In this document: in pieces, positions 1-64,000 of the stretch | How positions within the stretch are numbered: position 1 is the first letter of the stretch | Layout of the letters: each line of letters begins with the position of its first letter | From: Podarcis filfolensis | Taxonomy: Eukaryota | DNA length: 64,000 nt | Strand: one strand, 5' to 3' | NCBI GenBank assembly: GCA_964270895.1 | Contig: OZ185440.1 | The notes under the pieces: model-generated | The model's database searches: none | Told to the model about the DNA's origin: nothing | Seen by the model: the letters and a program-made list of their open reading frames with translations, nothing else | Translations under genes and position numbers: made by a program

Positions 1-381
1 AGTATGCAAACATGAAAGGTGAGGATGATATGTACCAGCAAGCTGCCAGGCCCTGCAGGTCATAACAAGGCACCAAATAGATACCCCCCTCCGTATTGCT
101 TGCCCTTCAGAAGATGTGGAAACCTTTTGAAGCATTGAGCTCCCCAAATCCACGAGGTCAAAGTCCAGAGCAACAATACCCACACACAGCATTGCTGCTG
201 GGCCTGTGAAAGTGCTACCTGCTAGCACTCATCTGAAACCGCTCTCAAAGGTCCTAGGCTGGGAGACAGCTTGGAGATAAGAAAAGGGGCAAGCTTGAGC
301 AAGCACGGAAAAAGACAGAGAGATGTTAAAAGTGAACCCTTTCACTTGGAGAATCCCCAAGAGCTAGTCTAGCATTTAGAT

Positions 382-517
382 CACACATAGGCAAACTTTG
401 CCCTCCAGATGTTTTGGGACTAAAACTCCCATCATCCCTGGCTAACAGGACCAGTGGTCAGGGATGATGGGAGTTGTAGTCCCAAAACAGCTGGAGGGCC
501 AAGTTTGCCTATGCCTG
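382..517. mobile_element. hAT-type MITE (~136 bp, palindromic)
   Basis: TIRs CATAGGCAAAC...GTTTGCCTATG; internal inverted ACTCCCATCATCCCT / AGGGATGATGGGAGT; 8-bp TSD (a/g)TTTAGAT at 374-381 and 518-525. Confidence 0.8.
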
Positions 518-1599
518 GTTTAGATCAGTCTTTTACTCCCACCCATCAGGTACCTGTTTGTCTGATTCCACCCTGAAGCTACTATGACTACTTAATTGAC
601 GGTTCCCTTGATGTGGGTACATCATATCTGTGACTGGTAGTAAGGCAGGCTTTTAAAGAGTAGTGGTATGAACTCAGTTCAATGCAGAGGAACAAGTGTG
701 TCAGTGAATCTTCCCCACCCACCATACTTGGCTGGATGGTATGCTAACTCAATGAAGTATGTCACCTTGAGGGTACTACTGCATCCTCCATTTCATAGGA
801 AGTAATTAGGAGGGGGAGGAGGGAAGCGTGCTACTAGGAGATAATGTGCATCTCAACAAGAAGCAAGGCAGGACAGAGACAAGTGCCCAAAGGGCCTTAC
901 AGAACATGTTATCTTGGAGAAACACACTGTGTGGAGCATCTTCTGAAAGCTGGACAGCCCCAAAACAAAGCAAACTGGACTTTGGATATTCATTTATTCT
1001 GACAGACAAAAAGGGGTCATTTCATGTTTACCTTAAATGCAAGCACTATTCTAAAACTGAAAAGCCTGTATTGGAGTTCCATGGCCCAGTTAATAACCAC
1101 AGACAAATATTGTGTCTGCTGCTTAAATGCAAGCACATGGAGGCACGTCTACTTGGCAAACTGTTTGTGCAAACTAACTCCCAACCTATTCTCGCAATTT
1201 TAGCTCTCTCAAGACAAACGTGAAGGAGAAGAATTGCATTGGAGTGGTGGTGGGGAACTGCTTCATGCACAAAGTTGCTTGGCACACAAAGTTGCCGCCA
1301 CTTTGGTATGCTTGCAGCAGCCACTACCTGCCCCAGAAAACTAGGTTAGCTTTAAGTTCATAAACACTTTCAGACCCAACCTATTCCCTACCTCTGCTTT
1401 TTTCTAGAATGAACACAGTGCAACAGCCCCCTGTCCTCCTCTTCCCTATTGTATCCGTTTTCTGTATATGGCAATATTTGGGGTGACTGCATATCACTCT
1501 GGTTGCCCTACCCACAAAAAGGGACATTATAGAACAGCAGCTGGTACAGAAAAGGATAAGAAAATACAACAGGTCAATCATCCTTGTGGAAAAAGGTTT

Positions 1600-2015
1600 T
1601 GAGGGTTATTTAGCTTTGGGGGAAAAACATTACTGAGGAGGGGCTGGATAGAGATCAAGAATGGTATAGAAAGAATAATAAGGGGAAATTGTCATAAACC
1701 TTGAGGCTATTCATTGAAATTAAAACGAATGGTTTTTTAGTTAAACAAACTTCGCTACAGAATGCATGATTAACTTCGCTGCAGAATGCTGTTATGCAGC
1801 TAGAACAAATTGTTTTCAAATCAGGCTAGATAAAATATGGGAAGGAAAGAAACATAAATGGCCACTACGTCAGATGGTGGGAGAATAGCAACAGAGAACA
1901 GATTCTCATTCTCATTCCTAATTTGTAAAAATGTCTATTATATCTGGGGGTGGGGGCAGTGTCAGGAAGTCAACTATATGGACCACTGGTCTGATCCAGC
2001 CTAGCATTTCTTATT
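1600..2015 (+). mobile_element. Old CR1 LINE 3' remnant
   Basis: Degenerate CR1-like 3' end finishing in ggaccactggtctgatccagc...ttcttatt; boundaries approximate. Confidence 0.5.
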
Positions 2016-3848
2016 AGGCACTGGCAAAGACTTAGCAACAGCTGTGCAAATCCACGATGAAGGAGGCTACTTTCACACTGCTGACTGAATGCTTAAGGGG
2101 GCACGGGGAGATACACTTAACAGGTACCCCCACACACACACCATCCATCAATACCGACAAGCTTTTTCTACAAGAATCTGGGCTTGATTCCTTTTTGCCT
2201 AGGATGGAGCATAGGCTGGTCCCTATTGCACCCTCTGTAACTCAGTTCTGTTGTCCTCTTATCACACAAAGCACTGGTGTTCTGCTTTCAGCAATAAAAC
2301 TCAGCAAAGCAAGGAAGGATACATGCCTGCGTTTGTCTTTTCTCCCTCCACATACATCACCCCCCTTCATTCAGCTACTTCCCTCTCTCTGCAAATTCCC
2401 CATTTCCAATCTCCTGACTCAAGTCTATTTGACTAAAGAGACGAGTAAACCACAGTCCAAGTGCACATCTCCCTGCCCTGTGGTTGGCATGGAAACATAA
2501 AATATTCTGTGAGCATAAATGTTCACTACAAAAGATGGTACTTTCTGGGGAACCCTCCGCCCAAGGTTCTCCACACTGAAATCCATGTCTCTGAGGATAT
2601 CTTTAAACACATGCATCTTAAGCTCAGTGACACCCAGGCAACTGGGAAAGGCACAGCTATATGGGGGTGAAAGAACCCTTCAGAAATCCCTGTGCATATT
2701 CAAAGAGTAAACATGGGGATAGGGATTGAAATCAGATCTCACTATTTGTTATGTCTGACCTCCATGTGTTGGAGGACACATCTGCCTATGCATGAAGAGC
2801 CTCCCCTGCCCCCTTTGCCAGCACATATCATACTAAAAAGCAACTCTCCGTTTATGTGGTAGCTACATTCTGGGCCCCTGCATGCATACGTAAAATTGTG
2901 TAAAATGGGGAGCAACTTGGAGAATCCTAGTGGCTTGCATGGAGACTCACCCTAGACCCACCAAAGAGGGTTTCCTTGCGAGCTGGAGGGGCAGTGGGGC
3001 TTTACTGAGTTGCTCAACCTCCCTGCCAAACAGCTGACATGTGGGGTGGCACAGCCACTGTTGCTGCTTCCCCGTGCATCAGCTGAGCAAGCCCTGGTGC
3101 CCCTCCAGCTCACATTGAGGTCCTCTTTGGGCTCTGGGGAAGGTCTCCTCGTGAGCCAGGAGGACTGTCCAGGGAGCTCCATATTTCCAGGTTCATCTTC
3201 TGGGTTCCCAGCACTGCTTGTACGTGTTGGTCGTGTGCAAATACATCAAACATAAATGAAGAATTGTTGCCTGTATAGAAACTTGTCCTCTAATGAATGG
3301 AAGTTGGGTCCAGCAAGGTGATGGGGACTTGCCACAATGGTTCCGATTCCGTCCTCCCACTTTGAATGCCTTTGAACATCTGCATTATGCCTTTGAGCAT
3401 AAGGCTGGAGAGGAGCTCCACAGCCCTGCCTCCCAAGCCACTGTTTCACGCAGGAAGCCACGCTGAGTTTTTATTCTTTGTATGTAGCTCTATGGGATAA
3501 GATCCCCACCATGATTCACTGATGAAGCAAAAACTCCATCAGACTGTGAAACAGCCATAGAAATTACCATTCCCCCATGTCACATCACTCATTTAGGCTG
3601 TTGGAATCTGATATAAAAAGTATTCAGTTATGGATTTCTAGAACTGGTCAAGGTGGGGAGGCTATGCTTGATGATCAGGCTGGCATTAAAATCCTAGTAC
3701 CATCTTTGTCTATAATGTTATATTCTATTTTCCTCAGAGGCCTGCACTTAGGACCCCTTGCCCCATGTCACAGTACCATATGAGGCTGCTACTAATCTCA
3801 GCTGCACTGCATGCACAGAATCAACATGCATCACATTTCTCTGACTTA

Positions 3849-4088
<240 letters not shown>

Positions 4089-4761
4089 TCAGGGGGTTGA
4101 GAAGACAAGGGGGTAGCCAGAATCCTGGACCATGCTGGTAATGGAAACAGACTGTACTACAGGGAATAGTTGTTAAGAGATGTGAAAGTGGTTGGGGAGA
4201 GGCTTCCTATGATGTACTCTGGGGGTGGGGGACCTCTGGACTGGGGGCCAAACACAGCCCTCCAAACCTCTCCATCTGGTCCTTGCCATACACCCTCCCC
4301 AGGCATGCCCCTCACTGACCCTGCGTCACACTCTCTTTGAGTGTTTTTGCCTGGCTGAAATGTGTCATTGAACTCTGATAACGCCTTACACATGCCTGGG
4401 TGGAGGATAAAAAAGTGGGGGGGGGGTGTAACTAGTCAGCTGTACAAAAGGTAAAACATTAACATTTGCTGCTCTGCCATTTTTGCTTCAGCTGCCACCC
4501 AGTACTGGCATCTGTTCCCTGAAAGGTTGTCCAGGGGAGAATACAGCCTGTAGTCTGCAAATGCTCTCGACCCCTGGAGCACACTTTACTTCTGCCCAAT
4601 TTTCACTGATAAAATGGGTTTTCCAGTTCTGAAACTGGAGAAAACCCTGCAAACCTGTTTACCGGAGGTGAAAAGGAAGGAGTAAATCATACAAAGGGGG
4701 GGGGGGAGAGCAAAGATTGCTCTTTCAACCTTTCAAGAAAGCTTGCAGCATTTTACATTTT

Positions 4762-5264
4762 TTAGTTTAGAGAAAAGGCGAGTAAGAGGTGACATGACAG
4801 AAGTTTATAAAAGTATGCATGGTATGGAGTAAGGGGATAAAGAAGGTTTTCTTCCTGTCTCATAACACCAGAAGCTGCAGACATCCAATGAAGCTGAATG
4901 TTGGAAGATTCAGGACAGATGAAAGAAAGAAAGAACTTGTTCACAAAGCACATAGTTAAACTATGGAAATCTCTCCCCTAGGAGGTAGTGATGGCCACCA
5001 ACCTGAATGGTTTTTAAAGATTAGACAAATTCATGGAGGAGAGGGCTATCAGTGGCTACTAGACACAATGGCTATGCTCTGTCTCCACAGTTGGAAGCAG
5101 TAATGCTTCTGAATATCAGTTGCTGGAAACCACAGGAAGGGAAAGGGCTCTTGTGCTTGAATCCTGCCTGTGGACTCCCCGTAGGCACCTGGTTGGTCAC
5201 TGTGAAACAGGATGCTGAACTAGATGGGCCATTGGCTGGATCCAGCAGGCTTTTCTTATGTTCT
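4762..5264 (+). mobile_element. CR1 LINE 3' end with 3' UTR
   Basis: tttagtttagagaaaaggcgagtaagaggtgacatg (end of ORF2), then ggatgctgaactagatgggccattgg...cttatgttct terminus. Confidence 0.8.
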
Positions 5265-5692
5265 CTGAAGAAGCTATTGTCTGCCTTCAACCTTTATTAA
5301 GTAGCAGATTTGAAGGCGTACCAAGACCCAAGTGTACCTCCTTCCAACATCAATGCCTGCAAAAGCTGCCCAGATGGGACTCTAGATTATGACTGCTGAC
5401 AGAGACGGGCTGCTTGAGTTCTGTTTCCTTAAAAGTTTTTAGAATGGTAATGTGTTTAAAGGCTGATTTGCAAGGCTTCTCAGAATGTGCTCAAGTGATT
5501 CAGTGAAAAAAAACCCAGTAAGGAAACCATGAACTCTTTGGGTCACTGAGTCCACTAGAATGATACCTTCTAAGTTATTCTGCCAGCTGGAACATGGTAC
5601 AGTTACTTGGCATCACATGAAACGGGGATTTGAACCTCAGGTCTGATGCACTGAGAATTTTGTTAGCGTGAGGTGCTGCTAACAACACTTAC

Positions 5693-5816
5693 CATCAATG
5701 GAGGTCAGAATGACACGTGAATGGTCATAGGCAATCACGTTTGCATAGCGGTTCTTTGGTTTGTTCACTTCCAGGTTGGAGTTCTCCCAGGTGAACTGCT
5801 GCCCGGGATCAATCGA
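5693..5816 (-). CDS. PTPRF: PTP D1 exon (124 nt) [41 protein letters not shown]
   Basis: tgttgcag|TCGATT ... GATG|gtaagt; intact KNRY pTyr-recognition loop; phase 0-1. Confidence 0.97.
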
Positions 5817-6497
5817 CTGCAACAAAGAAGAGGAGAAAAGGAGTGCTAAAACACAAGTTCTTTCTCTCTCAATTCATGGCACGATTACAAGCTTTCACAC
5901 TTCTATGTGTGCATGTATACCTTTCAACTCTGAAATAAACACCAGCCACCCTAGAATGTGAAACAGTATGGAAAGAAAGTTTCATATGCGAGAGCTTGTG
6001 AATCAGCTTTCAGATTGATTTGCCATTGGCACATTCAGTCTGGGCAGACCCCCCCAAAAGGGGGGGGGAAAGCCTTGCCTATCTTGAAAGTCAACCCCAA
6101 AAATTGAATTGGCCCTTTACAATCAATGCAGCAATTAAATACTTTTTGCACTGTGTGAATTCTCTAAAAGTCAAAAACAGTGATTCATCTTGAGTTGGTG
6201 AAAGTTGTCTCATGAATAAATCCTCTGATGTGCAACATCTCTGCAAATCTGTGCCCAGTGAAAAAATAAACTCCCAACTGCCTTAGAGGCATTATTGGGC
6301 AAAATACTGAAACATCTTTAAAAAGAAGCTTGAGGACAGAAGCAAACATGTATAGTAGATATATTCTCTCTTAGGCATGAACAGTGTTGTTTGCATCTAG
6401 GTTGAGTCTGTGCATCTAGGATGAGTCTGTGTTGCTCCAGATGGCAGGATTGTAACCATTGTATGAAAATTGCAAGGGAGCATTTTTTGACCAAATA

Positions 6498-6692
6498 TTA
6501 GGAGAAACTTGCTAATGGTAAGAACTGTTTTGACAGTGAACACAGAGCCTTGGAAGGTGATGGGCTCTCCTTTGCTGGAGGTATTTCAGTAGGTCTGTCA
6601 GAAGTGCTGTAGTTTAATCATGCATTATAAATTGTGCATTCAGCAGGCTAGATGAGATGATCTCAAAGGTCTCTTCCAACTCTATGATTCTA
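6498..6692 (+). mobile_element. CR1 3' end, second subfamily
   Basis: attaggagaaac...gtaagaactgtt...ctagatgagatgatctcaaaggtctcttccaactctatgattct terminus. Confidence 0.65.
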
Positions 6693-8561
6693 ATGCAAGT
6701 CTCTCTTTCTCCTCTGCACACCAGTGAGGCATGATATGTAGGGAGGAAATGGTGTGTATATAATCAACCTTTTCCTTGCAGCCTCTCCAGCTGCTTTCCC
6801 ACCACTTGATGTGGCAAATAATCATCTGGGAATAAAGCATCTTGGAACGTGCTTTGTGGGTGGATTAAGAGTTAATAATTTATTCCAATTGTTGTTTCAA
6901 TCCTGCAAATTCCTTCCAACAGTACTCTGCAGCAAAGATACAACCACCTTGGTACTTAGACCCTTTTGCAGATCACCATATAAATTTGGCCTTTAAACCA
7001 GACCCAAATCCCTGAACGCTTAAGTCCTCTCCCCCCTTCTGCCACAGTGATATCTACTGTGTCAGGCTAACCAGAGCTACTAGTAAAAAGGGAGGTTTTT
7101 TTTTACAGTAAGTCAAATGTGCAACTGCCAGAAAACAAAAGAACAATGAAAGGAAGGAAAAACACCATTCAACCCTACGTCGTCCTACAGAAGTACAGGA
7201 CTGCAGAGTAAATGTTCCTTTCCTGCCTTCTACGGGAAACAGGTTGTGGAGAAGCACTCAGGTGGAATTTAAATAGGAACTTTAGCAGTTGGTTCCTCTT
7301 ATGTGGGCTCAGCCAGAGAAATCTCTCTCAGCTGGATCATACTCTATAATTCTATGTACAAGTTCCTTCATTTTTGAGTGGCTGAGAACTCACACCTGCA
7401 TCTTCAACATGGGTTCATGGAGCAAATGCTGGAGAAGCTGTGCCCATCCAAGCATATGTATCCAATGCACTGATCTGCTTTGATCAGTGTTTTTGCCACA
7501 ATTCTCAGTGTAGTTGGCAGGACTAGGTCGGCAACTACTGCCTGCTCTCCTGCAAAACTTAAAACACCCGATTGTGATATCCAGTTAACACTTGGCATGC
7601 GATCTGTTTCATGCCTGACATGGCAATTTAGGTAACAGTCCTACATGATGCAGACTGCAATGGACAGAGAGCTGCTTTTTCAGTTTCCCACAGGCACAGC
7701 ATGGCAGACAAAACTGTCTGAGCAAAACCAGAGCAAGCACTTTATAGAATAGTAGAATGCACATGAGCAACAAAGTCGAAGCAGCTCAGTATAGGTAGTG
7801 TTGGCACTTCTCCTAGTCTGACTCCTCCCAACCACTGCTGGGAAGTTTCCTTGTCTAAGGGCTTTTCTCCCACTGCATTACAGGAGCAACAGGCTGAGGC
7901 AGTCATAAACAAAAACGCACACGGGCTAGTTCACTTGGAGGAATGACAGGTTTAAGTCCAAGAAATTGCACAGGCCTTTCAGGAAAACAGCATCCCATGT
8001 TAGGTTCAGTGGCAATGGGTATTCCTTTCAAAGAAGAGCAATGCAGCACACAAAAGAGATTTCCACTGTCTCAGCAGGGAGGATATGACATCACAGCACT
8101 GCTAATAGGTGGTTTGGGAAATGCAGGATGTAAATAGACGTTTCCAACAGGAACCCTATAATCTTCTATTATCAGAGTAATAAGCAGGCAGTGCAGTGCA
8201 AAGTGGCAGGAGTAGACACAGCCCAGCTCTCTGCAGCTTAAGGCTAGGGCTCAAGTCACACTAAGCACATGTCACACATAACAGAAACAAGCCAGGTTTC
8301 TGGTCCATAGCTACCTGGACCTGTCCATTTGGCACCCAGATGTCTTTTGTTTTCCCCTAGCAGAGAGGAATTCCATTTGTGTTTTTTGTAAACTATCCTC
8401 TCTTTGCAATAAATGAAAGATAGGGAAGCATTTGTGTCTTGGCAGGATTTTTTTACAGCTCAAGACAAGCATAGCAAATATAGCCCATCCCAAGCCTAAT
8501 ATTATATTTCAGGCCACATTTCAATAAACGGTAATATCCTCAGCAAACAAGTAGGAAGATG

Positions 8562-8565
<4 letters not shown>

Positions 8566-8602
<37 letters not shown>

Positions 8603-8620
8603 TCACACACACACACACAC
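8566..8620. repeat. Compound (CT)n(CA)n microsatellite
   Basis: Read directly from the sequence. Confidence 0.95.
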
Positions 8621-8779
8621 CATTGCACTGGTAAGATACAAAGTGATGAATGGGCAGCAGTGCACTTTCACAGGTGCATTTGGTGAGGACACAAGAGAGG
8701 GCCTTCTCGGTGGTTGTTCCAAGATTGTGGAAATCTCTTCCACAGTAGGTTAGGCTGCCCCCCACCCAGCTTTCCTTTA

Positions 8780-9035
8780 GCTGGCAGGCAAATACTTTTT
8801 TGTCTAGACAGGCCTTTGGTCATTTACTGGCTGCAGTGGCAGTGTATTCTGAAGGTGGGCGTTCTACACATTTTTCTTTTTGTGTGTGCTTTTACATTGT
8901 TTTGAGTGTTTTTGGTGCTCTTTTTAATATACTTATTTTTTTAAAAAATCTTATATTGCTTGTGTGTCTTTAAGCCACATTTGTTTTAATTCATTCTGTG
9001 AGCCATATGTGGTCCTATACTGGGATATAAAGTGG
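8780..9035 (+). mobile_element. Degenerate L2-like 3' tail
   Basis: caaatacttttttgtctagacaggcctttg followed by a T-rich tail and ctgtgagcc, as in the 17588 copy. Confidence 0.4.
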
Positions 9036-11279
9036 GCCACATCACTTTAGACTGTGTAGAACCTCTGTGCAGAAAAGCCTCCTTCAGAACCCTCCTGGAG
9101 GCCTTGCTCTAAGGGTAGAGACTGAAGCACAAAACACACCTCTGCTCAGTCAGAGTCACACTGAGACGGCTGCAATGACATGGAAGATAAAGGCGAGGAT
9201 GGCATAGCTTCACCCAATCCCCCAGAGTGTAGCATCAGCAGTACCACTACAGCAATTGTCTTGCTCTGCAATGCGGAGGTGAAAAATCTCCCATGTTCTA
9301 TCACCAACGACCCCATAAGAGGGCAAACAGGTGAGAAAAGCAGCATCCACCTGGCAGTGAAGAAGTGCTAATTAAATACGCCTGCAAATGAGTGACTTGT
9401 TTAGAAGTGAAATGATTTAATTTAAACTCTGCTGATGAATTAATGTACACCTGTTTCCCCCTTAATGGCGGGCAAATGAGTAAATAAGGCAGGGAAAGAG
9501 AGGTGCCCAAAATGCAGCTGAAACCCATCAAGCAGTTTTTTTCAGATGGGCCACACCAAGTAAAGGGCTCATCCCACTGTTACCTAACTCCTCTCCTCTG
9601 TCCACGGGCAAAACAGCTTTGCCGTACTGGGATTTGCACATTCACTCTTGCAATTTGGGCCCAACAAGAACCTCACATTACCCAATCTAAGACAGCAACA
9701 GCAGCGTGTATGTATGGGGTGGGATTTTTCAGGAAGGGAGGGACAGACACCAATTTGAATAAAGAGTTGTCAACATTTTTCCTGGAAGATTTCCTGTATG
9801 GCCAGCAGAAGTTCAGCAGGTGAAGCTTTTCTTGGCAGGTCCAACGACTGAAAGGATAATATTCCTTTTGTTAAAGGTGCAGGAGCACAGCTAGAGAAGA
9901 AGTTTGCAATGTCTCTACTTTTTTAGCAGGCTGGGATGATGCAAACCTTGCTAGCTACAAGGTTTGGTTCCAGCATGTTTGCTGTGCCCATCAAGAGGTT
10001 ATGATTCCTAAACCCTGAACTCCAGGCAGTGCTCTAGCATAACCATAGCAAGCTAGTGCATTAGTGTACTACCAGTGTATTAATGATGGCAGCACCCATG
10101 TTAACACAGCCATTGACCAATACAAAGTCAAAAAAACTTCTTAAATGGGGAAAGAATGGCTTCTGAATCAATCACTGGCAATGTGTCAAATTGCAGAGTC
10201 ACGTCTGTCACTGAAAAGAAAACTTCCAACTTCTAGGACATATTGCAGCACAGTAAGCAGATATGGCTGTGGGAACTTGCATGTAGTTTTGATGGGCCCA
10301 ATGAATGCCTGGAAGGAAAGCAACCGGGGGAAACTGAGGAGCTCACCCTCCAGAAATCCCTCGCTGCCACAGGAGCTTGATGGCAGTGACTGAGTATGCA
10401 GTTGTGTACCTCCTGCTCCAATGATCTCTTCCCTTACTTGCACCCTGCTTGCTACAGGAGACAAGAGAGAAGGGTGAGCAAATTAATTAGCAGGGCAGGA
10501 GGTGTTGCTACTGCACACTTGCTGTCATACTTGCTTTGAGCTCTTAAAGTGACAGGCAGTCTCTTAGCAAACCCCAGTGGGGTCTTTGTTCTGTGGTCAG
10601 ATGGCCAAGGAGGATTTTGTAAGTGGGAGGCATGGCAGGATACTTGGAGAGGGGAAAGGAGATATAGTGAGGGACAAGCCACACTGCTCTTTTCTAGCTG
10701 TAACCATCATCATGCAACTAAATATCTGCACCTTGCTAGAGTGTCTAATAGGTTCTAATGCTATGGCAGATGGTTGGAAAGGAAGAGTTGGAAAAGATGC
10801 AGCTCAGATGCTTGGAAGCATTTGCTAGTCTTTCATTATCATTTCAAGGGGCAACAATGAACATATTGCCTTAGCAGGTGGTTGCTAAGCAGAATCTGCA
10901 GGGCTTCTTCAGTAACTGACTTCTTTGTGGCTTCCCAAATAAGGAAGGGTGCATGGCAGTCTGGGAGTCGTAATTCTATCCAGCAGGATAGAATTAGGGG
11001 AAGGAAATGCTGAGTGCCAAAAATGCTGGGTGATATTTCTGGTTCTGCAATGGAGATGTTAGGACAATAATTAGTTGAAGCAAGAGACAAAATCTACAAC
11101 CATTAGGAGTCTCTAAGGTGTATAAGGAAATGATTCAGAGTGAAACAGGACACCCTCTTTCTACAACAACACATATACAGAGGGACTTGCTCCACGGCCT
11201 GTAGTTTTGCCCTCTTTGATCTATTTGGAGCATTGCAGTCACCACCTACTAACTATGCTGACATGATTAAAGTGAGGCA

Positions 11280-12520
11280 GGGATAGGTTAACAGCTCTAA
11301 AACCTACACAACTTTGGAGTGGAGCCCCTAAGATGGTTGGATGGCATCTTTCCAGTTGAATGGCCTCTTTTCGACAACTCCCACAGCCAAGGTGGTGCCA
11401 AATGTATTGCTCTGCTTTCCTTTGGACCACAACAGTGAGGCCAAGAGGGAGGTCTTGTCATCTGGGCAGCCCAGGACCCCCATAAACATTGCCCAGACTT
11501 GCACTTCAGTGAAATCACTTTTGTGCTGCAAATGCAACAAAAACAACACGGAGACAGCAGTTACAAGTTGTAAGCTCAACCTGATTGGTGCAAGTGTAAG
11601 TTATGAGCTCTATGAGTTGCCTTGGTTGGTGGGAGAGATCACTGTGTCTCACTGGGTGTCACTCAACAAGCAGACCAAACAACTGCACTAGGCAAAAAAG
11701 AAATAAACTCTCTTGCACCTAGCATGCTGGAACATCAGGACTATGTGTCCTGGCTTGTCCACCAACCTGCTGCAGGTCAATAACTCCTGAAAGACAGCCA
11801 ACATTGACTGTGAGCTGAAAATGCTCAACATTGCCATTGCCACTCTACAGGAGGCCAGACTCGCTTCAAATGGCTGCCTCAGAGAGAAGAACTTACACCT
11901 TCTTCTGGCAAGGAGGGAACCCAGAAGAACCACGTATTTGTGGCATAGGCTTTGCAATAAGGAACTCCCATCTGCCTGCAATAGAACAGCTGACAGAGGG
12001 CTCAGAATGCTTGCTTTCCCTCTGCTTTTCAACTACTTCCTGTCCGGTTAACGTCTTGAGCATCTACACTCCCACTATGTGCTCTGAAATACAGACCAGG
12101 GACCAGTTCTACGAGGAACTAGACTCCTGTCTCAGACACGTCTACATTGGCTTGGTCATGTCCACAGAATGGAAGACAGCAGGGTCCCCAAGGACATCCT
12201 CTATGGGGAGCTGGCTTCAGGCACCAGGCCTGTTAGCAGACCAAGATGTCTGCAAACAAGACATGGAAGCTGACATCATAAACCCCACAGTGTGGGAATC
12301 CCTTGCAGATGACCGCAGTGCTTGGAGGCAGTCAGGTTGTCTATCCAAAGCAGTGACCAGGGTGGAATGACTGCTGGACTTCTTCATCTGCCCCAGCTGC
12401 AACATCTCTCCCCCGTATTGGTCTCTACAGCCACAGCAGGTGCTATAACTGTCCTATGGTTTGACTTCACCCTCAAAAGTGCACTCCTCCATTGTCTCCC
12501 AAGACAGATGCATGCCAACA
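11280..12520 (+). mobile_element. Internally deleted RTE/BovB-clade LINE (5' UTR + APE N-terminus fused to RT C-terminus and 3' end)
   Basis: Frameshifted APE motifs LACWNIRT, IATLQEARL, YTFFWQG, GIGFAIRN, SIYTPT, FYEELDS; then RLHWLGHVHRM, PKDILYGEL, WESLADDRSAWR; terminus ccattgtctcccaagacagatgcatgccaaca. The 5' boundary is approximate. Confidence 0.8.
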
Positions 12521-14576
12521 CATTACATGGCAGGTCAGTAAAGCTAAAACTTGTTCCTCACCACCGTATAACATTCCAGTAAATGTATCTGTCAGAGCAT
12601 GATGCTGCAATTGTTTCAAAGACCTGAATATATTTTGAACCCAAGAGAAGGGGCAACGTGGAAGCCTAGAAAGGATCATGAGCAGCAGCAGCAGCAGCAC
12701 TAGTCTTCTCACCTCATTGACAGATACAAGGAAAAGAGCTCTAGCTAATTCACTTACTGCACAACACACAGCATCTGCTTCCTATTTGCATGCGACCGTG
12801 GGGGGGGGGGGAGAAGGAGGAAGCACTCCAGCTCGCTAGTCGGTGACAGAAGGAATCTCACTTGCTCACTCACTGAGCCGAGGAGGAAGACTGGCCCCAC
12901 CTCAAAATTGCCTAATATTTATCCACAGTCTGGCAGACCACCTGCTTTGAGTATTTTGTGGGCACAGCCTGTCTGCAGTACAGGCAACAGTCCAACAGGA
13001 GGAGCTCAAATACAAGCATTGCTCTAGCACAGCAAGAGTGTAGATAAATAATTAACATGCTGGCGTGATTGTGCTTATTTAATTCTATTAATCCCTGGCT
13101 GTAAATTCTCTCCAAGGTTCAGTGTGCTGTAGGAGCTAAAGATGCTCTCTCTGTGGTTTGACATCCAGACCTATCAAGAGCAACAATGAGCTAAGCCACT
13201 TCCACTCCTTACGGTCTGTGCAAGTCACATGGAGAATGACACACTGGCTTGAGATCCACAAGGGCTCATAACCAGCACTGGCAGCACCAGGCAGCTGTTT
13301 TGCTGGGCAAATCCTTTTTCCGCTCCCAATTCTAGTGCAGCTACACCCTCTGCAGGCTGCTGGCACAGTGCTTGACCACACTTTCTCTACTACTACCCCT
13401 GAGGTCCTGAACTTGAGGCTAGGAACTGTAGTGTTTCTTATTTTGCTTATGAGCTAGGTCTTGCCCTGAGCAGGTACTCCTAATGCTATTCCATCCCTGT
13501 GGCTGAAGTATTAAGTATGCAGACCTCTGAATTACCTATGGCTTTGAGCATGTCCTTTATGCAGCGGTTTTGCGGCTAGGTTTGTGTGAGAAACGTAACA
13601 TGCCATTCTACCCAAATTAATGAGCACACAAATAGCCTCAAGGGCTGATCCAAACTGCCTCCCCTTTCCTTCTTGCTGCTTCAGCCAGCTGCAAACCCAG
13701 TTCAATTAGCTGGGTTCTTGAACTCACAGGATTAGGCTGAGTTGTCTGGGAGAGGAAAAACTGTGACCTGTGTTGTGATGCAGAATGCCTTCTCAGTGTC
13801 TCAGTATACCCCCCACATCTCAGCACTATATTGCTCTTCCACTATTCAGCTTAGATACACAAGACTGCTCCTGAATCATCTACCTACTATTCTAGATTTC
13901 TTCTTCCACACCACACTGCCATGGCCCTAACAGAGTGCCTGTGGTATCAAATTGCTTGCTAGGCCTGAAAGTTCAAATTTTCTCCAGTAGTGACAAGGAC
14001 AAAAAACAATAAAGGGTTATTTCTTTATTTTCCAACTTTCTGAGTGAGTATTGCTTTAGTACGACTTCTCTCTGCGCTAGTGGGAAAATCCTCTCCTGTT
14101 ACTCAGCCTGCCCTGGACTTAACAAAGATGAATGGTTCAGACAGGGGTACAAGGCAGCAGAATCCCCAAGAAAAATCCATATACCAAAATTAGTTCCTTC
14201 CTTAATAGCTACTTAATCATGGTAAATGCAGCTGATGTTTACTTGAAACTGGAATTTGAGAGAGAGGGATTGGAAGGTTGCAAGTCAGAATTGTATCTAA
14301 TGACCACTTTTAAGAGATAGTGTGTTCTTTAAAGTGTGATTGAAGCCCCCTATAAGAGTGAGAACACTCAGCACCCCCCACCAGCCCTGATACTATTGTA
14401 GCTAATGCTGTCCATGGTCCTCTTTTGTACCACACTCCAGAAAAAAATGGATCTTGTCACAATGATCTATGAAAACAAGAGCCCAATTAGAAATGGGCTT
14501 GCATGTGGGATTTTGGGTCCTGGCAGGCTAACAGCCTCATAAGCACTCACCCAGCTGGGAGTTCCTGGAAAACGTA

Positions 14577-15102
14577 CCGTATTTTTCGCCCTATAGGATG
14601 CACCGGCCCATAGGATGCACCTAGATTTGGGGGGGGGGGAATAAAGGGGGGGGAAATTATTCCCCCCCCCCAGGCGCGGGGCTGGGGCGGGGGAAGCCCG
14701 AGCTTCCCTCGACCCCAGCCCCCAGAACAGGAGCCAGAGCAATGCCGAAGCTGAGCGCAGCTTCGGCATCGCTTTGGGAGCTTGCGCGGCTGGGGGCGGG
14801 GGAAGTCCGAGTTTCCCGCGACCTCAGACCCCAGAACAGGTCCCAGAGTGGCAGCTTCGGCATCGCTCTGGGAGCTTGCGCAACCTTCGGAAGCCGGCCT
14901 TCGGGGGATTGCGCGGAGCTGCGCCGATCCCGGGAGCGCAGGCAGCTCTGCGCAACCCTCCGGAGGCCGGCGCGGCTTGGCGCCGGGCTCCGGAGGGTTG
15001 CGCAGAGCTTCCTGAAGCCTGTATTTGCCCCATAGGACGCACCCACATTTCCCCTTCGTTTTTGGAGGGGGAAAAGTGCGTCCTATAGGGCGACAAATAC
15101 GG
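14577..15102. mobile_element. Young Tc1/mariner-superfamily (Tc2-like) non-autonomous element, 526 bp
   Basis: TA TSD at 14575-76 and 15103-04; TIR CCGTATTT(T/G)TCGCCCTATAGGA(T/C)GCAC at both ends; CpG-rich interior. Confidence 0.88.
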
Positions 15103-15974
15103 TACTCCTTTTTTGTGTCCTTCCCTGCTAAATGCTGTGGATCAGCAGTGTGTGGTTAACAGTCTTTCCAAACCTTGCTAGGCTTTGGTGCCTCTTTCAC
15201 ATGCTAGCCTTTAGCCAGCCAGTGCTTCTCCCTGGCCTCTATAATCTTGCCTTCTGGGCAATGCTTGTATCACATCCCCTGAATCAAGGGAGATATGCTG
15301 CTGCAAGGGGAGGTCAGGGGCAAAAGAAGATAACAATTCAAGCAGGACCAATAATGCATGAAAAGGACACTTCCTCAATTTATCCTCCCCCTCTACACAT
15401 ATGAGAAGAGTTTTATTTATGATTTAAGCCCCTCACAGCTGAAGTGGGCCCTACAGGGCATGCTGCAAGCACAGGAAAACATTTATCCTGCTACTGTGAC
15501 TCTAATAGCTACAAGGGAACTTTTTCCAACATAGCAATTTTTCAAATTAATCATCTGCCTAGTAAATGGTTCATCGTGGAGAGAAGGAGTTTGCCTGCAA
15601 AAGCCACCATAATTCCTGGCCTCTCAATACCACTATTTTGGCCTCCATCACAGCACAAACAGCACTCCGAGGCTACTGAAACTGTAACCTTTTCCAATAT
15701 AATTAATAACTAACAGAAAGTGTGCAAAACATAATGTGAGAATCTATATCTATATTTCTCTATATACTGGAAGTAAAACAGGTCTGCACTTGACCGTTCA
15801 CACATTACATTTTACACTTCTTTTCCAGCACATAGGGCAGTTATGGGCAGAATTCTTTTGTAAGTTCTGCAATGTTAGGTTGGGCTGAGGAGCTGCAGAC
15901 AAAACTATTGTCCAGGTCAAAAGCAACCATTCCGGTGCTATCGAGACATTCTAAATCACAACTCTCATTAACTC

Positions 15975-16040
15975 TCTGGCTGGGGCTCATGGGAGTTGCA
16001 GTCCAGAAATCTGGAGGGCACCAGGTTGTCGACCCCTGAG
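15975..16040. mobile_element. Partial hAT-type MITE
   Basis: atgggagttgcagtcc...tctggagggc...ttgtcgacccctg resembles the right half of the 382-517 element. Confidence 0.5.
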
Positions 16041-16085
16041 TCAGGAAGAATACAGATCCAAGATTAAACACCCAAGCAGGCTCAC

Positions 16086-16183
16086 CTCATATTCCTGGGA
16101 AAACTTCAGCCCATCATTGGCCTTCAGTCGGTCGATGTTGTCTGCGAGGTCCGTCACTGGAATGGGAGGATGATCACGCATGC
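16086..16183 (-). CDS. PTPRF: Wedge-region exon (98 nt) [32 protein letters not shown]
   Basis: tctggtag|GCATG ... GAG|gtgagc; phase 1-0. Confidence 0.96.
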
Positions 16184-17587
16184 CTACCAGATCAAACATA
16201 AGGAGGGGAGGCAGCAGGGTAAGAAGTTATTGCACAGCTGAAGAGTGTTCCTGCACATGCGCACAGCAGACCAAATGGCAATGTGGCGCGATGGATGGAA
16301 CATGAGTGAGGAAACATGGCATGCAGTGCCCACGCGATGGCACAATGTATGTGTGCATGCTCTGATGAGACAGCGACCAGCCAGATGGCTTCTACATATA
16401 ATACCAGGCCAAAAAGGGTGAAGATACTGCTGTATGGACTGAGGCTGGAAGGGGCCTAGGCAATAAAGTACAAAGCCCTTGGAGTCTGCGCCCTGCATTC
16501 AGACAGTGCACACCACAGTACAGATACAGAGATCCTGAACAGATGCCAGCATTGTTCACTGGGCTCTGGGACCACTTTCTGTATCTCTCAACAGCCCACT
16601 CTCATGTTCTCAGTGACTGAGGCAGCGGACAAGTCTTAAGCACTCATAGCCATGCATCTATAAGAAAGGCACCAAGAAATCCTGTATCTAATAGCTGGGC
16701 AATTAAAAACCATTCCTTATCAAAGAATATTTTGCCTAGTGATAGGTAGGGAGCAAAGAGGGTCTGGAAAGTAAGCTTTTGTGCAACTAGCCTTCTTGAG
16801 TTTGATGACTGTGCAATGATGCACAATCTCACAAAGTAGACTTACACCAGCCCCTAATCAAGAGACAGGATCCGTTCTTCTTACAAGTTAAACCCCATCT
16901 CTGTTCCTCTGCAATTCTCAAAGTATCAATAGGAAGTAAAATCTGCAGCAATTCCCGTCCTCATCCCTGCATTTTCCTCTTGCCGTGGAGGCCAGAGCCA
17001 AAGTAAACTTTACAGGCACAATATAGAACAAAATCCCATCCTTCTCCTTTGTCCACCAGAAGCTCAGAAAATTAAAACAGTATTTGTAGGTGACACACTG
17101 CACTTCACATTCATTAAGACATAGGCAGAGAGAGCAAAAGAATAAAAGAGCAGCTGCATGAGGGACTACTCTTGCAGATGGTTCAGAAGTTGCAGTTAGA
17201 GGAAAATGCAGCAGCCCATTTGGTTAGTGGGTCAACCACCTGGAATCATATTATTCTAATTCTATGGGATTTACACAGGCTTCCAATACATTTCTGAGAT
17301 CAATTCAATGTACTATCACTGACCTATTAAGTCCTGCATGACTCAGGAGCCCTGAAGGAGCACCACTCCCAGTACTGTCCCGCCTGGTTGTTAAGATGTG
17401 AACAAAAGTCCCCTTTTGATGTCCCACATCAAGGGTCAGTGCCCATGGAGTTATCCGTTTTGCATCAGCTCAAAACCTTTTTGTTTTGACAAACATTTTT
17501 AAGTGTTGGGATTTTATGGAATTATCTGCAGGACTTGGTTTTGTAAATTTTAATTTTTGCTACTCTCATGTATTATTTTGTATTGTA

Positions 17588-17943
17588 CCTCAGGGACCAC
17601 CTATCTTCTGATCAACCAGCCTGGACCCTGCAATCATCATCTGAGGCCCTTCTTCACGTGCCTCTTCCACAAGAGGTCCAGAGGGTGGCAACACAAGAAT
17701 GGGCCATTTTTGTGGTGGTTCCCCCTTTGTGGAATGCCGTCCCCCAAGGAGGCTCACCTGGCGCCTTTCTTACGTATCTTTAGGCACTAGGCAAAATCAT
17801 TCCTTTTCTCCCAGGCCTTTGGCTAATTAGACAATCTATGACTTTTTAAACTGTTTGTGTGTGTGGTTTTTGTTTGTTACTATAGCATGTATTTTTGTAG
17901 TTTTATATTGTAAACTGCCCTGTGATCCTTGGATGAAGGGTGG

Positions 17944-17977
<34 letters not shown>

Positions 17978-17990
17978 GTAATGTAACCTG
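17588..17990 (+). mobile_element. L2 LINE 3' end with (TAA)n tail
   Basis: Translates YLRDHLS...TLQSSSEALLHVP...VVPPLWNAVP (L2 ORF2 C-terminal pattern); ttgtaaactgccctgtgatcc...gaagggtggtat followed by a TAA repeat at 17945-17976. Confidence 0.75.
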
Positions 17991-18574
17991 TGTAACCTGA
18001 ACTGGGTTTAAGAATGACTGAATGCCTAAATAAATACATTTGGGTTTAAGGCATTCCAGTAAGGTGCTGCCTGCAAAACAGTGGCTGAGGAGCATATGGA
18101 GGAGATGAGCAAGTCCTAGCTTGCTGGACTACATTTGGATAGAGAACACTTCCTTTTCATTTTGGAGGAGATGCTGTATAGCTTCCACATGATATAAGTG
18201 CACCCTTTGCAACTGCAGCCAGGCCTTGCTTCCCTAAGTTGGGGTCCTATAACATACCAAAGAAAGAGCTGTTGCAGCCTCATGTGCTCAGTCAAGATTG
18301 CAATTTTGCTGGCTGATTTATGAATTTCATTGTTTGGAAAACTGTGATGTGTTAATCTCTCTTTCTTCACATGCAGGCTGGAGCATTGTGTGTGAGTAGC
18401 ATCAGAGACTAGTTTGTGGGGGACAGCCTGGCTCACTAGCAAGAGAAGGGTTAGCACTAAGTCTGTGGTGAGTGAGGTTGACCTTCATGACACTGAACAA
18501 AAAAAAGATGAGAAAGAAAGAGGCGGGGAAAAGATAGTGAGAAAGAAGAAAAAGGAGGAGGAGAGAAAACTAAC

Positions 18575-18607
18575 TTGAGATATTCGGGCAACTGGGGCCA
18601 CTGGCAC
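18575..18607 (-). CDS. PTPRF: Micro-exon meD/LASE-a (33 nt) GASGPSCPNIS(S)
   Basis: ctgttctttcag|GTGCCAGTGGCCCCAGTTGCCCGAATATCTCAA|gttagt; phase 1-1; matches the 11-residue PSCPNISS-type LAR insert. Confidence 0.92.
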
Positions 18608-20580
18608 CTGAAAGAACAGAAATCCCATTAGCTGTTGCTGAGGGAAGAGTTAAAGATGCGACAGAGGAGGGTCAAAGGGCAGCACAAAAATCCCCACCAC
18701 AACCTTCACATTCCTACATTTAGGGATGGGAATTGCAGCTTGATGCTTGCTACACATGTGGCAGCATGGAGGGTGATGTATTAAGACAAGCACCAAGTAC
18801 AACCAGGATTATTTCACAAAGAGGATTTACCCACAACAGACATGATAGATGGCTTTGCTTGTTGGCCAGGAAACAGAGTTCCTATTCCCAGCACATGTTG
18901 CTTTCCAAGACCATGCTTCCCTCCTACATGAGACAGCAGCAGAGCCTTGGAACCAAGGTGTAGTCAAAATTCACCCAATTGCTTAGTAGCGACATCACCC
19001 TGCCTGACCTGCCACAAGCCTGCAAAATGGAACATGAGAACAAAGGAGCTGACAATTCACGCAAGAACCTGTGTCTGAAGTGGAAACTATTAAAGTGATA
19101 AGCTTAATATTTAATAACAGCAGCTTGATTAATTATGCACTGAGCAAGGCCTTTCCTGCCTCTACATTTGCCAGAAGGGATATCAACTATGAGACTGCTC
19201 AGGGTTTAGTTGCTGCTGTCTGGCCCACAGAAGGCATCCATCCATCACAGAAGAGGGTGAGGCTAGGTAGAGGCAACTAAGTGTCTCAGGCTGAAACAAT
19301 AATACCAGAACTTCTTTTGTACACCGATCGTTCCCTACTGGGCACCTGAGAAGATAAAAGGGTGCAAAAGCTCAAGCTAGCAGCTCAGCAAGTATGGTCA
19401 CGCCTGAGAATATGTGTGGGGGGGGGAGATTGCGTATGCACTATGAGGCTAACTCGCTTTCTTTTGTCAAGCTTCCCTTTTGTGCAACATCCCTTGTTAG
19501 CACATACAACTCTGCACCATGTCCATGCCTCTATCTTCTCTCTGTGACCCCTCTGGACTAGACCTCTAACTCTCCTGTCATGTTGGACTCTGCAAACCAT
19601 CTGGTGGAATAATGACTTTACACTAATAGGGTGGGTCGCGCTCCCAATTCTGCAAGCTGTGTGCGTACAACCTACACAAGCCCCCGTCCTCTGACCCATC
19701 TGCAAGGCAGTATGAGGTAAAGGACTCAAGCCTAGAAAGAGAGACAAGAGAGCAGCGCTGCACATAGTCACAGGACACAACTTCCAATTCGCTTTCCCCA
19801 AAAAATGTATTATAGGAGGACAAATAGTTTTGAGGAAAAGGAATACAGGTCACATCTTGCTAGGTAGAGTCTGGGTGTACTGAGCTAGAAGCCCCCACTT
19901 ACCGCTAACATCATTCAATAGCCTTCATGAATCCCACAATCTAAATAAGGAAGGAATAGGTTGCTTCAACTCTAACATGATAGAATGCAAACCACATCCT
20001 GCCTCAGATGAGGATGTGAGGCCCTCCACAAAGCAAGAAATCTAGGAAATAGACTCTGTTGAAGACAGATTGTTTTGCTGACACAGCTAAGCAGCATCTA
20101 TTACAACTGCAACGTACCTTAAGAGTTGGAAACACTGCAGGAGCTGAATCATGAACCTGCCTATCTGCTACTTGACAGTGGACCTACTGGCATGTTGGAC
20201 TTTCCTTTTGCTGGCTAATTTTGAGGCCATATCTGGAGAGCACGATCTGGGCCAAAAAACTGAGTGTTATCTATGGAATATAAGATAAATCATGACAAGG
20301 CCTCCATTAGAGCCTGTTCTTTGTCACGCTATGCCTTCCAGCTCCTTGTGATGCATGTATGGTCAGGCTATTGAGCCAACAGAAAGCCTGCCATCCCCAT
20401 TCTGACTGTTGCCAATGTCAGATATACACATGAGCGACAGTGTATTGAGCCACACTGGCCTCTGAACCTAGCCTGAGAAGGTGCACACAACACTGCAAAG
20501 GGAAGAAGAGGCTCTCTTATCACAAACTTCTGCCAGTAAAAGGAGCATGGGCCTCTGTGGGGCCATCAAGTGGTACCTAC

Positions 20581-20696
20581 CTGGTGTTTGGTAGTTGAGT
20601 CGCCTCATTTCAACAGGATCAGAGGAATGGGCCAGCAAGGAGTCCTTCAGGCCAATGGAATGTTCATCCTTGGCGGAGGGTGAATTGGCCCTTTTC
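20581..20696 (-). CDS. PTPRF: Juxtamembrane exon (116 nt) RKRANSPSAKDEHSIGLKDSLLAHSSDPVEMRRLNYQTP
   Basis: ttcctttag|GAAAA ... CCAG|gtaggt; phase 2-1. Confidence 0.96.
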
Positions 20697-22286
20697 CTAA
20701 AGGAAGAGAAGGCGCAGCTCAGAAGGTAGATCTGGGCATGGACCAAATGGCAGAGAACTTCAAGATGACCCTGTAGCAGACTCAATAATGCACCTAGCAG
20801 TAAGGGGGACTGGTAACCCCCTCCCCAGAGCCAGACACAGGCTTACAAAATCTCCAGTTCCGCTTCCATCTTCCACACACCAGTGTTGGGAACTATTTCC
20901 TGTGGTGGATGAATATACTTAAGATTTTGCCAAGTATTAAAAAAATTATTTAAAATGTGAAGAGTTGTAATATAATAGGGTAAGGGCTCTTCAGGGTGAA
21001 TTTTATTGGTCCATTAATACTTGTCTTGAGTGGCTGAAGGCCCCCCAGGCATGTGTTAATGGAACAATAAAATACACTGTTGTCTCTTCATGCTATATTT
21101 ATGCCTGCAGCTCCACCACCCTAGGCTCTTATCCTAGTAGATTTCACTAGCTAAGCAGAGATGAACCTGCTCAGTGATTAAATGGCAGACATTTACAGGA
21201 AATTTTGGCATGACAAGAAGAGTTATCAGTGATGTCCAGTGGCTACCATTAAACCAAAAAACCTCATACAGTGTTGCCTCTTAAAGTTGCAATGTGTTTT
21301 CTAGGGTAACTAAGCCACGGGGAGGGGGTATTCAACAGAAACAGAAACACCCCAGCCTGGTATTAAGGAGCACTGTGCTGCAATCCTGCAGGCAATTCAG
21401 CAGAGAGGTGTGTGTATCTGTAGCTCTTTCAAACACATCAGAAGCCCAAAGCACTTATGATTAACCTGGAGACAATGTTGATAGCACCCTGAAAAGGATT
21501 TTTTTACTTTGCCTGACGGCACAACTCTATTTGTTAGAAGGGAGAAATTGCCACAATTAGCATGGTGCCTCACGAGCTCTCTGTGCTGTGAGGGGAGAAA
21601 ACAAAAGTTTGTTCAGCTGTATGCACATGCATGCATGAAGTGGGGAGTCATTTATAAAGCAGCCACCACATTACAACATCTGAAATAAGAGCCCTGCATC
21701 AACTTGAATTTATCACCAAAGGGGACCATTGTTGAAATAAGCCTAAGACTTTGCTTTGGTTCCTGCCTCCTGCTGAAAGTCAGTGTCACTCTGTTGTAAC
21801 CGCATTACTTCCAGATTTACTAAGAATCAGCTAGACACCAAAGTCAGCAAGCAGTGGGAGACCTTTGTAGGACACACACAGTGACACTGAAAAGGGAACA
21901 GCTCAGAGCAAGGCCTTATTAACTGGTTTATAGAGCATGCTGATTATGCCAAGGAACTAGAGTCAGCTCATGGTAATGTCACATCCTTGATCAATATAGG
22001 GGGCAAATAACCCCACAAATCCTGGAACACCAAATGCACTGAAAAGGAATTTTCTAAAACTCTGTCACACCTTACTTGTGAAGCCATTTATTTAAATATA
22101 ACAGCAAGAGAAGGTTAAAGGAGTTTAGGACACCACAATGGCTAGGTAGGCAGAGCAATATCCAAAAGCCAGATTAGTCTGGGTAGGAAGACTTATGCTT
22201 ACTGTTTTTAACAAGATGAAACAGTGGATGTGAAACAGACAAAGCAAAGGATTAGTAAGGGTGGGGGGAGGAGGGCAGATGTCTAC

Positions 22287-22298
22287 CTTTCTTGTTTG
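22287..22298 (-). CDS. PTPRF: Juxtamembrane micro-exon (12 nt) S-K-Q-E
   Basis: ttcctctttttttctctatttctgctgtccctggatctag|CAAACAAGAAAG|gtagac; phase 2-2, gives LLFK-SKQE-RKR; position matches the 4-residue NKPD insert of PTPRS. Confidence 0.8.
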
Positions 22299-23077
22299 CT
22301 AGATCCAGGGACAGCAGAAATAGAGAAAAAAAGAGGAAATCCAGGTTACAAAAAGTACTAATTGTGCATGCAATAACCCAAAGTCACCTCCCCTCTTGGT
22401 GTTATTATGCACATTTAGTTGGAGAAAAATGATGACAGCTTCCCAGAGCAAAGATGGGAGAGTAAGCACTCCCTGTAACCAAATGAGCAGCTCCTGCTTC
22501 TTTTAACAGCCCAAGCACTTGACACCCATGTCCCAGATCATGGATCAGAACACCTATGACTAGGCTGAGGACAAATCTCTGGAACAAAGGGTCCCTGTTA
22601 CCACATGGAGGGTTCATTCTTGGAGCCAAGAAGACTTGGGGAAAAGCACCAGGCCTCTGAATAAACCAAGGGATGTAGGCATTTGTTGGCCAGAGCCTTT
22701 TACTTAATCTGAGGCATGGTGATCCAGGTCATCACCCTAGAACCACTAAGCAGAAGCCATGTCCTATGGCTTCACAGTTCATCTGGCACTGACACAGCCC
22801 CAGTTCACTTCCAGTATATACCTTCCCAGCACAAAATGAAATGCAGAGACCACTGAATGTGATCCCATGCTCCCCACCCCTTCCTAGGGCTTGCCTTACA
22901 TAGCACTGTTTTGCAGGCTCCATTGAGAAACCTTCAGGAAGGTTCAGACCACATCCCCCAGAAGAGACAGTGTCCTTGGATTTATAATATAGTTTGCTCA
23001 CTGTAAATGTTCTTGAGCTTGGCACAATACTGCACCATGGACACCACCACATTGCACGGGCATAGGCGTGTGCTCAC

Positions 23078-23229
23078 CTTTTGAAGAGCAGGATAGCAAT
23101 GACAATGATGATGATTAAGATGACAGCCAGGACAGGCCCCATCACCCACAGCATCTCTGGTTCATCCTGCTGTTTGGCTGAAACCTCCATCACAATCTCA
23201 TCTGAGTAGGGGCTGGCTGCATACTTCTT
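23078..23229 (-). CDS. PTPRF: Transmembrane exon (152 nt) KKYAASPYSDE...MLWVMGPVLAVILIIIIVIAILLFK
   Basis: tcaccag|AAGAAG ... AAAG|gtgagc; ~24-residue hydrophobic helix; phase 0-2. Confidence 0.97.
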
Positions 23230-24317
23230 CTGGTGAGTTTGAGAGAGAGGAGAGCAGACAAAGATCATTGATCAGGTCTCTTCCTTGCTTAATTCTGAGT
23301 TGTCCCTCGGAACAATAGCCCCAAGCTGCCCACCTGCAATTTTCCTCATGAGCACCCAGGGAATTAACAGACACCGTGAAAACAAACCTCCTCTCCACAG
23401 TAATGGAACATTCAGAACCACATCAGCTAGAAAGTGGCCTCCCTCAGTGCCAGAAAGGAATGGTCCAGCTGAGAACAAGTTGCCAGCCTCAGACACACGA
23501 AGAGCCAAATTATAGGCTTTGGAGATGCAGCCAATTGAGCATCAGGCCTGGCGGGTAGTGACTAAGTGGTTTATAATACCTATTATGCCGTTATAAACAC
23601 ATCACCCTAGGGGGTTATATGTCAAGGAACACCCACTGGGCATTATGTTCCACACTGAACAGCAGACTAACTCATGGCTGTCCTTGAAGCTCTAGCATAA
23701 GCCCTGAATACAGCAGGATTCACGTGGGGCTTCTCACATGCAAAGGCTTCCAAGTCATACAAGGGACTGGCAAGTTGCAACCAAAAAAGCAATACAAAAT
23801 TGGCTGGCTCTGTTCCAATACATGCTATGCTTATATCTTTTTTTTAATGCCTGCCAGAAGACGTATGTTCAGGGAGGACCATGTTCTCTGTTCTAGTGGA
23901 GGCTTCCTATTGCCCTGCTCAAGGGAGAGGCGTACACTGGTCTCACTTTTAGCCCCTGCGGAGATGCCTGTTGACCAAATTCTGCCAGTCTGAAAGCGGA
24001 GATCTTAAATAGCCTCTTCTCTGAAACACAGAGAAAACGTGCCCATAGCAGCTGCTTTTGTGGATGCTCAGCAGGAAACACCTGCCTGGCTTAATTTGAG
24101 CCACATTTTGTCTCTGGAACCTGGTTCAGTGGCAGGGCTAAGTCCTAGAACATGCAGAATAGTAAAAAATAATATTCTAGAGCCCATTTTCACATTACTG
24201 AGAAATAACTACACGTTCCCCAAGTTCTAAGATTAGAACTAAATTTCTGACACTTCTTGGGGAAACAAAACAATAAATGTTGAATTCCAGGGGGCAGCAA
24301 AAACAAGGAAGGTATTT

Positions 24318-24390
24318 GCGGTGCCTTAAAGACTAATAAATTCACTGTGGCATAGCTTTTGTGAACTACAGCCCATTAGATGCATGATGT
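24318..24390 (+). mobile_element. Penelope-like terminal fragment
   Basis: ggtgccttaaagactaataaattcactgtggcatagcttttgtgaactacagccc...agatgcatga resembles squamate Penelope termini as I recall them. Confidence 0.45.
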
Positions 24391-25370
24391 GTTACTCTGA
24401 ATTACAGGTATATGTATATATACACATGCCTGGGGACATGGAGGGGGCTGTAACCAATGAAGTCACAGGGAAATGAAATGCAGAATAATGCAGTGATAAA
24501 TGAAACGAGACTGATAAAGTGCTAAATGACAAAGTAATCTGTGGCTCTGCAATCGTTCTTTCAGCAACAGCCATTCATGATATTGTGGCTTCATTCCTCT
24601 AGTTTAAGAACACGACGACTGAGTTGAGTGCCAAGCTGGAGCTCACAACCTGGCACAGGTTTCAGAAAGAACTGGCAGAGAACTTTGTGAGGGCAGCAGA
24701 TCTTATGTAGAGGGCAGCTGCAGTTGCACCACAAAATAAAACCAGTTGCTTGGAGAGTTTGCTCTGTTAGCCAAAGTGCTCTTGTGCACAGTCACTCTTG
24801 TACATGCAGTACCCAACCTTGTGGCACAAGGGCACCTTCTCCGCCTGCTCTGCAGCCTCTATTCTCCTGCCTGCATGTTTGCTATGTCCGCCACACAAGT
24901 GTTCAGACCAGAAGAGTAATGAATCATTTGACCAGCTCTAATGAGCCATTACAAGTAAATGAGGCTGAAAGTGAGAGACCCAGCATGGGACGGAGCAGAA
25001 GGGCTTGAGTATCTTCATTATGGGTGGACATTATTTACACATTTGCAGAAGCAATGGCATTATCCACCATTTCCCCTCCCTTATTCATTCTGGCTTGCAA
25101 CAATGGATAATCCTAAAAATTACAGGGGTGTGGAAAGTGAAGAAGCACAAAGAGTGGGGCAGATAATCTATTTTCTTCCTATGGACTGCGAGGCACCAGG
25201 CAAGAGAGGCATGGAGAAGGGGAAGGAGATTCTGAGTTGTTTTATACATCTGATTTTATTAGCTTAAGCTTTGCAGAGCAAAGTTCCACTGTGACAAAGC
25301 TTCCCTAATGCCATCTCTGGAATGGGCCTCTTAGGCAGCACACAGTCTCTTCGCTTCTCGTGGTCCTTAC

Positions 25371-25583
25371 CGTATCCCCATCCTCCAGTGAAGCCAGCAC
25401 AAAACAACGGTAGCTCAAGTCTTCTGAAAGGGGCTTATTGTAGAAGCCTTGATAGCTCTTCTGGTCCCCCAAGACAAAGGTCTCTGGCAGATCATCCATT
25501 TGGGCAGCAATATAAGGCTTGAGCCGCTCTGCCTGACGTCGCTGGCGCCTGCTTGGGTCCCCTTGGTTCATGGCCTCAAGTAG
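25371..25583 (-). CDS. PTPRF: Exon with proprotein-convertase site (213 nt) LLEAMNQGDPSRRQRRQAERLKPY...LEDGDT
   Basis: cacccag|CTACTT ... ACG|gtaagg; phase 0-0; RRQRR basic cluster where LAR is cut into E and P subunits. Confidence 0.96.
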
Positions 25584-27388
25584 CTGGGTGGCAAAAGGAA
25601 GCTAGCGTGAGAGAGAGCAATGCTATTTACCAAGGTGACTACATTTCCATGAGGAAAACCTGTAAGCGAGGTGACAAAAAACACCAGGGAGGTCCAGGTA
25701 TTCATTAGTGCATTCCCAAAGGCTTTCTCTAGAACTCAATGAATGCACAGTTAATTAAGTTGCTGGGGGTAAAACTGGAACCAAGTGTTGTCCTGGGTTT
25801 ATGGTGGACGACTGTGAAAGCAGGAAGCAGGACACGATGGACCCCTGGTCTGACCCAGCAGGGCTCTGCTCACATTCTTATGCATGTTTTGTTTGTATTC
25901 ATCATAACCTACACTGGGCACAGTTTTGTGAAAAATAGTGTACCATTTTTATAAAGTTTATACCCCTCAACATCTCAAGGGAAATCATTTTAAAATACGT
26001 GTTTCTCTTTGATGGTAGAGCAGCAGGAGTAGCAGAGAACAGGCCACACAGTCCACATATGCATCTTTAGATGCCCAGCAATTTGAACTTTTGGAGATAG
26101 GCAAAAATTCAGCAGGCTTTGACACAGATTTCTGCCACTCTGCAAACACACTTTGTAGCTTACACTAAAATGGACAAAATCTGTACGCAGAGCTCACCAC
26201 CCCCACCACATCCTGCTGGGCTGCAGCAAGACTTTGTATAAATCACACACAGGGCTAACATGGAATGTTCAGAGAGAGGAAAAAATGGCAAATTTCATAG
26301 TCGTCCACAAACTCAAGAAAAAAGGATATAAACACACCAAAATTCAATTACATTGCTCAGAAAAGCTCTCAGATGTTTAAAGATGTTTTTCTAATGAATA
26401 AAAATGAATGCTAGGCTCTGAACAGAAATTCTAATTTAAAATGAAGGAGGAGGCATGAAATACATTTCACACAAAAATGTGTTAGGGCAGAGATGAAGCA
26501 TTAGAGCAATGGTGGTGCCAGGAAGAAAACAGACCACACAGAACCATGCCATTATTTCAGGGAAGGAGGGTGCTGGCTTGTGACCCTAACAAAATGGCAT
26601 CCCTGCCCTCCAACCACTGCTTCTCTGCATCTTAACTAATGTGTGCAACACACAGATGTGTGTGTGCACACAGAGTCTTATCCAAGCTTCAGTTTTTACC
26701 AGTGGAAACTGATCTATCGGGGCAAATTGGGGCACTGCTCCCCTTGGTAAGCCCCCACTTGCCTGGCTTCTTATTTACATCCAGTGTAGGGGGTTGCACT
26801 GACTGCCAGTTTTCTCTTTCTTAAGTCTCAGTGTTTCCCTTGCAAAACTCAGCAGGGAGAATTAAGTGACTCTGCCTGTCACTGGCTCCGACTCCAAGTA
26901 CAGTTTGGGCTCCCTGCCTTCTGCCTTACCCATCCAAATGGGGACCTCTGTTTCCTACATCTTGTTTTGCATATAAATTATACAACAGAACCTGAGGGCA
27001 GAAGGAGGCGTGGTGTGATCCATACATGCAACAAGTCCATGGGCAATCACACTTCAGTGACCTCTTTCACTGGACCAGTAAGCTTCACAGGCAATTTTGA
27101 GAGCTGGTTAAAGATGAATATGGATATCATGGGTATTTGAGGAACTTGATGACTTCAGGATGGCAGAAGATGGCACCTCCAAATTAAGCTATCAAATGTG
27201 GGAATTATCCCACATAGGCAAAGTTTCCGAAACCCCGGGTCCTTTGCCATTATCTCCAGTATGACAGGATGGTTAACGCTGCTCATATACTCTCCCAAAT
27301 TATTTCATATGTGTGGGCTAGTTTCTTGAACATCTGTTTCCCTTACCCCCTTCAAAACAAGTGGAAACAAGTTTTGGCCTTCTCCTAC

Positions 27389-27479
27389 CTGGTCTAGTCC
27401 CATATCATCTGGGCTCTTCAATCTGGAGCCAACTAGGTTGCTTGTGTGGTCTATCGGCACAACCACGATGTAGTACCAC
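27389..27479 (-). CDS. PTPRF: Membrane-proximal ectodomain exon (91 nt) WYYIVVVPID...DMGLDQ
   Basis: ttccccag|GTGG ... CAG|gtagga; phase 2-0. Confidence 0.95.
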
Positions 27480-27929
27480 CTGGGGAACAAGAGAGGGGAA
27501 TAAGTGAGCTCTACTTCAAACAGAGGGATGCTCTCCATGAAAGCCCTGCAACTCCCTCCTTTGAACTTCCCAGAGACACGGGCTGTAGCCTGCTGGCATG
27601 TATTAGGTTAATAAAAGTCACCAGGCCAGCTTCTAAGTGATAGTGTCCGAAGCTGGGAAAGCACAGCTCTATAATCTGGTTCCTTTTTCAGTGGTGGGAG
27701 ATCAAAAACACAAATGAGACTTCCACAAGCCTCCTATTAGGATTTACATACATTATTTAAAGTAACTGTGCAGCAGTGTGGAAAGTACATCCTGGGCCCT
27801 TTCAGATGAATGATGGGGATTATGACTCCCTATTTTTCATATAATGATAGGTGACTGAGAGGAGCAGGTTATAATATGTAAAATGGTAGCCCAGATCCAG
27901 AACCCTGATCACATCCTGCACATCACCCT

Positions 27930-28030
27930 TGCCCAACCTAGTGCCTTCCAGATGTTTTGGGCTACAGCTCTGATACCCTTGTCCATTGACCATGCCAGCT
28001 GGGAGTTGCAGTTCAAAACATCAGATCAGG
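27930..28030. mobile_element. Degenerate hAT-type MITE
   Basis: ttccagatgttttgggctacagctc...gctgggagttgcagttcaaaacatc resembles the 382-517 element. Confidence 0.5.
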
Positions 28031-28288
28031 TAAGGCTGCTGCACAGAGTGCTCTCATATTTTTAGTAACCTCTTGCTATTGGGAACCATTTTTAACATGT
28101 TGTAGGTGGATTTACACCATTATCATGATCTATGAAATCCAATACAGTTCCCTATAATACCACCCTTATTACCTGTGCAAAACCACGAAAACTCTGCAGG
28201 GACTCAGGAGACCCTTCCCCAACTATACAACACCATATTTTCCTATAATAGCATCATAAATAAAAAAATAAATAAAGTAGAAACGTAC

Positions 28289-28542
28289 CTGACTGGCACA
28301 GAGGTCTGCACTTTGGGAAGAGTCAGAGTGAACTGCCCATTATGGATGTATTTGTATGTGGAAATGGGCTTGCTCTGGATGACATCAGGTGCTGTCCGGA
28401 TAAAGACTCGGTGCTGCAAGGCTCCTGCGCTACTTCCCCGGTTTGTGAGTGCAAAGGAATAATTTGTGTCTGGCTGCAGGTTATTAATCAGCTTCCTCAT
28501 GGAGTGGCCATCCACCTCCACAGTCTGGCCATTGTACAGAAT
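28289..28542 (-). CDS. PTPRF: FN8 second part (254 nt) ILYNGQTVEVDG...QTSVPVR
   Basis: gcttacag|ATTCTG ... TCAG|gtacgt; phase 0-2. Confidence 0.96.
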
Positions 28543-30641
28543 CTGTAAGCAGAGGGAAACAGTTGATTCAGCCCAAACTGATAGGAAAAGGGTTGGATGA
28601 AGTTCTTTCCAAAACTCCTCTTCCTCGTTTGGGTCTTTTTTTTCTTTGTGTAAGGTACCAAACAAGCTGACCTGTTGATAAGCGTGACTATACCAAATCT
28701 GAGAGAACATGAACCACCATGTAGAAATAAGAGTTGGTGCTGCCTTCTCCCAGCTCTGTTGGTCTGCACATGTGGGTAGGAAGAAAGATAAGGTCCCTAG
28801 CTCCCATGACTATTGCAACTTTTTCTGTCGTCCATTCGGGAGTAAGGAGAGTGGTGGTACAGTTTTCTAGGGTAGAGATGGCTGCTTGGCTCTTCCTCAC
28901 TTGCTGGTCCTTCTGGAGTTAGGCAACAATGGTGTAAGTTACTGTGTCGAGAAGCTAAAGTAGTCTGCAAGATGAATCTGTTACTAAAAATCTGTCAAGG
29001 TACAATATTAGGAGGTGGAAGCCGGGGCTACTAGTCTGAAAACATTCTGCCTATGCCCTCATGAAAATGTCTCATGATCAGTTCTCATTCCCCAACACAG
29101 CATTCATTTAAAATCCATTTCTAGCATCAAACACAGGCAGGGAAGCAGCTCTCTTAGATCAGGGACAGTGTCAGGTTCTGATTGCAGCAGGAATCTCACC
29201 ATAACATCACTTCTCACTCACTTCACAGGACCAGTCATCTCTTTGCAGGGAGTTTTATCTCCTGGACCAGATGAAGCAACGACTCTTCTCTGAGGAGAAC
29301 TGAAAGCCCTGTTGTTGATTTTTTAGTGAAGGAATTTCAGAGGTCTCAGTTCATTCCCAATAAAAAATACCATGATATTTAGCCTGCGCCTCAGTGTTCA
29401 CAAATCATAACAATATCTGCCTTAATTAAATCTGTTAAAGAGAAAGAGGACACCCTTTGGGATGTAGATTTAGTGCGAGACTGTTTATCAAGTGTAGATA
29501 ATGCTAATTGTTCCCATGGAGACTTATCAGCGGTGCTCGTTAGATTATTAGGCTTTGGCCTGGCATCCTGTACACTTGAATTAAGCAGCTTAGCACAGGT
29601 GGGTGGGGGATTGTCCTGTTTGCAAAGTTGCTGCTGTTCCTGGTCCAGCTGCTCCTGGGCCAGCTACTCTGTTGGCACTTGTGCATGGCCTGGACATCTA
29701 ATACTGTCTACAGGAAGAAGAAAGCTCATTTACACCCGTTGCGTTTGCATGGCTGCTCCTCAGCTAGTGAGCCGCTAACACCATCTGCTCCTGTGCCTCA
29801 TCATGGCAAACCCATGGCAGCAACTGCTGTCAACTCTCTGCTTACGTCAGCAAAATCTGGCAACGACGTTTTGAAGCCCACACTATGCAACCGTTTTGAT
29901 GATGGTTCCAAGGCAGCTCTGACCATACAGCATTAGGAATGAGTCCAAAGAACTAGCCTTTTATGAACAAATTCCCTGCATAGAATTCTCCTGCTGTCAC
30001 GAGTGCTTACTTATCTCTGTCATGTTGCTAGCGACCACAGGCAGAGCAGCACACTATGGTGCCCTGTTGGGTTCTAGAGGTATCTCTATCCTGCCCTAAG
30101 TGTAATTCTGCCTGTGTTCTGAACAAAAATGCTTCATGATCAGCAGTAGGATCAAACCATTTTGCCTGGAATGCAGGGGGTTTGGGCTCCTAATTGTAGT
30201 CTGTTCTGAGCAGAAGATTGTGCCAGTGCCCAGAATGAATTCCTCACTCCACCGTGCAGGACTCATGGGAAACCAATTCCCATACAGCTAGAGTAACATT
30301 TAAAGGGCATATATGAGTCTCCAAAATCGGCAAGGGAATCAAGAGGTTTTGTTTGGAAATGTACCAGTTTTTAACTAATTTCTAAAGACTTATTTACCAT
30401 GCTTGGTGATCTAGACTAAAGGAAACAAGTGTCAGGACTCTAGGGTACCCAGGACAAGGGGGTGTCCACACTTCTTACATCCTGGTCCCCCTGGTGTTTC
30501 TCCGGATTTGGTTGCTCAGCTTACATAACTGGGTTGATGAAAGCAAGACTCTTGGTCTGAAGGTCCCTGAGACAGACTTTCTAATTTCTTCCTTACTGCA
30601 CATTAATCGGGTCCCCATACATGACAGACATATTCCCTTAC

Positions 30642-30739
30642 CTTGAAAGGAACTGCAGATTTGTAAGAGTCTGGAACTTCCCAGCTAAGTAGCACTGATG
30701 TTTTCATCACAGCACTGACACGAAAGTTCTTTGCAAACA
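30642..30739 (-). CDS. PTPRF: FN8 first part (98 nt) [33 protein letters not shown]
   Basis: aattgcag|TGTTT ... AAG|gtaagg; phase 1-0. Confidence 0.96.
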
Positions 30740-31360
30740 CTGCAATTAGAAAGAATCCTTTTGAGTGGCCCCCGTGAGGCAACACTGGAGAACTAACCCT
30801 TTCCCTCCCACTCTTCTCAGTAGCAGCAAATTTTGGTGTTTTCCTGTAGATTCAATAAGCCTTCTCGCACCTTAGGACACTTAAGCTTTTTGGCCAAACT
30901 GTGCTGCCACCTTCCCCGCTTTGTCATAGACTGTGTACAAACTATATATTTAAAGCACGTTCAAAGTATATTCTTTCTCTGGGCCCTGTAGTTTGTTATG
31001 GGTTGCTAGGATTTTTAACACTGCAAGAGGTAAACTACAGTGCCCTGAGTTCTTTGAGGAAAATAATGTGTTCCGATTGTACTGTAAAGGTATAGTGTGT
31101 ACACAGCAATCTTCAAAAGGTAGCAGTTATAAGGCACTGTTTCTTCACAGAAGCTGCCTGTTCAGTTTGCACCAAAGCAACAATTCTTATCTGGAAACAG
31201 AAAATGGGGTATGTGTTTGGAAAAAAAATGCAGTCATGCAAACTCCATGCCCGCCCCCATCCAAAAAATTATAAGCTCAGGAAGGTAATACTGACCAGGT
31301 CATCTCTGACCTGTTTTCTGCCATAGAGGTTCATTAACTGATCACAGGGGAGGCGCTTAC

Positions 31361-31939
31361 CTTGTTCCATTGGCATCGTCCTAGACTGAATGCTGGGGCT
31401 GAGAGGACCAGCTCCCTTGTTAGTGTGGGCTCTAACTTTGATGTCATAGGTTGTGTCAGGTTTGAGGTTGGTCAGAGTGATGCTCGTTTCCCTCGTAACA
31501 TTGGTCAGGTTCTGCTGGCTGTTAATGTCTCTGTACACAACTGTGTAGTTGGTCATTTTCCCATTCCTCTCCGCCAGAAGTGGAGGCTCCCAAGTCACTT
31601 TAGTGGTGGAGGTGGTCAGCCCCACCACATGCAGGTTCTGGGGGAAACCACTTGGCGCCTCCTCTGCGGTAGTGATTTCTTTTTCAAACTCCTCCCCAAG
31701 ACCAACCCTATTCTTGGCAGCCAGCTTGAAGATGTAGGTGGCACCCTTGTAAAGGTCAGTCACGGTGAAGTGATCCACGTTCTTCTCAAAGTTCATAATC
31801 CTCATCTTCTCCTCCTCAGCATGTTTGAACTGCAGCTGGTAGCCCAGCAGCTCCCCAACCATCTCTTTAGGTGGGTGCCAATTGATCAGAGCTGTATTCA
31901 TGGCTGTGGTGCTGATCATCATGGTAGGCTTGCCTGGGA
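31361..31939 (-). CDS. PTPRF: FN6-FN7 exon (579 nt) VPGKPTMMIST...SRTMPMEQ
   Basis: cccacag|TCCCA ... CAAG|gtaagc; phase 1-1. Confidence 0.97.
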
Positions 31940-33897
31940 CTGTGGGACAAAAACAGGGTGAGATGCCATGAGTGGGAGGGAGACAGAGTTCTGGCCTTTT
32001 CACTGCTGGAGTTACTCACTCAGGAAATTTATCTACCTGCTAAGGAATATTAGCTAGCACAGCACTCCCTATCAATTTGGCGTCAGATTACAGATGAAAG
32101 ATCAATATGTTTGAATGCTTCCCCACATTAAAATTAGCTGCACACAAAAAAGCAGCATATCTGGGAGAAGACTTTTCCTTTGCATGCTTTCCACAGGCAG
32201 GGAGTTTACAGGGGCAATGTCCAAAAAGGCAAACCACCTGCAATTTGAAGTGGCTCAGTCCAGAAACAACTGCACTGTATTTCTGAACATATCAGTGTTT
32301 ACTCTTCCAGGTCCTCCAAATTCCACAATTAAACAACAGCAACAAAACAAAATCCAAATTTTATAATGGAAAAAACTACATGGCTATATTTCACAAATAT
32401 CCTTAACCTATATGTTTGTCTGTAAAATGTGCCTAACTTGATCATAAGATCTTATTCCTTTTGGGGAGGCGAGTTGAGAACCCTATGGTGGATGCTATAG
32501 GATCTTAAAGGAATGGGGATGAATAAGATTATCACAAATGCCACACTTTGTGCAAGCTTCTGAAGGAATTTTGTCAGCTGCTATATTTTGTGAAAACCTT
32601 TGTGCCTGTAGTTTGCAAACACTGATAATGCAGGATGTCAGTAGGTGATGGACTGAAATTCAGATGGAACCAAACCCTGGGGCAAATTATTTAAACAGCT
32701 AATCCCTAACTTCTATAGCGTAAATTATTCCAAATGCAACTATTTCCAAAATTGCAATGAAAAATAACACTGTGATGGATACTGTCTTCAAAACTTCCTT
32801 GTATCTGACTCTTAAATCTCATCATACTTCCGCAACTACTCCTTGAATCTTGCCATTTGCAGAAGCAAGCCTAGAGAAAGTAGATTTGGGACAGTATGAC
32901 AAAGGTAATGCCATAAGATAAGAAATCAGGGCTTTAATATAAGATGTTGCAGAGAAGCCCAGACTCAAAACTGGAATCTCCGCTAGTTTGATGCAGGCAA
33001 TTTTCATAGCAATCTTTATAATTTCACCACCTGTGCGAGCTGTTGAGAGCATAGCATGCTGTTTGCAATCAAAATGTGCTGTGTTTGAGCTGATGAACTG
33101 GTTCCTGCTAGGAATGTTGATGTGATGGCTGAGCAGCAACAGGATTCCAAATCTCATATATGTAGCACAAATTAAGGGCTGCTCCCTTCAAAGCTTAACA
33201 CCTGCTGTATAAAATGGATGGTTTCATATCTCCGTTCCACCCACAACAGAGACACATCCTTCCCCCAAATCAGGGGAGATTGACGTGTAAATCCATCAAC
33301 AACAAAACTATTCAGTATCAGCACAGTGCCAAGATAACCATTATCCTGTGCCAGACTGTGGCACTCAGAGCAAATTCACAATAGCATAGTGGTATTCTGG
33401 ATTTGGGGTGAGTTGATTTGACTAAGCTGTGATGAAGCTGCCATGTGAATGTCATGGTATTTTGCCAATTCAAGGCAGAGGCATTTCCCAGCAACTATTA
33501 GCCATGGTAACTATGAGCAGAAGCGGTACAGTTCCAAACGTCAGATACTTGGGATGAACAGGAGATGGTCATTGTTCTCCTGCTCTGCTTATGGTTCCCT
33601 AGAGACATCTGACTGACTGCTGTTAACACGGCATGCCAGAATGCCTGCAAATTATCTCCATTGTAGTAAAATTGTAATGTGTGAAGCGGTTCTTAAAGAG
33701 AGGAAGTTTCCATTCTTCTACTTGCTTCTCCATCACCTGCAGTTCAGTCTGCAAAACAAGGGGTTCGAGGGTACAGGTGCTTTTTTCACCTTCCTAACAC
33801 TTCTTAAGATTAAAATTTCTGTCATCTTTGAATTTGGAGCTCAAAATATTAGAGTAGATTTGCCCATCAAAGATGTGTTGTAGTACTATTGGCTCAC

Positions 33898-34015
33898 CTG
33901 CTCCACTTGTAGTAACCACCTTGTCCCTGCTGCGGGCCCCATCCCCTTTGGTGGTGTAGGCTGCAATGCTGATAGAATAGGTTGTTTCGGGTAAAAGGCC
34001 TCCTATGAGGGTTTC
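33898..34015 (-). CDS. PTPRF: FN5 second part (118 nt) [39 protein letters not shown]
   Basis: cccacag|GAAACC ... GCAG|gtgagc; phase 0-1; translated by hand. Confidence 0.96.
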
Positions 34016-34782
34016 CTGTGGGAAACAGACATTTTTAGCTCGTTATCAAATTAAGGAAGGCAGGAATATAAGAGCATTTCTTTACTTTGGATATTTGACC
34101 CATTTGGTTCCAAAACACACAAGAAGGAAAACTGACCCTGAAGTTATATTAACTTTTTAATGAGATTACTTTGGATACAGGGCCTCCATCTCTCGCATCA
34201 CTGATGACAAGTGAAAGTTGCATTGAGAAAACATGTTCCTAGGTTGGTTGATGCAATCCAGTGGCCTCTGTGAAGTAAGCCAGGGTATGTTTTGTCATAG
34301 GCTACTTTTGTTGTGTTTCCTGTGCACCTCCCTTTGCCAGAAAGCACCTATTTTCACTAAATCACGTGAACAAATCCACACATTTTTTCCTATTTCCAAC
34401 ATGGGATGAAAGGGTTGGTTTGTCTGGAGCAGTTTGTCAAACTCAACACTTGCAACTGCCAATGCAATTGCAGCAGTCGTTAGTTGCAGCCGAATTTCTA
34501 GACAAATTGCCCAGCATATAATTCTGGATAGCCAAGGAAGTTCACTGCAAGAAACAGGGACCCAACAAAATACAGCAAACTGAAGTGGGAAGGGAAGAAC
34601 AACTTTCCCACAACTTCTACCACAAGTGAACTTGTTACTGGTAAAAGGACAACCAAGGGCTACTGAGTAGTTTCACCATTTCCATCCTGGCAAGACTGCC
34701 AGAAAGGGAAGATCAAGCTGGTGCTAACTGGAAGTAAATGTCTGTTAACAATTAATCTCTTTTTGTTCTGGTACTGACAGAC

Positions 34783-34810
34783 TAATAATAATAATAATAA
34801 TAATAATAAT
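34783..34810. repeat. (TAA)n microsatellite
   Basis: Read directly from the sequence. Confidence 0.9.
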
Positions 34811-36875
34811 ACCCCATCCATCTCTAAACGGCCTACAGCATATATAAAAAGCAAACATTTAAAACTTCCCTCCACTTGCCTTCCCTTGTTGTCTTGTCTT
34901 TTAGTCTCTGAGCCTGGCAAGGTTCTGTGTCTTATTTTCACTTATGAACAGCACCTTCCAGCAGCATCATATATTGAATTTTAATTGTCATGAGATGCTT
35001 ATCGGAGACAAAGTGCTTCCTCATATCAACAGGCCACAAACAAGCACATTTTTTTGCTATACCTGGCAGGGCAAACTGCTACGCAGTCATGTAATAAGGG
35101 CATGAAACAGTCTTCTCTGTTCATAGTGCTGCCATTTACCCCACAGATACATGGGCAAAAGATGAAAAGGACTGGTTGTAAACCTATTGTAACAAGAAAG
35201 TAGCAGCCCTTCCATCACAGTTAAAGTGTTAACTTCAGTACATATAACAGAACAGAAGCAGACCACTCACTTGTCTCTTCCAGCAGAAGGCCCTGGGATG
35301 AGCAACAATATAGCATCTGCCACTTGCCATAACATGCTCAGCAACCACAGTATTCAAGAGTCTTGCTTCTTAAAAATAAACTACCCATGCTACACACATC
35401 AGGAAAAATGTAAGGCGAGAGAGCAAGCATAAAATTCTACACAAAACAAAGGCCACAGGATCTATAGGCCACAGGATCTGTTACCTTCTCAATGGTATTG
35501 TCCCCAGCTGTGCAGGCTAGAGACACCAGCAGGGGCAAGTAGCAGTAGGACCTTGAACTATCTCACTGGATCATTTGACGGGGTTGGCTTTGTAACCATA
35601 AGCTTACTCCAGCTCTCTCAAACCTTCTACAATCTATTGGCAAATATGGACCCTTGTGGAGGATTCAACAGAGAAAGACCTGCTCAAAGACAACCTCTAG
35701 CAGTTTGCTAGTAGAATTTCAACCATTAACCCTATGCATGAAGGAATGACTGTTAATGCACAAAAATAAAAATGTGATATAACCAGGAATAAATCTGTAT
35801 TGTGATGGATAGATAGAGCACAATCTCTTCCTAGAACCTTGGTTTGTCAGGGTGCTTTGTTTTTGGCTGTCATGTAATTGTTAATTACTTGAATAAAACA
35901 AACAAACAAACAAATGTGAATAGGCTTTTTCTCACTGGCAGCCCAGGTAAGTTACAGGATTCAGCCACCTAACCCAGATTATTCCTTCATTTCTTTCATT
36001 TGCAAACCCAAATTAGCAAACAGAAATCAGAATGACACCAAAATCAGAGTTCAAGTAAGATTTCCTTTTCCCCCTGGAGTTGTATGAGAGAGCAAAATCA
36101 ATCAATGGCAATAAATTGATATAGAGGGAGATACTCAAACACACAACACAAAGGCTACGAAAAGATGTAGTCATCACCACAGTCCACACAGGAGAGTAAT
36201 TCTCACACAGGGAAGAGCATGCCACTAGAACAAAGCAAGTTAGGGGGAGAGAGGGAAGAAAGAAGGTGGAATGAGAGATACCATACATAGGGCTGTCGCT
36301 GCAAACCCCTTCTAAGCAAACTCCTTCTGCTAAGAGACGAGGGAAGCCACAGCAGGGTATGTAACTTAATCTCTCTTTATCCAAAGGTAATTTTCAAGCT
36401 TGTTCCTCCAAATTTATATCTCAAAATTACTTGGAAAAATTGAATTTAACTGTTTGAATGTGATTGTGTTCTTATTACAGCTTCTGTTTCAACCAAAGGT
36501 CACAGCTGAGAGAACAGGGTTATTTTTCATGACTGGGATCAATGAGGTTTAAAGATTACAGATCTGACTCTGCCATGTAACGAGCTGGACCAAAGACTGT
36601 AGAAAGTGGGCTGCTCCCCCCGCATCTGCCTGAAATTGCATTGCAACAAGCTGGAAATACAGATTATGAAAAATGTCAATTGCTTTTCTGCATTTAGCAG
36701 CAATCTAAATGCCAATTTGCTCAGGATTTGTGGCTGGTGGAAGCTCCACAGAGCAACTCCCTAGAACCATCTGAGGATTGACAGGGGTGTTTTGACAGCA
36801 CTATGCACACAGATTTCACAAAATGATCCTCAGACCCATCTGATCCAAGCAAACACTCTAACAAATGGTACTTAC

Positions 36876-36902
36876 GTGGTCAATAGCGTCCTTAAACCTT
36901 AA
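36876..36902 (-). CDS. PTPRF: Micro-exon meC/LASE-c equivalent (27 nt) LRFKDAIDH
   Basis: ctctttcctccttcctgtccccccatcag|TTAAGGTTTAAGGACGCTATTGACCAC|gtaagt; phase 0-0; same size and intron as the 9-residue FN5 insert of LAR-family PTPs. Confidence 0.85.
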
Positions 36903-38987
36903 CTGATGGGGGGACAGGAAGGAGGAAAGAGTAAGGGAACTGTGATGACAAACTATGGATTATTAACACATGCAACCACACACACAAGATTTGGCACTAT
37001 CTGGACCCCCAAGTGTATCTACTGCTTTCTTCCACAAACACCTCTCTCACACAAAGAATTGTAGCTCTCTTTCTCTCCGCCCCCCCAAGAACTACAGAAA
37101 CAACCCCCCTCTTCAAACTGCAGACTATCTAAGGCTGCAATCCTATACACACTAACCTGGGAGTTTGATATGTTACATTATGTAGGTACATATGCTAGCT
37201 CTGGACACCAGCTTTAGAAACAGCATATTGCTACTGTTAGCAATAAAGGAATTAACAGTAACAAGGAGAAACACATGTGAAAATAGTATGTTCCTCCTGT
37301 AGTGAATGATCCTAGTGGAATAGGACATAGAAATGTCTTCGTGAAATGCTGTGGCTGGGCTCCAGAGCCTCTGATGAGACAGCACAAGCCAAGAGACTCA
37401 AACCAAATCAGGAAAAATGACCTACCAAAGCTTCAGGGCAATACTTGCCCTCCCCCCCTTCCACCAGCTGAACCCTTTCAACCATAACTCTCAGACTCCT
37501 GTAACCCTCCCTGTTAAGATAAGCAATAGCTGTGTACTGAGATAAGCTTCCTCAAAAACCAGCCAGAGAAGCAGCATGATCATCAGTGTAATCAATTTCT
37601 AAGTTTCTTGCATCAAGCAGAGTTACTTAAATTCTTGCAAAGAGTGCATTTACCTAAAGTGCATCTTACAAAGCAAGCAGATTTATGGTGCACGTCTCAT
37701 TTACTCATCTCTTTGCCTTCCAAAGCAACATGCTCGGGTTCTGAAGGAAGGCTCACAAGAATTCGCATCCACCCCACCCCAGGCAGGCAAGTGATCTCAT
37801 ACTACTGAACTGTCTGGACAGAGGAGCTCTTTGCTGCAACTTGCTCTGTAGCAAATGAGTTTGGCAGCGACACATATGTTTTCACTGGCAGCAAAACCCA
37901 GAAGCAAGCTCTTCAAAACAAGTGAGATCCACGGCTACTAAGGCACCAGCCAGCAGCAAAAGCTATTGTAGGAAGAAATACCTGAAACTGCTGCAAAGAC
38001 ATGATGTCCCATAGAAGTAATCAAGAGAGCCACAGGTCTGTACATGTCCACAGCCCTGCTTTGGAAACTCCCCCTCCCCTCAATTCTGCTTCCTCCAGTT
38101 CACAAAATGTACTGCCACTATCTCAATCACTGCCCACTTCCATTCCCAACAATGGCATTTTTAAAATGTGTGTCATTGTGTTTTATTGAACTTCAGTTTT
38201 TCTTGGTATGTATTAAGACTGTAATAATGTTGTCACACTGCAGTTGGTGTGACCAACTGCAGAGTGATGATGGAACAGCAGGCAGGCAGCCCAGACAGGC
38301 AGGTGAGTGACACGGGTGGCAGGTGGTCCAGGCAAGTGGTGTGGGTTGTGGACAGGCAAGTCACAGAGAAACAGCCAGGGCAGGGCAGGGCAGTTCCCCA
38401 GCAACCACAGTTTTGGTCCAGCATTGGAGGACAATGAGGCAGGAAGCAGCAGCAGAGCCAAATGTCCAACACTGACCTTTCTGCTGCTGTGCGGCTCACT
38501 TGGGCCACCCATTCTGCTTGCCTGGTCTGCCTTCCCCTCTTGCCTGCCTGCTGTTCTGTTGGGAGGCTGTTGCTGCGGGAAGGAGAGAAAAAGCCTGCAT
38601 TTTAAAATGCAATTTCTTTTTCTCTCTCTGAGTGACAGTGGTGGGACAATTAAAAGGAAACTTGCAGCAGGGCAGGAGTGCTAAGGTGAGAAAAGACTTT
38701 TCTCCTCTTCATTTACTTCATTTCACCCTACCAGTGGTGAAGTGTAAAGGGGAGAGGCTTTGGGTGAGGTTTGCGGGGTTGAGGTGTAAAGTGGAAGAGG
38801 GCTGGGGATTTGGAGGGGTGACATGTAGACAAGGCTGGCAAGCCGTGAGAGCAGGGGCGCAGGCCCAAGTAAAGTAATACAATCAAACCATGTTTTATAA
38901 ATGCTTAGGCAACACCTATGCAAAGGGGGATTCAGAGGATGGAGAATTAATAAAAGAAAGGAGGAGATAGGGAAGAACACACACTGA

Positions 38988-39170
<183 letters not shown>

Positions 39171-39734
39171 TAACAGTGCAAAGGAGAAGCCATTCTCCTA
39201 GGATGAATGAGACACGAAATGGCACAATTATTCAAGACAATGATACGAACGTCTATCCTGTCTGTTCACAGGAACATGAAAATATGCACAGCTGATCACT
39301 GCTCAAGAATGTTGCAACTTATGAGGTTACAGTGTGCTACATCAAAGGCTGGTTTCTTGCTCAGCCATCTGCAGGTGAGATTGCAAAGGTGCCTTAACTT
39401 GCTCTGTGTATATCAGAATGTGAGCTCCTCTATCTGTATTAAACTTGCTTTCTCTCAAGCTAATTAATAATTACATTTCTCAGCTGCCTGCTCAGAACTA
39501 TTCTATCAATATGAATGTTTGTTTTCACCCCACTCTGGGATCCATTGTGATGAAGAGTGGGTTAGAAATATTATAAACAAAAGCAGTAGACTACATCCAA
39601 GCCTGTGTGCATTCGATTGATTTCCCTCATGCTTTGAAGTTGTACAGAATTTGGTACTAGAAAGAGATTTCTGCCTTCCGAGCGTTTTAAGCTTTTATTG
39701 AAAAAGGAAAAATACACACACAATATTTTGTTTC

Positions 39735-40035
39735 TAATGGCTGCCAGCCCACTACATTCTTCATTCAAGGCCCTGCTCCATATCCTGCTGTTTGGGGACA
39801 TTCAACTGACTGGGACATGGGACAGTGGCTGCTTGGTTGTGGTGCCCAAGCTGTACAATTCCTTCCCCAAGAAGCCTGAATGGAGTTTTCGAGAGTTACA
39901 TATTTTCTTTGCTTCACCAAGCTTTTAGCTTGATTTGAGGGTTTTTATCCTTGCTGTTCTATATTCTGTTTTATTATTCATCAGTGCTTGTATTTTTTAT
40001 TATGTCCGGGGGCCCTTTGTGAAGCTTAAAAATGG
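39735..40035 (+). mobile_element. Old L2-like 3' end
   Basis: ttggttgtggtgcccaagctgtacaattccttccc (AP-LWN-LP-like) followed by a T-rich tail and ggggtataaat...aataaa. Confidence 0.5.
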
Positions 40036-41460
40036 GGTATAAATTGTTTAAATAAAGGAAGAAATATCTGTTTCTTCTAGAGCCTTTATGGACTGCTGTT
40101 GTTTAATTCCTGTGTTTTATTCCTGCTATTTTTAATATTTTATGTATTTCTTTTAGATTGTATTTTATTTTACTACTTATTTTTGTAAGCTACATCTAAT
40201 GTTTCCTGAAATGTGAGGTGATAATGATAACAATGATCATTATAACAGAATGATGATAGATTTTGCATATATAAAATGTATTGAAAATATGACATCCAAG
40301 CCAATATCAATAAGCAGACCGTGAAAGCAGACTGTGCAAATGAGCAAAATGCTCCAAACTGCAGGAGAACTCCACAATTTCCCTGAAGGGCAAAGCAGAA
40401 ATATGTGAAGCAGACCAGCATCCTGGTGGCACCCATTCAATCTTAACAGTTTATTTAAATGTAGTGTTTACCCTGACATCTTCACCAGACTCTAATCTCC
40501 TCACAGATCAGAGGAACCTCCACAGAAGGAGCATCTCTCTGAAATCTGCTCCAGCCAAATGTCTGAATTTATGAAACAGTCACCTGCAGATAAAAACATT
40601 TCTCTGCTAAACCAGCCCAATTGCTTCTTAAGTATTTAGCGTTGCTGAGTAAGATAAATGGGTTTTAGGAAGGCAGTGGCCTTAATAAAAAAGATTCAGC
40701 TGCTGCCACTGCTTGGGAGCACCAGAACCAATACAAGCAGAGCTAACACTGGCAGCTGGTATTTATGCTGGCTGCAATGCCCTTACAGCATTTCATTTTA
40801 GTCTTCATCATGACTCTCTATAGCCACTGTCTCTCTGCCCATGTCTGCAGTTTTGGGGGAGAGAGCTGTGATATGGATTACTTGGACTAGCCCTATCCTG
40901 ACATTTATTTCCCCTGTGTGTGAACTGTCATGGTAGTGAAGATTTGCCCTAGAACCACATACACACGCCTGCTGAATGCACAATAATTCTTCACTTCAGG
41001 TGTCGGCTTTTTTGTTTTTTTTTACCAATGGATATCATGTGGATTTTGCTAATAAAGCCAACTTAAGTGGTTACAGAATCCTTGTCTCAGAGGAGAGGTT
41101 GCTATTATTCTTGTTCTTTGGTGTGGAGATGGCTAGTTCTAAAGACATATTTATGTGCTTGTGCTATCTCAAGCTGCTGTCAGAGACTGCTGAGCTAGAT
41201 GGACCACTGGATTTGACTCATCCACAACATGCATTTAAAGCATAGGGCTTTCCCCAAAGAATCCTGGGAATTGTAGTTTATCCCTCATAGAGCAAAAATT
41301 CAAACTACAGTTCCCAGAATTCTTTTTTTTTTGGGGGGGGGGAGACACCATGTGCTTTAAACATGTGATATAAGTATAAGACAGCTGCCTATGCTCTTAT
41401 TCTATTCTGAAGGCTTGCAACTTTTTAACATGGCCCATCTAGACCAGCATCCTGTTGGTG

Positions 41461-41577
41461 GGCAGGAGCAGGGATCGAGCAACGGGAGCTCACCCTGTCG
41501 TGGGGATTCGAACCACCAACCTTCTGATCGGCAAGTCCTAGGCTCTGTGGTTTAACCCACAGCGCCACCCACGTCCC
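41461..41577 (-). mobile_element. Sauria SINE, 5' ~117 nt only (3' truncated)
   Basis: GGGACGTGGGTGGCGCTGTGGGTTAAACCACAGAGCCTAGG...GGTTCGAATCCCC...; near-identical to the heads of the two full-length copies. Confidence 0.9.
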
Positions 41578-41579
41578 TT

Positions 41580-41621
41580 TGGTCCTTTGAACCGGAAACG
41601 AACCAGCGACCTAAGGATCTA
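41580..41621 (-). pseudogene. Retroposed 3' half of mature tRNA-Tyr(GTA) with CCA
   Basis: TAGATCCTTAGGTCGCTGGTTCGTTTCCGGTTCAAAGGACCA versus vertebrate tRNA-Tyr TAGATCCTTAGGTCGCTGGTTCGATTCCGGCTCGAAGGA+CCA (3 differences in 42 nt; reference recalled from memory). Confidence 0.85.
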
Positions 41622-41822
41622 AAGACATAGTAACACCCAAATGAATTTTGTACCAAATTATTATACCTAGATTATTCTTGTGGTTTAAATTAATTGTGAG
41701 ATGCTAAACACAATAGGGAGGAGGGTGTAACCTGACTTCAAAACAGTAACTCTAAGTACTGGAAGACAAATCCACCCTTTTCTAATTGATGGGTAAATTT
41801 CAGATGCTTCCTACACATTCAT

Positions 41823-42170
41823 GGGAACGCAGGTGGCGCTGTGGGTTAAACCACAGAGCCTAGGACTTGCCGATCAGAAGGTTGGCAGTTCGAATCCCTG
41901 CGACGGGGTGAGCTCCCGTTGCTCGGTCCCAGCTCCTGCCAACCTAGCAGTTCAAAAGCACGTCAAAGTGCAAGTAGATAAATAGGTACCGCTCCGGCGG
42001 GAAGGTAAACGGCGTTTCCGTGTGCTGCTCTGGTTTGCCAGAAGCGGCTTAGTCATGCTGGCCACATGACCCGGAAGCTCCCTCGGCCAGTAAAGCGAGA
42101 TGAGCGCCGCAACCCCAGAGTTGGCCACGACTGGACCTAATGGTCAGGGGTCCCTTTACCTTTACCTTTA
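41823..42170 (+). mobile_element. Full-length Sauria SINE
   Basis: tRNA-like head with A box TGGCGCTGTGG and B box GTTCGAATCC; (ACCTTT)n tail; 11-bp TSD TACACATTCAT at 41812-41822 and 42169-42179. Confidence 0.95.
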
Positions 42171-44378
42171 CACATTCATATTTCTCCTTACCTACATATA
42201 CGAGGGCTAGGAAATCTTGTTCATTTTTGTTCTCTAAACTGATTATTGCTTCCTGAAAGCTCCCATATGTAATTTTAATACATAATCTTAAGTATGTATG
42301 GGATTGTAAGAAATGGCAGACATTAGCTTCATTTTCCTATAGTCATCTGAATAAACTGACCAAGTTTATTTGTTCCATCTATATAGTCTTTGTCTCTATG
42401 CCTCTATGTGTGAACATTTCCATAAGGAGGGAAGCCTGTGGTTGCAAATCAGACAGTCTGAGAAGAGACTCTACCGTTAGATGTCTTATTTGATACCACA
42501 CAGTATCAAAGTACAAGGTGTGAAAACAGCCCAGATCCAATCCAAGGATGAACTGAGCCAGGATTGGCCTAAGGCATGAGCTCTACAAAATACTGTGAAG
42601 TATCTCAGCCGGAAACTGGATGATCACATAAGAAATAAATGAAGCATGGCATCAGGAAGTAAATCAGAATGAAGCAATGCCAGGGCTAGAGGCAAGCAGG
42701 GAAGCAGGAATGGTCAAATCCAACTTGGTCTGCATCTGAGCAATGAGTTACTCAGACTGTGTAGCTAAGCTAGAGACAGCAGGTTTTTATATGGCCAGGT
42801 GGAACCCTATTTGGCTTTTGTGTTAGGTAATTCCAGGAAGCAGGAAAGTGTGTATATGGTAAGGCAGTCCTCCTGGTCCCAAGTAATATGACGGACGGAT
42901 GGGTAGTTGAAGGGGGAAGGGGAGGAGTGGGAAAGGGCATTCTTTACCCAAAGCAGCCTGGCAAGCAAACCTCCCAGGTGGTCTGAAGATTCCCTGCCTC
43001 TGTCTCCAAGGTCCAAGTGAAAGACAGTGGTAGAGTGGGATGAGGTGGCAGTCTAACCTGCCAGGCTCAGAAATATTACATAATTGGTTCTTAACTCTGT
43101 TGGGACTCGCTCCCAGTCACATGGCTGAGGAATATCAGTCAATAAAATGTGCATGATAAAAGCACTTAGCACTGTAGTCATAGGTAGGGAACAAAAGAGG
43201 TATGGGGGGCACAAGGAAATGTTTCCCCATCATAAGGTCTCAGTTCCCACCTTCAACAAGGTCAACTGAACCTATGGAACCCCTTTCTATATTAATTTAC
43301 CCTGGAAGGGAAGTAGGATAGGAAGAATCTAGGAACTCAGCAAGATATGGCAACAGACTACTATACTGCATTTCTACCTTTCAAAGGCCAGATATGAAGG
43401 GACATTAGCTAGCCTCTGATCTCTGCCATATGGGGAAACACTAATGCAGAGACATGCCCATGAAGGACAGGAGACCATGGAACATGCACTTGCAAACTTA
43501 GTGTTCTAAAAGAACAGTGGTGAAATCTGTTCTTAATGCCCAGGAAGGTTCATTTTCTCTCTAACAGAGGACTCCCTCCCCCCAGTTCAAAAAGCAAATG
43601 CAATCAAGTTATTTCATTTAGAGGAGATTAACAGCATAGTTTACTTGGGACCAAATCTTTAACCCCAAAGACCAAAAGAACACGGCAGCAAGTTGATGAT
43701 TAATTTCACCAGCCTAAAGGACAACTTTGAGGAAATTGGAAGAGGCATTGGGCTGCTTCACAAATACAAAAATTCGACAAAGTCTGTAGGAATCATGATG
43801 GTCTAAGCTGAGCAGTGAAGTCTTGAGCTAGCAGGTCTTTGTCTCACTTTATTCCCCCCCTCACTCCTTGTTGGGGTAGGTTTGGGTTGTATGTGGAGTG
43901 GGTAGTGGTTGTATGTGTGTTGGGGGGTTGGGGGGTTGGCTGTGCTTTACTCCCTGCTGAGAAAGATGCAAATGAATCAAGTGTTGTATTAATGAGATAT
44001 ATTAATTAGTCAACATAGCTCTCCAGTAATCCTATTGGGTTCCATTCAAACAGTCTAGCTCACAAATGATCACACCTAGACTGCAACTGTAGAAGTCCCA
44101 GAAACGTCTGCCTTGTCCTGCTCCCTGATACTCCCAGTTCATTCCATCTCAACCCTTTTCACATCGTTCTCTCCCAAAATTTGTTTAGGCTCTCAACTAT
44201 AGTAAGGAAGCCTGTAACAAAGAAAATGCATGTTCTTTGCCATAATATAGCTCTTTCTCTCTAACCATATAAAGTGAAAAAGCCCATGACAAAGCAAATA
44301 CAGGCCCTTCTCCAAAATATATTATTTATCTGTCTGTCCATGCATGCATCCATCCATCCCACTCATACCCGGATATAC

Positions 44379-44572
44379 CTGGGACTCTGCTACCATGACG
44401 TCTTTCATGATAGGCAACCCAACTGGCTCATTGTTCTCCAGCTTCACACAGATGACTTGGTAGCCTCGGATCTGGCCATGCTGCTTGTTAGAGATAGGTG
44501 ACTTCCAGGTAACACGAATGGTTGTGGAGTTCACTGATTCTACCTCCACTTTCCGAGGTGGAGCACTGGGCA
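44379..44572 (-). CDS. PTPRF: FN5 first part (194 nt) [12 protein letters not shown]...DVMVAESQ
   Basis: cttccag|TGCCC ... CAG|gtatat; phase 1-0. Confidence 0.96.
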
Positions 44573-46710
44573 CTGGAAGGCACATGAGAAAATTTCATCA
44601 GAGACAACAGCATTGCTTCTGGGGTGGAGACACACATCACCCCAGATTACAAAGCAGAATTCACAGTAGAGTGAATGGCAAATATCCATGATTGTACTGT
44701 GGGACTAAGCTGTCCTGCTATTCAAGACGTGGCATAAGGAGATGCAAAGCTCTGTCTAGATTACTAGTACCCACACAACCCAATATATACATATCAATGA
44801 GTGGACATATTACAGGCACAATGGGAACATAGTTAATGATTTACCATGAATATGCCAGGAGCGTCCACTTCATACCTCCATAGTGAATGGAAAAACAAAC
44901 CACAACCCCTAGCTATGGGAGTTGCTCCAGAAGAATACCACGGTCAAAGCTATCAAAAGCCACCAAAAGATCAAGGAGAACAAGCAGGGTTACACTCCCT
45001 TCATCTGTTTCCCAACAAATGTCATCAACCAGGGGGACTAAGGTGCTTTTTGGTGTAAAGTCTGGGCCTGAAACTGGACTGAAATTAATGATTTACTGTG
45101 TCCAAATGCTGCCACTGATGAAAATTTATTAAATTTATTAAAATTGCTCTAAGGTCAGCTGCTCTATAGCCTAAAGTGGGAGGCTGGTAATGAGGGAGGA
45201 AGGCAGTCCTAGGAGACTCATATTCTTGGCTGGCCATTCAGCTTACAGAATGATTTCTGAGAGCAGTGTTCCTTCCAGAGAGCATCCTTGCTGTATTGCT
45301 ACTCAGAATTTGCTTGAAAAAAATAAGACCAGAATTCTGTTATTGCAGGGCAAATCCGCAGCCCCTGTAAACACACTGTGTCCCATTTGCTAGTGCAGAA
45401 CAAGGTTAATTGGGGGCAGAGAACTGGATGGAACCTGTAAGGACTGTTCTACGCAGACACTCGGCAGGCAGGCAAGGCAGCCGCTCACCCTCTGGCAACT
45501 GGTTGTTTCCACAGATCTCACTCTTAATTGCAGATAATTACTTGAAGAGGAGCACAGAGGGGAAAGATACATATATTAGCAGGGGGAGGAGGCAAGCCTA
45601 ATCGGTGAATGAGAAAGGGGATCATGGACCTCATTCCATCTTTCTGCATAAACTGCAAAATGGGGCGTCTTTCCCAGATGGTTATTCCTCATCCGAAAAA
45701 TGTGTGGAAAGCAAACTACATTGCAGTGTAGTAACTGGACAACACTCCCCTTCTGCTCCAACAGTTAGACATGGCTAGGAAAGTGCTTGTGACGGTTCTG
45801 TCAAGGCACAGCAATCACGAGACTTACCTATACCTGCCGATAAAGGGCAGAGTCTCAAGCTAACAGCAACTAACAAGGGACTGAATTGTTGGGTCAATGG
45901 AGGTCACCCCAATTATGAGGAGGGTATATTAGCTACCAGTACTTTTCAAGATTCAAAAAGCACTCTCACCCCCTTTTTGTGCTACCACCTATGAAAAATG
46001 AGTGCATCAGAAGGTTTTAAAACCACTCCTAACAGAGAGCTTAGCTGGAAGAGCCAACTGTACGGCCCTCAAACTTATGCAGAGAGCTTGCTGCGACATT
46101 TCTAGGGTAGCAGTGTCCCTCCGGCTAAGGCTTTGCTAAATGAGAACTGAAGCAAACAATTCAGGCAGCAGGACATACAGATGTGCAAGCAAGCTTCAGA
46201 AGTAGGCAATGAACATTGCTATGCAAGGCTTTACAGGGCTGCAGTGGTGCAAGCAACAGCACAGCATGGGTGGTACAACTGAAGTATGCCTGCTCTCAGT
46301 TTACTGAGTGGCTCCCTTTTTCTATTTGCCTCTCTGTGCCCTTTCTGGTCTCTGAGGCAAGGATGCAGCCTGGGAAGCGCCTTCTGACAGTGCAAGGACT
46401 GGCACTTTCTACAGAAGAGTTTTAAACTGGCATGACATATCTGACAGACTAGCCATAACAATGCAATTTTTGCTTCAGAATGTCCTTGATAGAGAGCTGC
46501 TTTGCCCATGTGATAGAGAAGAGGAACAGATTCATGTAGGAAGCAGGCATTTTGATTATATTTCATACATATTAACCCCATCATTCTTATTGACTACATT
46601 TAGACCCCCCCCCCCATTTCTGTAGAGCTGAGAACAGCACTACAAATGCTATTCCTTTGGCAGGACCCAAAAGAGCCCTTGTTACCTTCAGTCATGGGTC
46701 AAGAACCTAC

Positions 46711-47016
46711 CGTCTTCATCAGTGCGAACCCAGACCGGGATGCTCTCTGGCCCAGGACCCACGTCTGTGTGAGCCCTCACCCACACTTTGTACTCTGTCC
46801 ATTTCTCCAGGCTGTTGATCTCCCAGCTTGAATGTTCGTGTCCAATGCCCTCAACCACACGCTTGCTGGTGTCCTCTCCTTCCACCGCTTGGTATGCGAT
46901 AGAATACTGTGTGATGACTCCATTGCGGCTCTGAGCCGGTGGTGGTACCCAACTTACCCGGATAGAGGTGGAGCTGGTACTTACACACACGACCTCTTGG
47001 GGTGGGGCAGAAGGGG
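46711..47016 (-). CDS. PTPRF: FN4 exon (306 nt) TPSAPPQEVVC...VRTDED
   Basis: tccctag|CCCCT ... GACG|gtaggt; phase 1-1. Confidence 0.97.
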
Positions 47017-47139
47017 CTAGGGATAAATAAAATGAAGCAAGTGGGGAGATGAGGGGAAATGATTGGGCAAAATACATAATTTACAGGGAGCTCTTACCCA
47101 GCCAACAGAGCCTCAATAAACATAGAACAAAACCCACTA

Positions 47140-47322
47140 GGCCCGATTCAATTGAATAGTCGTCTGGCTATTCCCTCTCATTCACCTGTGCACCCCACCA
47201 ACTACTCTGGGCGATTGGGTGAACCCCCAGAACTGGGTGCAGTGGGGGGGGAGTAGAAGTGATATTATTCCATCTGGCAAGCAGATATGCTATTCCGCCT
47301 GGCCTTTAATTTGAATTGAGCC
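47140..47322. mobile_element. Degenerate MITE
   Basis: Imperfect terminal inverted repeats GGCCCGATTCAATT / AATTTGAATTGAGCC; no clear TSD. Confidence 0.4.
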
Positions 47323-48867
47323 TGATCTATTATTTTCCTTCTGTTCACTCCCCATCCCCTTTTATGAAGATTACCCGCTCTGAGACCCCACAGCTAATTC
47401 TCCCCTAGCCTCCTCTGTAGAGGTTGCCTAAAAAGAAGAGAGAACTAGAAAGTACAAGACTTAGACAGATGTGAGATCAATAGGATAAGTAACAGATGAG
47501 AATAGGAGAGCAGGAATCAAGAAGGAAGAATCTGAAGTATGAAAATTATTGAAACCAAGAAGAAAAGTAAGGACAGTGTTGTTTTGTTCCTTGAATAACC
47601 TGATGATGCTCAAGCTGAGGAAGGCTATTGGAGTATACATCTTCTGAGGACAATCTGACTGTACACTAACTGGCAAGCAAGCAATCCTGGAGAATTGGAT
47701 TCTTTGCATCTGACATATTGCTCCAAACCTGGGAGCAGGGCACAGAACTGGAGGCTCCTAAGGCTATGAGGAAGGTTCCTAAAGAGGTAAAAAAAAGTAC
47801 TACAAACAACACTGCTGAGGTGGATCTGAAAGGTAGAGAGTAAAGAAAGCAAGCCAAGGCAATGCAGGAAAGTAGACAAAGTGAATATAGGTATAACCCA
47901 AGAAGGATACACGGGGTATGAGAAGCAGACAAGAAGAGAGCCTAAATTAACTGGAAACAATCCTTTTACTAATGAATTTGGAGATTTTGGAGAACAGGCC
48001 TCACTTGACAAAGCTCTCAGCAACTAGAAGCAAAAGAACTATCAGCAAACATAATAAATGGATCAACACATGAGACACAGTGATTTCCCACATCTACTGA
48101 TGGCTGGGTAAGAGTCACACCTGAATAGTGCCAATAATAAGCTGCAGCTTAACATCAGAGGACAAAATAAAACACAGCAACACAAGCAAAATACATGGGA
48201 AAAGTACATGAGAAAGAAATGCACACCAACATGCACGTGCACACACACACCCACACACATTTTGAACCACGACACACACAAATATTCTCAGAGGCAAAAT
48301 GAACCCATTCACTATTCTCAGGTTATGCCCTCCCTGGAGATGTAAGGGCCTCTAAATCATGCTTATGAGAATGGCTACTTGTGTGATGAGCACTGGGTAA
48401 CCTAATTTCAATGTTTCTATGTTTAGTACCAGATGACTGATCTTCTCAACATGATATTATCCTCAAGAAAAATGCTAGGAGCGGCAGCACTTTTCCCAGA
48501 GATAATGTATCAAAGGACATAGATCCTATGTGTGATTAGAGGAGCATCTTATTTGGGCTGTTCAACAATTAAGGTCAGGATTCCCCATATCTGCCTTTGC
48601 AAACTATTCTTCTAAAACAGAAAAAAATGGCTTCAAGTTTTCATTTGAGCCAGGGTGCAGCCTTGGATCCCAAGTTCTCAAAAATCATGCCCTGCCTGAG
48701 CTGCTTAATCCTTCCCTTGTTAGCTGCCTTTCCCTCAAACTCCACCCCACCGTTTTCATCTTGTCTGTTTCACTGAATGTGTTTACCTTGCAAGCACAAA
48801 CCTTGAACTCCATTGGGGTGGGATGGGGAAAACAACTTGAAAGGTAAAGCACTGTTGTCCTATACCA

Positions 48868-49000
48868 CAGGGGTAACCAATGTGGTCTCCTCTGTATGTT
48901 GTGGACTACAGCTCCGATAATCCCTGACTATTGGTCATGCTGGCTGGGGTTGATGGAGTTTGGGCCCAAAGCATCTGGAAGGCATGGTGTTGGCTACTCT
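48868..49000. mobile_element. Degenerate hAT-type MITE
   Basis: caggggtaaccaa...ggactacagctcc...ttgatggagtttgggcccaaagcatctggaagg...ttggctactct; same architecture as 382-517. Confidence 0.55.
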
Positions 49001-51221
49001 ATCCATTTCCCACTGCTAAGCTGTCCTTCCATGAGGAAGGGACTAATGGCTAACATGGGTGAATATGACTAGTGTAATATGTAGTTTAGCCTGGAGTATA
49101 TGCAGTTATATTCCCTCATAAAAGCTAAAGCACAGACACCTGGAACTAGGAGATATAGCCAGGGATGGAGCCAGAGCACCTATCTTTTTATAGTATGAAA
49201 CATTGCCGAGGAGGATCAGTATCATAGGAGTTCTGTGTCAGAGAGACCTCCCTTCCTTCTGTCCCCAGAGATCATTTAGTATGCTATTGGGAACACTTTA
49301 GAAATATAGTTTGGTAGTTTGCTAAATCAGCATATGGCCCTATGTTAAACTCAGATGCTTCACCACCTCCACATGCAATCTGTGATGGCAAAAAAGCAAG
49401 ACTAGATGAGAAAAATGTTCAACAGAAATTGGTCTTGAGGCATGCAATCCCATTAACTTTTCTATCAATTAGCAGAAACTTGGATTTTACGGGTTTCTCA
49501 CAACACATCAGGTCTGCAAAAAAAGCTGTTTTCAGACACTGTTCAAGGAAAGGTAAGCTTTAGAATTCCTACCGATGGGCTCTTTAGAACAGGTTTCCCA
49601 GTGATCATAGCCACTTAATTCATGCTCCAAATGTTACATTTCATAGGGAAACGTGCTTTGGCACTACATGCCTTCACCCCTCACCTGGGAGGTGTGAAGA
49701 GAGGTTTCTTCCTTTACCTGTGGACTAGAATCCATGAATGGCTAAAATGGCACAACATCAGGATTAGCCTTCCTTTAATTGCTGGACTTTAAATTCTTTG
49801 CACAGACTCCTAACATGGCCGAGCTACACAGAGCTATGCATGAGTCACAGGTTGGAGATATCTGCATTACTATTTGCTTCTGATATTTGTCTGTTATGCC
49901 TTGTTAGTATGATGGCTGGGCAAGTGCACAGTCATGGCCTATCAATACACATGCTCCATCAGTAGCTGCTAACAGAACAATTAATAGTTTCCACATTCAG
50001 TTTGTGTCCCCCAATGTAAAATATTTATGATGCCTCCCTCTGAATATTGTTTCATATATTTTTGTCCAATCGTCCTGGCACTAAGATCCCATTAGCTAAA
50101 GAGCAAGTTAAACAGGACTGTTGGAATTCTTATGATTGATGTGCTAATGAAAGGAGGAAAGGTCATTCCAATCATAAGTGGAGCAGTTCTTCCCCACCCT
50201 GATTCATCCCAGGCATTCTCTGGCTCCACACAGAGAGGGTGGCTGCTGCCTCCTCTATTGCTTGCCCCACACAGCCACTAAATCCTTGACAGATGGCACA
50301 AATGAAAATGTCTCACTTTTCCCCTTTAATGCTTTTTGCATAAAAGCAAGCCCCAAAATCGTTAGTGAAAACAAGCTTATCTCAGAGCTCTTTGATAGCT
50401 TTAATCTGCTTATGTGCAGCACTTTGAGCTGCCAATAAAGGTGCATTGGTCTCCTACTCCACCAGCACATGGGCTCAGAAGAGAATGAAAGTGATCCAGC
50501 TTGGGTCACCTCTTTATCTGGCCTTCTGACTTACTTCACTGTTTGCCTCAAGCCTTCAAAGCCTTGGAGCAAATCCCACGCAGCAGTCTTCTTCCTCCTT
50601 CCACTCCATAAAAGTCAAGCATCCACATGCACCACACACCTCACTCAGCACACATCCCCTTAAGAAGCTATTAATCATTCAATCTACTTGCAAAGATCAG
50701 ATCCCGCCACCCCCTCAAGTTAATTCTTCCAGGCTTGCAAATGCCTGCAGTGTAGCAGTAATGCAATGTGTGCATCGCTCCTCTTGTACAGAGATGATTG
50801 TCTGGAAGGGGCAGGGAATAGGCGAGCAATGGTGTCTCTGACTGGGGTATGAGGTACATGCACAGCAGGAAGGTGCATGCACGAGGTGCAGATATCAAAC
50901 ATCCACTACAACTGAATTGCATGGGGAAGAGGATGTGCCAGTAAACTCACAGAGATACAGGGAATAAATCTCATCAGCTTCTCCCACCTATTCCCTTTGC
51001 CCAGCATATCTGTGAGTCCACCTGTTGAAAGGGGAAAGCATGGACTGAAGGACAATGGGACAAGACTTACCCTGGGCAAATGGCCCCTGCATCAGAGCCA
51101 CAGCTGGCCTGTCCTCTCCACATTTCTCTTGCTACTGGTTCCAACCTCTCCATTAACTCTCATACAAAAGTGCAATAAGATTTTGTCCCTCACTCACTCT
51201 CAACCAAACAGAGACACTTAC

Positions 51222-51366
51222 TGGACTGTGCTGTTCGAGCTTCCAAAACTGGGGTATAGACCCCTAGGCCCAGCTCAGAGCGGGCTGCCAGCTGGAACTT
51301 GTAGAGTGTGTCCGGCTTGAGCCCTTCAAGTGCATATGATGAAGTCTGGTCAAAGTCCACCTTATG
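51222..51366 (-). CDS. PTPRF: FN3 second half (145 nt) HKVDFDQTSSYALEGLKPDTLYKFQLAARSELGLGVYTPVLEARTAQS
   Basis: ttttctag|CATAAG ... TCCA|gtaagt; not in the ORF track, translated by hand; phase 0-1. Confidence 0.96.
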
Positions 51367-52057
51367 CTAGAAAAGGCAAGAGGCAAGTTTTTCTTTTACT
51401 CAGATTGGGGGGGAGGGAGGGAATAACATAGCTACTGACACCTGAGTATTGGACTCTTGGCTGTGGATGCCTACCAGTACTGCATACTAGGAATCATGCA
51501 ATAGAGCAATCTATGCTCATCCTATGTAACCCTGAAAGCCATTATTTAAAGGAGATGATTTCACTTCCCCACAGATGTTGTGCATTCTCATTACAGCCAT
51601 GAGAAAAAAATCACTTTCATTTCCCAAACACTGCAAACTTTTGGCTAATGAAGTATGTGTTGACATAAGTGCAAGTAAGTTAGCATATATAGAAGACAAG
51701 CTGTGATAGGTCTTCACTTCAGAGCTACCACCTAATGGTTCAAGGCCAGATAACTTCTGGGACCTAATCCAACTATTATGTGGCAATATGATTGCCAACA
51801 AAACTTACTGCTGCTCTTGCAGGAGCAGGAGCTCTTGCAGCTATCATAGGGAGGTGAAACTCTGGTATAGGTTCATAATCCAATGGGATTTGGATTGCAG
51901 TATTCTCACAGATGCACAAATATCTAGTCATGCAAATACCATTTCCCACAACAATCATACTGGGCCTAACTCTAACAGATATAAAAATAAGTGCCCCATA
52001 CCCATAGGCTACTTTGGTATAGGTCTTTAACCACCAATGGGTCATGTTGTCCCTCAC

Positions 52058-52191
52058 CTGGATCCCATCTGTCTCTTCCCAATACACCAACTCATACTTG
52101 GTGACACGTTCTTGAGGTGCTGGCTGCCAGGTCAGCATGATCCGTGTGTCAGACTCTGCCTCAGCTTGGAAATCAGCTGGCTGAGATGGAA
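52058..52191 (-). CDS. PTPRF: FN3 first half (134 nt) VPSQPADFQAE...ETDGIQ
   Basis: gtttccag|TTCCA ... CAG|gtgagg; phase 1-0. Confidence 0.96.
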
Positions 52192-52583
52192 CTGGAAACC
52201 AATAAAACAAGAGTCAGTTGTGGGAGGGGACTCCAGAGCAGCTTTAGAAAATTTCAAGGTGCAAGCCCTATCATCAACGCACTTCAACAATAGCATTGTC
52301 ATAAACACAATCTTAACACATTCTCCTAAGCTCCAGGTTCAAACAAAGACAACTATGTTCTTTCTCAAACTAGTGATTAACCAAAGTATCCACAACTATG
52401 CTTAAGTTAACTGTTAACTATGCTGGCAACAGAGTGCTGCTGGAACACCTGTTTGAAAAGGACAAATTGCCTAACAAATCCCTAAAGTCTCTGGATCACA
52501 CCTCAACCTTAGCTCAAAATATTAGCTCTTGGAAACAATAGGACACAGAGAGAAGGAATAGAGCTCACACAAAATATACATAC

Positions 52584-53165
52584 CACCCTGTTGGGCCTTT
52601 ATCTGGATAGCATCAGAAGGGGGTCCATCTCCTACTGAGGTGAAAGCCAAGACACGAATACTATAGGTGGCCCCATTTATCAAACTTCCTACAGTGGTGA
52701 GATGATGATCATCAGTGTTGTGTTTCTGCCACTTGCTGAGTGGTAGGTGGGGGTCAATGGTGTAGTACACTCGATAGCCACGGATCATCCCATTGGGCTC
52801 TTCAGGTTGTTCCCATTGGACCAGCATGGTGCTGGAACTCAGCATCCGTGCCTTCACTTTGAGGGGTGGGCTTGATGGAGCTTGCTCTCCTGTCCGTGCA
52901 TCCACCAACTCACTAGGGGGACTCCTGCCAATGTTGTTTACAGCAATAATGCGGAACTCATATTCTGAGAAGGGGCTTAGGCCACCAATGCTATAGCGGG
53001 TGGTTGCCACACCATCTACTTCTCGGAAAGTGCCCTCTAATGACTTGGACTTATATTGGATGACATAGTAGGAGATAGGGTCAGCATTTCCTGAGTCCCA
53101 GGTGAGAGTCACACTGGTAGCTGTCGTCTCCGTTACTAATGGCTCCATTGGAGGTTTTGGAAGAG
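52584..53165 (-). CDS. PTPRF: FN1-FN2 exon (582 nt) ALPKPP...IKAQQG
   Basis: gctttcag|CTCTT ... GGTG|gtatgt; open frame within ORF 52522..53184. Confidence 0.97.
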
Positions 53166-53745
53166 CTGAAAGCAAAAAGCACAATGTCAGTAATTTGATT
53201 AGTGCAAATGCTGTAATGTGCAGAGCTATAAAGGAGGCTTAGATGCTTGCTAACATTTTCCTTTAAAGGCAGAAATCATTTCATAGTCAAGAACGTACAT
53301 TTTTATATTACACATTACCATATATTGCTTGAAGTGCTTCTTAATGGAAGAGTAAACACAGCAATCATGTTATTAGATGTGCTCAAAGCACTTGCTGGCA
53401 GCTGGCTAAATAAAGGTAATTTAAACAAGGAACCAAGTCAGGTTTTCTAAAGCAGAAAGGGTTATTCAGCTGAGGTACACTTTAGGAAGCCAGGTTCATG
53501 GCCTTTTCGGAAAGTATACAAGGGCAAAAGTAGTTCCATGTCTACTGTTGCTGCAAGAGCAAGAATATGTGGACTGCAGGGACATGGGGCAAGCATATAT
53601 TTGTGGTGGGATGTTAAGGAACCCAATCCTGTTATGAAAGTTCCGAGCATTAACAAGAAAGCAGAACTACTCTAGCACAACTGATCACATCAGCCATTTA
53701 TCCAAAAAAGATAAATTTGTGGTCAGTACTGTGTTCTATTACCTT

Positions 53746-54104
53746 AAAGGTAAAGGTAAAGGGACCCCTGACCATTAGGTCCAGTCGCGGACGACTCTGG
53801 GGTTGCGGCGCTCATCTCGCTTTACTGGCCGAGGGAGCCGGCGTACAGCTTCCGGGTCATGTGGCCAGCATGACTAAGCCACTTCTGGCAAACCAGAGCA
53901 GCGCACGGAAACGCCGCTTACCTTCCCACCAGAGCGGTACCTATTTATCTACTTGCACTTTGATGTGCTTTCGAACTGCTAGGTTGGCAGGAGCAGGGAC
54001 TGAGCAACGGGAGCTCACCCCGTTGCAGGGATTCGAACCGCCGACCTTCTGATCGGCAAGTCCTAGGCTCTGTGGTTTAACCCACAGCGCCACCTGCGTC
54101 CCAC
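53746..54104 (-). mobile_element. Full-length Sauria SINE
   Basis: Reverse complement of the 41823 copy with scattered differences; (AAAGGT)n tail on the plus strand; 12-bp TSD TTCTA(T/C)TACCTT at 53734-53745 and 54105-54116. Confidence 0.95.
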
Positions 54105-54828
54105 TTCTACTACCTTGGGATCCTTCAATGTACTGGCTAGGCACAAGGAAAACATTTATGATCATGATGAAAAGATTGAGAGACTCCCTGACTCCCATAA
54201 TGATCACCCTCTGGAGCTGTATTAATGTAAATACTGAAATCACATTAGGTTATAGGATGTTTAGTAGGGTAACAGAACTGAAAGACAGGTGCTCCCACAA
54301 AGCTTTTTCAAGTGACCTGACAGAGATCTGCTGTCCTGGATGCCATTTCACATCATCCAGATACATGCACAAACCAAACAAACATTAGCTCTTGGGCAGG
54401 GCTTTTGAATTACAGTGGAGAGACCTTATTATTTCTCCCTGAGACTTGCTCTATAATTCTGATGTTTGGCCATTCCATTTATGAACTGTAAGTAAACCTC
54501 TATTTTACAAGAAAACAAATGAAAATCCCTGGGAGATAAATGTTGGGCAACAAAGACGGGGGGGGGGGGAGGCACACGTGATGTGTCTTAAAAGTCTACA
54601 CATGTACAGCAGACTCCCTGCTGCAGATGTTTGCCGTAAACATGCGAGAAGCTGGAAAGACCTGTGCAACAATGGAGACAGGGCTAATGGTTAGGCTCCA
54701 CAGCATCTTTGTACTCAGGTTCCCCATTCACACCAATAATGACTGAGTAGGGCTTATGTCACAAGTGCACCCCATTCTGCTACCTGGTACCATGCAGAGG
54801 TATAGGATACCATGGAGCAGCTTCTTAC

Positions 54829-55098
54829 CTTTGACAGTGATCTGAGCTGTTGCATGGATTACCCCCAGTGAGGACATGGCTTCGCAGGTGTAGTTGGCCG
54901 ACTGCGTGATGTTGGTCAACTCTAAAACATTCCTGCCCATTGGCATGTCATCTTCTTTCGTCAGCTCCACGTCTCCGACAATCCACTTCACGTAGGGCAT
55001 TGGGGACCCCACTGCTACACATGTGAGATTCACGCTCCCTCCAGGCATCACCTCATGGTTACTTGGAGGGATTGAAAATCGAGGTGACACTCGCCGCA
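54829..55098 (-). CDS. PTPRF: Ig3 exon (270 nt) [12 protein letters not shown]...ATAQITVK
   Basis: gtttcag|TGCGG ... AAAG|gtaaga; both Ig cysteines present; phase 1-1. Confidence 0.97.
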
Positions 55099-58000
55099 CT
55101 GAAACAAGGAATAGACAACTAGTAGGGTCATAGCCTAGACAATTGATATTCACTCCATACCCAAGGGGTGGGGGAAGGATCAACATTTCTCCTAAGTAGT
55201 AGCAAATCAATCCAGAAAAGAAGAAAAGAAAAAAAGAATTCTGAACAAGAGCTGTTCACTTCTCTGCCAAATTTCATACCCAAGGTTATCCCTTTGAGCC
55301 ACTGGTGTTTTCGGCAGGAGCTCAACTATAGGACTGCCACCATAATTGTTCTCTCAACTAAGTTACATTACGGACACTAAAATGTCTCCTTGTTTCAAAT
55401 GTATCCACTAATTAGAAAATATGTTCACTCCCTGTCCATAGGGTGTGCAGAACCTCTCAAGGTGGAATAAGTTACTACTGGTTGGTTTCACAGCAAAGCA
55501 ACCTGCAGGACAAACCTATCTTGCAGGGGCAGCTACAGGGTTTTATTTTTAAATTACTGCATGCGTTACTGCTAACTAAAACAGTGTTCCTGTGCAAGAT
55601 TCAGCAGTGAGCCTGGGGCACCGCACAGCTGGATCAGAACACCTTGCTGGGTAGGAGCTTCATCCTAATAGACAGGAGATCAGATCCAAGCTGACAGCAG
55701 AGGGCCTGGGTGACAGGATCCTCTCTTCCATTGGGAATGTGTTCCAGGAGAAAGAACACTCCTTATTTCATCACACAGCATCTATTCATATAAAAGTCTC
55801 ACTTGGGTTATTTTGTAGACAAACCATTAGATCGGCTAAAGTGCCCCAGCTGTTTGCTGTACACACATCAGTCAGGGAAATGACACTGAGAAATGAGGAC
55901 CCTTCTTTAAGGCCAGTGTTATGGGCCAATTTAAGGAGGAATAGAGGAACACAACTGAACATAGTAAATCTTTGTCTCCTCTGGGCAAACTCATTTCAAA
56001 TACATACAATAAAATAAAAAATTAAAAGTGTGGGAGGGAGGGTGCAATGTGTCTCTTCTGGGAAGCCTGCTTTTCTGTAATGCAGATGTCACTACACATT
56101 TAATATCACAGCCTCTCCAGTCCACAGAGTCAGGGCTGGCAGAGTAGTGAAGAGCTGCAATGCAGAGGGATAGGGTTAGCTGGAAAGCAGTGGGGTGGAC
56201 TATTTGTTAGCAAGATGGGAGAGACCTGCTCAGGGGCTAAAGCCCACTGGGACTGCCTCATGCTGGGCCTCCTCCTGCGTCATCTCCAGCACCACAAAAT
56301 CTCGTTAGAATAGGGGCAGCTGCTGACAGACAGGCTGACAAGACTCGGCTCAGCCTGACACTTCCCCTAATCAAATTTCGCTTGAGCTCTCTTTGATGAT
56401 TCATTCCCAAACCAGCAGACTCACAGAAATAGACTGAACACAGAAGCCCCCACATTAGAATGTACAACAGAGTGAGGGTTTGGGGATAAATTAGACAATG
56501 CTGTCAACAGTGACAAAGCAGAGCTCATCAGCTCCTCACCAGCTTTTTTAAAGGGGCCCTCCCATAATGATAATGTGCATGTTATCAAATGTCTATATAA
56601 TCTAGTGGGTTGTTCCTTTTAATCAATTGTTCAATCTCAGATCAATAATTGTGTGCCTGGTCACCAGTGGAAGGCTTGCTCCCTGCCTGACAGGGGAGTG
56701 CACCCCCAAACAAGACAGAAATTAAAGCAAATCAGCGCTCTAACAGAGTTATGAGAATACCCTGGTATTGAATGGACATGGCAATGGATCAACATGATGG
56801 GGTGGTTGTCCAACGCAGCCTGGTTCTGATCGGCAAGAGGCAGGACTCGTTCTCCCCCCCACAATGAACATGGTATTGAGCCAGTACATGAAGAGGTTTG
56901 TTCATTTGTTGTGTTTTATTCCAGGGACCAACCAACTTCCCACCCGCTCACCAACCAAACTGGTCTCAAAGAAAAGCAAGCTTGAGTAGTAACACAACAG
57001 GCTCGTGCACGGCAATAATTAATTGACTTGACATGCGCCAGACAGGAAAGAGGCCAGGTATGGGAAAGAAGCTGCTACATAAAATCTTGACAAAAAACAA
57101 GGGTGGGAAGGTTGAAATGCACAGATAGGCAAGCACGAGGAACAGGAATGAGACTGGAAGGAATTCATGCAGAAGGGCTGAAAGAATTCAGTAGCATGCA
57201 GAAACCACCTCTGCCATCCACTCCAGTGAGAACCAAGCAAGATAGCTCCTACAACTACCTCAGATTACCTAAGCCACCTTCAGATGCATGCATGAGCAGT
57301 GGTTAGAATTAGAGTGAATCTCCACCAGAACAGCATTCCCTGACATATCTCTCAGACATCAGTCCCCAGCTGTCTCCTTTGTGGCCGTAAAAAGACCTGT
57401 CAAGACCATGCTTGGGAAGAAAGAACACGGCTTGTGAATCTGCCGATAAGCGCTTTAGTTCATTCAGCAAAGAGCTATCGAGAAAACCTCTCGCCCTTTT
57501 TGAAAGCTGCTGTTTACTATTCTAGCGGCAGGGGAAGAGAAAAGGTTACTCGACAATGTATCAGAGAGGGGTCTCTTCTAGCCTAGCCACAGGATGAATG
57601 GCAATGAAAATCTCTTCCCCCCCTCCAATCCCCACACAAAACCAAGCCGATTTAAAGAAAGGCTGTAGGCAAGCCCCTTCCCCAGGGGTAGGTTACTCAA
57701 AAAGAGGATCGGAAATCAGAGCACTTCTGATTCCACAAGACGACTCAGCCAAATGTCACTCTTATGACTGAGCAGAGATATGCATCTCCCTAAGGCCAAC
57801 ACAGACACTAAGCTGATGAACCTTTTCTTTCCTATTGGTACGTTGATGCAGCAACAGTTCAAGATTGGTTACAGGGTATAAAGGTGCAGAAGTGAGGCTG
57901 CTGCCTTAGTTCTTCACTCAGTTTCCACTGTTTCATTTCCAAAAAAATGCTTGCCTTCTTCCTGCCCTAGGTTGCCCTATTAATGACCTAGCCTCAACAG

Positions 58001-59614
58001 ATTGTCCTCCAGCCACAATACGTTGCCTAAGTACTGCACCGTGCAAGCAGAATAGATTGTTTCTGTTGGTCAGAAGGGGTGGTGGCAGGAACAGCTTCCA
58101 CACTAAGGCTGTGGAGACCCCGACAGTATCCAGTGTTTGTTGACCTTATGCTGTGCCTGCCTCTGTAGCATCACTTTGGTGGTTTCTCTCTTCCAGTCTG
58201 GTTGCAAATACTCTTCAGATGTGCTGCAAATCAAACTGTAGTTCTCATTATGTAGAGGGGAAGAACAGAGGCAAGGTGATCAATGGAGGCTCAGTTGTGT
58301 GCCCTACTAGCGAGTGGGAGGCAACCTCCCTTCTATCTAGTCTTTCCTTGGCTATTAAACTACACACTGAGATCTTAAAATGTCAATAAAACAGGAACAG
58401 ATGGGCTTAGAGATGCTACTGTCAATCCAGGCTGGATTATAATCTAGAAAGAATGCCTGGGAAGGTTAGAAAGGAGGTGGATTCCAACCTAGCACCAGTA
58501 TAGCATTCCTGGGTAATTGGCAGCTTCTTTGTGGGCAGAGTCCAGTGGGATGTGAAGCACAGCTGTCAATCAGCATTAGAACACTCTGGCAGAGCAGAAC
58601 TAGTGAAGGTTGCTTACACAGCATCCCCAAGCATGCATACGGTTCTAGCTTCCACTGGGCTCCAATCTTTATCCTGCCTCTGGCATGACAATCAATAATT
58701 AAGGCAGCTCCATTCCCACCAATTGCAGGAATCTGCAGAAATCCTCTTCCAATTTACAAAGCAAATCACAAGGACCAAACGAGAGTAGATGCCTCCCAAA
58801 TATTTCCAGTATCATTCACACTATCATGACTTCTTTTCTCAGTAGAATTTGTCAGAGTTTTTTTGTTTTGTTTTCTGTAAACTCCTTTTAGATAAAGCAG
58901 AAGTGAGCAACTTGGTGATTTTGGAAGAAACCACATGGGGAAAACTATTGTAAAGGTCTATGGGTAATGGTGTTCAAGGTTTATTTCAGCAGACTATCGA
59001 ACATGAAATTCACTGTTATTCATCCCAGAGCACGGCATCCTATATGACTCACAAAAGAGGAACCCCCCCCCCCAGGCTTCCCTACGGAATGGAGCATGCA
59101 GGGCAATCATTTGGCAGTCAAGGTGGAAAGTAAGTGACATACCCTGAGCCATCTCATAGCAGTGGAGGTGATAAGAACACACCAGTAGAGACCAGCTCCA
59201 CATTCTGGAAGGTGGGGAGGGGAGACGCAGGCAATACCACAAAGGGAGGTGGAGAAGTGTTAATAATTTAGCATGCATTAGCGTGCACCTTCCTTGCATC
59301 CAGAATAAATGTGCATGGATCAATCAACCTGCTTAGCTCAGATTGGAGCAGCTGCTTCTCGGATTTCATAAAAACACTGAGGTCATCTCACTAAAAGTCC
59401 TCCTCCCATCACTTTTCTACTTCCATCATGGGAAACTCCAGGCACTAAGCAATTGCTAAAAGCTGGGCAGTTTTAACAACTATTAACTGATTACTGCAGC
59501 AGAGCTAAGAGAATTAAGGCCACTGGAAAATAATAACAGAAGGAGTGCTAGAGTCACACTAAAAGTGAAAGGCACCAGCCAGCCAAAATTAATTTACAGT
59601 AAAAGATGAATTCC

Positions 59615-59633
59615 TGTTGTTGTTGTTGTTGTT
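59615..59633. repeat. (TGT)n microsatellite
   Basis: Read directly from the sequence. Confidence 0.85.
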
Positions 59634-62600
59634 AGCACTTTTGGACAGTAGGATCAATGGTGTGTTATTTTTAAAAATTCCTTAATAAGCAATTTGGTTT
59701 TGTCACTCGCAAAGCTTCAACTCTTTTCATAGTCTGACTTTAAAATCTCATACACAAACCCCACTTCATCTTCTGCAAGTATTGCATCTGACCATGACGT
59801 GCTTAGGGATTTTAATCTTTGTCAAAAGTTGTTTCCAGATTCTGGAGTATTAATTAAAGTTCAACATTGTGCGTCTTGATTTAGCTTTCAGCACTCTCAG
59901 TTGTGACAAAATGCCAGAACCATCCAGAAACAAAGCCAAGGTAGTAACCATCATTGCAATATAATTTTGACTTTCGCAAAACATTTTATTCAAGATATCT
60001 TAATTTTGAGTGGGAGACTATGCAAATTGATCCCCTCCTTCAGGTAGCGAAACTGCTTTAATAAGCTGTTCATGCCAAAGACAACTGCCTCCTCTCTCAA
60101 TTCTTCCATAATATAAATCTCATTTTCCTGACAGCTGCACAAGTTTGCTACCTGGGTCAGCTTACATGTATGGTTTTGTTTCTGGCTTTGTGGGAACGCT
60201 GGGGTAAAAGCAATGCTGTTGGGAAACTAAACAATCCTTCCTCCTGTATTGTCCAGTGTCCATGGCTCTATCTTACTCTGCTTATCACAACTGCTTCTGG
60301 AAGGTGGGCAAACTGGAAAAATTATCAGATCTGAATAGCTCCTCCACCCCTTCTCATACTTGTCATTACTGTTTTAAACAATATATCCTGATGGAAAGGT
60401 AGTTTCTAGGGCCTCACAATCTACTGACAGAATCACCAGCAGGAGGGAGAAGACTGGAAGGCAAAAAAAGATGCATTTAGAGTCTAAACTCCTGTTCAAA
60501 CAATGCCTCACTATTTATGTTCCTAATACATCCCTGAGTGCTGACATTTTATAGACAATTTCCAAAACAGGGCCTAGCCATTTTTGGATTATATTTCAGC
60601 TATAACTTTTAGAGCTAATTATTTGCGCTGAAAACCCCATATAAAAGAGGATCTATCATTACAGCAGAGCAATGCCAAAGACCTATCACGGTTCGGCCTA
60701 GTGACACGCTAATAGCAAAGCAAGGGAGAGGCAGACTCTGCAGCTCTGGAATTTGCATTCATTCACTTCTGAAAATAACACAGCATTAAGGGGGGGGAGA
60801 GAAAAGAGCTGCTATATCAAGATAAAACAACTCCTTAATAAATAACCTGGTAGCAATCGCAGAGCAATAATTAAATGCATGGGTGAACAGTACACAGTTG
60901 TAAGTAAAGCTGGGGGGGGGGGGGGACAAAAACTAAGATGCAATTATCAGTGCCAAACAAATTATAAGGCTTGGAACATCCCACTGGAATATTTAGCATC
61001 TAGCATATCTCTCCCCATTAAATGTTTGAGCTTTGGGACATTTCTGGTGGGCTGGGACCAAGCAACATCCTGGTCAAGGGCTGTTCCACATATGCCTTTT
61101 TCTCACAAGGGTGTTGGGAAACATGTACTTCTGGGAATATAGTGTGAAAATAGTGCCTGTTTTCCACAGGCTAGTGGTTGTAGCTTTGAAACAAGAAAGA
61201 AAGAAAGACAACTGAAAAGCAGTTTGCTAGATGAAGTATTCTGATAAATTTTTAAATAGCATAGTTTTATGGAAACTTAACTGGATGGAATGGAAACCTA
61301 AAGGAATTAGAAATTTTATTTATTGATGCAGAATATGATATATTTTAATGAAACTGGAACAAAAAGTTGGATTTAAAATGAATTTTGAGCATATAAGTTG
61401 AGATATCATGCTGAATTATAGAGACGTGTGTACATAACACTTGTGAATAACATTAATGATGTTTATGTATGGTTTGTAAAGTGTAACTAATAATAAAAAT
61501 AAAACACACCCATTTGTGCACTGGAGAAAATGGAAGTCACACTTATTATTTTAATATGTGAAGGTGTAAGCATAATGCATGAAACAGCCCTAAGCATATA
61601 TCTGTCAATCAAGGCTACTTTTGCTATTGATATATGCTGGTGGTTCCACTGGAAGAAGGGATTTAATTTGTTCAGGTTACTTGACCTTGCACATGAAAGT
61701 GCCAGGCAAACAGAATCTGTGCAGCTTCAGAACGTTTCACTATCTCTCAGCTTCAATTCCTGCCAGGATCACATGCAATGTTGCCTTAAACAAGCTTTGG
61801 TTTATGTCTGAAAACAAGAAAACTTTCTCCCCTTCTTAAGGGGAGCATATTCAGAGAACTAAAATGAAAACAAAAGCAACAGCTCTGGGACAACTGCAAT
61901 GACAGCTCATTAAACAAGTTCTAATTCTAATGAAGTTCACTTAGTATGGCTGTGTAGCAGTTTGAGGAGTCTTGGTTTAAGGGAATGTCCAAATAGCAGT
62001 GTCTCAGGCTTCATGTACTTTAGTGCTATTGTACTAAACAAGATGCACAAACAACAGAAGAGTAACTTGGAAAAGTAGGTGCTTTTAAAGTACAGACTTC
62101 AACCAGAAGTCCTGGCATGCAGAACAGGGTAGTCACTGTCCTGTGACCATTACAGGTACACAGGAAAAAGTGTGGGAACATAAGGGATGCAATGGCGGAG
62201 CATTTGGACTGAGGGATGAACATTATCCCCTTCAGAACTAAGGCATAGACATTTCCTAACTCTCAATATCTACCACTCTCTATTAATTGGTCATTTTAGG
62301 GCCTATAAAGTTATGGATTCTGTTTCTTTCATCAAAGGAATAATACCTTGGGTCAGAGAAAGTTGCTGATATATCTATAGGAATTGCTTCAGGTTATGGC
62401 ACTGCTAAGTCTAGGCAACATCCTCTTAATTTCAATACTCAGCACCATTTTGAAAATACCTGATTTAGAACAGAAATTGAACTTCAATGGAAATATTGGA
62501 GTAGCTTAAGCCACCTGCTAATTTTGATGTCTACCAATCACCTTTTGTCTAATATCTTGGAGCAACACAGCACTGTCAATAAGAGAAAGGCAGGTAAGAT

Positions 62601-63035
62601 AACGGCACACCTTCCTTTCTCTAGTACAGTTGTTGCCCTTGCTGAGTGAGTCCTTGTCCAGGGAAGAATGAAGTCCCTGGGTTTCAGGTATACAGGTAAC
62701 AATCCTATAAACAAAAATGATCCAGCATGAGAAAACTCTGCTTTTTCAATTACGTCAGTGGTGCTTTGCGTGTATCATAAACACAGCATCTCAAACGCAA
62801 GTGTGATGTGGAATGAATTCAATGTGTTAAAAAGGCAGCTATGGTGCCTCTATCAGTTGCTCCTTCCTCTTCCTACTCTATACCAAGCAGCTTACACTGT
62901 GAGCAAGGGGTGTCCACCCTGACCGAAACTTCAAATCAGTACTTTGCGTTCCTCAAAAAAAAGGAAAGGTCACACAGGAGTCTAACAAAGTAACAGATTA
63001 AGGCAAAACCCACTCTGCTGCCTACTCTCTATGTA

Positions 63036-63136
63036 CATGCACCCCATTCCCATCTCAAAACACGGAAATCTTTGGGATGGACTGCATGCAGATAAGGGTC
63101 TGTGCATTTTAAACATCAAGCGACAAAAGGCATGCA
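63036..63136 (-). promoter_or_regulatory. Cluster of three UGCAUG (RBFOX) motifs downstream of meB
   Basis: Plus-strand CATGCA at 63036, 63085 and 63131, i.e. about 190-290 nt downstream of the meB donor in the pre-mRNA. Confidence 0.55.
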
Positions 63137-63327
63137 AGCAGTGTGGTCAATGCTGTCAGCAAGGACATAGCAATTAGGAAGCAGATTCAGGCCTGCTATG
63201 GCAGTGCCTGGCAGAGAGCCAGGGGCCATCAGACCCTCCCCTTGCAGGGCTGGCTCTCCATCCCCTACTGGAAAAGTCTCATCAGAGGTGGCATACTGTA
63301 GATGGATAAGAAGTGAAAAGGACCAAC

Positions 63328-63339
63328 CTTCTCGCGGAT
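63328..63339 (-). CDS. PTPRF: Micro-exon meB (12 nt, Ig2-Ig3 linker), encodes D-P-R-E
   Basis: tctctcag|ATCCGCGAGAAG|gttggt; phase 1-1; ~100-nt AG-free pyrimidine tract upstream; equivalent of ELRE/DQRE meB in LAR-family PTPs. Confidence 0.88.
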
Positions 63340-64000
63340 CTGAGAGATGAAAGTTTGTTTTGTTTGATGACATTGTGCGATGAAGATGAGAAGGGAATAA
63401 AAAAAGACAAGGAAAAACACAGAGAGTAAAAACAGGCCAAGCTGCATGTGTCTGCACAGCACTGAAACAACAAGACATGATGGTAGAGACCGGCCAGGAC
63501 TACCCACTGTGCAACTGCGCACGCACACACACAAACAAACATTCCTGCCACAGAACACTGGATTCAGCTTCTCTTCCTCATCCAGATGCACACAACCAGA
63601 CCATCAGTATATAGGAGCACATGTCCCAAGAGCACCAAGAGCCAAGTTGATTTTGGTAGGCTGCCCCCACTTCTGGCCAAGTACAGGCAAGAACAAGTGT
63701 GCACACACTCATGGACATACCCACCACATTTCAGACACCACAGGATTTTCAGTCAAGTGCCAAGCTCCATTCCAACTGTACAGACAGTAGCGGAGGCACT
63801 TTAACCCCCACCTGCCTCTCTCACACAGCTCAGTATCTGCACACATGCCCCATCACTCCTCAACACAGAGGAAGCAGTCCTGGTGAACAATGGGAATTCT
63901 TTAAGCATGAAGAGCCTCTTTCTCCCTCTTTCCAAACAGAGCTAAAAGCAGCAGAGAAACATTAGTGCAGTATGAACCAGTTGCTGTGTCAGGACCCCTG

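Follow-up and report, generated by a model that had tools for sequence, protein, structure and literature searches.

How does the 3' end of a mature tRNA come to stand in a genome directly before the first base of a SINE? On the minus strand of the DNA studied here, a stretch of 64,000 nucleotides that is called the window below, the last part of a tyrosine tRNA is followed by two A's and then by a Sauria SINE. At tRNA position 58, the place of the modified base m1A, the DNA reads T. This raises two questions, namely how the two parts were joined, and whether the T is the trace of a modified RNA base.

The arrangement is probably the result of one old retrotransposition of Sauria SINE RNA by its LINE partner Bov-B (of the RTE clade), in which the enzyme made a template jump to tRNA-Tyr. 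The evidence for this is given below, along with the other ways in which the locus could have come about.

Methods

The window does not contain a single N. The tRNA part was compared with a published 40-nt capture oligo for human tRNA-Tyr-GUA (PMC12268536), which is the complement of positions 37-76 of that tRNA, CCA included. The reference is therefore this human oligo, and the source bases at positions 59, 65 and 68 are assumed from human tRNA-Tyr-GUA. Contigs of four other, related organisms (A, D, E and F) were placed on positions 40600-42600 of the window. The coordinates of all features are collected in Table 1.

Table 1 Parts of the chimeric locus, its surroundings, and the reference copies used. 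Positions are those of the window.
Feature	Position	Strand	Basis or remark
TTT, at -12 to -10 from the 5' direct repeat; supplies the Tn of the Tn-TA signature	41639..41641	-	read from the letters
5' TSD copy TATGTCTTTAGA, begins with TA; its last 4 nt (41621-41618), TAGA, are tRNA-Tyr positions 35-38	41618..41629	-	exact 12/12 repeat
Secure tRNA-Tyr-derived part, positions 39-76	41580..41617	-	37/40 to the published oligo; single copy in four other organisms
CCA, post-transcriptional	41582-41580	-	end of the tRNA-Tyr piece
AA linker, from the tRNA CCA end to SINE base 1	41578..41579	-	read from the letters; in a neighbouring full-length SINE, GT (2 extra nt) precedes base 1
Sauria SINE head, exact base 1 to about position 121-126	41452..41577	-	91% identity to two full-length copies; last 3-5 nt ambiguous with the end of the palindrome
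Palindromic MITE-like repeat, 274 bp; right outer end is the 27-nt CR1-like piece	41181..41454	.	three nested inverted repeats
Degraded SINE continuation, about positions 119-161, with a 10-nt gap; ends at the 3' direct repeat	41150..41180	-	alignment to a full-length copy
3' TSD copy; opens with TATGT (5 nt), similar to TAGGT of the SINE at about positions 157-161	41138..41149	-	exact 12/12 repeat
Full-length Sauria SINE, TSD (T)ACACATTCAT, TTT 12-14 nt upstream	41824-42170	+	reference copy for the head
Full-length Sauria SINE, TSD AAGGTARTAGAA, extra GT between TSD and base 1	53745-54102	-	reference copy for the head
CR1 LINE, end of ORF2 and 3'UTR, TTCTTATGTTCT-type tail	4760-5270	+	reference for the CR1-like motif only

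The tRNA piece and its junction with the SINE

Read from the letters, the minus strand from 41621 to 41580 is the 3' part of a tyrosine tRNA with a terminal CCA. The human oligo has only one match in the window, at 41580-41619 on the plus strand, where 37 of its 40 bases agree; by chance, no match is expected. This match includes the CCA and bears out an earlier note on this DNA, which had recognised a tRNA-Tyr 3' part with CCA on the minus strand. The three mismatches are A58>T (41598), C65>T (41591) and G68>A (41588, a CpG site). The note was also right that T58 is the only transversion among the three.

To our knowledge, CCA is not encoded by eukaryotic tRNA genes. Because it is nevertheless present here, the source of the piece is an RNA. 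ARAGORN finds no tRNA at the locus, and Rfam no match at gathering score, because the fragment is too short for either.

Positions 35-38 of the tRNA are contiguous with position 39, which would agree with the removal of an intron between 37 and 38, yet these four bases are also the last 4 nt of the target-site duplication (TSD) described below and may come from the target site. Because TAGA also ends the TSD, the tRNA-derived part is certain only from position 39. Depending on how positions 35-38 are read, the insertion holds the last 38-42 bases of tRNA-Tyr.

The CCA and the SINE are linked by AA at 41579-41578, as noted before. The first base of the SINE is 41577. Both full-length copies in the window start at this same base, where they adjoin their own TSDs. 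In the four other organisms homology is lost at 41577/41578 in hundreds of contigs per organism, which continue into unrelated flanks. The full-length copies and this break in homology establish the exact 5' end that had been claimed for the SINE. The claimed length of 117 nt has to be revised, as the alignment gives about 121-126 nt. The tRNA-Tyr part and the SINE have the same orientation, both being on the minus strand, and the 5' part stops at the 3' end of the mature RNA. Together, the tRNA-Tyr piece, the AA and the SINE support a retrocopy of a CCA-ended tRNA-Tyr joined to a SINE.

As a separate observation, the full-length SINE on the plus strand is inverted relative to the SINE head of the chimera and lies 250 nt away, and the pair forms a long hairpin. 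An Rfam hit to MIR7533, the sole hit at a maximum E-value of 10, was rejected (15.9 bits where 230 are needed); it is the hairpin of the two inverted SINE heads.

Target site

An exact 12-bp direct repeat, TATGTCTTTAGA, is found at 41629-41618 and at 41149-41138 (12 of 12 bases), and flanks 468 bp. This single TSD encloses both the tRNA-Tyr part and the SINE. Exact 12-mers that recur within 600 nt are found at 24 of the 64,000 positions in the window, most of them in tandem arrays. Given this background, the chance of such a repeat at this boundary is about 0.005.

Insertions of Bov-B and of Sauria SINEs have a Tn-TA target signature (PMC13295347). The signature is present at the 5' TSD as TTT-N9-TA, with the SINE TSD starting with the T of TA. 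T runs are found at similar distances upstream of the other two SINE copies in the window. The upstream flank was also considered as an old CR1, and this was rejected, as a weak likeness over 15 nt is all that BLAST gives.

Where the tRNA part begins, a join of the cDNA end and the upstream target end by 4 nt of microhomology is the best reading. Joining by microhomology is common for LINE-made cDNAs. Probably the cDNA extended to position 35 at least; had it not, the four matching bases that continue the tRNA would be a coincidence of 1 in 256. The cDNA may also have gone beyond position 35, or a 3' tRNA half may have served as template, as has been proposed for tRNA/L1 chimeras. Use of such a half can also be the cause of the end-point.

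The earlier note let the tRNA homology stop next to position 34 and explained this by a stall of the enzyme at a modified G34. The homology does end at position 35, but the stall is not supported, since positions 35-38 overlap the TSD. The boundary coincides with this 4-nt overlap of tRNA and TSD, and nothing at the locus points to a stall. In the literature consulted, RT-based detection of queuosine is said to depend on chemical treatment or a special polymerase.

The palindromic repeat and the end of the SINE

The SINE head is followed by a palindromic repeat. Its arms align with one another and with a second copy at about 30925-31110. The repeat at 41181-41454 folds as a single long hairpin (z -4.7), and its core, at 41203-41336, has about 1000-fold depth in the contigs. 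By eye, no clear TSD of the palindrome is seen, nor an 8-bp duplication of the hAT type; only ACAG/AGCAG is common to its two junctions.

The palindrome evidently entered the SINE afterwards, near position 121-124, and is not a third template, because the SINE resumes behind it where the head stopped. The continuation at 41180-41150 aligns from SINE position 119. Out of 4000 random genomic 36-mers, 14 score as well and start within 8 nt of where the head stops.

The minus strand from 41456 to 41430 agrees with the CR1 3'UTR copy at 5206-5232 in 25 of 27 bases. The likeness of some 27 nt to the CR1 3' UTR, which the earlier note took as part of the chimera, is therefore there, but it belongs to one arm end of the palindrome. 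The CR1-like motif is found on the outer ends of both arms of 41181-41454, with the inverted copy 224 nt away. Contiguity with the CR1 3'UTR is limited at the locus to these 27 nt, and the next 35 nt and the tail of the CR1 copy are absent.

The arm-end motif resembling the CR1 3'UTR, CTAGATGGRCC, is present in both arms of 41181-41454 and absent from the copy at about 30925-31110. The C10A10 run at 41333-41352 was considered as a poly(A) tail and rejected, since it represents an expansion of the CCCCAAAG found in the palindromic repeat family. In related organisms, 3 nt are missing from the C/A run at 41345.

A canonical Bov-B insertion would be expected to keep the SINE's 3' half, with an (ACCTTT)n tail, up to the 3' direct repeat. 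The present copy gives out near position 161 of some 345 and has neither, which weighs against the reading as one Bov-B retrotransposition. The SINE ends directly at this repeat, such that TATGT faces SINE TAGGT. The missing half can be explained either by a later deletion between these similar pentamers or by priming inside the SINE RNA, an unusual event, and both fit equally well.

Copy number and related organisms

The junction of tRNA, AA and SINE is found in one 298-nt contig per organism (41552/4-41850), at a depth equal to that of the unique flanks, in four organisms out of four. Because of this equal depth, the junction is single-copy and orthologous, and does not belong to a repeat family. 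An empty site was not seen among the four comparison organisms, all of which carry the insertion.

Within the tRNA part, positions 49, 53, 61, 62 and 63 differ from the window among the related organisms. These differences are mostly of the CpG type, and fit neutral decay. At 41598, 41591 and 41588, none of the four organisms has a listed difference from the window. In organism A both contig differences are located elsewhere, so T58 is certainly common to A and the window. In D, E and F there are one or two contig differences that come without a listed position, and none is listed at 41598. The unlisted ones probably lie in the repeat-covered contig ends, where these overlap the SINE.

The locus shows no sign of function and is, taken by itself, a neutral fossil. 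Some lineage-specific indels were seen around it: 11 nt are inserted after 41362 in D and F, and 10 nt are missing at 42217 in D, E and F.

How the chimera may have formed

The proposed course of events is as follows. An endonuclease would have cut a TTT-N9-TA site, after which cDNA would have been synthesised along the SINE RNA up to its 5' end. There the reverse transcriptase would have added two untemplated bases, which are AA in the sense strand, and would have jumped end-to-end onto a CCA 3' terminus, either that of a whole mature tRNA-Tyr or that of a tRNA-Tyr 3' half. At least 38 nt of the tRNA would have been copied, as far as the anticodon loop. On its way through the T loop, the enzyme would most likely have inserted dA opposite m1A58, leading to the T. 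The end of the cDNA would have joined the upstream target end via the 4-nt TAGA overlap, giving rise to the 12-bp TSD. Later, the SINE would have received the palindromic MITE-like element near its position 121-124. Its 3' half would have been lost by a later deletion, or would never have been made, owing to priming inside the SINE RNA. Since then the locus would have undergone neutral decay.

An end-to-end template jump is suggested because a mature 3' end, two extra bases, an exact 5' end and one enclosing duplication are found together. The earlier note had the reverse transcriptase finish the SINE and then jump to the tRNA 3' end. The anatomy is as expected for this, and from it we infer the jump itself.

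The same anatomy could also arise with no jump at all, if the 3' end of the tRNA, possibly with an oligo-A tag, had been ligated to the 5' end of the SINE RNA before reverse transcription. For U6/L1 chimeras, two mechanisms are under discussion and ligation of RNAs is among them (bioRxiv 2025.02.02.635956); the AA could then be a short 3' oligo-A on the tRNA. A plain SINE copy in the window also has extra 5' bases (GT), which rather fits untemplated addition by the reverse transcriptase. It is moreover established knowledge that the 5' triphosphate of a Pol III SINE transcript and the 3' OH of a CCA-ended tRNA do not make a natural pair for an RtcB-type ligase. Ligation is thus an unlikely origin. 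That the tRNA piece and the SINE are two independent, adjacent insertions, or that a tRNA-Tyr gene region was copied at the DNA level, would agree with the non-canonical 3' end of the SINE and with a locus that is clearly rearranged. It is hard to believe all the same: neither part has a flanking duplication of its own, a mature 3' end meets an exact 5' end with only AA between them, CCA is not gene-encoded, and no T run of a Pol III terminator follows the tRNA part.

With the CR1-like piece at its end, the anatomy given in the earlier note can be read as three templates, from the CR1 3'UTR to the SINE and on to the tRNA, with a stall at the bulky G34 modification. The 25 of 27 bases shared by 41456-41430 and the CR1 3'UTR copy speak for this, as does the end of the tRNA homology at position 35. 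From the CR1-like piece, however, the final 35 nt of a CR1 3'UTR and its tail are missing, and the piece is mirrored by the inverted copy 224 nt away in a repeat that forms a hairpin. The SINE also continues behind this repeat, the direct repeat lies 290 nt beyond the CR1-like piece, and positions 35-38 overlap the TSD. Three templates are therefore very improbable. The preferred reading remains the single jump from SINE RNA to tRNA-Tyr.

The base at position 58

The A58>T change at 41598 is followed by a T at position 59, and is the type of mismatch expected for an m1A-U context. In the context 5'-m1A-U-3', dATP is efficiently misincorporated, which gives T in the sense strand (PMC4787781); this was found with enzymes for library preparation, not with the Bov-B reverse transcriptase. 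The R2-derived non-LTR reverse transcriptase of the OTTR method shows high misincorporation at tRNA position 58 (PMC12140624). m1A58 has been detected in 46 of the 47 human isoacceptors analysed.

The 117 nt of the SINE head that lie clear of the palindrome junction have five private changes, each of them a CpG transition. Because of this, a non-CpG A>T is unexpected from neutral decay. Judged by these changes, neutral decay would put a T at exactly position 58 with roughly 0.5-2% probability, while a misread m1A-U would be expected to do so often, with a probability of several tens of percent. As far as we know, m1A58 also stands alone in vertebrate tRNA-Tyr, where no other base within positions 39-76 is modified on its Watson-Crick face. 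The unchanged G37 (m1G) is no argument against a modification scar, because positions 35-38 may come from the target site.

T58 could also be an ordinary point mutation in a real chimera, one that happened after the insertion and before the sampled organisms diverged. There is neutral decay at the locus, as seen from the five other tRNA positions (49, 53, 61, 62 and 63) that vary among the related organisms. The tRNA part departs from the tRNA-Tyr oligo at two further positions, 65 and 68, and in the unique flank about one third of the lineage-specific changes are transversions. Against this stand the low neutral chance of a T at this very site, the T that a misread m1A would often leave, and the singular position of base 58 among the modified sites. 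An ordinary mutation is possible, and we hold it to be the less likely of the two.

T58 is probably a scar of misread m1A58. The misreading was already claimed in the earlier note, and is strengthened by the reported behaviour of dATP in the m1A-U context and by the position-58 errors of R2; one locus cannot prove it. A single substitution at a single locus is inseparable from a mutation soon after insertion. For the more specific claim, that the misreading took place in vivo in the germline and was done by the RTE-clade Bov-B reverse transcriptase, the arguments are in even balance.

Scars at position 58 in genomic retrocopies were not found in the open-access literature searched, where only papers on sequencing methods came up. 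If the reading of T58 as a scar is true, the DNA at position 58 has naturally recorded an RNA modification. CCA-ended tRNA pieces at the 5' ends of SINEs and LINEs would then form a genomic archive of ancient germline tRNA modification. The same archive would hold the error signatures of LINE enzymes that were never purified. The idea leads to a concrete genome-wide survey, in which mismatches are counted per tRNA position in CCA-ended retrocopies.

Relation to known systems

The locus is a template-switch chimeric retrocopy, and as such of a known kind. For mammalian LINE-1, template-switch chimeras are well documented, among them U6/L1, U3/L1, 5S/L1 and tRNA/L1 (bioRxiv 2025.02.02.635956). 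As in these, a small structured RNA stands on the 5' side and is fused by its mature 3' end, in the same orientation, to a copy of a retroelement. One TSD and an endonuclease-type target motif surround both parts, again as in the L1 chimeras. Unlike there, the enzyme would here be the reverse transcriptase of Bov-B, of the RTE clade, and on the 3' side a SINE has been copied up to base 1, where the L1 chimeras have a 5'-truncated LINE. The tRNA/L1 chimeras mostly have positions 1-37 in antisense, which is explained by twin priming, whereas the present locus has the 3' part with CCA in sense.

The non-LTR reverse transcriptase of R2 is described as jumping end-to-end between templates with the addition of extra bases, which is exploited in OTTR (work cited in PMC12140624). 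The likeness to the event proposed here is as follows: the 5' end of an RNA is reached, a few untemplated bases are added, and synthesis goes on at the 3' end of another RNA, with misincorporation at position 58. That work concerns an insect enzyme in vitro, while the event here would have happened in vivo, in the germline, and with a different LINE clade.

In mammalian tailless (3'-truncated) retropseudogenes, a few complementary bases are common to the 3' end and the target site, which is explained by priming inside the RNA. The locus resembles them in that the normal 3' tail is missing and the 3' end overlaps the target site (TATGT versus SINE TAGGT). The tailless retropseudogenes are L1-driven and mostly derive from 5'-complete small RNAs, whereas here a later deletion accounts for the missing half of the SINE just as well.

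With canonical Sauria SINE insertions, the locus has in common the sequence of the head, the exact 5' end, a TSD of 10-12 bp that starts with T(A) and, some 10 nt upstream, a run of T. It differs from them by the foreign tRNA-Tyr 3' part upstream, the palindromic insertion inside, and the lack of an (ACCTTT)n tail. No report of template-switch chimeras for the Bov-B/Sauria SINE system was found in the open-access literature searched, where Bov-B chimeras led only to an unrelated paper on an insect SINE.

If the enzyme was indeed of the RTE clade, the locus shows that such an enzyme can copy a SINE RNA to its last base and then hop onto the CCA end of a tRNA. A hop like this is the type of accident that is thought to create new composite SINEs.

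Other repeats in the window

Further exact 12-mer direct repeats less than 600 nt apart are found at 1180/1375, 3573/3761, 34082/34166 and 44833/45085. These pairs may be target-site duplications of other insertions. The count of recurring 12-mers also reveals a tandem array at about 14685-14870, with a spacing of 94-109 nt.
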